From: a bacterium
Lineage (GTDB): Bacteria > Armatimonadota > Chthonomonadetes > Chthonomonadales > CAJBBX01
DNA length: 21,260 nucleotides
NCBI GenBank assembly: GCA_021811565.1
Contig: JAJZOL010000106.1
Location: forward strand, 1 to 21,260
Direction: 5' to 3'
Shown here: positions 1-21,260 of the stretch, one piece after another
Position numbering within the stretch: position 1 is the first letter of the stretch
Layout of the letters: each line of letters opens with the position of its first letter
Notes under the pieces: generated by a model
Told to the model about the DNA's origin: nothing
Database searches by the model: none
Seen by the model: only the letters and a program-made list of their open reading frames with translations
Program-made: the position numbers and the translations under genes

Positions 1-40
1 GCCGATTGTATGCAAAAAAAAGCAAAAAAAGCGCTTCCGG

Positions 41-856
41 TTATAAAGCCCCCAGAAATTTGTGCGTTTGAGGAATGATCCGAACATCCCTCAAAGAGGA
101 TAACGCGACTCGATGAAGCGTACGTAATCGGGAAAGCGATATGGTCTCGCGAATATCCCCGCAAGGAGTTACGGGCTGAAGCACCAAAGGAATGTCTTTC
201 GAGAAACCGTTGATGATAACCGACACTCTTTCAATCTCTTCAAGCGTGGTGTCATCGCTCACCACGGCTTTGAGAAAGACGCGAACCGAAGAGTTCAACG
301 CAAGTTGCAAGAAGCGGGAATGTTCCTCCCATTTGGGAGGCTGATGCGTGGCGGAGGGAAGTTTCACGTCCATGGCGCAGTAGTCTATCAGATGAGCCAA
401 CGACGCAAACCTCTCGAAGAGATCGCCGCTGGTTTCCAGGTAAATATCCAAACCCATCTCCGCAATCTCCGGCAACCAGCCGAGCAGGAATTCCGACTGG
501 AGCAGCGGCTCGCCTCCCGTAATCGCCACGGAATGAAAAGCCTCCCCCGACACCATATCCTTGATAATTTCGATGAGGTCCGAACCGTTCACGGGATTGG
601 GAATCTCACGCACCTCATGGACACACTCGTTTTTTAATATTCGCAACGATTTACCGCGCGTTAGGGAATTCGGAGTGTCGCAGTAGGCGCATCTCAGATG
701 GCATCCCGCGAAGCGAACAAATAGTTGCCGCACACCCACCCAAAGACCCTCCCCTTGAAAACTATCGAATATCTCGGTGAGATAGACGGATGAAATGTTC
801 ACGGAAGGTCTTAACAGTCCATTATCCTGATTGGATTGCGGCATCGAATTCATCAT
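41..856 (-). CDS. queE: 7-carboxy-7-deazaguanine synthase QueE (radical SAM); start codon uncertain (Met13, Met14 or Met17 of the maximal ORF)
   Basis: Translation carries the EIFxSxQGEG motif followed by the CxxxCxYCDT radical-SAM cysteine triad (FAGCHLRCAYCDTPNS). Candidate ATG starts at 856, 853 and 844 sit just after the AAAGGA Shine-Dalgarno embedded in the 3' end of the upstream Rieske gene. The maximal ORF overlaps that gene by 71 nt, so a later start is more likely. Confidence 0.75.
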   Translation of the reverse strand: MMNSMPQSNQDNGLLRPSVNISSVYLTEIFDSFQGEGLWVGVRQLFVRFAGCHLRCAYCDTPNSLTRGKSLRILKNECVHEVREIPNPVNGSDLIEIIKDMVSGEAFHSVAITGGEPLLQSEFLLGWLPEIAEMGLDIYLETSGDLFERFASLAHLIDYCAMDVKLPSATHQPPKWEEHSRFLQLALNSSVRVFLKAVVSDDTTLEEIERVSVIINGFSKDIPLVLQPVTPCGDIRETISLSRLRTLHRVALSSLRDVRIIPQTHKFLGAL

Positions 857-1199
857 CCTTTTTGACAACGCACGTTGCTTCCTGATCGCCATCCGGAATT
901 TCCAGAAAAATCACTCCGTCCATGATTTTGCAAGGATAGGTTTTGGATTTCAGCCTGGGGTTATACACCACCTCACCCGTTACTGCGTTTATATCCCATG
1001 CGTGCCAGGGGCATGTCACGATTCCGTCATTCAACTCGCCTTCGGATATAGGGCCTTGTCGATGAGGGCATTCGTTATCCAATGCGTAAACGGTTTCGCC
1101 TTCCTTGAAAAGAGCGATTTCCAAACCGTCGATCTCCACCATTTTCCCCGTCGATTCGGATAGATCGGTTAGCATCGCCACAGGGGTCCAAATAGACAT
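822..1199 (-). CDS. small Rieske [2Fe-2S] domain protein (NirD-like Rieske ferredoxin)
   Basis: Translation has CPHRQGP...CPWHAWD, the two Rieske cluster-binding boxes (CxH ... CxxH), in a 125-aa protein. A strong SD (AGGAGAGAAGGA) sits 7 nt before the ATG at 1199. The 3' end overlaps the queE start, implying translational coupling. Confidence 0.8.
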   Translation of the reverse strand: MSIWTPVAMLTDLSESTGKMVEIDGLEIALFKEGETVYALDNECPHRQGPISEGELNDGIVTCPWHAWDINAVTGEVVYNPRLKSKTYPCKIMDGVIFLEIPDGDQEATCVVKKDDEFDAAIQSG

Positions 1200-1561
1200 T
1201 AAATGATCCTTCTCTCCTATGTTATCGCGGCGATTCGCCTAAATTCACTTTTATGATGTTTCGCAGAGAGTGTGATGAGTGATATGCGCCTCAATTGCTG
1301 AATTATGCTTTTTCATAACATAGTATACCCCTTGCCGAAGACCGTCGCACCGATTTTTAAGCCTCGCTAACCATCTGCAATCCAATCATGTCAGGATATG
1401 ACAGGAAAACTCATTCCTTCTCCGATACTGTGGCGGCATATGCAATATCCATCTCACAATCCAATGGATTGATGGAAGAATATAGTGGCGCACTTCCAAA
1501 AAAACTTCGGGAATGGATATGAAATCGAGAGTAAAGCGTAATAAGGGTAAGCTGTCGATTT

Positions 1562-1589
1562 TTGAAACCGGTATGATTCCCTGTAATAT
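1562..1589 (+). promoter_or_regulatory. sigma70-like promoter TTGAAA-16 nt-TAATAT driving the non-coding region 1597-2089
   Basis: Hexamers read directly: TTGAAA at 1562-1567 and TAATAT at 1584-1589 with a 16-nt spacer. No CDS follows on this strand for about 600 nt. Confidence 0.4.
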
Positions 1590-1596
1590 TCCTACG

Positions 1597-2056
1597 CCTG
1601 ACTTGGCATAATATTATCAAGCAGTTCCGCCGACCTGGTGGAAGAGGCGATTGACAGGACAAGGAATATCCGGCAAGGTCCTTCCCGTCGAGTTTTCCGT
1701 GAGGTCGTGAAGTGTCCAAGCAAATCGAAGGATTTGTGACAAGTCGTTCCGTGATCGAGTGGTACATCAGATCGCGAGAACGAGGTGATGGCGGTGATGT
1801 CGGGAAAGCGAGAGGTATTGCGCCTCCCGGCCGTTTGGAGAAGGGCGAGGCTTCAGCAGGTGAAGTTCGCTCACGCCCCGGACGAACCCTGTCCGCCGCA
1901 TGCCGCCGCTGCACGCGGTCGGGGCGCCGCCATCAACCTTGAAGCCATCGGAAGCTGGGTTCATACCCCGTTTCCGGTGGCGGAGAGACAGACAACTTCA
2001 GCGCAAGGCCTTATTCCTGATACTTGCTGGAGGCTTTACGTTTGGTACGGACACGC
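1597..2056 (+). ncRNA. candidate structured non-coding RNA of unknown class (about 460-490 nt, GC-rich, no credible ORF)
   Basis: Bracketed by the promoter at 1562-1589 and the terminator at 2057-2089. All three plus frames and the minus frame give only Arg/Pro/Ala-rich ORFs of low complexity. Local GC is clearly above that of the flanks. Numerous nested GC-rich hairpins are visible, for example GGGCG-AGG-CUUCA-GCAGG-UGAAG-UUCGCUCA-CGCCC near 1840-1880, and CCAUCGGAA...UUCCGGUGG near 1945-1980. Confidence 0.35.
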
Positions 2057-2089
2057 GGGGGAGTGATCACGCTCCCCCCTTATTTTCCC
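2057..2089 (+). terminator. rho-independent terminator (9-bp GC-rich stem, tetraloop, T-rich tail)
   Basis: GGGGGAGUG-AUCA-CGCUCCCCC (seven G:C pairs plus U:G and G:C) followed by CTTATTTTCCC. Confidence 0.7.
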
Positions 2090-2095
2090 TTCAGG

Positions 2096-2125
2096 CTTGA
2101 AAAATCCTCGCGGTTCCCACCATAA
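2096..2125 (+). promoter_or_regulatory. sigma70-like promoter TTGAAA-18 nt-CATAAT upstream of aat
   Basis: TTGAAA at 2096-2101 and CATAAT at 2120-2125. It lies immediately after the terminator and about 75 nt before the aat start. Confidence 0.45.
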
Positions 2126-2202
2126 TCTCCATAGGCGATAGCCGGCAATTCCATGTTCCGCTATTCCGAATTCTTTTCAGAGATTGCATGAATTGACATA
2201 AA

Positions 2203-2805
2203 ATGCGACAAAACAGGGTAATTCACATCAGCTTCACACCGGAGGGCATTGAACTCGCCTATCGCTATGGCATCTTTCCCATGGCGAATAGCGTAACCGG
2301 AGACATATACTGGTGCCGTCCCGAACCTCGTGCCATCATTCCATTGGATGGGTTTCATATCTCCCGCAGCCTTGCGAAGGTCATTCGGCAAAACCGTTTC
2401 GAGATAACATTCGATACCGATTTTGAAGGGGTGATGCGATGTTGCGCCGATCGCAAGGAGGGAACATGGATATCGGAGGACTTCATCCAAGTGTACGGTG
2501 AAATGCATCAATTGGGCAAAGCGCACAGCGTGGAGGCGTGGAAAGACGGTAAACTCGTCGGAGGAACATACGGGGTATCCCTCGGGGCGGTGTTCATGGC
2601 GGAAAGCATGTTCCATTACGAAACGAACGCTTCCAAAGTGGCTCTCGCCGCGTTGGTATCCAGATTGAATGAGAGAAGTTACGAACTGCTGGACGTTCAA
2701 TATCTCACATCGCACCTTAAAAGCCTTGGCGCGTTGGAAATCCCTCATCAAAGCTACATGCTTCTGCTCCACGCCGCCCTGAAAAAAGATCGCCAATTTA
2801 ATTAA
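2203..2805 (+). CDS. aat: leucyl/phenylalanyl-tRNA--protein transferase
   Basis: Translation aligns by eye along its whole length with E. coli Aat: YRYGIFPM / YQRGIFPW; RKEGTWISEDF / REEGTWITRGV; GKAHSVEAWKDGKLVGGTYGVSLGAVFMAESMF / [41 protein letters not shown] / ENASKTAL. Confidence 0.85.
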   Translation: MRQNRVIHISFTPEGIELAYRYGIFPMANSVTGDIYWCRPEPRAIIPLDGFHISRSLAKVIRQNRFEITFDTDFEGVMRCCADRKEGTWISEDFIQVYGEMHQLGKAHSVEAWKDGKLVGGTYGVSLGAVFMAESMFHYETNASKVALAALVSRLNERSYELLDVQYLTSHLKSLGALEIPHQSYMLLLHAALKKDRQFN

Positions 2806-3610
2806 ATGGCGTGAAAAATCTCCGTCTGCCTTGATATCGCACCGATCCCTCGTAACCCGCCTTCCTTGCAAGATCAAAGGCTCGGGAGTACTCCCAGGCG
2901 ATCCTGGTCGTAACATGAGCATCCGAACTAATCAGGATCGGTATGTTCCTCACCTTGCACTCACGCAAGAGTGACAACGACGGATACGCCTCTCCCACAG
3001 GCTTGCTCCAACCTGCAGTATTGATCTCAACCGTCATCCCCGCCGCCGCCAAGGCGTCGAGCGCCGATTGAATCTCCTGATCCATCGGCACGGTGGCGCG
3101 ATATCCGAATTTTTTGGGCAGGTCCAAGTGACCGCAGATGTCGAAACATCCGCACTCCGCCATATGTTTCACCAGCGTCCAATACTCCCGCCACACTTCA
3201 TTGCGCGAATCCTCGTCCAACTCCTCCCATAGCCTCGGGGACTCATCCAGCGGAAACTCACCTGCAAAATGAACCGATCCAATGACGTAGTCGAAGGGAT
3301 ATCTGCTTATCCGTTCCGAGAGTGAATCCGAGGTTTGCGGAAAAAAATCCGCCTCCAATCCAAGGCGAACGGGAATGCGATATTCCCCTTCGAGAGATTT
3401 GATTTCTTTCACATAATCCTCAAGTCTATCGGGATCCATGCTCCAGGGAATGTACTCGGAAGGATGCAGCGTGTAGTGGTCAGAAACGCCCACTTCAAGC
3501 AATCCCGCCTCCTGAGCGGCTTGAACCATCATAAGAGGCATATCCGCGCCATCGCTCCACTGGGTGTGAACATGATAGGAAACCACATTTCCGATGCTGA
3601 CTTTCTTCAA
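2798..3610 (-). CDS. histidinol-phosphatase, PHP family (HisJ/HisK type)
   Basis: N-terminal SYHVHTQWSDG (the PHP-domain metal-binding HxH...D motif) and later PHP histidines (GSVHFAGE, CGHLDLP, SSDAHV). Start taken as the in-frame TTG at 3610, preceded by AAGGAG with an 8-nt spacing. The maximal ORF begins at another TTG at 3637. The 3' end overlaps aat by 8 nt, and the genes are convergent. Confidence 0.7.
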   Translation of the reverse strand: MKKVSIGNVVSYHVHTQWSDGADMPLMMVQAAQEAGLLEVGVSDHYTLHPSEYIPWSMDPDRLEDYVKEIKSLEGEYRIPVRLGLEADFFPQTSDSLSERISRYPFDYVIGSVHFAGEFPLDESPRLWEELDEDSRNEVWREYWTLVKHMAECGCFDICGHLDLPKKFGYRATVPMDQEIQSALDALAAAGMTVEINTAGWSKPVGEAYPSLSLLRECKVRNIPILISSDAHVTTRIAWEYSRAFDLARKAGYEGSVRYQGRRRFFTPFN

Positions 3611-3639
3611 ACACCTAACTCCTTGTAATAAGAACAAGC

Positions 3640-3660
3640 CGTCCGAAATCGGACGGCTAA
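3640..3660 (-). terminator. perfect 9-bp hairpin GCCGTCCGA-AA-TCGGACGGC; on the minus strand it is followed by a T-rich stretch
   Basis: Palindrome read directly. Reading the minus strand, the hairpin is followed by TTGTTCTTATTA. It lies 25 nt downstream of the small zinc-ribbon gene stop. Confidence 0.5.
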
Positions 3661-3684
3661 AAATGAAACGTGGATAATGGAGAG

Positions 3685-3822
3685 CTACTTGCCGATCTTA
3701 TACATCTTGGTTCCGCAGGTGGCGCATGTACCTGTGGTTGCGGGCTTGCCGTTCTTCATTGTGACGGCGGTCGGGTTCTTCATCTCTTTCTTGGCTTTGC
3801 ATTTAACGCAATAGGCTTCCAC
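3685..3822 (-). CDS. small zinc-ribbon protein, 45 aa (DUF5679-like), not in the ORF track because it is under 60 aa
   Basis: Minus-strand translation V/M-EAYCVKCKAKKEMKNPTAVTMKNGKPATTGTCATCGTKMYKIGK-stop has two CxxC pairs (CVKC ... CATC) in a lysine-rich 45-aa frame. The GTG start at 3822 is preceded by AGGGGGGTGAGA, and an alternative GTG lies at 3831. The terminator hairpin at 3640-3660 follows. Confidence 0.6.
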   Translation of the reverse strand: MEAYCVKCKAKKEMKNPTAVTMKNGKPATTGTCATCGTKMYKIGK

Positions 3823-4057
3823 TGATCTCACCCCCCTAAATAAGATTGGTTTTCATACGACGAAAAAGAGGTATTTCCTTCCCGATCTGATCGTTGAGGG
3901 ACAAAAATATCCCTTTGATCTCAATCAGGAGCCTGATCCGCCTTGCATCGCATCAGGATTTCATTGTACCCCTATTTACGCCGAAATGAATTTCCTCGTT
4001 CCCCTCGATCACGCCCAATTGAAATACGAACGAAGGCTCCAATGACAGGTAGAATCT

Positions 4058-5719
4058 ATGCCAGGTTCGAACTTCAAAGAGGCACTATTGAAAAAAATAC
4101 TACCCGATTACTGGCAACTTCTAATCGCAATTTTTATTTTCTTTGCGTTAATGGCTGGAATCGTCGTTTTTTCACTGAAAATCACGAACGGGCATTTCGT
4201 TTACACGCAGGATGACCCGTACATATCGATGGCGACTGCGAGAAACTGGGTGCGATACGGCGTGTGGGGGGTGGATCGTTATCGCTTCAGTTCCTCCACT
4301 TCATCATTGCTCTGGCCTCTGTTGTTGGCGATCTGTTATAAGCTCGTCGGAGTGCACGCCACCATTCCGTTGGCGTTGAATCTTTTGTTGGTGTGCGCAG
4401 TGTTTATCGTGGCGAATAGACTCTTAAAAAAACGCTCCCTTTCCTCCGCTTGGATAGCCGTCACGCTTTTCGCCATGATCCTCATGGTTCCCTTGCCCCT
4501 GCTTGTGACCTCGGGGCTTGAGCATGCACTCCATTCCCTCTCTATCCTGCTCCTCCTCTTCTACGGAACGGAAACGATATGCCGGAAGGGAAGGTTGAGT
4601 TCGCATGATACGCTCATGCTCGGATTGTTATCCATGTTTGCAGTCATGAGCAGATATGAGAGCGTCGCCCTCATCGCAGTCATTATTCTCGCTTTGGCAC
4701 TCCGAAAAAGATTGCTCGCCGGCCTTTTCACCGCCTTCGCCGCTTCGATTCCTATCATTGCATGGGGTTTGATCTCAATCCATTACGGAGCCTATTTCCT
4801 CCCAAATTCAATTCTGTTAAAAAGCAGAGTTCCCGCGGTCAGCGCGGTGAACCCGATGGGGATTTTCCTAACCACCAGCGTTGAAACCGTGATGGCACAT
4901 CCATTCCTACCTATATTATCTCTGTTCCCCCTCCTCTACCTTCTTTTTTCACGGATGCAAGGCGACATTGAACCATCCCTGCAAACATTGAATCTCCTCT
5001 TTTTCCTGATGGATTGGGCTCAAATTCTCTTTGGCAAATTAGATTCTTTTTACAGATATGACGGCTACGTGATCATATCCGGAGTGATGGTAATCGCCAT
5101 AGACATGGATCGAATTTTACGAGGTCAAGTTACAGGGTTCGGGTTTCGATGCAAACTCGGTGTCGCAGGCAATGCGATTATGATCCTCACGGGGATCGGC
5201 ATCGTCTCAATGGGGTTCCAAAGAGGCGTAAACGCCTTGGAGGCTCTTCCACGAGCGTCCGCGAACATCTACGAACAGCAATATCAAATGGGGCTTTTTG
5301 TTCGACAATTCTACACCGGAGAGACCGTGGCGGCGAACGACATTGGATGCATCAACTATTTGGCGGATATTCATTGCCTCGATATTTGGGGGTTAGCCAA
5401 TATGAACGCCGCAAAGCTTCGCATTCAAGGTGATGTGAACCCGCAAACGATCGGAGACCTTGTAAAAAGGAAGGGAGCCAGGATAGTGATGATCTATGAC
5501 ACATGGTTTCCGAACGCAATTCCAAGTCAATGGACTCGAGAAGGGCGCTGGGTTATCCCATTCAATATCGTGGACGGGGACAACACAGTCACATTCTACG
5601 CACCATCTCCTAATGACCGAGACAAACTCCTGCGCTCTCTCCGCGGATATTCCTCGCATTTGCCGGAAGAGGTTCTTCAATGCGGAGCGTATACTCTGGG
5701 ACAAACCCGAATTCGTTGA
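4058..5719 (+). CDS. polytopic membrane protein, probable GT-C-type (ArnT/PMT-like) glycosyltransferase with a C-terminal soluble domain
   Basis: 553 aa with about 12 hydrophobic segments. The first loop carries YTQDDPYISMATARNWVRYGVWGV, reminiscent of the DD/DE-x-Y motif of GT-C transferases (GT39/GT83). The roughly 150-aa C-terminal region is hydrophilic. The family call is tentative. Confidence 0.5.
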   Translation: MPGSNFKEALLKKILPDYWQLLIAIFIFFALMAGIVVFSLKITNGHFVYTQDDPYISMATARNWVRYGVWGVDRYRFSSSTSSLLWPLLLAICYKLVGVHATIPLALNLLLVCAVFIVANRLLKKRSLSSAWIAVTLFAMILMVPLPLLVTSGLEHALHSLSILLLLFYGTETICRKGRLSSHDTLMLGLLSMFAVMSRYESVALIAVIILALALRKRLLAGLFTAFAASIPIIAWGLISIHYGAYFLPNSILLKSRVPAVSAVNPMGIFLTTSVETVMAHPFLPILSLFPLLYLLFSRMQGDIEPSLQTLNLLFFLMDWAQILFGKLDSFYRYDGYVIISGVMVIAIDMDRILRGQVTGFGFRCKLGVAGNAIMILTGIGIVSMGFQRGVNALEALPRASANIYEQQYQMGLFVRQFYTGETVAANDIGCINYLADIHCLDIWGLANMNAAKLRIQGDVNPQTIGDLVKRKGARIVMIYDTWFPNAIPSQWTREGRWVIPFNIVDGDNTVTFYAPSPNDRDKLLRSLRGYSSHLPEEVLQCGAYTLGQTRIR

Positions 5720-5828
5720 CCTTATTGCCGACAAGCGCATGGGTTTCAGGGTATAAATTTGGTGATCATTCCATGCATGGGTTACACTTATTTTCAAGAG
5801 GCGTTGTTCAGGGAGATTTGAAAGAGGC

Positions 5829-6284
5829 ATGCAGATACGAAAAGCCGTCACCACGGACGTACCGGCAATCCAGCAACTCATTAACGGCTACGCGGACAAA
5901 GGCGCGATGCTTCACCGCAGCCTAAGCGAACTGTATGAGAACATCAGGGATTTTTGGGTTGTTACCCTCGATGACGAGATTGCGGGTTGCGCCGCATTGC
6001 ATATCAGTTGGAAAGACCTTGCGGAGCTGAAGTCCTTGGCGGTTCGAGAGGATTGCCAAGGGAGAGGTTACGCCCGCTCGTTGATTGACGCCTGTCTGAG
6101 AGAGGCGATGAGTTTATCCGTGGGAAAGGTCTTTGCATTGACATATGTGCCTGAGCTCTTTGAAAAGTTGGGGTTTCAGCGCACGGATAAAGCGTTGTTG
6201 CCGCGAAAAGTGTGGACCGAATGCGTCTATTGCCCCAAGTTTCCCGATTGCGGAGAGATCGCCGTTATTTTCCAGCAAATCTAA
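5829..6284 (+). CDS. GNAT family N-acetyltransferase (short ArgA-like amino-acid N-acetyltransferase type)
   Basis: 151 aa. The GNAT acetyl-CoA motif region reads RxxGxG/A-like: QGRGYARSLIDACL. The C-terminal KVWTECVYCPKFPDC tail, with three Cys, is characteristic of short NAGS-like GNATs. Confidence 0.65.
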   Translation: MQIRKAVTTDVPAIQQLINGYADKGAMLHRSLSELYENIRDFWVVTLDDEIAGCAALHISWKDLAELKSLAVREDCQGRGYARSLIDACLREAMSLSVGKVFALTYVPELFEKLGFQRTDKALLPRKVWTECVYCPKFPDCGEIAVIFQQI

Positions 6285-6362
6285 AATTTCCGCCTGAACA
6301 GACCGATCGAACAAATCGGACGGATCAGCCTGAGCAGAAGAAAAAACTGAAAAGGATGCACA

Positions 6363-7907
6363 ATGACTCGATCCATTTTGGTTGTCATATTACTTCTCTG
6401 TGTCCCCTTAACTTGTCGGAGCCTCACCTATTATGTCAATTCGAATCAAGGAGACGATAGCCATTCCGGTCTCTCCCCCGCTGAGGCATGGAAAACCCTC
6501 GACAAGGTGAACCAAATAATATTCAAACCGGGCGACCGCATACTTTTCAGAGCCGGCACGAAATACGCAGGTCGATTGAAGCCTCAGGGGTCTGGCACGG
6601 CGCACAATCCCATACGCATCGATAAATACGGGAAGGGCGCTTTGCCGCGCATCGACGGGGAGGGCAAATACGAAGCCACACTGGAGCTTTACAACGACGA
6701 GGGCTGGGAGGTGAGCGATTTAGAGATCACCAATCTCGGTCCCACGCAGCAGGCTGGCAGAAAAGGGGTGTATCTGAATCTACATGACTATGGCGTGGCG
6801 CATCACCTTGTGTTGAAAAACCTCTATGTTCATGATGTTAATGGAAGCGACTTAAAGAAATCGGGCGCAGGATACGGAATATTTTGGGATGTCAAGGGCA
6901 ACGTTAAAAAAAGCCGATATGATGGACTTTTGATCGAAGGTTGCCATCTCGTCAAGTGCGATCGAAACGGAATATGCGGAGCGGGCTATTGGTCTCGCCA
7001 AGATTGGTTCCCATGCCTGCATGTTGTCATTAGAAACAACTTGCTGGAGGATATCGGCGGAGATGGCATAGTGCCTGTGGCTTGCGATGGCTGTATCGTC
7101 GAGCATAATGTATTGCGCGGTTGCGGCAAGCGCTTTCCACCCGGTGACGCTGCCGCGGGAATATGGCCATGGAGTTGCGACAACACGATTGTACAGTACA
7201 ATGAAGTCAGCGGACAGAGTGGATATTGGGATAGCCAGGGATTTGATTCCGACTGGAATTGCCGTAACACAATCATCCAATATAATTACAGCCACGACAA
7301 CGAAGGCGGTTTCCTACTCATTTGCGATGATGGAAGCTCAAAAATGCCATGGAGCGTTGGCAACATTGGAACGATCGTGCGATACAATATCAGCATCAAC
7401 GATGGCTACAGAATGAAGGGCTACGCCGCCGGATTCTCACCCACGTTCAACATTTCCGGTCCGGTGGAGGACACCCATATTTACAACAACACAATCATCA
7501 TGGGGAAGAAAGCCAACCCTAAAATGGACACCACTTTGGTGAACATGGGCAATTGGAACGGCTGGGCTAGCGACACTTATTTTTCCAATAACATCTTTTA
7601 CGCTGCGGATAGCATGAAATACAAGTTCGGGAACGCGAAAAACACGGTTTTCGATCACAATCTCTATGCAGGCGGACAAGTGAACATGCCGATGGACGAA
7701 CACGCCATCCGCCAAAATCCGGGGCTTGTCCGCATCCCGCTTAAAGCCCCCGATTGGAAAAAGTTGTCGGAACTCGCGCCGGGAAAAGGATCTCCCTGCA
7801 TCGAAGCCGGCGTGGTTATCCCGGACAATGGAGGCAAGGATTTCATAGGCGACACGGTTCCGATAAACACCCCTCCCGCAATCGGCGCATTGGAACCAAA
7901 ACACTGA
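6363..7907 (+). CDS. secreted right-handed parallel beta-helix repeat protein (pectate-lyase-fold; possible polysaccharide lyase/hydrolase)
   Basis: N-terminal signal peptide (MTRSILVVILLLCVPLTCRS), then the canonical beta-helix protein opening YYVNSNQGDDSHSGLSPAEAWKTLDKVN...FKPGDRILFRAGTKY. The remainder is rich in Asn/Gly/Asp/Trp and periodic, as in beta-helix repeats. Confidence 0.65.
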   Translation: MTRSILVVILLLCVPLTCRSLTYYVNSNQGDDSHSGLSPAEAWKTLDKVNQIIFKPGDRILFRAGTKYAGRLKPQGSGTAHNPIRIDKYGKGALPRIDGEGKYEATLELYNDEGWEVSDLEITNLGPTQQAGRKGVYLNLHDYGVAHHLVLKNLYVHDVNGSDLKKSGAGYGIFWDVKGNVKKSRYDGLLIEGCHLVKCDRNGICGAGYWSRQDWFPCLHVVIRNNLLEDIGGDGIVPVACDGCIVEHNVLRGCGKRFPPGDAAAGIWPWSCDNTIVQYNEVSGQSGYWDSQGFDSDWNCRNTIIQYNYSHDNEGGFLLICDDGSSKMPWSVGNIGTIVRYNISINDGYRMKGYAAGFSPTFNISGPVEDTHIYNNTIIMGKKANPKMDTTLVNMGNWNGWASDTYFSNNIFYAADSMKYKFGNAKNTVFDHNLYAGGQVNMPMDEHAIRQNPGLVRIPLKAPDWKKLSELAPGKGSPCIEAGVVIPDNGGKDFIGDTVPINTPPAIGALEPKH

Positions 7908-7973
7908 AACGGTATCGGGAGCGGTTCGTAATACATATGATTCAACACTACAATAGAAACGAAGGAGATTATC

Positions 7974-8789
7974 ATGGATGGAGGCAGTCTGTTTAGTACG
8001 TTAGGAATGCCGCTGATTATTATTATTATCCTCGCGATCTTTTTTCTCCCCGCGATCATCAAGGTGCTGCCGGACTGGGAAAGGGCGGTGATTCTTCGTT
8101 TTGGCAAATTCCATCGCGTTACCGGTCCCGGAATTATCTTTTTAATTCCGTATATTGATCGCGCTATAAGGGTGGACACCCGAATCGTGACCATGGACGT
8201 ACCGAAGCAGGAGATGATGACACGCGATAACGTGCCGGTAACCGTGGACGCTGTGGTGCTATTCAAGGTGGTGGATCCGAGCTCCGCAATCCTGAAAATT
8301 GAGAACTTCATTCGCACGTCCTCGCTCATAGCACAAACCTCCTTGCGCAGCACCATTGGTCAGGTGGAGTTGGATACGGTTCTCTCCCAGCGCAATCAGA
8401 TTAATCAAAGCCTGCAAACCACCATCGATGAACAGACCGAGCCCTTCGGCGTGAAGGTTACGGGCGTGGAGGTGCGGGACGTAGCTCTACCCGAAGGCAT
8501 GAGACGGGCGATGGCGGCTCAAGCGGAAGGCGAGCGAGAACGGAGAGCGAAGGTTATCAACTCGCAGGGAGAGTTTGAAGCTGCGGCTAAATTGGTTGAG
8601 GCTGCGGAGCTTATCGCCAAGGAGCCCGCCGCATTGCAATTGCGCTATCTACAAACCATGAGGGATATCGCCTCCGAGCGCAGCAACATGATCATCCTGC
8701 CGATCCCGATTGATTTATTGACGCCTTTCATGGAAATGGCGAAAGCAAGCGGCAAAAATGACTTGCCAGTCCCGCCCGCCCAGAGCTGA
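7974..8789 (+). CDS. SPFH/band-7 (stomatin-like, slipin) membrane protein
   Basis: N-terminal TM segment followed by a typical SPFH core (ERAVILRFGKFHRVTGPGIIFLIPYIDR...TRDNVPVTVDAVVLFKVVDP...) and a coiled Ala/Glu-rich C-terminus. SD GAAGGAG 7 nt upstream. Confidence 0.85.
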   Translation: MDGGSLFSTLGMPLIIIIILAIFFLPAIIKVLPDWERAVILRFGKFHRVTGPGIIFLIPYIDRAIRVDTRIVTMDVPKQEMMTRDNVPVTVDAVVLFKVVDPSSAILKIENFIRTSSLIAQTSLRSTIGQVELDTVLSQRNQINQSLQTTIDEQTEPFGVKVTGVEVRDVALPEGMRRAMAAQAEGERERRAKVINSQGEFEAAAKLVEAAELIAKEPAALQLRYLQTMRDIASERSNMIILPIPIDLLTPFMEMAKASGKNDLPVPPAQS

Positions 8790-8803
8790 GATGTGAAACT
8801 CCA

Positions 8804-8841
8804 AAGGGAGCGTTTGGATGATTCCACGCTCCCTTGTTTTA
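8804..8841. terminator. bidirectional intrinsic terminator between convergent SPFH and cobQ genes
   Basis: AAGGGAGCG-TT-TGGA-TGAT-TCCA-CGCTCCCTT (9-bp stem plus inner 4-bp stem) followed by GTTTTA on the plus strand, and by a moderately T-rich stretch on the minus strand. Confidence 0.6.
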
Positions 8842-8862
8842 TGATCGAAGCTTCAACTGCGT

Positions 8863-10350
8863 TTATTGATTCACCCCCGCAATTTCGAGGATGGCTCTCA
8901 TATCCAGGTGCCGCCTGAAATGATCCGCCAAAAGGTCATAGTTTCCTTGTTTGTCGAGCAGCCTTTTGGAAGGGGCGTATTCCGGGTCGAGCAGATGCAA
9001 GAACCAACATCGAGCCTCCGGCTCATCGAAAAGCCCGTGCAGGTAACATCCGAACACTCTGCGATCCTCGCTCCACGCTCCGTCATATCCACTAACCGGA
9101 GAGCCATTGCGTGAGGATATCGTTAGAAATGGTTTACAATCTCCTGTCATCCTCGTCTTACCCATATGTATCTCATAGCCGCATACTTTGACTTGTTCTC
9201 CTCGGATAACTCCTGCGGAGTGGCACAGCGTTTTCCGCTTTTCCAACACCGTCTCCAAAGGCAAAACACCCAAGCCATCGCTCTCGCCTTTCATGCCCTC
9301 CACGCCGTATGGATCCTTGACGGTTACGCCAAGCATCTGGTATCCCCCGCAGATACCGACGATCACCCCGCCGCTTTCACGATACTCCCGGATGCGCGGT
9401 TCCCACCCCTGTTCGCGAAGCCATGCCAAGTCGCAGCGCACATTCTTGGAACCGGGTAAAATCAGAGCTTTGTAGGGTTTCAATGAAACGGATGCCTGAA
9501 GATATCTTAGTTGAACTGATTCCTCGTTTTGTAGAGCCTGCAGATCGGTGAAATTGGAGATATGTGGCGGAGACAACACCGCTATCGCGATTTTCCCAGG
9601 CTCCAGAGGATCGTTGGAATCGATCATTGGATCCAGGGTGACAGCGTCCTCGGCGTCAATTGCGATATGCCTGAAGTAAGGGATCACCCCCAGCACGGGG
9701 ACTTGCGACATATCCTCCAGCATTCGAACCCCGTCAGCGAAAAGGTTGATATCCCCTCGAAATCGGTTGATAATCACCCCTTTAACCAGAACTCTATCCT
9801 CAGGAGGAAGCACCGCGAGCGTTCCCACAACCTGAGCGAAGACCCCGCCTCTGTCTATGTCCGCCACAAGGATCACCGCAGCGTCGGCGATGCGGGCGGT
9901 TTTAAAGTTGACGAAATCACGATCATACAGGTTCATCTCCGCGCAAGACCCCGCCCCTTCGATAATGAGTAGATCATGATTTCTCATCATCCCGAGGAGG
10001 CTCTCCTTCGCCGTTTGCGCCAAGCGATCCGACGCCTTTAAGTGATTCCCGGCGGATTTTTCCGACCAAACCTTTCCTCGCAGGACAACCTGCACCCCCT
10101 TTTCCGCGCTCGGTTTGAGGAGGACTGGGTTCATGTGAACGATTGGAACAATCCGCGCCGCCTCAGCTTGCACTATCTGCGCCCGCCCCATCTCCAAGCC
10201 ATCCGGAGTGACCCCCGAATTATTGGACATGTTTTGCGCCTTGTACGGCGCCACCCGAACGCCTCGGTCGCTGAATATCCTGCAGAGAGCTGTCGCCACC
10301 ACGCTCTTTCCCACGTCTGACGCGGTTCCCAAAATCGCCAGGTTCCTCAT
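8863..10350 (-). CDS. cobQ: cobyric acid synthase CobQ/CbiP
   Basis: N-terminal P-loop-like LAILGTASDVGKS and the overall CobQ domain order (DTB-synthetase-like ATPase plus a C-terminal glutamine amidotransferase with GICGGYQMLG). Start placed at the ATG 10350, preceded by AAAAGGAGAGGAAGA. The maximal ORF extends 27 codons further. Confidence 0.85.
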   Translation of the reverse strand: MRNLAILGTASDVGKSVVATALCRIFSDRGVRVAPYKAQNMSNNSGVTPDGLEMGRAQIVQAEAARIVPIVHMNPVLLKPSAEKGVQVVLRGKVWSEKSAGNHLKASDRLAQTAKESLLGMMRNHDLLIIEGAGSCAEMNLYDRDFVNFKTARIADAAVILVADIDRGGVFAQVVGTLAVLPPEDRVLVKGVIINRFRGDINLFADGVRMLEDMSQVPVLGVIPYFRHIAIDAEDAVTLDPMIDSNDPLEPGKIAIAVLSPPHISNFTDLQALQNEESVQLRYLQASVSLKPYKALILPGSKNVRCDLAWLREQGWEPRIREYRESGGVIVGICGGYQMLGVTVKDPYGVEGMKGESDGLGVLPLETVLEKRKTLCHSAGVIRGEQVKVCGYEIHMGKTRMTGDCKPFLTISSRNGSPVSGYDGAWSEDRRVFGCYLHGLFDEPEARCWFLHLLDPEYAPSKRLLDKQGNYDLLADHFRRHLDMRAILEIAGVNQ

Positions 10351-10626
10351 ATCTTCCTCTCCTTTTACTTGATTCAGTATTGCACGAAGAACAACAGCTG
10401 AGATTAATGTATTCCATTCCAATGTCACCAAACGGCATATACAGCGACAGAGGACATTACAGGTCGAGTTTCATGGGAGTAATTCCCAATTCCATCCTTG
10501 ATAAAGTGAAGACATTCCAAATATGTCTTCGGCCTATCGAATGGGTCGCTTTTCGGAATGTGGCTTTGCATCCAGGCGAAGCGCAATGATTCCCATCAAA
10601 AAACAATACCATGGGATCTGATACTA

Positions 10627-10635
10627 TGGTATGAT
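10627..10635 (+). promoter_or_regulatory. extended -10 element TGGTATGAT upstream of the transaldolase gene
   Basis: TGn-TATGAT read directly, about 65 nt before the ATG at 10702. It is preceded by a 7-bp hairpin, ATACCAT...ATGGTAT. Confidence 0.35.
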
Positions 10636-10701
10636 AGAATATAAAAGCTAGAAAAATGCAGCATCATCAGTTTTTATCCTATCTACAGGAGGTGCTTCGA
10701 G

Positions 10702-11931
10702 ATGAGCGAAATCGACAGTTTATTACGTGACAAGGCTATTGAGGCGATAAGCGTATGGGAGCGACCTTCATACGCATCCAATCCCGCACTCAAAAAATTG
10801 CGTGCTCTCGGGACGGAGTTATGGCTCGACACCGGAGAGATCGAGGAGGCACGCAAAGTATGGCGGCGTGAGTTCCAAGCAATGACCACGAACAACACCT
10901 TGGTGAACCAGGTAATTCAACGAGGGGAAGTCGATGAGTCGCTCAAGAAATTGATCCGAATGATTCCCGTCGATAAGATGAGCGAGCAAGAGAGGGTCAT
11001 GGAACTTGGTTTCGCCGCGAATTGCGTGGTGGCAATCCGACTTATACGCGCATTTGACGCTCATGTGAGCGTGGAATTGCATCCATCGGTGGCTGAGGAT
11101 ATCGACCGTACCGTTTATTACGCCGAACGATATTACGCCATATGTCCGGAGAGGTTTATCATCAAAATACCGCTTACCCCGGAGGGGTGTTGCGCGGTGC
11201 ACCGCGTCAGGAGCAAGGGAATCCCGGTCAATTACACGCTTGGATTTTCCGCAAGACAGAATTACATGGCGGCGCTTCTTGCAAATCCGTCCTACTGCAA
11301 TGTGTTTCTGGGCAGATTGAATGTGGTGGTATCGGAAAATGGATTTGGTGACGGATGCAATGTGGGAGAGAAAGCCTCCCTCGCGACCCAGCGAGCCATC
11401 CTCTCCATACGCGAAAGAGGATTATCACAAACCCGACTGATCGCCGCATCCATGAGGGAGCCTTCACAAATCACCAAGTTGGCTGGCATGGACGTATTCA
11501 CCATTCCACCGAAAGTGGTGGCGGATTTCATGGCGGAGGATCAGGAAACCAACAGCCTCCACTCTCATGTGGCTGAAAAGTTGGCGGTGAACATACAACC
11601 CGAGGATATGCGACCCTATTTTGACATGCTCTGGTGCGTGAAGGAAAACGTGCATAAAATGGCGTTGCATTTGGGTTCAATGGATTATCTCCATCTCACC
11701 GGGGAGGACATCCGAACGGCTGACTCAGATTTCCAGACTCATCTCTTCCATCGTTTCACTCCCGAGGAGAAGTTGGAAATCAGAGAGCATGGAAAAATCC
11801 CGGACCTGAAGCGATGGATTTCGGATCCGACCATCTCCTTGGATGATTTGATGACACAGTCGGCTCTTCAATCCTTTACAAAGGATCAGATGGAATTGGA
11901 TAATCATCTTGCAAAGCTGATGCATGCATAA
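10702..11931 (+). CDS. transaldolase-family protein with a roughly 140-aa C-terminal extension of unknown function
   Basis: ELWLDTGEIEE (compare LFLDTADxxEI), MTTNNTLV (compare TTNPSLI) and FIIKIPLTPEG (Schiff-base lysine motif IKIPxT). SD ACAGGAGGTG 7 nt upstream. 409 aa, against about 220 aa for short Tal/Fsa types. Confidence 0.7.
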   Translation: MSEIDSLLRDKAIEAISVWERPSYASNPALKKLRALGTELWLDTGEIEEARKVWRREFQAMTTNNTLVNQVIQRGEVDESLKKLIRMIPVDKMSEQERVMELGFAANCVVAIRLIRAFDAHVSVELHPSVAEDIDRTVYYAERYYAICPERFIIKIPLTPEGCCAVHRVRSKGIPVNYTLGFSARQNYMAALLANPSYCNVFLGRLNVVVSENGFGDGCNVGEKASLATQRAILSIRERGLSQTRLIAASMREPSQITKLAGMDVFTIPPKVVADFMAEDQETNSLHSHVAEKLAVNIQPEDMRPYFDMLWCVKENVHKMALHLGSMDYLHLTGEDIRTADSDFQTHLFHRFTPEEKLEIREHGKIPDLKRWISDPTISLDDLMTQSALQSFTKDQMELDNHLAKLMHA

Positions 11932-11984
11932 TCACCTCGTTTCAACGCACTTGCATTAACGAATTATGTGCGGTATTCTGATTG

Positions 11985-12020
11985 GGCGGAGAGATTGTTT
12001 TCTCCGCCTTTCGCCTTAAT
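11985..12020 (+). terminator. rho-independent terminator after the transaldolase gene
   Basis: GGCGGAGA-GATTGTTT-TCTCCGCC followed by TTTCGCCTTAATTTCGTTTAATTTC. Confidence 0.6.
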
Positions 12021-12063
12021 TTCGTTTAATTTCATAATATAGATACCGGCAACTGCAAAACAC

Positions 12064-12100
12064 GCAAACCGGGGGTGCAAGAGAGGTTTGCTGTTTTTTA
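12064..12100 (+). terminator. second hairpin plus T6 run 25 nt before the next start codon (backup terminator or attenuator)
   Basis: GCAAACC-15 nt loop-GGTTTGC followed by TGTTTTTTAC. The downstream gene's ATG is at 12126. Confidence 0.4.
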
Positions 12101-12125
12101 CGGGAGTCGCATTGGTAAGGAATAC

Positions 12126-12692
12126 ATGAATCAGGTGAACAACCCTCCCCATTGTCCGAAATGCAAGGAGGATGTTGAGGAAGGACGAGCGTTTTGCCCC
12201 TACTGCGGAGAGCCGTTAACCGTTTACGCGGACGCCTCCGATTTCAAGGGACCCAACGCCGCGAAAAAAGAGAAGGTCGCACGCTTGGATATCAAGCCTC
12301 CCGCCATCTACGAAATGATGGCGTTATTGATTTCCTGGACGCTCTTCTCCCCCGTCGGCTCCTTGGTGCATCTCTTCACGCATCGCACGGTGACCAACTC
12401 CAGTGGGACGAATTACTTGAATGCATCCTTCGGAGCGTTGCAGGTGATTTTTTATGCGGCCTTTCTAATCCCGGTATCACTGGCGATACTGTTTCTCGCT
12501 TACTCGGCATGGACGCAAAAAAGATGGGCTTGGAACGCATGCCTACTGTTTCTCACGGTTCCTCTGTTCTCATCCCTTTTAGGGTATTGGCCCGCTTCCG
12601 GATTCTGGAGACTAGCATGGATTCTCTTTATTCTACATGCAGGCTATTTCTGGCTCCTTGCACGCACTCGGGAGTGGTATGCGTGCGTGTAG
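12126..12692 (+). CDS. hypothetical membrane protein with an N-terminal zinc-ribbon (CPKC...CPYC) and 4 predicted TM helices
   Basis: Start chosen at the ATG 12126, 5 nt after TAAGGAAT. HCPKCKEDVEEGRAFCPYCGEP is a classic zinc-ribbon. The C-terminal 110 aa are strongly hydrophobic and Trp-rich. Confidence 0.55.
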   Translation: MNQVNNPPHCPKCKEDVEEGRAFCPYCGEPLTVYADASDFKGPNAAKKEKVARLDIKPPAIYEMMALLISWTLFSPVGSLVHLFTHRTVTNSSGTNYLNASFGALQVIFYAAFLIPVSLAILFLAYSAWTQKRWAWNACLLFLTVPLFSSLLGYWPASGFWRLAWILFILHAGYFWLLARTREWYACV

Positions 12693-12852
12693 GATTGAGA
12701 GCACCCCGTGTATTAGCAATAAAAAACAAGGAACATCATCCAACTTGATTTCATGGATTTAAAGGTATAAAATAGAAGCCAGACGCTTACCAATTGAATG
12801 AGGTGAGTTACCGACTCTTCTTTGCATTTCTCGTATTATCCTTGGCGCCCGA

Positions 12853-12875
12853 AGCGAACGCACTTCGCTTTTTTC
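12853..12875 (+). terminator. small intrinsic terminator-like hairpin, AGCGAA-CGCAC-TTCGCT plus TTTTT, in the 255-nt gap upstream of the ppx cluster
   Basis: 6-bp stem with a 5-nt loop followed by a T5-6 run. A promoter-like TTGATT-15 nt-TATAAA lies about 100 nt upstream (12745-12771). Confidence 0.35.
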
Positions 12876-12946
12876 TCGCTTCCCGTGGGATAGCGTACCG
12901 TTTCAAACATATTAAAGCGTCACCTTGACGTATGGGATGGATAACC

Positions 12947-13864
12947 ATGGAGAACAGATGCGCCGCAATTGATGTCGGTACGAACACCGTTAAACTCACC
13001 ATAGTTGAGAAGGAATCCCGCAACGCTTTCATTCCCTTGGTGGACACTGCGGTAACCACACGACTAGGAGAGGGCATTCATGCAAAGCGACTTAGAGAGA
13101 CCGCGATTCGCCGCACGATCAATTGCCTGCAGGATTATATCGCCTTGTGCCGCGCGCATCATGTGGAGCGCGTTGCCGCCGTGGGAACGTCCGCCCTCCG
13201 AGATGCGGTAAATCGAGATGAGTTTCTGGAAAGAGCGGCGGAACTCGGACTGAACGTGAAGGTCATTTCAGGGGAGGAGGAGGCGCGTCTCTCTTTTCTG
13301 GCGGTTTCGCGCGATCCGTTATGGCGTTCCGCGGATAGGGTCGTTGTCGTGGATATCGGTGGGGGCAGTTCGGAGCTTATCCTTGGCGAGCCGAGGCTGG
13401 GGGATATTCAAGAGCGTATCAGCTTTCAGATCGGGGCTGTGCGGTTGACGGAGACTTGCATTCGCTCCGACCCGCCAAGCATACGCGACATGGCGGAATC
13501 CAACGCCGCCGTCTCAGAAGCGATGAAGGGATTCTCCTTGCCAGACTCATCCATGATAGCCGTTGGAGTTGGAGGGACGTTCGTCAACATGGCTGCGGTA
13601 AAGGAGGGGATGGAGCAAAAAAATCCCGAACGGCTGCATGGTGTTCGATTGACATCATTGGACGTGGAGGCGCAAATCACCCTTTACGCCTCGAAAACCA
13701 TTGAGGAGCGGAAAAGAATCACCGGACTTGACCCGGCACGCGCGGATATCATTCTTGGAGGCGCGATCATCCTATCTCAAATTCTCAGCCATTGCGGACA
13801 GGATTCCATCCATTGCAGCACGCGGGGTTTGCGATGGGGGGTGTTGTACGATGCGTTCCGCTGA
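12947..13864 (+). CDS. Ppx/GppA-family protein, N-terminal actin-like ATPase domains only (split gene, part 1)
   Basis: AIDVGTNTVKL...VGTSALRDA...VVDIGGGSSEL...GLDPARADIILGGA match the Ppx/GppA phosphate-binding and adenosine motifs and align with the N-half of the intact paralogue at 14568-16124. The frame ends with TGATAA exactly where the inter-domain linker begins. Confidence 0.8.
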   Translation: MENRCAAIDVGTNTVKLTIVEKESRNAFIPLVDTAVTTRLGEGIHAKRLRETAIRRTINCLQDYIALCRAHHVERVAAVGTSALRDAVNRDEFLERAAELGLNVKVISGEEEARLSFLAVSRDPLWRSADRVVVVDIGGGSSELILGEPRLGDIQERISFQIGAVRLTETCIRSDPPSIRDMAESNAAVSEAMKGFSLPDSSMIAVGVGGTFVNMAAVKEGMEQKNPERLHGVRLTSLDVEAQITLYASKTIEERKRITGLDPARADIILGGAIILSQILSHCGQDSIHCSTRGLRWGVLYDAFR

Positions 13865-13944
13865 TAACCGACTGTATAATCGCCGCTCATCCCTATTAAG
13901 AGAGCATTTATCCGCCACTCAAAATTGTTATTGTGAGGGGAGTT

Positions 13945-14571
13945 ATGGATTCCAAATTGCAACTTGACGCCATATTGCAAATTGCCAGTCGTTACAATTA
14001 TGATTCGCTTCATTCACATCAGGTTGAATGCCTCGCAGGCACTATCTTTATGGAGTTGCTGGAATACCATCAACTGAGCAGGGATGATCGGAAGCTTTTG
14101 GAATATGCGGCCATATTGCACGACATCGGCTACTACGTCGCCAGAAAATCCCACCATCGCCATACGATGATGATGATCCTGACCGAACCGCTCATTCCGT
14201 TCGACAGAGAGGATGTCAAAGTGATAGCCAATGTCGCAAGGTATCACCGCAAGGCTCTTCCCACTCCCGAGCATACCGTTTTCGGCACACTGAACGAAGC
14301 GGACAGGCAAAAAGTTCGCATTCTTGCCGGGATACTGCGTGTTGCCGATGCGCTGGATCACGCCCACAAGAGCCTGGTGAAGGAATTGACATGCGAAGTG
14401 ACGGAGGACTCCGTCGTATTTCATATCGTTTCCGATCAAGATTTGCCAGAGGAGATAGCATCCCTGAACGCTCGCGGGGATCTATTCCGTGAGGTGTTTC
14501 GCAAAACTCCGAAGGTAAAGGTCGAGGTGCCAAGGCTTGCCTCACCTCAGGCGGTTTTTCAAACGTCATGA
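13945..14571 (+). CDS. HD-domain protein corresponding to the Ppx/GppA C-terminal domain (split gene, part 2)
   Basis: ILHDIGYYV (the HD motif) and YHRK align with AYLHDIGCFL and LYHRKG of the intact paralogue's C-half. It has its own SD, GTGAGGGGAG, 4 nt before the ATG. The stop TGA overlaps the ATG of the next gene (ATGA). Confidence 0.75.
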   Translation: MDSKLQLDAILQIASRYNYDSLHSHQVECLAGTIFMELLEYHQLSRDDRKLLEYAAILHDIGYYVARKSHHRHTMMMILTEPLIPFDREDVKVIANVARYHRKALPTPEHTVFGTLNEADRQKVRILAGILRVADALDHAHKSLVKELTCEVTEDSVVFHIVSDQDLPEEIASLNARGDLFREVFRKTPKVKVEVPRLASPQAVFQTS

Positions 14572-16124
14572 AAATACTCGCAGCCATTGATATCGGCACC
14601 AACGCCATCCGTTTGGAAGTGGTTCGAATTGAAGCGGATCATAGCCTGACCACGCTTTCCCAGCAAAAAGAGACCGTGCGACTCGGAGAGGGCGAATTCG
14701 CCACCAACCACATGTCCCCCGCTGCCATCGAAAGAGGCGCTCTCGTTTGCGCTCGTTTCGCGGATATGGCGCGAGGTTTCGGCGCCGAAGAGATCATCGC
14801 ATTGGCGACATCCGCCGTTCGCGAAGCGGAAAACAAGCTTGATTTTCTGGAAAGAGTGAATAAGGAGGCCGATCTGGACGTGAAGGTGATCTCCGGACCG
14901 GAGGAGGCACGCCTGATCTATCTCGGGGTGTCAAGCGGAGCCGCCATAGGAGACAAGCGTTGCATCTTCATAGATATAGGCGGCGGCAGTACCGAGTTGA
15001 TTCTTGGGGATGGAAACGATTACTTCCGCTTGGAGAGTTTGAAGCTAGGGTCCATCCGCCTATCAAACAAATTCCTTCAAGGAGAGAAGGGCGCCATCTC
15101 ACCGGACAAGATGCAGAAGTTGAGGGAATACGTCAGGGGCATTGTAAGTCACACAACGCGTAACCTCACCGATTTCGGATATGAAGCGGTATATGGCAGC
15201 GCCGGCACGATCACCAACCTTGCCGATATCACCGCAAGAAGGCTTGGCGACTCGCCTTCCTCCTTGTTGAACTACTCCGTAAAGGTCTCCGATTTGCAAT
15301 CCAGCGTGGATATGCTTGCCAAGCTAAATTTGGAGGATAGGCGCAAGGTGCCGGGATTGGATCCAGATCGAGCGGACATCATACTCGGGGGTGCGGTGAC
15401 ACTGATGACCATCTTGGAGAATTTAAAGGCTGAGAGGTTGATCATCAGCGACCGAGGGTTGAGGGATGGTATCATTGTGGACAGGCTTATGCAGGAGGCT
15501 CCCTCCAGTCCGCTCTTCGACAACACCTCCCTGCGGAAAAGAAGCATCCTGCAATTCGCCCGCTCATGTAATTATGATGCCGAGCATGCGAAACAGGTTG
15601 CCAGGATCGCCTGTCAGCTTTTTGACGAGATGAAGCGATTGGGGTTTCATCCCTACGGACCGAAGGAGAGGGAGTTGTTGGAATTCGCGGCATATCTGCA
15701 CGACATTGGATGCTTCCTCTCTCACACGAACCATCAAAAACACGCCTATTATCTTATTCGCAACGCCGACATATTAGGGTTCAACGATACGGAAATCGCT
15801 ATCATCGCGAATATCGCTCTTTACCATCGAAAAGGCGTTCCCAGGAAAAAACATGAGAATCTCGCTTCATTAACTCGACCGGTTCGGCACCTTATCAGCG
15901 TTCTTTCGGCGATCATTAGGATTGCGGAGGGGTTGGATCGAAGCCACTTGAATTTGGTTCAAGGGGTGAGGATGGAACCCGCTCATAATCCGGACAGGCT
16001 CATCCTCACGATTCTTTCCGAGGCGGATTGTCAATTGGAGATATGGTGGGTGGAGGAGAACAAGCATCTTTTCGAAACGGTATTCGACAACTCCTTATCC
16101 ATCTCCGTCCACAAACCGGAATAA
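14568..16124 (+). CDS. ppx: exopolyphosphatase / guanosine pentaphosphate phosphohydrolase (intact two-domain Ppx/GppA)
   Basis: 518 aa with AIDIGTNAIRL, DIGGGSTEL and GLDPDRADIILGGA (ATPase half), then an HD half with YLHDIGCFLSH and LYHRKG. Confidence 0.85.
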   Translation: MKILAAIDIGTNAIRLEVVRIEADHSLTTLSQQKETVRLGEGEFATNHMSPAAIERGALVCARFADMARGFGAEEIIALATSAVREAENKLDFLERVNKEADLDVKVISGPEEARLIYLGVSSGAAIGDKRCIFIDIGGGSTELILGDGNDYFRLESLKLGSIRLSNKFLQGEKGAISPDKMQKLREYVRGIVSHTTRNLTDFGYEAVYGSAGTITNLADITARRLGDSPSSLLNYSVKVSDLQSSVDMLAKLNLEDRRKVPGLDPDRADIILGGAVTLMTILENLKAERLIISDRGLRDGIIVDRLMQEAPSSPLFDNTSLRKRSILQFARSCNYDAEHAKQVARIACQLFDEMKRLGFHPYGPKERELLEFAAYLHDIGCFLSHTNHQKHAYYLIRNADILGFNDTEIAIIANIALYHRKGVPRKKHENLASLTRPVRHLISVLSAIIRIAEGLDRSHLNLVQGVRMEPAHNPDRLILTILSEADCQLEIWWVEENKHLFETVFDNSLSISVHKPE

Positions 16125-16145
16125 CCATTCCCCCACCGTCGGCGC

Positions 16146-16838
16146 TTAAGGCTTCACCGCCATTTTGGTTATTTCATCCCCGAGTGTGATTTTATCCACG
16201 ACATTCATCCCCGAGATCACCTTCCCGAACACGCAATAGTTTCCATCGAGGAAATGGTTGGATTTCAGATTGATATAGAACTGCCCATTTGCTGAATTGG
16301 ACTTCGGTGCGTTCAACGCCATCGCCACCGTGCCGGTGATATTCTGCAAATTGTTTTTCTCGAATGGAACATACACCCCCGAGCCTCCCGTTCCAAGACG
16401 AGCCTCCTGTATTTGATTCGGCGTCATCTGGGCTAACTGTTGAGTGGTGTATTTGCGCGTTTGCGGATCTCCCGCCTGCACAACAAAATTCGGCTCCACT
16501 CTATGGAACTTGATCCCGTTATAATAACCGGAGGTCACCAACCGCTTGAATTCCGCGACAGTTTTAGGGGCAGCTTGAGGGTAAAGCTGCATTGTGACAT
16601 CGCCTTTGCCCGCGATGGTCATGACGACATTGAACGCCCCTTTCATCGGCGGCTTGAAAACCTCCGTTGGAGTGGATGTGGAAGCCGTGGAAGTGGAAGA
16701 CGACGAACTCGAAGAGCTTGTGTTATCCTGGTCCGCCGGATTGCCTATCAGACCACCCTTGGGGGGTTTCGGCTCGACGATGAACATAACAAGAAGACCA
16801 AAGATAACGATTCCGAAAATCCAGAGAATTGATTTCAT
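16146..16838 (-). CDS. membrane-anchored cyclophilin-type peptidyl-prolyl cis-trans isomerase
   Basis: N-terminal TM helix, a Ser/Thr-rich linker (SSSSSSSSTSTASTSTPT), then the cyclophilin core FHRVEPNFVVQAGDP...GTVAMA...NGSQFYINL-like motifs. Confidence 0.85.
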   Translation of the reverse strand: MKSILWIFGIVIFGLLVMFIVEPKPPKGGLIGNPADQDNTSSSSSSSSTSTASTSTPTEVFKPPMKGAFNVVMTIAGKGDVTMQLYPQAAPKTVAEFKRLVTSGYYNGIKFHRVEPNFVVQAGDPQTRKYTTQQLAQMTPNQIQEARLGTGGSGVYVPFEKNNLQNITGTVAMALNAPKSNSANGQFYINLKSNHFLDGNYCVFGKVISGMNVVDKITLGDEITKMAVKP

Positions 16839-16965
16839 AGTTCAACCTTACATGTGAAGATGTGATAATTGATTGTTTACGCGGGTTCGATTTTACACAA
16901 TAGACGAACAATTGTCAACAAAATCCATGCTTTCATGGATGAGCAAAATGCTCGGCGTGGGTATT

Positions 16966-17040
16966 CCCTCATTCCTGGAAGCCATTATGCGTATGATCCC
17001 TGAATTTTGCAATTTGCTCATGGTATAATTCAATAATCAA
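16966..17040. repeat. intergenic repeat copy A (CCTCATTCCTGGAA ... CCTGAATTTTGCAATT ... CTCA ... TAATTCAATAATCAA), shared with 19176-19240
   Basis: Direct comparison of the two intergenic regions (see findings). Copy A carries a 25-nt internal insertion flanked by CCTG(G/A)A. Confidence 0.5.
17021..17029 (+). promoter_or_regulatory. extended -10 promoter element TGGTATAAT for the downstream orphan membrane-protein gene
   Basis: Perfect TATAAT preceded by TGG, about 120 nt before the ATG at 17148. It lies inside repeat copy A. Confidence 0.45.
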
Positions 17041-17147
17041 TCGCCAAGGGCGTTTTGCATTCCTTTGGCGGTTTTCTTTTACGGAGCAGGTCTCATTCCC
17101 GTATTAAATACGCATACAACGCAAATTTCATCACGAGGAAACCATCA

Positions 17148-18104
17148 ATGAGCAAACGCTCAGGGAAAACTGTCCGTCTGTTGGTCTCAGTGGCATTCGT
17201 CATCGTGGGTGGACTGATATCCGATCTTAACGTGGCGGCGTTCTGGAAACCTATCATACAGAACCTCGGTCTTTCCTTCATCGTTACCGGCGTGGTCAGC
17301 ATCTTTTACACGACATCCATTCTTCATTTGGAATCCGAAGAGGAGGGCGATGTCGTATCCGAAAAGGTGCTCGAGAAGCTTCAGAACCGACTGCCGATCA
17401 CCAACGGGATACGCATGGTCACTCACGCTCGAAAAGGGGCGGATGCATATTACTCGTGGATCACCGCTCCTGGCAATCCCGACCTGTTTTTCGCGGGGAG
17501 ATCTGTGCTGCATCGCATCGATTATGACATGAAACAGCGAGGGAAAGGATCCGCTGAAAAGGTTATCGCCGCGCGATTGAAAGCCGGGGCGACCATCAGA
17601 GTCCTGTTTTTGGACCCGCGCTCCTGCCTCATTGAACGCCTCGCCAAGGAATCCGGGCAGATGAAAGAGGCGATGCTCTCCGATATCGCCAACTCCCTAG
17701 GCATATGTCAGCGACTGTACGCTCAGTTTTTGAAAGGACATCGGTTCAGTTCACGCTCGCGACTGGAAATTCGGGTGTACGATGAGACGCCCTATTTCGC
17801 CTATCACAAACAGGATGACAAGGTGTTTGTTGGTTTTTATTTCATGAGCGGTCTCGGTCAGGACTCCGCGGCGTTCGAAACATTGGATTCCGAAACGCGC
17901 AAACTGTTCGGAGATCATTTCGCCACCATTTTCAGCTCCGCAAGCCGGCTCCTGGAACTCATCCCTCACAGAGCGGATCCTCTGATGGATTTACAGCTAA
18001 TGGAGGAGATGCGAACGGCGCTTGCTGAAACGCTGGGAGAAGAGCGCACAGCGCAAATCATGGGTGCATCCGGTGATAACTTACACAACAACCACACCGT
18101 ATAG
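17148..18104 (+). CDS. hypothetical membrane-anchored protein (2 TM helices plus a roughly 250-aa cytoplasmic domain of unrecognised family)
   Basis: ATG at 17148 preceded by GAGGAAA. Two hydrophobic helices ([17 protein letters not shown]; [20 protein letters not shown]) are followed by a soluble domain in which I cannot recognise any catalytic motif (no HKD, no GGDEF, no P-loop). It has its own promoter and a non-coding flank on each side. Confidence 0.5.
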
Positions 18105-18238
18105 GAAATGAACCTTCAAGAAAACGAAGTCTTGGCGTCTGTCAATTCATTCCGACATCCGATTTTCAAAGGGGTGGAAGGATTGATTCCGCTTTTTCCG
18201 CAACGGGTGATAAAATATTAAAAAGTGATGGAGGATGC

Positions 18239-19009
18239 ATGCTCGCAAAACGAATTATCCCGTGCTTGGATGTCAAAGAGGGTCGGGTTGTGAAGGGAGT
18301 GAATTTTCTTAACCTTCGCGACGCAGGCGATCCCGTGGAGTTAGCCTCCCGATACGATCAGATGGGGGCGGACGAGCTTGTCTTTTTGGATATTACGGCA
18401 AGTCACGAGAAACGAGACATCATCTACGATGTGGCGGCAAGGGTGGCGGAGCAGGTTTTCATCCCATTCACTGTCGGCGGCGGCATTCGAACCACCGACG
18501 ATTTTCGTAAGATTCTCAAGGCGGGAGCGGACAAAGTCAGCGTAAACACCGCAGCCATACAGAGACCGGAGATTCTCACCGAGGCGGCGCGGCAATTTGG
18601 CAACCAGTGCGTGGTCGTGGCTATCGATCCCAAGCGAACTGGAACCTATACAAACGGCGCCCCCAAATGGGAGGTGTTCATCCACGGCGGACGAACTCCC
18701 ACTGGGGTTGATGCATTGGATTGGGCGCAGAGAGCGGAGGAGTTGGGAGCAGGCGAGATCCTTCTGACCAGCATGGACAGAGACGGCACCCAAGTGGGAT
18801 ACGATTTGGAGCTGACAAGTGCAGTGGCGAGCAGAGTGTCGATTCCCGTGATAGCCTCAGGCGGGGCGGGGACACCGCATCATTGCCTGGAGGCCCTTAC
18901 GGATGGGCAAGCGGATGCGGCGCTGATCGCTTCCATGGTTCATGATGGAACCTACACCATTCGGGAGATCAAGGACTATCTCCAAGCCAAAGGCGTTTGT
19001 GTAAGATAA
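18239..19009 (+). CDS. hisF: imidazole glycerol phosphate synthase cyclase subunit HisF
   Basis: [16 protein letters not shown]...[11 protein letters not shown]...PFTVGGGIR...VSVNTAA...VVVAIDPKR...GGAGT are the canonical HisF (beta/alpha)8 motifs. Confidence 0.9.
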
Positions 19010-19175
19010 GAAGCAAACGCCAAATGGTTCGCTGAGCTTGCAATAAGCGTTTTTAAACTCATTTACAGGCTTTTCAGTTTAGTTTCAAATGCCAGCCTGC
19101 AATGGTGGTATTTTGACGACATTTAAAAACACAGGTAATTTCAAAATTCGTTTTCAGGTATTTAGCCGAGCGTGA

Positions 19176-19240
19176 AATGAGCGATAATAGCCTCATTTCC
19201 TGAATTTTGCAATTACCTCAACAATTAACTATCAACGGGC
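19176..19240. repeat. intergenic repeat copy B (GAAATGAG-loop-CTCATTTC hairpin plus CCTGAATTTTGCAATT ... CTCA ... CAATTAACTATCAA) in the hisF-hisI gap
   Basis: About 75% identical to copy A over 60-70 nt. Contains a perfect 8-bp inverted repeat, GAAATGAG/CTCATTTC, with a 10-nt loop. Confidence 0.5.
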
Positions 19241-19315
19241 TGTGCAGCACGCATTTCGGACGATTAACGTCCATACAGGCGTATCACACTCCTCTCCAAA
19301 CAGAAAGGGCGATCC

Positions 19316-19705
19316 TTGGAAGCGTTAAAAGATTTGAAGTTTGACGGAAACGGATTAATTCCGGCTGTTGTTCAGGATGCTGAAAACGGACAGGTGTTAA
19401 TGGTCGGATATATGAACCGTGAAGCGGTGGAACAGACCATCCTCACGAAAAAAGTGACATTTTGGAGTCGCTCCCGACAGAAATTTTGGATAAAGGGAGA
19501 GACGAGCGGTCATTTTCAGCATCTGAAAAGACTATACGTTGATTGCGACCAAGACTGTCTTCTAGCGGAGGTTGAGCAGGAAGGAGCGGCGTGCCATGAA
19601 GGCTATCGTTCCTGTTTCTTTCGAGAGGTGCAATCATCCGGAGAACGCCTGGAGATTATCGCCACTCAATTAAAAACGCCGGAAGAGATATACGGAAAAA
19701 AGTGA
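19316..19705 (+). CDS. hisI: phosphoribosyl-AMP cyclohydrolase HisI (monofunctional)
   Basis: GLIPAVVQD...[11 protein letters not shown]...[19 protein letters not shown]...DCDQDCLL...[11 protein letters not shown] match the HisI cyclohydrolase Zn/Mg-site motifs. TTG start at 19316 with GAAAGGG 6 nt upstream. 129 aa, with no HisE domain. Confidence 0.8.
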
Positions 19706-19865
19706 TAAGATACATATCTCATTCCAATCGTTTCCGAATGTCATCCTGTTGCCGAAACAGAGTTCCGCATGCTTTTTCCCTCATGGAGTTTCATTCCAAG
19801 GTTCATGCGTGCCTTTCGAAGCAACTTAATGCAGTAAAAATCCAAACGTCTTCAGGGAGGCTCCA

Positions 19866-21260
19866 TTGCATCCATCATTTCAACGCACGATCGTTATACT
19901 GAGCGCATGCGCGCTTATTCTTTTGGGACTCCCTCCAAAGGGATACGCCGCCACAAAATATCCAGGCATTATGCCGATCACGGAAGTTCACGCGGGGATG
20001 ACGGGATACGGATTGACCGTTTTCCGTGGAACAACGATATCCAAATTCAGCGTCAAAGTGATCGGGGTCGTGAAAAAAGGCTCCATGGTCGTTCCGGGGC
20101 ATGATATGATCCTGGTTCGCATGTCTGGCGGCCCCATGACCACTCGGAAAGCGAACCTCATTCGCGGTATGAGCGGCAGTCCCGTCTACATTGACGGCAA
20201 GATCATCGGCGCATTCTCTCAAGGGGAGCCGATGTCCACGGAACCCTTGGGCGGCGTCACTCCAATTCAGGACATGCTCTCGGAATGGGATCCGCATCTC
20301 CCCACCAAACCGGTGGCTCTTCTCCCGAACAACCATACACAAACGATAGTTCTAAGCAAGCCTCTTTACGCAGGCTCAAGGAAAATCACTCGTATTGTTT
20401 ATAATGTTCCTCAGGACGAGCACATATTTTCACATGGAACCACCTTGGTGATGCATCCATGCACAACCTTTATGACATGTTCGGGCTTAACGGGGAATGC
20501 TTTCAACCATCTTAAAAAAATGATGTCGCGGTATAACGTGGACGTCGTGAAACAGGTGGCGGGCATGGGGATAAAAAAGAACTTCAAAGGCGCGGCGTTG
20601 GTTCCGGGAGCCTCATTCTCTATGATGCTCGCCACCGGCGACCTGTATGCCGGAGCGACAGGCACGGTAACTTATCGACTAGGCAACCGTATTCTTGGAT
20701 TCGGTCACCCCTTCATGGATATCGGGCCGATTGACGCTCCGATATGTTCCGCATATGTGTATGACGTTTATCCGCTGCTCGAAGGATCGTATAAAATAGC
20801 CAGCCCAGGTCCGATCGTGGGGGCTTCCGATCAGGATAGGAATTTCGCCGTAAGCGGATACATCGGCAGACAGCCTAAGATGATTCCCGTAACTGTGAAC
20901 GTTCAGGATCAGACCACAGGCCGCGCCAAGGTGTTTCATGTGCAGGTAATCAGACATCCCGACCTTTGGGCGGGATTGGTCAGTTCCGTAACGGAATCGG
21001 CGATTGATGAGATCCATAGCGAACCGGGTCCCACAGTAGCAAACGTCGTAACGACCGTGGATACCGATGGATACGGAGTGGTCACTCGCAAAAACATTTG
21101 TTACGATAGCCAAGCCATCGATGCAAGCGCAACCGATGATTTGGATAACATACTGGATATCCTCACCGCTAACCCCTTCCACCCGGTCTCGATAAAAAGC
21201 GCAAACATATCCGTGGTGATGCACAGCGCACACGATACCGCCGTTTTAAAACGGATATTT
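19866..21260 (+). CDS. secreted peptidase S55 (SpoIVB-like) family protein, 3'-partial (runs off the window)
   Basis: Open frame with no stop from the TTG at 19866 (SD AGGGAGG 5 nt upstream) to the window end, 465 codons. Signal peptide (ILSACALILLGLPPKGYAA). LIRGMSGSPVYIDGKIIGAF matches the SpoIVB catalytic-serine block [21 protein letters not shown]. A later GTVTYRLGNRILGFGHPF resembles the SpoIVB His block (GTMTFYHP...GALGHVI). Absent from the ORF track because it has no in-window stop. Confidence 0.7.
   Translation, partial: MHPSFQRTIVILSACALILLGLPPKGYAATKYPGIMPITEVHAGMTGYGLTVFRGTTISKFSVKVIGVVKKGSMVVPGHDMILVRMSGGPMTTRKANLIRGMSGSPVYIDGKIIGAFSQGEPMSTEPLGGVTPIQDMLSEWDPHLPTKPVALLPNNHTQTIVLSKPLYAGSRKITRIVYNVPQDEHIFSHGTTLVMHPCTTFMTCSGLTGNAFNHLKKMMSRYNVDVVKQVAGMGIKKNFKGAALVPGASFSMMLATGDLYAGATGTVTYRLGNRILGFGHPFMDIGPIDAPICSAYVYDVYPLLEGSYKIASPGPIVGASDQDRNFAVSGYIGRQPKMIPVTVNVQDQTTGRAKVFHVQVIRHPDLWAGLVSSVTESAIDEIHSEPGPTVANVVTTVDTDGYGVVTRKNICYDSQAIDASATDDLDNILDILTANPFHPVSIKSANISVVMHSAHDTAVLKRIF

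What the first reader, a model, noticed from the sequence alone, without database searches (positions are those of the whole stretch)
1562..2095. Orphan promoter, roughly 500-nt GC-rich ORF-free region, then a strong terminator: candidate unclassified structured ncRNA
Between the Rieske-queE operon (minus strand) and aat (plus strand) lies about 1 kb without a credible CDS. Its downstream half (about 1600-2056) is markedly more GC-rich than the flanks. A TTGAAA-16-TAATAT promoter sits at 1562-1589 and a textbook intrinsic terminator at 2057-2089 (9-bp GC stem, tetraloop, T-tract). The next gene has its own promoter after that terminator, so this is not simply its 5' leader. Every reading frame in the interval gives Arg/Ala/Pro-rich ORFs, typical of structured RNA. 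Many nested GC hairpins are visible, and one 7-bp long-range pairing is possible: AGGAAUA at about 1664 with UAUUCCU at about 2016. I checked by eye for the signature blocks of RNase P RNA (GGAAAGUCCGGGCUCC, ACAGAANCCGGCUUA, GGUAAGAGCGCACC), tmRNA (UUCGACGGG 5' end, T-arm plus ACCA 3' end, ANDENYALAA-type tag frame), SRP RNA (GGUCCGGAAGGAAGCAGC), 6S RNA and the cobalamin B12 box. Only weak partial resemblances turned up, for example GACAGACAAC..GGCCUUAUUCC against ACAGAA..GGCUUAUCGG. It may be a divergent member of a known large RNA class or an undescribed one.
Basis: partly seen in the sequence, partly recalled or inferred. Interest (0 to 1): 0.7.

Follow-up and report, generated by a model that had tools for sequence, protein, structure and literature searches.

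The report
Unclassified 470–490-nt structured RNA gene
The gap between two housekeeping genes in this probable hot-spring bacterium (order Chthonomonadales) holds a real gene for a large folded RNA that makes no protein, matches no catalogued RNA family, and has an unknown job.

Summary
Window 1597-2088 (+) is an ORF-poor stretch reaching 65% GC in a roughly 50% GC genome. A sigma-70-like promoter pattern precedes it and an intrinsic terminator ends it. It matches none of the 4227 Rfam 15 families, even at E<=10.

The window is from a Chthonomonadales (Armatimonadota) MAG. I recovered the syntenic locus from three further lineages. The element is better conserved than its neighbours:
- 1 difference in 476 nt against a relative whose flanks differ by 4-9%.
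- 13.8% divergence against a relative whose aat gene differs by 23%.

It is not coding. Indels are single bases, the one long ORF has in-frame stops in other lineages, and substitutions show no third-position bias.

It behaves as an RNA on the + strand. MFE z-scores are -5.7 to -6.4, and the consensus fold is -207 kcal/mol sense versus -156 antisense. Invariant cores alternate with variable helices carrying compensatory changes; hairpin 1944-1981 has 6 doubly changed pairs.

Best reading: a new, clade-restricted large structured ncRNA gene, probably a trans-acting protein-binding scaffold. Function, exact 5' end and transcription are unproven. Only three or four lineages are known.

The parts
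1562..1589 (+). Candidate sigma-70 promoter TTGAAA-16-TAATAT, which would start transcription at about 1596-1597.
   Evidence: Found by the consensus scan. The -35 is kept in L003 and L041. The -10 varies (TATTGT, TAATGA), and both hexamers are degenerate in L042. It gets indirect support from the tentative P1 pairing of 1597-1602.
1604..1612 (+). Alternative promoter: an extended -10, TGgCATAAT, which would start transcription at about 1619.
   Evidence: Invariant in every lineage, inside the invariant block CTTGGCATAATAT. The hairpin predicted over this segment has mismatches and no covariation (helix 1). The promoter reading is my inference from the sequence.
1597..1602 (+). P1 5' strand (CCUGAC), pairing with 2040-2045. 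Tentative closing helix.
   Evidence: helix 1: 5 pairs, 100% of cells paired although 3 of the pairs vary. Columns 5/447 read A-U, G-U and G-C. Most changes are transitions, so support is weak to moderate.
1603..1631 (+). Nearly invariant A/U-rich segment (CUUGGCAUAAUAUUAUCAAGCAGUUCCGC), mostly unpaired in the consensus fold.
   Evidence: The conserved block shared with L042 begins here.
1632..1706 (+). P2: a 75-nt irregular hairpin with the apical GGA-AUA-UCC hairpin and the GGCAAG bulge.
   Evidence: Predicted in all single-sequence and consensus folds. Of 22 pairs, 20 never vary, so there is no covariation evidence for or against it. Divergence over the 1603-1800 block that contains it is 4.5% against L041 and 7.1% against L042.
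1707..1744 (+). P3 5' strand, pairing long-range with 1995-2039. The alternative is a local hairpin at 1713-1741.
   Evidence: helices 5-7: two pairs changed on both sides (columns 132/418 A-U to C-G; columns 145/404 A-U to G-C), several wobble changes and some breaks. The local alternative has no pair changed on both sides in these helices.
1745..1782 (+). P4 hairpin (CGUUCCGUGAUC ... GAUCGCGAGAACG).
   Evidence: 14 of 15 pairs never vary, and 100% of cells are paired.
1783..1939 (+). P5 domain: a closing helix (1783-1796 with 1925-1939) around three hairpins, P5a 1799-1831, P5b 1832-1884 and P5c 1887-1924.
   Evidence: P5b has two pairs changed on both sides (columns 238/287 U-A to C-G; columns 250/275 G-C to A-U) plus five wobble changes. 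1885-1939 is 0% diverged against L041 and 1.8% against L042.
1944..1981 (+). P6 hairpin, the best-supported helix.
   Evidence: 16 pairs, 6 of them changed on both sides, including transversions (A-U to C-G and U-G; G-C to U-A; U-A to A-U). 98.8% of cells are paired.
1995..2045 (+). 3' strands of P3 (1995-2039) and P1 (2040-2045).
   Evidence: coordinates mapped.
2057..2088 (+). Intrinsic terminator: stem-loop 2057-2078 and U-tract.
   Evidence: The stem and its loop (GGGGAGUGAUCACGCUCC) are invariant in all lineages. The U-tract is 6 U in L041 but only 3 U in L042.
2097..2126 (+). Separate promoter of aat (TTGAAA-18-CATAAT). It is not part of the RNA but bounds it.
   Evidence: Kept in all lineages; L042 has TTGAAA-18-TATAAT.

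Best explanation
Window about 1597 (or about 1619) to about 2088, + strand, is a single-copy gene for a large structured non-coding RNA of about 470-490 nt. It belongs to a family not yet catalogued, seen so far only in one small clade of Chthonomonadales (Armatimonadota).

Shown: the promoter and terminator patterns; conservation above that of neighbouring protein genes; the absence of a conserved reading frame; high and conserved predicted stability on the + strand; and compensatory base-pair changes in several helices.

Inferred: the RNA is transcribed from its own promoter and ended by its own intrinsic terminator. It folds into a closed multi-helix body: a tentative P1 joining the 5' end to the segment just before the terminator, a P2 hairpin, a long P3 helix enclosing P4, a three-hairpin P5 domain and P6.

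Most likely mode of action (inference, low confidence): a stable trans-acting RNA that works as a folded body, as a protein-binding scaffold of a ribonucleoprotein or possibly a ribozyme, rather than as a short base-pairing regulator or a leader of aat. The reason is that about 250 nt (1603-1800 and 1885-1939) are almost invariant in sequence while peripheral helices vary and covary. That is the pattern of RNAs contacted over much of their surface.
For: 1. Conservation island. Against L003, whose flanks differ by 4-9%, there is 1 difference in 1603-2078 (476 nt). The 24 differences in the intergenic region all lie outside 1589-2079 except that one. Against L042, the RNA differs by 13.8%, its cores by 1.8-7.1%, and aat by 23.2%. 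The upstream half of the intergenic region cannot be aligned with L042.
2. Not coding. Indels are 1 nt long. The 159-aa ORF of L041 is interrupted by stops in the window and in L042. Substitutions show no codon periodicity, whereas aat has a strong third-position excess. There is no Pfam hit. No protein homologues exist beyond spurious calls on the same locus.
3. Structure. MFE z-scores are -6.2, -5.7 and -6.4 in three lineages. The consensus fold is -207 kcal/mol (SCI 0.97) sense against -156 (SCI 0.85) antisense. In the 171-pair model 97.1% of cells are paired, against 39-45% when partners are slid. Twelve pairs changed on both sides, with 0 of 500 shuffles reaching that number or the covariation score. 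P6 alone has 6 such pairs, including transversions.
4. Independent unit. A terminator is followed by a separately conserved aat promoter.
5. No known family and no mobile origin. Rfam 15 gives nothing at E<=10 in three lineages. There is no tRNA or tmRNA. There is no match in plasmids, phages or viral contigs. The genes across the 21-kb window are housekeeping genes.
Against: - Transcription has not been observed.
- Only three or four independent lineages exist, so covariation cannot be given a proper significance. The shuffle control ignores relatedness, and the structure was derived from these same sequences.
- Most helices (P2, P4, P5c, the P5 closing helix) are invariant and so untested.
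- The 3' third has two competing folds.
- The sigma-70 hexamers are not kept in L042, and the 5' end is uncertain by about 22 nt.
- In L042 the antisense strand folds as well as the sense strand (z = -6.4).
- The near-identity with L003 is more extreme than the L041 and L042 comparisons predict, and could partly reflect recent recombination.
- Nothing in the sequence or in the neighbouring genes points to a particular function.
Confidence: 0.72

Rival explanations
1. A long base-pairing regulatory RNA. The conserved, mostly unpaired A/U-rich 5' segment (1603-1631) would be a seed that pairs with target mRNAs, and the rest would be a stabilising body.
For: The 29-nt segment is nearly invariant and mostly unpaired in the consensus fold. 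The RNA has an intrinsic terminator, as typical sRNAs do.
Against: Invariance extends over about 250 nt and includes long helices, far more than a seed needs. The size and branching are atypical for base-pairing sRNAs (my own knowledge). The same segment may instead be a promoter element, TGgCATAAT. No target was sought.
Confidence: 0.13
2. A cis-acting leader or attenuator of aat. Transcription from 1562-1589 would read into aat when the terminator at 2057-2088 is bypassed.
For: The element is on the same strand as aat and ends 115 nt before it. The terminator of L042 has a weak U-tract, so read-through is conceivable.
Against: A sigma-70-like promoter lies between the terminator and aat and is kept in all lineages; it is closest to consensus in L042. 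About 470 nt is far longer than known leaders. There is no T-box or riboswitch match. In the family-level relatives L004 and L005, aat sits directly after other genes and no such element is found.
Confidence: 0.06
3. A highly divergent version of a universal RNA (RNase P RNA, tmRNA, 6S or SRP RNA) that the Rfam models miss.
For: Its size, single copy, housekeeping neighbourhood, closing 5'/3' helix and strong conservation would fit a housekeeping RNA.
Against: No Rfam hit to any of these families at E<=10 with lax filters in three lineages. ARAGORN finds no tmRNA. The branched fold is unlike 6S RNA.
Confidence: 0.04
4. A small protein gene of 92-159 aa, as several gene callers annotate it.
For: Gene callers report ORFs of 92 aa (NCBI/Logan), 68 aa and 159 aa (JGI/Logan) over the locus.
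Against: The frame is broken by 1-nt indels and in-frame stops between lineages. Substitutions are even across codon positions. Conservation extends well beyond any single ORF. There is no Pfam hit and no homologue.
Confidence: 0.02
5. No RNA function. The stretch would be conserved because it spread recently between these lineages by recombination, or is a small mobile or DNA-level element such as a cluster of binding sites.
For: Near-identity with L003 (0.2%) is out of proportion to the divergence from L041 and L042. A 13-nt imperfect inverted repeat flanks the element, at 1557-1569 and 2094-2106.
Against: The position is the same in every lineage, with divergence graded by lineage at 0.2%, 9.2% and 13.8%. 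Compensatory changes in P6, P5b and P3 have no explanation at the DNA level. The flanking repeat corresponds to the two -35 regions and is broken in L042. There is no second copy in any locus held and no plasmid or phage match.
Confidence: 0.03

Closest known systems
OLE (ornate, large, extremophilic) RNA, Rfam RF01071
   Same: A large bacterial ncRNA of several hundred nt, with very high sequence conservation, many helices, and carriage by extremophiles. OLE is known to act as a ribonucleoprotein scaffold (my own knowledge). The resemblance is one of general kind only.
   Different: No match to the OLE model at E<=10. The phylum differs: Armatimonadota rather than Firmicutes. No oapA-like membrane-protein gene lies next to it. 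It is shorter, about 470-490 nt against about 610 nt.
ROOL, GOLLD and raiA-type large orphan ncRNAs
   Same: Large, multi-branched RNAs of unknown biochemical function, discovered as GC-rich or conserved intergenic regions.
   Different: No Rfam match. No association with tRNA genes or prophages: there are no tRNAs in the window and no phage match. The known distribution is a single small clade.
Bacterial RNase P RNA (type A or B)
   Same: Similar size, single copy, a closing helix between the 5' end and the 3' region, conserved cores with variable peripheral helices, and a terminator after the gene.
   Different: No hit to RNaseP_bact_a or RNaseP_bact_b at E<=10. The conserved P4 sequence blocks are absent from the sequence.
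6S RNA and Ms1
   Same: An independently transcribed, abundant-type housekeeping RNA gene in an intergenic region.
   Different: 6S RNA is about 180 nt and forms one long interrupted helix with a central bubble (my own knowledge). This RNA is more than twice as long and branched. There is no Rfam hit.

Membership tests
Any Rfam 15 family (4227 models, including RNase P, tmRNA, SRP, 6S, OLE, GOLLD, ROOL, HEARO, T-box and cobalamin) | A covariance-model score at or above the family's gathering threshold. | tested here: not met
   There are 0 matches at gathering score in the whole window. At E<=10 only snoRNA, miRNA or sRNA models appear, scoring 13-21 bits against thresholds of 36-93. The only family that recurs between lineages is MIR8001 (L042 and L041), on the conserved 3'-terminal hairpin region and far below its threshold of 90 bits.
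tmRNA / tRNA | A tRNA-like domain and tag reading frame detectable by ARAGORN. | tested here: not met
   ARAGORN finds no gene in the window.
Structured non-coding RNA (generic) | Base pairs maintained by compensatory substitutions across relatives. | tested here: met
   12 of 171 pairs changed on both sides, and 97.1% of cells are paired against 39-45% in slid controls. P6 has 6 such pairs. The caveat is that only 3-4 lineages are available.
Structured non-coding RNA (generic) | Predicted stability beyond what composition explains, conserved across relatives, and strand-specific. | tested here: met
   z = -6.2, -5.7 and -6.4. Sense alifold is -207 kcal/mol against -156 antisense. Single-sequence strand asymmetry is absent in L042.
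Structured non-coding RNA (generic) | A discrete transcript. | not testable with these tools
   No expression data are available. Only promoter and terminator patterns were found.
Protein-coding gene | A reading frame conserved across relatives, with third-position bias in substitutions. | tested here: not met
   In-frame stops and 1-nt indels between lineages. Substitutions by codon position are 17/17/13 and 33/24/20, against 8/6/39 and 28/15/97 in aat.
Cis-regulatory leader or riboswitch of aat | The leader lies in the same transcription unit as the regulated gene, with no intervening promoter. | tested here: inconclusive
   A conserved promoter-like site at 2097-2126 lies between the terminator and aat, which argues against this reading. 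Read-through cannot be excluded without RNA data.
OLE RNA | A genomic association with the oapA, oapB or oapC partner genes, in Firmicutes. | tested here: not met
   The neighbours are a Rieske protein, a radical-SAM protein, enolase, aat and a PHP phosphatase. The host is Chthonomonadales.
Mobile element or MITE | Multiple copies, terminal repeats, and presence in plasmids or phages. | tested here: not met
   One copy per locus, with none elsewhere in the 68 loci held or in the window. No plasmid, phage or viral match. The flanking 13-nt inverted repeat is not conserved. The rest of each genome could not be scanned.

The most novel reading that the evidence does not exclude
This would be the founding member of a new class of large (over 450 nt), complex-folded bacterial RNA, of the same rank as OLE, ROOL and GOLLD. 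It would be specific to probably thermophilic Chthonomonadales and act as a ribonucleoprotein scaffold or a ribozyme.
Probability: 0.5. Interest if true: 0.7.

Novelty: categorically new. Interest (0 to 1): 0.62.

Why it matters
Bacterial non-coding RNAs larger than about 400 nt with elaborate conserved folds are rare. The known ones are RNase P, tmRNA, group I and II introns, OLE, GOLLD and ROOL. Those that are understood have mostly turned out to be ribozymes or the cores of unusual ribonucleoproteins (my own knowledge).

A further class, in a poorly studied phylum (Armatimonadota) and in lineages recovered mostly from metagenomes, would be a new target for RNA biochemistry. At least one of those metagenomes is listed among hot-spring data sets.

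There is also a practical point. At least three public annotation pipelines call spurious proteins of 68, 92 or 159 aa over this locus.

The limits are real. The known distribution is one small clade, the function is unknown, and expression is not shown.

Tried and rejected
**Known families.**
- Rfam at gathering score on the whole window: nothing.
- Rfam at E<=10 on the locus in three lineages: nothing credible.
- ARAGORN: nothing.

**Searches for more distant homologues.**
- Genome-contig scan with aat: one same-clade species (L003). The two family-level relatives, L004 and L005, are not syntenic and lack the element.
- Metagenome scan with a pseudo-protein alignment of the RNA: only two peptide patterns were used, and only the already-known L041 lineage came back.
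- Protein-database searches with sense-frame translations: only spurious ORFs of the same locus.
- Protein-representative search with an antisense-frame translation: one chance hit to a Cna-B-type repeat protein, P0009.
- Rieske homologues: only 16 candidates in 5.8 billion proteins. This search did yield L042 and L043.
- Exact look-up of the DUF5679 protein: only minor variants of the L003 lineage.
- blastn against plasmids and phages and two conserved DNA patterns against viral contigs: no match.
- Profile nhmmer over all 68 loci and the window: no second copy.

**Literature.** Searches for Chthonomonas or Armatimonadetes together with ncRNA, noncoding RNA, riboswitch or structured noncoding RNA returned 0 papers.

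**Ideas rejected by reading the sequence.**
- A T-loop reading of GGGUUCAUACCC (1958-1969): the loop lacks the invariant A and is not kept in L041 or L042.
- A sigma-54 or ECF-type reading of the upstream conserved motifs: the spacings do not fit.
- CsrA-sponge-like GGA loops: the GGA motifs are not conserved in loops.

**Not done.** I did not build a covariance model. The only sequence it could have searched was the loci already screened with nhmmer.

Full report
**1. The observation.**
- The promoter-like site TTGAAA-16-TAATAT lies at 1562-1589. The only terminator-like site of the region lies at 2057-2078: 9 pairs (7 G-C), a 4-nt loop and a T-tract.
- GC is 0.585-0.65 across 1701-2000, against 0.42-0.53 on either side.
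- The flanking genes are a Rieske protein (822-1199, minus), an overlapping radical-SAM protein (41-892, minus) and aat (2203-2805, plus). aat passes the NCBIfam cutoff. The radical-SAM protein is only QueE-like, at 75 bits against a cutoff of 300.
- None of the ORFs inside 1400-2100 has a Pfam match.
- aat has its own promoter-like site at 2097-2126.
- Rfam 15 gives no match at gathering score anywhere in the window and only chance-level hits at E<=10 in 1200-2250. ARAGORN finds nothing.
- The + strand of 1597-2090 folds to -220.4 kcal/mol, z = -6.2. The minus strand gives z = -1.3.

**2. Source and relatives.** The aat protein places the window in Chthonomonadales, phylum Armatimonadota. I recovered the same locus from these sources:
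- Identical copies: L001 and L002, L054 and L061.
- L003, from MAG DAIDHP01, 93.5% identical over 6.8 kb, with minor variants L062 and L065.
- L041, reached through a spurious ORF in the protein database, 86.6% identical over 8 kb. The RNA is identical, or differs by one base, in ten further contigs.
- L042, with the partial L043, reached through the Rieske protein. Its aat differs from the window's by 23% in nucleotides.

The element is syntenic in all of them, between the Rieske gene and aat. The family-level relatives L004 and L005 are not syntenic and lack it. The clade is rare: only 16 candidate Rieske homologues turned up among 5.8 billion proteins. One sample of the L041 lineage, IMG 3300009503, is listed among hot-spring metagenomes (PMC9599585). 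A thermophilic lifestyle is otherwise my assumption, based on what is known of Chthonomonas.

**3. Conservation.**
- Against L003, the intergenic region 1200-2202 has 24 differences, and only one of them (1965 A>T) lies between 1589 and 2079. That is 0.2%, compared with 3.9-5.7% in the rest of the intergenic region and 4.3-9.3% in the flanking genes.
- Against L041 the RNA differs by 9.2%, and against L042 by 13.8%. aat differs by 8.8% and 23.2%. The upstream intergenic region differs by 40% from L041 and cannot be aligned with L042.
- Conservation is patchy in the way structured RNAs are. 1603-1800 differs by 4.5% and 7.1%. 1885-1939 differs by 0% and 1.8%. 1801-1884 differs by 13% and 20%. 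1940-2039 differs by 21% and 28%.
- The block shared with L042 begins at 1603 (CTTGGCATAATAT) and ends with the terminator stem.

**4. Not protein-coding.**
- Gene callers have annotated 68-, 92- and 159-aa ORFs here. However, the indels between lineages are single bases. The 159-aa sense ORF of L041 has three in-frame stops in the window and four in L042.
- Substitutions fall evenly on the three codon positions: 17/17/13 against L041 and 33/24/20 against L042. In aat they are 8/6/39 and 28/15/97.
- Searches with translated frames found no protein family.

**5. Structure.**
- All three lineages fold far better than shuffled controls, with z = -6.2, -5.7 and -6.4.
- The consensus fold is much better on the sense strand: -207 kcal/mol with SCI 0.97, against -156 with SCI 0.85. 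L042 alone shows no strand asymmetry.
- I tested two consensus models on alignment A4.

| Model | Pairs | Cells paired | Pairs changed on both sides |
|---|---|---|---|
| Local folds | 161 | 97.9% | 8 |
| Long-range P3 and P1 | 171 | 97.1% | 12 |

- In the long-range model, no shuffle out of 500 reached the observed number of doubly changed pairs or the covariation score. Slid controls gave 39-45% paired and 0-2 doubly changed pairs.
- The clearest helix is P6 (1944-1981). Of its 16 pairs, 6 changed on both sides, including transversions. Columns 352/383 read A-U, U-G and C-G; columns 356/379 read G-C and U-A.
- P5b (1832-1884) has two doubly changed pairs and P3 has two.
- P1 (1597-1602 with 2040-2045) keeps pairing through four variable positions. 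Most of those changes are transitions, so this is only tentative support for a 5' end at or before 1597.
- P2, P4, P5c and the P5 closing helix never vary, so they are neither supported nor contradicted.
- The caveats are serious. There are only 3-4 independent lineages. The structure was derived from the same sequences. The shuffle control ignores relatedness.

**6. The ends.** The 3' end is the intrinsic terminator. Its stem and loop are invariant. The U-tract is good in the window and in L041 and weak in L042. The 5' end is uncertain.
However, the hexamers degenerate in L042 to TAGAAC and TAAGGC.
- The invariant TGgCATAAT at 1604-1612 could be an extended -10, giving a start near 1619. This is my inference from the sequence.

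**7. What it is not.**
- It is not a leader of aat, because a conserved promoter intervenes.
- It is not a recognisable RNase P RNA, tmRNA, SRP RNA, 6S RNA, OLE, GOLLD, ROOL, T-box or riboswitch.
- It does not look like a mobile element. There is one copy per locus, no plasmid, phage or viral match, and only housekeeping genes across the 21-kb window.
- No paper in the library links Chthonomonas or Armatimonadetes with ncRNAs.

**8. How it probably works.** It is shown that this is a conserved, non-coding, structure-constrained element bounded by promoter and terminator patterns. It is inferred that it is transcribed as a stable RNA of about 470-490 nt.

My best guess is that it acts in trans as a folded body, either as the scaffold of a ribonucleoprotein or possibly as a ribozyme. 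About 250 nt are nearly invariant in sequence while peripheral helices drift and covary. That is the pattern of RNase P, tmRNA and OLE rather than of seed-based sRNAs (my own knowledge). A base-pairing role for the conserved A/U-rich segment 1603-1631 is the main functional rival.

One observation is not fully explained. The near-identity with L003 is more extreme than the L041 and L042 comparisons predict. This fits strong selection against uncompensated stem mutations over short time spans, or recent recombination of this locus.

**9. Verdict.** This is a credible new family of large structured bacterial RNA with a very narrow known distribution and unknown function.
- Confidence that it is a real structured ncRNA gene outside known families: about 0.7.
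- Confidence in the scaffold mechanism: well below that.
- Interest: 0.62.

Noticed in passing
window 1468-1484 (within the inverted repeat 1445-1463 / 1465-1483): The motif TTGATGGAAGAATAKA is invariant in all lineages, including L042, although the surrounding upstream intergenic region cannot be aligned there. It may be a regulator-binding site or a promoter element lying between the divergent Rieske operon and the RNA gene.
   Followed up: no
window 1320-1331: ATAGTATACC is kept in all lineages. On the minus strand it reads TATACT, a likely -10 box for the Rieske / radical-SAM / enolase operon.
   Followed up: no
window 3685-3822 (minus): The 45-aa DUF5679 protein is 100% identical in the window, L003 and L041 lineages, although their flanking DNA differs by 6-13%. 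This tiny zinc-ribbon-like protein is under unusually strong constraint.
   Followed up: partly
window 1785-2066; L041 5728-6207: Public annotations call spurious proteins over the RNA: 92 aa (P0001, NCBI/Logan), 68 aa (P0002, JGI) and 159 aa (JGI/Logan). These should be flagged as non-coding.
   Followed up: yes
It matches glycyl-radical activase models about as well. It also overlaps the Rieske gene by 71 nt. It is best described as a QueE-like radical-SAM protein.
   Followed up: partly
window 12932-14571 and 14568-16124: A Ppx/GppA catalytic domain ORF (12932-13864) is followed by a separate ORF carrying domain III and an HD domain (13933-14571). An intact 518-aa Ppx/GppA paralogue lies next to them. 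The first gene looks split, by a frameshift, an assembly error or a genuine two-gene arrangement.
   Followed up: no
window 1557-1569 and 2094-2106: A 13-nt imperfect inverted repeat (GATTTTTGAAACC / GGCTTGAAAAATC) brackets the RNA gene. It corresponds to the -35 regions of the two promoters and is broken in L042, so it is probably not a mobile-element terminus.
   Followed up: partly
window 1589-2079 compared with L003: The RNA is 99.8% identical between two lineages whose flanks differ by 4-9%. The variable helices that differ by 13-28% in L041 and L042 show only one change here. Either single stem mutations are strongly selected against, or the locus was recently exchanged by recombination.
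   Followed up: partly

Follow-up and report, generated by a model that had tools for sequence, protein, structure and literature searches.

Introduction

Short exopolyphosphatases (PPXs) are textbook cases, and those of the Aquifex type are active by themselves. A fusion of ASKHA and HD/PDE units has been proposed as the origin of processive PPX, and the control exerted by the PPX C-terminus over chain-length preference, processivity and regulation has been studied through engineered truncations and linker mutants. Domains 3 and 4 of Escherichia coli PPX, which serve as a polyphosphate (polyP) probe under the names PPXdelta12 or PPBD, fold on their own and bind polyP of more than 35 residues (PMC13511156; PMC6537752). 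The PPX of Deinococcus radiodurans is much less active without its C-terminal domains, and its C-terminal domain shapes the polyP pocket (PMC11234463). Another polyP-binding module, CHAD, occurs in polyP operons (PMC6537752).

A single genome or operon can contain both short PPX genes (no HD) and long ones (with HD), with start codons that overlap stop codons (bioRxiv 10.1101/2023.12.22.573107). Paired-paralogue systems of this kind that resemble the locus described here include ppx1-ppk-ppx2 of the Lactobacillaceae and PPX1/PPX2 of Chlorobium tepidum, and Corynebacterium and Mycobacterium, with two short PPXs, are also listed among the organisms with paired PPXs. A separate gene for the HD module has not been reported for any of these pairs, whereas the present locus has one. 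A search of the literature on split PPX, and on PPX C-terminal or HD proteins that stand alone, returned nothing specific.

Layout of the three genes

The window, that is the whole stretch of 21,260 nucleotides that was analysed, contains three consecutive PPX-related genes on the forward strand. Gene A (12947-13864) encodes a short two-domain Ppx/GppA of 305 amino acids with ASKHA domains I and II only, gene B (13945-14571) a free-standing PPX C-terminal module of 208 amino acids with domains III and IV and an HD fold, and gene C (14568-16124) a canonical four-domain PPX/GppA of 518 amino acids. Coordinates and Pfam domains thus agree with the first-pass annotation, which had described an ASKHA-only gene and an HD-type gene ahead of a full-length copy. 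In the reading that we consider probable, the locus, from a Chthonomonadales (Armatimonadota) bacterium, is a polyP-degradation cluster of three intact genes in which A is a short PPX/GppA, C is a long PPX, and B is a free-standing tail that serves A in trans.

A terminator-like hairpin followed by a T-run, detected by a consensus scan alone, is located at 12850-12875 of the forward strand between an upstream zinc-ribbon membrane-protein gene and A, and suggests that A begins a new transcription unit. A second possible ATG for A is present at 12932; the gene calls in relatives favour 12947. The 3' end of A is a double stop, TGA TAA (13862-13867), and the 80-nt spacer between A and B (13865-13944) contains stops both in A's frame and in B's frame. 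As had been proposed from the window itself, B carries its own Shine-Dalgarno-like sequence, GAGGGGAG (13935-13942), 2 nt 5' of its ATG, and its TGA stop overlaps the ATG start of C as ATGA (14568-14571). The former is kept in the related loci L004 and L007, and the latter in L004, L007 and L013. Operon-like coupling of the genes is plausible. Among close relatives the A-B spacer varies from 71 to 82 nt, and its sequence drifts too. A programmed frameshift or read-through from A into B was rejected on the double stop, the stops in both frames and the variable spacer. A structured RNA or a terminator in the spacer was likewise rejected, as a terminator scan of 13865-13944 found no terminator-like hairpin and the predicted RNA fold of the spacer was no better than that of shuffled sequences (z +1.6).

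Gene A encodes a short PPX/GppA of the Aquifex class

The product of gene A matched PF02541 (Ppx-GppA) alone among Pfam models, with an E-value of 4e-60 over residues 20-303. Bit scores for this model were 204 for A and 230 for C against a cut-off of 27, which places both in the Ppx/GppA family. The catalytic motifs of A are complete (D9-x-G-x-N, G109-E-E-E-A-R and D136-I-G-G-G-S-x-E143); the DxGxN, EEAR and DxGGGSxE signatures align with those of Aquifex PPX/GppA and are invariant throughout the A family. The top match in the PDB was Aquifex aeolicus PPX/GppA (2j4r, E 2e-40, residues 4-301), and this protein was the sister of A in 45 of 60 bootstraps of a simple neighbour-joining (NJ) tree with a single short outgroup. 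Every one of the best 120 relatives of A is 260-366 amino acids long and contains PF02541 alone. By length, domain content and relatedness, A is a short two-domain PPX/GppA of the Aquifex class. It is like the Aquifex enzyme (1T6C, 1T6D, 2J4R) in length (305 versus about 310 amino acids), in its two ASKHA domains and in its catalytic motifs, and other short two-domain PPXs (PDB 3CER, 3MDQ and 7EPQ) can be likened to it. The difference from Aquifex, stated of A's side only, is that a gene for the "missing" C-terminal module always lies 3' of A.

Scores for the NCBIfam model TIGR03706 ("exo_poly_only") were 232.5 bits for A and 285.9 for C, under the curated cut-off of 307, so the family is clear and a specific activity, on polyP or pppGpp, is not assignable by that rule. 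All three proteins also scored below the GppA equivalog NF008260 (A 92, B 39 and C 203 bits; cut-off 624) and the E. coli-type PPX equivalog NF008108 (A 88, B 36 and C 198 bits; cut-off 864).

Gene C and its relation to A and B

Gene C is an ordinary member of the long four-domain PPX/GppA group (E. coli 1U6Z/2FLO, D. radiodurans 8JGO, Helicobacter pylori 6PC0). Its product matched PF02541 (3.7e-68), PF21447 (6.6e-33) and PF01966, and its top PDB match was D. radiodurans PPX (8jgo, E 2.8e-64). Both A and B align to it, as the first-pass annotation had noted: A is 36% identical to residues 5-305 (E 8e-47) and B is 33% identical to residues 319-517 (E 3e-35), with about 13 linker residues of C unmatched in either. 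With A reaching to residue 305 of C and B starting from 319, the break falls at the inter-domain linker, and the TGATAA stop noted there is borne out. Together A and B give the same domain order as a long PPX (I-II followed by III-IV); they differ from it in being separate polypeptides without the alpha-helical linker.

The further proposal, of A and B as a copy of neighbouring C that has been split, was not upheld, given the low identity of 33-36% and a layout that, as judged from its relatives, is ancient. A recent duplication and fission of C was rejected on the same identities and on the persistence of the A-B-C order in relatives at 49-58% identity.

Gene B encodes a free-standing PPX tail module

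The product of gene B matched PF21447 (Ppx-GppA_III; E 1.2e-23, 84 bits against a gathering cut-off of 27.3) and, end to end, PF01966 (HD; E 8e-10, 39.5 bits against a cut-off of 22). It also matched the C-terminal domain of D. radiodurans PPX (8jgo) with an E-value of 5.5e-26. Both halves of the presumed split therefore belong to the Ppx/GppA family, and the alternative that they come from unrelated families did not materialize. The AlphaFold2 model of B has a pLDDT of 94.5 and a pTM of 0.90. In Foldseek comparisons this model superposed on domains III-IV of solved PPX/GppA structures (1u6z, 2flo, 8jgx, 8jgo and 6pc0) with TM scores of 0.66-0.75, and on the isolated Yersinia pestis C-terminal fragment 3rf0 with a TM score of 0.77; 186-199 columns were aligned in these six comparisons. 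Sequence and fold together identify B as a PPX C-terminal module. B is best seen, by analogy, as the natural counterpart of the engineered PPBD fragment of E. coli, being the same module at about the same size. PPBD was made by truncation in the laboratory, while B occurs naturally, as a gene that has many homologues and is kept by purifying selection; polyP binding by B is putative.

The H...HD...D signature is present in B. Its tetrad H23, H59-D60 and D138 shows no variation in 59 diverse sequences and almost none in fused relatives, and H70, R99-Y-H-R102 and D135 are also invariant. The HD dipeptide is kept in both B and C; D. radiodurans PPX has HE at this position, as does E. coli PPX. 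B could on these grounds be an active metal-dependent phosphohydrolase of the HD superfamily with a substrate of its own, either short polyP or a nucleotide alarmone, (p)ppGpp for instance, and the operon would then unite phosphohydrolases of different chemistry. The invariant residues, the end-to-end PF01966 match, the contrast with HE and low-scoring structural matches with HD-GYP and YpgQ enzymes are in keeping with such a role. However, those structural matches (TM 0.38-0.44, ranks 28-38) are far below those to PPX tails, the literature examined reports no HD activity for PPX C-terminal domains, and the conserved His and Arg residues of B could equally be polyP ligands. We regard a separate HD enzyme as improbable.

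The A-B unit is conserved among relatives

Loci of relatives (labelled L001 and so on) were compared, and A-B adjacency was judged where the region upstream of B was readable. An A-like gene was found immediately upstream of B in every readable locus of the B family, down to about 49% identity (L001, L002/3, L004-7, L008, L009, L010, L012 and L018). In L011 the A homologue upstream of B is present in three broken ORFs, and in L013 only its 3' end is seen, at a contig edge. Among deeper relatives A and B overlap by 4 nt in L001, L002 and L011 and are 7 nt apart in L010. The adjacency persists without C in L001, L009, L010 and L012. The full A-B-C order is maintained in L002 and L013, with orthologues of C (57-58% identity) following B. 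A scan of a genome collection with B alone returned two close loci, both in Chthonomonadales metagenome-assembled genomes (MAGs).

Strong purifying selection acts on each of the three genes, with dN/dS values against two relatives of 0.04-0.06 for A, 0.07-0.13 for B and 0.03-0.08 for C (0.03-0.13 overall). The A-B-C order is a conserved arrangement of three intact genes in Chthonomonadales. Since A and B are in different frames, are separated by 80 nt and jointly cover the long architecture, they might be taken for the remains of one long PPX that a frameshift or nonsense mutation has recently interrupted, or that an error of sequencing or assembly makes look interrupted. The selection on both halves (dN/dS 0.04-0.13) argues against this, as do the double stop, the spacer stops in both frames, the varying spacer length and the retention of B's own Shine-Dalgarno sequence. 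The same split is present in independent assemblies, with at least 120 clusters per half, and a fused form or single uninterrupted ORF was absent among the best 120 clusters for each half (about 240 in total). Locus L034, by contrast, contains a genuine frameshifted long PPX. A pseudogene or artefact is effectively refuted.

The idea of a stable domain fission, put forward in place of a fresh frameshift, holds as far as stability is concerned, on dN/dS and on relatives to about 49% identity. An origin by local fission is not favoured, because A is closest to the two-domain Aquifex PPX/GppA, because in 69 of 100 bootstraps the sister group of B had free-standing HD proteins as its sole members, and because free-standing HD genes outside the B family have CHAD, long PPX and PPK1 genes as neighbours instead of an upstream N-half.

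A possible in-trans exopolyphosphatase

The preferred reading, with B serving A in trans, would work as follows. A would be an ASKHA-type exopolyphosphatase/GppA of the Aquifex class with its catalytic apparatus complete, and B the module to which long PPXs owe the binding of long-chain polyP and a gain in activity and processivity. With A and B forming a fixed two-gene unit, adjacent throughout and overlapping by 4 nt in most relatives, B would dock on A without a covalent bond, and perhaps on C or polyP granules as well. Docked B would provide in trans what long PPXs have in cis, the polyP-binding or clamp function, and the two PPX forms of the cell would then differ in chain-length preference or regulation. 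A two-subunit exopolyphosphatase of this kind has indirect support from the obligate adjacency of A and B and from their 4-nt overlaps. Counted against it are the ATGA in the window, which couples translation of B to C and not to A 80 nt away, and the 249 nt that separate A and B in L012. Further points against it are the B-like proteins of other families that stand alone with no short PPX beside them, the TIGR03706 scores of A and C below the cut-off, and the lack of CHAD and PPK genes in the window. A might also manage without B, as short PPXs of the Aquifex type are active alone.

The catalytic core and the tail are here naturally separate and co-encoded beside a fused paralogue, so that direct in-trans reconstitution experiments become possible.

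A wider family of free-standing tails

B falls in with a large family of proteins that stand alone, are about 200 amino acids long and come from at least three phyla. The metagenome scan for this family was made with a five-sequence alignment. As the genome scan returned only the two close loci, taxonomic breadth is judged from a small number of source names (Chthonomonadales/Chthonomonadaceae, Phycisphaerae, Ca. Handelsmanbacteria and one "Chloroherpetonaceae" MAG). Free-standing PPX tails are a large uncharacterised protein family, and the earlier description of split Ppx/GppA as unusual was overstated, since short PPXs are well known and free-standing C-terminal modules are abundant in metagenomes.

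Outside the B family, an N-half gene was found upstream of a free-standing HD gene in 0 of 19 loci, which indicates that the generic role of the module is not that of the second half of a split enzyme. A CHAD gene was immediately upstream in 14 of the 19. The order CHAD-HD-longPPX-PPK1 was seen in L014, L015, L019, L051, L057, L075 and L079, and CHAD-HD without a nearby PPX in L016, L017, L063 and L093. HD-CHAD fusion proteins also exist (P0467), and a CHAD gene precedes the A-B pair in the B-family loci L001, L002, L010 and L011. Neither a CHAD nor a PPK gene was found in the 21-kb window, which thus does not qualify as a CHAD-linked polyP locus. CHAD proteins ("phosins") are, like B-type proteins, small, His-rich, helical and encoded in polyP loci; their folds differ, CHAD being a helical bundle and B an HD fold with an alpha/beta domain IV.

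These neighbourhoods bear on another account of the window, in which A functions by itself as a short PPX/GppA, as the Aquifex enzyme does, and B is a separate polyP-binding protein comparable to a phosin or a natural PPBD. The partners of B would be CHAD proteins, polyP granules or C, and B might, for instance, control how accessible polyP is. The CHAD associations and fusions, the absence of short PPX neighbours at all 19 loci outside the B family, the B-C overlap in the window and the recurrence among lineages of an HD gene followed by a long PPX would all fit, as would the polyP binding of the isolated E. coli C-terminal domain (PMC13511156). The adjacency of A and B throughout the B family, even where C is missing, and their frequent 4-nt overlap, typical of co-assembling partners, speak against it, and we consider an independent B rather unlikely.

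With the in-trans reading of the A-B pair as its special case, a broader proposition can be offered tentatively: free-standing PPX tails may be a widespread polyP-associated class, natural "PPBD" partners of CHAD and PPX, of which one in Chthonomonadales would serve a short PPX as a detachable subunit for polyP binding or processivity. If so, the A-B pair would be an unfused counterpart, relic or reversal, of the ASKHA and HD/PDE fusion, and the tail module might in addition have kept HD catalysis. The tight link of the family to CHAD, PPX and PPK1 genes suggests that the biology of bacterial polyP granules has an unstudied component, and the family is a possible source of natural polyP-binding probes. 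Tails of about 200 amino acids are automatically labelled "exopolyphosphatase/GppA" although they contain no catalytic domains, and such annotations should be read with caution.

Three adjacent Ppx/GppA genes

The source of the window, a Chthonomonadales (Armatimonadota) bacterium, carries three consecutive Ppx/GppA genes on the forward strand, as the first-pass annotation had described. Gene A (12947-13864) encodes 305 amino acids matching only the Ppx-GppA ASKHA region in Pfam (E 4e-60), gene B (13945-14571) encodes 208 amino acids matching Ppx-GppA_III (E 1.2e-23) and HD (E 8e-10), and gene C (14568-16124) encodes a protein of 518 amino acids containing all three domains. Alignment of the three proteins placed A on residues 5-305 of C (36% identity) and B on residues 319-517 (33% identity), so the break between A and B coincides with the inter-domain linker, as had been proposed. 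The window sequence also confirmed that A terminates in a double stop (TGATAA), that a spacer of 80 nt with stop codons in the frames of both A and B follows, that B has its own Shine-Dalgarno sequence (GAGGGGAG, 2 nt 5' of the B ATG), and that B and C overlap by ATGA. A scan for terminator-like sites found none in the A-B spacer and a terminator-like hairpin upstream of A.

Just 5' of A lies a zinc-ribbon protein gene (12075-12692, forward strand), whose 205-residue product has DUF7575/zinc-ribbon matches and hydrophobic segments; its counterpart in one relative's locus (L009, 3742-3978) encodes a Zn_ribbon_8 protein of 78 amino acids. Two other forward-strand ORFs were observed in the window, one of 553 amino acids (4058-5719) lacking any Pfam hit at E <= 0.001 and one of 349 amino acids (17055-18104) whose sole Pfam match is a weak DUF5919 (24.4 bits). 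At the position equivalent to the latter, relatives have a called gene of 318 amino acids with no Pfam hit.

Conservation of the A-B pair

The split was proposed to be stable rather than a fresh frameshift, and this was borne out. The same three genes are present with 96-98% amino-acid identity in L007 (MAG contig DAIDHP010000022). Against L004 and L007, A gave Nei-Gojobori dN/dS values of 0.04-0.06, B values of 0.07-0.13 and C values of 0.03-0.08. Across the window, L004 and L007 the A-B spacer varies in sequence and length (71, 80 and 82 nt), and the Shine-Dalgarno sequence of B is kept. Clustered at 90% identity, the protein relatives of B filled at least 120 clusters (171-271 amino acids, down to ~49% identity) and those of A at least 120 clusters (260-366 amino acids, down to ~46% identity); no fused or uninterrupted A-B form was found among them. 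Low dN/dS, the same split in L007 and the lack of fused relatives among these clusters together effectively rule out an artefact or pseudogene.

A short Ppx gene lies directly 5' of the HD gene in every B-family locus with a readable upstream region (L001, L002/L003, L004-7, L008, L009, L010, L012 and L018); in L013 the A homologue is visible by its 3' end only, at a contig edge. A 4-nt overlap joins A and B in L001, L002 and L011, and a gap of 7 nt separates them in L010. The A homologue of L011 (3966-5004), on a 615-kb contig named contig_18, is broken into three called ORFs (104, 171 and 83 amino acids) upstream of an intact B; indel errors in long-read assembly probably account for this, a real pseudogene being the alternative. 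In L012 a 249-nt gap between A and B (4751-5001) contains a called 31-residue ORF, whereas in sister loci the two genes overlap by 4 nt. The long paralogue is present 3' of B in the window, L004-7, L002/3, L013 and L018 and absent in L001, L009, L010, L011 and L012. Because A is kept next to B with or without C, the A-B pair is the conserved core. Judged by sequence divergence, the A-B-C order as a whole is also old, since genes A, B and C of L002 are only 53%, 58% and 58% identical to those of the window.

CHAD, a polyP-binding protein gene, is found with TrkA-domain genes upstream of A-B in the deeper B-family loci as well. Two TrkA-domain genes (TrkA_N; TrkA_N+TrkA_C) are conserved 5' of CHAD/A/B in L001, L002, L010, L011 and L012, usually with a small HHH_5 protein in these deeper Chthonomonadales-like loci, a positional link of K+-transport regulatory domains to polyP genes. 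The MAG carrying L002 (GCA_033579235.1) is labelled Chloroherpetonaceae and yet has this typical Chthonomonadales-type TrkA-CHAD-A-B-C cluster, which suggests mis-binning or horizontal transfer.

Free-standing PPX tails outside the B family

When 1.84 billion cluster representatives were searched exhaustively, the B family fell into one 50% cluster. Lower in the ranking, long PPXs (~500-540 amino acids) were interspersed with many proteins of ~190-235 amino acids that begin at the start position of B, sit inside long contigs and carry the same invariant His and Asp residues. A profile of these free-standing tails matched 2917 clusters at E <= 1e-20, the best 120 of which are nearly all 187-245 amino acids long; the few taxon labels name Phycisphaerae, Ca. 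Handelsmanbacteria and Chthonomonadales. This family-level observation is of greater interest than the single locus. Short PPXs, long PPXs and their coexistence are already known (bioRxiv 10.1101/2023.12.22.573107), and literature searches found no paper on free-standing PPX tails or a two-gene PPX. The tails carry automatic labels only ('HD domain-containing protein', 'Ppx/GppA phosphatase C-terminal domain-containing protein', 'exopolyphosphatase/GppA'), the last of which is misleading.

The gene contexts of the wider family differ from that of the window, and this changes the interpretation of A-B. Gene order is CHAD-HD-long PPX-PPK1 in L014 (HD gene 4001-4594) and L015 (4001-4657), PhoU ... 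CHAD-HD in L016 (4001-4696) and CHAD-metallophosphatase-HD in L017 (4001-4594). Purpose-built HMMs applied to 80 metagenome loci yielded 15 further free-standing HD genes preceded by 1 kb or more of sequence. A short Ppx gene was upstream of none of the 15; CHAD was upstream of 10, a long PPX directly 3' of five and PPK1 near eight. The only one of the 80 loci with a short PPX, HD and long PPX in order, L018, is a B-family member by sequence. Counting L014-17, an N-half gene was upstream of 0 and CHAD upstream of 14 of the 19 free-standing HD genes outside the B family.

Loci with the HD gene directly 3' of CHAD also include L019, L038, L051, L057, L063, L075, L077, L079 and L093, and CHAD-linked HD genes are often trailed by a long PPX and PPK1; the literature searched held no description of this recurrent CHAD-HD-PPX-PPK1 polyP module. 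The HD module is also found fused to a CHAD domain (P0467, 364 amino acids) and to Metallophos_2 (P0452 and P0496, ~345 amino acids); compare the separate metallophosphatase gene of L017. Tandem long PPX pairs lie directly 5' of PPK1 in L022, L033, L035 and L044, with CHAD on the opposite strand in the first three. Against the N-domain HMM the second copy gives just a partial match, and in L034 it is split over two frames, as expected of a genuine frameshift or sequencing error.

Relatives of A and B and the origin of the pair

The catalytic motifs of A are intact. Among solved structures A comes closest to Aquifex aeolicus PPX/GppA, an enzyme that naturally has two domains (2j4r; E 2e-40, 142 bits); the D. 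radiodurans PPX N-terminal domain scored only 60 bits. The N-terminal part of C scored about equally against both enzymes (109 and 109 bits). None of the three genes reached an NCBIfam equivalog cut-off that would assign a preference for polyP or pppGpp. B in turn finds its best solved match in D. radiodurans PPX, over the C-terminal half (8jgo, E 5.5e-26). The AF2 model of B (pLDDT 94.5, pTM 0.90) superposes on domains III-IV of every long PPX/GppA of solved structure (TM 0.66-0.75) and on 3rf0, a C-terminal fragment from Yersinia solved in isolation (TM 0.77).

Trees of both modules were neighbour-joining, on 200-300 columns, and the long PPXs sampled had been gathered by their similarity to B. 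With a single short-PPX outgroup, the A family was monophyletic in 60/60 bootstraps of the N-domain tree, and the Aquifex enzyme alone was its sister in 45/60. In the HD-module tree the B family was monophyletic in 98/100 bootstraps and its sister group was entirely free-standing in 69/100 and mostly free-standing in 93/100.

The pair had been described as a domain-split copy. A and B do match the two halves of the long architecture, but both lineages occur elsewhere as independent proteins, and an origin by duplication of a long gene and its fission in place is therefore not favoured. Two other origins fit the data equally in these simple trees. A short PPX may have been recruited beside a pre-existing CHAD-HD-long-PPX module, or the A-B pair may be a very old unfused state, which recalls the fusion origin reportedly proposed, by title, for processive PPX by Alvarado et al. 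in 2006, a paper cited in PMC6537752.

Possible role of B

Catalysis by PPX has been assigned to the N-terminal half. Removal of the C-terminal domains costs D. radiodurans PPX most of its efficiency, and the polyP pocket of this enzyme is tuned by the C-terminal domain and linker length (PMC11234463). E. coli domains 3+4 alone, the engineered PPBD, bind polyP of >35 residues (PMC13511156; PMC6537752), and CHAD is a polyP binder found in polyP operons (PMC6537752). B resembles PPBD and may be a natural PPBD-like polyP-binding module. The obligate A-B adjacency and frequent 4-nt overlap suggest that B would act in trans as a polyP-binding or processivity subunit of A. B may instead work with C or polyP granules, a reading compatible with its coupling to C through ATGA and with the CHAD-HD-PPX order of other lineages. 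B could also be an independent HD hydrolase with putative activity, its metal-ligand signature being intact: the HD ligand set (H23, H59-D60 and D138) is invariant, as are several other His and Arg residues.

Follow-up and report, generated by a model that had tools for sequence, protein, structure and literature searches.

The window, which is the whole stretch of 21,260 nucleotides that was analysed, carries an 88-nt inverted-repeat element of MITE-like type in the hisF-hisI spacer. A sequence at the right end of this element ('copy B') resembles a second sequence ('copy A') in the promoter region of a DUF5919 gene. We consider it likely that copy B is the end of a non-autonomous MITE-like element and that copy A is a probable relic of an old copy of the same family. 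The element has diverged copies at other intergenic sites, and its presence at the hisF-hisI site varies between close relatives.

The element between hisF and hisI

The element occupies positions 19132-19219 of the plus strand and contains copy B. It was recognised from its arms, its fold, its empty sites and its homologs at other loci. It is non-coding and A+T-rich, it lies in the hisF-hisI spacer, which is transcribed, and it is crossed only by spurious open reading frames of 28-45 amino acids. The left terminal inverted repeat AGGTAATTTCAAAATTC (19133-19149, plus strand) pairs with the right terminal inverted repeat GAATTTTGCAATTACCT (19202-19218, plus strand), which overlaps a 16-mer that is shared with copy A. 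The two 17-nt arms are complementary at 16 of 17 positions and have 52 nt between them. The consensus of the terminal inverted repeat is (C/G)AGGTAATTGCAAAATTC, and the arms of the copies in the related loci L003 and L177 also match GGTAATTGCAAAATTC. The earlier note on this DNA had overlooked the partner arm at 19133-19149. The internal 8-bp inverted repeat GAAATGAG/CTCATTTC that it described was confirmed at 19174-19181/19192-19199, and both pairing and fold identify it as the inner hairpin of the element (19174-19199, plus strand). The sequence AACA is present on the left (19128-19131) and on the right (19220-19223) of the element, and we read this direct repeat as a candidate target-site duplication.

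The element folds as a long hairpin, both as RNA (-26.3 kcal/mol, z=-4.2) and as DNA (z=-4.1). Intrinsic terminators have a G+C-rich hairpin and a U-tract. The stem of the element is A+T-rich, and the plus strand 3' of the hairpin reads CAACAATTAAC with no U-tract, so the element is not a terminator on that strand.

Presence and absence in relatives

The two closest relatives, L039 and L096 (91-94% nucleotide identity), have the orthologous hisF-hisI spacer without the element. L039 is a Chthonomonadales MAG that is 93% identical at the nucleotide level over 7.7 kb. The empty-site junctions read ...GACAATTAAC in L039 and ...AACAATTCAC in L096, and a single (A/G)ACA is kept at both of them (GACA in L039 and AACA in L096). 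L001/L002, assembled independently from the same strain, carry the element, which is decayed at the orthologous spacer of L003 (L003gapB). More distant relatives have a hisF-hisI spacer of only 11-65 nt, and the two genes are near-contiguous in L005-L009 and L095, with no spacer in L009 and L095. The hisF-hisI element thus behaves like a MITE, being present or absent in close relatives and leaving empty junctions with exactly one direct repeat. Its presence in the window and L003 and its absence in L039 and L096 imply two losses, or one loss and a re-insertion at the same site. The flanking AACA pair could equally be microhomology that was used for deletion.

A dispersed family of diverged copies

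An nhmmer model that was built only from the 19132-19219 element and a copy in the spacer downstream of hisI in L003 identified window positions 1239-1313 (E=6.7e-6). This match lies within a degenerate third copy at 1227-1320 of the plus strand, which is 64% identical to the 19132-19219 element and which the earlier reading had overlooked. This copy is located 28 nt upstream of a Rieske-protein gene (822-1199, minus strand), and a shorter version is present at the orthologous site in the L177 lineage. The copy downstream of hisI in L003 is 72-73% identical to the 19132-19219 element over 96 nt, in the opposite orientation. A four-copy model matched L177-L182 at 16365-16445 (E=3.6e-6), and the L096/L177 lineage has a family copy in the spacer downstream of a GntR gene. 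The family profile found nothing below E=0.01 outside the loci of the clade when it was run over 1.35 Mb.

Two loci were recognisable in the 28 kb sampled from the window genome; the ~27 kb from L003 also contained two, and the ~27 kb from L096/L177 contained one or two. This corresponds to a density in the clade of about one recognisable copy for every 10-15 kb of sampled sequence. The copies lie in both orientations relative to the downstream gene, beside unrelated genes. Non-orthologous copies from different species (72% identity) are closer to each other than the orthologous pair of the 19132-19219 element and L003gapB (54%), which fits spread from a conserved source and not vertical decay alone. 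These diverged copies at other intergenic sites indicate a dispersed MITE-like family in this uncultured clade of Chthonomonadales (Armatimonadota).

The match between copy A and copy B

The 16-mer CCTGAATTTTGCAATT is found exactly at 16999-17014 and 19199-19214 on the same strand. When the CTCA extension is included, copy A (CCTGAATTTTGCAATTTGCTCA, 16999-17020, plus strand) and copy B (CCTGAATTTTGCAATTACCTCA, 19199-19220, plus strand) are identical at 20 of 22 bases, and copy A therefore resembles the terminal repeat of the element. The palindromic TTGCAA lies within the shared core, as had been noted before. Each copy precedes a start codon by 117-149 nt, and both lie on the same strand.

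The earlier note had described the shared sequence as 60-80 nt long at about 75% identity. The core stands, whereas the greater length is reachable only with free gapping and is not above chance. With the 22-mer fixed and the flanks of copy B shuffled, 48 matches were observed against 46.3 +/- 2.0 (P=0.28). The ungapped flanks match at 26/90 positions, which is no better than 55 unrelated genomic sequences with the same 18 bases. Under stringent and moderate gapped scoring the flanks are no closer than these 55 controls, and only the most permissive gapped scoring places them in the top ~5-8% (3 and 4 of 55 controls). The 25-nt insertion that had been proposed in copy A is unsupported, as the same bases are present without an indel in all four lineages compared (the window, L039, L096, and L003). 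A model of long homology interrupted by this insertion is therefore ruled out by the control comparisons and by the relatives.

The significance of the match depends on how the pair is chosen. The A-B pair was picked because it matched, and taken as an arbitrary pair, a 16-mer or a 20/22 match does not reach significance in 21 kb of sequence (P~0.14): the top match score was reached in ~14% (14-22%) of composition-preserving shuffles, and one 15-mer and several 14-mers in the window are evident chance matches. When the end of copy B was given as the query, a second match with at most two mismatches to the 22-mer occurred in 0/1000 shuffles. When the end of the L003 copy was the query, copy A was found at four mismatches (P=0.002).

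Exact searches were also made in large collections. The 16-mer had 27 single matches in IMG/VR, consistent with chance, and an 18-mer of the element end had one chance match there, in coding-like DNA. The exact 18-base pattern had 57 matches in GTDB genomes, all unrelated except the ortholog of copy A in L039. Several of the 57 lie in conserved coding sequence or in an unrelated repeat of a Desulfocapsaceae MAG. Members of the family are only ~50-70% identical to each other, so the GTDB scan is uninformative on copy number and is not a negative result.

The copy A locus

Copy A lies in the divergent region between a cyclophilin gene and the DUF5919 gene. The latter had been described as an orphan membrane-protein gene, a label that no longer applies, since its product is a DUF5919 protein with 153 homologs. 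A 45-nt block that holds copy A (16997-17041) is near-invariant in the four lineages, and copy A itself is invariant except at position 17016. The extended -10 promoter element TGGTATAAT that had been assigned to copy A was found at 17021-17029 (plus strand), where it adjoins the 22-mer and belongs to the promoter of the DUF5919 gene. It is invariant in the four lineages, and L005-L008, relatives at 64% identity, have it too. A separation of just 11 nt from TATAAT prevents the TTGCAA of copy A from serving as the -35 of this rightward promoter. On the minus strand, this TTGCAA forms the -35 of a promoter-like site, TTGCAA-17 nt-CATAAT (16984-17012), and the register of this site is kept in relatives (TATATT in L039; CATAAT in L096 and L003). 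The 5' leader of the DUF5919 gene contains a terminator-like hairpin with a 12-bp stem and a T-run (17039-17080, plus strand). This hairpin shows one compensatory change in L096, and an analogous leader hairpin with a T7 run is present in L005-L008.

We also considered copy A as a full element. The 13-nt inverted repeat of its own that it has (16939-16951/17009-17021) does not recur in L096 or L003, the fold is unremarkable (z=-1.2), and a model of the element body found nothing upstream of copy A save a 5-bit gain at the L003 A-locus; this candidate was rejected. A sigma-54 promoter was likewise rejected, as neither copy A nor copy B has GG at -24 when read from the sequence.

Discussion

The earlier note had proposed either a dispersed repeat, MITE-like or in the form of a promoter cassette, or a binding site for a common regulator. 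A dispersed repeat holds for copy B, with the amendment that the unit is the 88-nt element, with the shared core as one arm, and that only 22 nt of copy A take part. The search for further copies and for conservation in relatives that had been suggested returned diverged copies, a conserved copy A, and a copy B that is not conserved. Copy A may be an unrelated native promoter sequence with a chance 20/22 match to the element end. We consider this unlikely. In its favour, matches of this length arise in ~14% of the shuffles described above, homology between the copies does not extend beyond 22 nt, and the promoter of L005-L008 has a loosely similar CCTG--TTTTGTCAAT with no family copies nearby. 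This motif stands at a different register in these relatives, so it could be an old native promoter sequence. Against chance, the window has only one intact repeat element, and a chance partner of copy A would fall on its ~20-nt end with odds well below 1%; the shuffles with the end preset gave no comparable match. The family is also dense in the clade, so relics are expected. Copy A probably derives from an old element copy and was retained as a relic.

The regulatory reading concerns both copies. A shared operator, through which one regulator or nucleoid protein would control both the DUF5919 gene and hisI, agrees with the invariance of copy A in four lineages, its overlap with the promoter region, and the similar distance and strand of both copies relative to the start codons. 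Protein-binding sites, for example for IHF, are also known in MITEs (PMC10969869). A site that serves both genes would be conserved upstream of both in relatives, but copy A is kept and copy B is not. The closest relatives lack copy B, L003 has a degraded version of it, hisF and hisI are near-contiguous in L005-L009 and L095, family copies lie in both orientations beside unrelated genes, and there is no dyad symmetry beyond TTGCAA. The dispensability of copy B in close relatives leaves the shared regulator site unsupported, and we regard it as very improbable. A related idea is that the 22-nt end is a protein-binding or promoter module that is spread by the element, with one copy domesticated to form the core of the cyclophilin-DUF5919 divergent promoter; this is quite improbable in our judgement. 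Still less can be said for the element as a functional RNA, namely a small RNA, a riboswitch-like hisI leader, or a terminator, which we hold to be extremely improbable. The strong predicted hairpin and an inner promoter-like TTGCAA-17-TATTAT on the minus strand, with a T-run after the hairpin on that strand, would suit such a role. However, Rfam 15 returned no hit at the gathering score in the window or at E<=1 in 16840-19330, RNAalifold of five copies gave no consensus structure or covariation, the plus strand has no U-tract, and close relatives dispense with the element. The -10 of the inner promoter is not retained in other copies, by which a family-wide inward promoter in the arm was also rejected. 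A search for tRNA and tmRNA genes found none. The type of element was weighed as well. A REPIN-like doublet moved by a RAYT of the IS200/IS605 type, or an ERIC-type structural palindrome, would replace a MITE of the DDE-transposase kind, and we give this little credence. In its favour are the ~90-nt length, the long hairpin and a position within transcribed spacers, and the target-site duplication is clear at one copy only. In REP and REPIN sequences, each arm is a short palindrome with a conserved GTAG-type head. The single arm of the present element, as read from AGGTAATTGCAAAATTC, has no internal hairpin and is not palindromic, and the arms have no GTAG-type head. The flanking AACA, of which one is left at empty sites, is a signature of cut-and-paste insertion and excision. 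No RAYT gene was seen in the small set of loci sampled.

Among known systems, bacterial MITEs are the closest. The hisF-hisI element is like them in being small (MITEs are ~50-500 bp), non-coding and A+T-rich; its ends are inverted repeats, and a short direct repeat borders it. Its family is also like them in its intergenic location, its several diverged and dispersed copies, and its presence or absence between close relatives. It differs from typical MITEs in that no parent IS or transposase with the same ends was found in the loci sampled or among plasmids and phages. A clear direct repeat is confined to the 19132-19219 element, and none was evident by eye at the copies in L177 and downstream of hisI in L003. 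The family has no sequence match in the plasmid, phage, and Rfam collections, and blastn of the hisF-hisI element itself against the plasmid and phage collections gave no match. The Correia elements (CREE/nemis) of Neisseria are alike on paper in size, hairpins, and location upstream of genes, but there is no sequence similarity. They have ~26-bp arms, a TA duplication and an IHF site, whereas the present element has 17-nt arms and AACA. Correia elements are inverted repeats of ~100-150 nt just upstream of genes, their ends can provide sigma-70-like promoter boxes, and their transcripts form hairpins (PMC10969869). Sigma-70-like promoters and hairpins processed by RNase III are reported for Correia and other MITEs (PMC10969869). 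In the present family the -10-like boxes vary between copies, so promoter activity is not a family-wide feature. The ERIC/IRU sequences of enterobacteria are similar as imperfect palindromes in transcribed operon spacers. Their presence at orthologous sites varies among related species, and they may influence the stability of the mRNA. They differ in phylum, in sequence, and in length (about 127 bp against 88 nt here), and we know of no accepted target-site duplication for ERICs. REPINs are similar as intergenic, hairpin-forming doublets of a short repeat of roughly 100 nt; they differ from the element, whose arms are non-palindromic and lack the GTAG head, which has a flanking direct repeat, and for which no RAYT was seen.

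Under the MITE reading, the element would move by a transposase supplied in trans, and its loss may result from excision or from slippage between the two AACA sequences. Within the his mRNA it would form a hairpin of ~-26 kcal/mol, which could alter mRNA processing or stability. Copy A would be the surviving end of an old family copy of which the rest decayed, and this end may have been retained by selection because it became part of the divergent promoter region.

These findings replace the proposed regulatory link between the membrane-protein gene and hisI with a simpler account, namely a small selfish repeat and a probable promoter relic. A full-text literature search on Chthonomonas and repeats returned no title or abstract on such a repeat family. 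The MITE-like family appears to be undescribed in Armatimonadota, a phylum that has been little studied and is for the most part uncultured. With the family profile, intergenic repeats in MAGs of the clade can be masked or annotated, probable assembly break points can be flagged, and strains can be typed by the presence or absence of copies. If the 22-nt end were instead a spreading module, new insertions, such as the one before hisI, would tie genes into an existing control circuit. If copy A is a relic, it is a candidate for a mobile-element end that has been kept as promoter DNA. The hisF-hisI repeat itself is an ordinary kind of selfish DNA and not a shared regulatory switch.

Gene neighbourhood and host relatives

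The window belongs to an uncultured bacterium of the order Chthonomonadales (phylum Armatimonadota). Among named relatives, the closest is 'Chthonomonadales bacterium clean347' (locus L039, MAG contig DAIDHP010000022.1), with 93% nucleotide identity across 7.7 kb. The region consists of a cyclophilin-type PPIase gene (16146-16838, minus strand), a gene for a 318-aa DUF5919-domain membrane protein (17148-18104), hisF (18239-19009), a hisF-hisI spacer of 306 nt, hisI (19316-19705, TTG start), and a gene for a 1432-aa protein. The membrane-protein gene is not the orphan that it had been taken for, as 153 proteins are homologous to the DUF5919 protein at E<=1e-3 and the position of its gene upstream of hisF is retained in three related clades. 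Some relatives have the gene ahead of hisF, and loci L094, L095, and L097 lack it. The named homologs have a patchy taxonomic spread (Methanophagaceae archaeon, Microbispora, Nonomuraea, Desulfobacteraceae, and Binataceae).

Extent of the match between copy A and copy B

Copy A (16999-17020, upstream of the DUF5919 gene) and copy B (19199-19220, in the hisF-hisI spacer) share the exact 16-mer CCTGAATTTTGCAATT, which starts at 16999 and at 19199, both times in the same orientation. The core plus its extension is identical at 20 of 22 bases. The earlier note is also correct on the extended -10 TGGTATAAT (17021-17029), on TTGCAA, and on the 8-bp inverted repeat of copy B. The similarity of 60-80 nt at about 75% identity that it describes fails, because flank shuffles around the fixed core reach an equal match count. 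When the copy B flanks were shuffled and the core was fixed, 48 matches were observed against 46.3 +/- 2.0 (P=0.28); alignment with free gapping gives 74-83% identity. Compared with 55 unrelated genomic sequences carrying the same 18 bases, the likeness of the A-B flanks is not above the controls in ungapped comparison or under stringent and moderate gapped scoring, and reaches the top ~5-8% only under the most permissive scoring. The core of the earlier observation is genuine, yet narrower than claimed.

Taken as an arbitrary pair in a 21-kb window, the A-B match is within chance. Its score is equalled in 14% of composition-preserving shuffles (14-22% in another run), and the exact repeats next in length within the window are one 15-mer and several 14-mers shared by unrelated genes. 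The longest direct repeats of the window stem from two neighbouring Ppx/GppA phosphatase paralogs (12932-16124, about 70% identity), the first divided between a catalytic ORF of 305-310 aa and a domain III/HD ORF of 208 aa and the second a fused 518-aa protein. An unrelated repeat in a Desulfocapsaceae MAG, present there at least three times (L053 105-124, L063 257-276, and L073 5694-5713), starts with the same 18 bases by coincidence, its copies then being identical for more than 60 nt. That repeat is probably a mobile-element end in that genome.

Anatomy and polymorphism of the hisF-hisI element

The copy B core forms the right-hand arm of an inverted repeat and lies at one end of an 88-nt element (19132-19219). 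The left arm AGGTAATTTCAAAATTC (19133-19149) pairs at 16 of 17 positions with the right arm GAATTTTGCAATTACCT (19202-19218), 52 nt away. AACA direct repeats bracket the element at 19128-19131 and 19220-19223. The element is predicted to form a long hairpin (-26.3 kcal/mol and z=-4.2 as RNA; z=-4.1 as DNA), and 97 nt separate it from the start of hisI.

The related loci L039 and L096 have hisF genes with 91-94% nucleotide identity to the window. Their spacers lack the 88 nt plus one AACA, the remainder being alignable, and the empty-site junctions are ...GACAATTAAC and ...AACAATTCAC. L001/L002, assembled independently from the same strain, also carry the element. In L003, a more remote relative (82% in hisF), the site holds a decayed copy. 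Relatives more distant than L003 have a hisF-hisI distance of just 11-65 nt. The left part of the spacer (window 19010-19127; L096 3778-3865) gives weak profile matches to the element (7-13 bits), and the spacer may be built on an older decayed copy beside the intact one.

Dispersed copies of the element

A copy downstream of hisI in L003, first located by a 17-mer search with mismatches, is a full element (8507-8604) in the opposite orientation with 72-73% identity to the window hisF-hisI copy. A profile of these two copies identified a degenerate window copy; the match covers 1239-1313 (E=6.7e-6), and the refined limits of the copy are 1227-1320. It precedes the start of a Rieske-protein gene by 28 nt and adjoins the ribosome-binding site of that gene. 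In the L177 lineage, the orthologous site bears a shorter version whose outer arm is better preserved. The surrounding ~1 kb (1200-2202), between the Rieske and Leu/Phe-tRNA-protein transferase genes, has no confidently called gene and no Rfam match at gathering score; the matching region in related loci has small or low-quality ORFs only.

A four-copy profile applied to further L096-lineage DNA identified a member at L177-L182 16365-16445 (E=3.6e-6), between a GntR-type regulator gene and the following gene, and a weaker match 2 kb from it. The 1.35 Mb of DNA searched gave no profile match at E<0.01 other than at loci of this Chthonomonadales clade. The terminal stem is retained in intact copies and lost in degenerate ones. 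The element has no Rfam match, and its copies exhibit no shared secondary structure or covariation. Non-orthologous copies across species are 72% alike compared with 54% for the orthologous pair, a pattern that fits spread from a conserved source.

Copy A and its promoter block

The likeness of copy A to the element is confined to 22 nt. An element-body profile gave no match in the 90 nt upstream of copy A, and the full profile aligns positions 74-95 only in the window, L039, and L096, with a weak 5-bit extension into the element body at the copy A locus of L003. Relatives do not retain the 13-nt inverted repeat that copy A itself has. A 45-nt block enclosing copy A (16997-17041), which includes TGGTATAAT, is invariant bar one position in these four lineages, and the DNA immediately upstream diverges freely in L003.

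The copy A TTGCAA is just 11 nt from TATAAT and therefore cannot serve as the -35 of the TGGTATAAT promoter. The promoter scan paired it with a minus-strand -10-like box, CATAAT, at a spacing of 17 nt; this register is kept in all four lineages, with the -10 box reading TATATT in L039. The scan also identified a strong cyclophilin promoter, TTGACA-17-TAAAAT, further left. That promoter (16890-16918, minus strand) is near-consensus and conserved in relatives, and a small hairpin with a T-run (16923-16940) lies just upstream on the same strand. The DUF5919 leader (17039-17080, plus strand) has a 12-bp hairpin followed by TTTTCTTTT, ~5 nt past the predicted transcript start and ~65 nt ahead of the start codon. 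The hairpin is conserved in the four lineages with one compensatory change, and 64%-identity relatives (L005-L008) have an analogous hairpin and T7 run. Its appearance suggests a terminator or attenuator in the leader, or else a very short RNA.

Discussion

The anatomy, family, and polymorphism of the element are established. As a working definition, a MITE is a small element with inverted repeats at its ends and a short duplication on its flanks, which occurs in several dispersed copies and is polymorphic for insertion. The dispersed-repeat reading of the earlier note is right for copy B once the unit is redefined as the 88-nt element, which appears MITE-like, with a candidate flanking duplication at the hisF-hisI copy; it does not extend to copy A, with 22 nt only. 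The other reading, a site for a shared regulator, is unsupported, copy B being absent from L039 and L096.

Copy A could match by chance, or be old native promoter sequence: the A-B pair was chosen because of its match, and the 64%-identity relatives carry CCTG--TTTTGTCAAT, which is loosely similar but sits in another register. We favour copy A as a putative retained relic of an old insertion, because the copy B family was defined without reference to it and a further match to the 22-mer end at <=2 mismatches occurred in 0 of 1000 shuffles. Copy A is recovered as well, with 4 mismatches, when the L003 element end is the query (P=0.002).

The element would have been inserted by the cut-and-paste action of a transposase supplied in trans, creating AACA, and loss would proceed via excision or via slippage from one AACA repeat to the other across the hairpin. 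A weak outward promoter (TTGCAA-17-TATCAA, 8 of 12 to consensus) is possible but unsupported; the candidate is under the threshold of the promoter scan, and relatives without the element still have hisI. Co-transcription with hisF-hisI would place a stable stem-loop before hisI. By analogy with Correia and ERIC elements, for which such influence is reported (PMC10969869), this stem-loop might influence processing or stability of the transcript. The family is a new member of a familiar type of element, in a phylum that has received little study.
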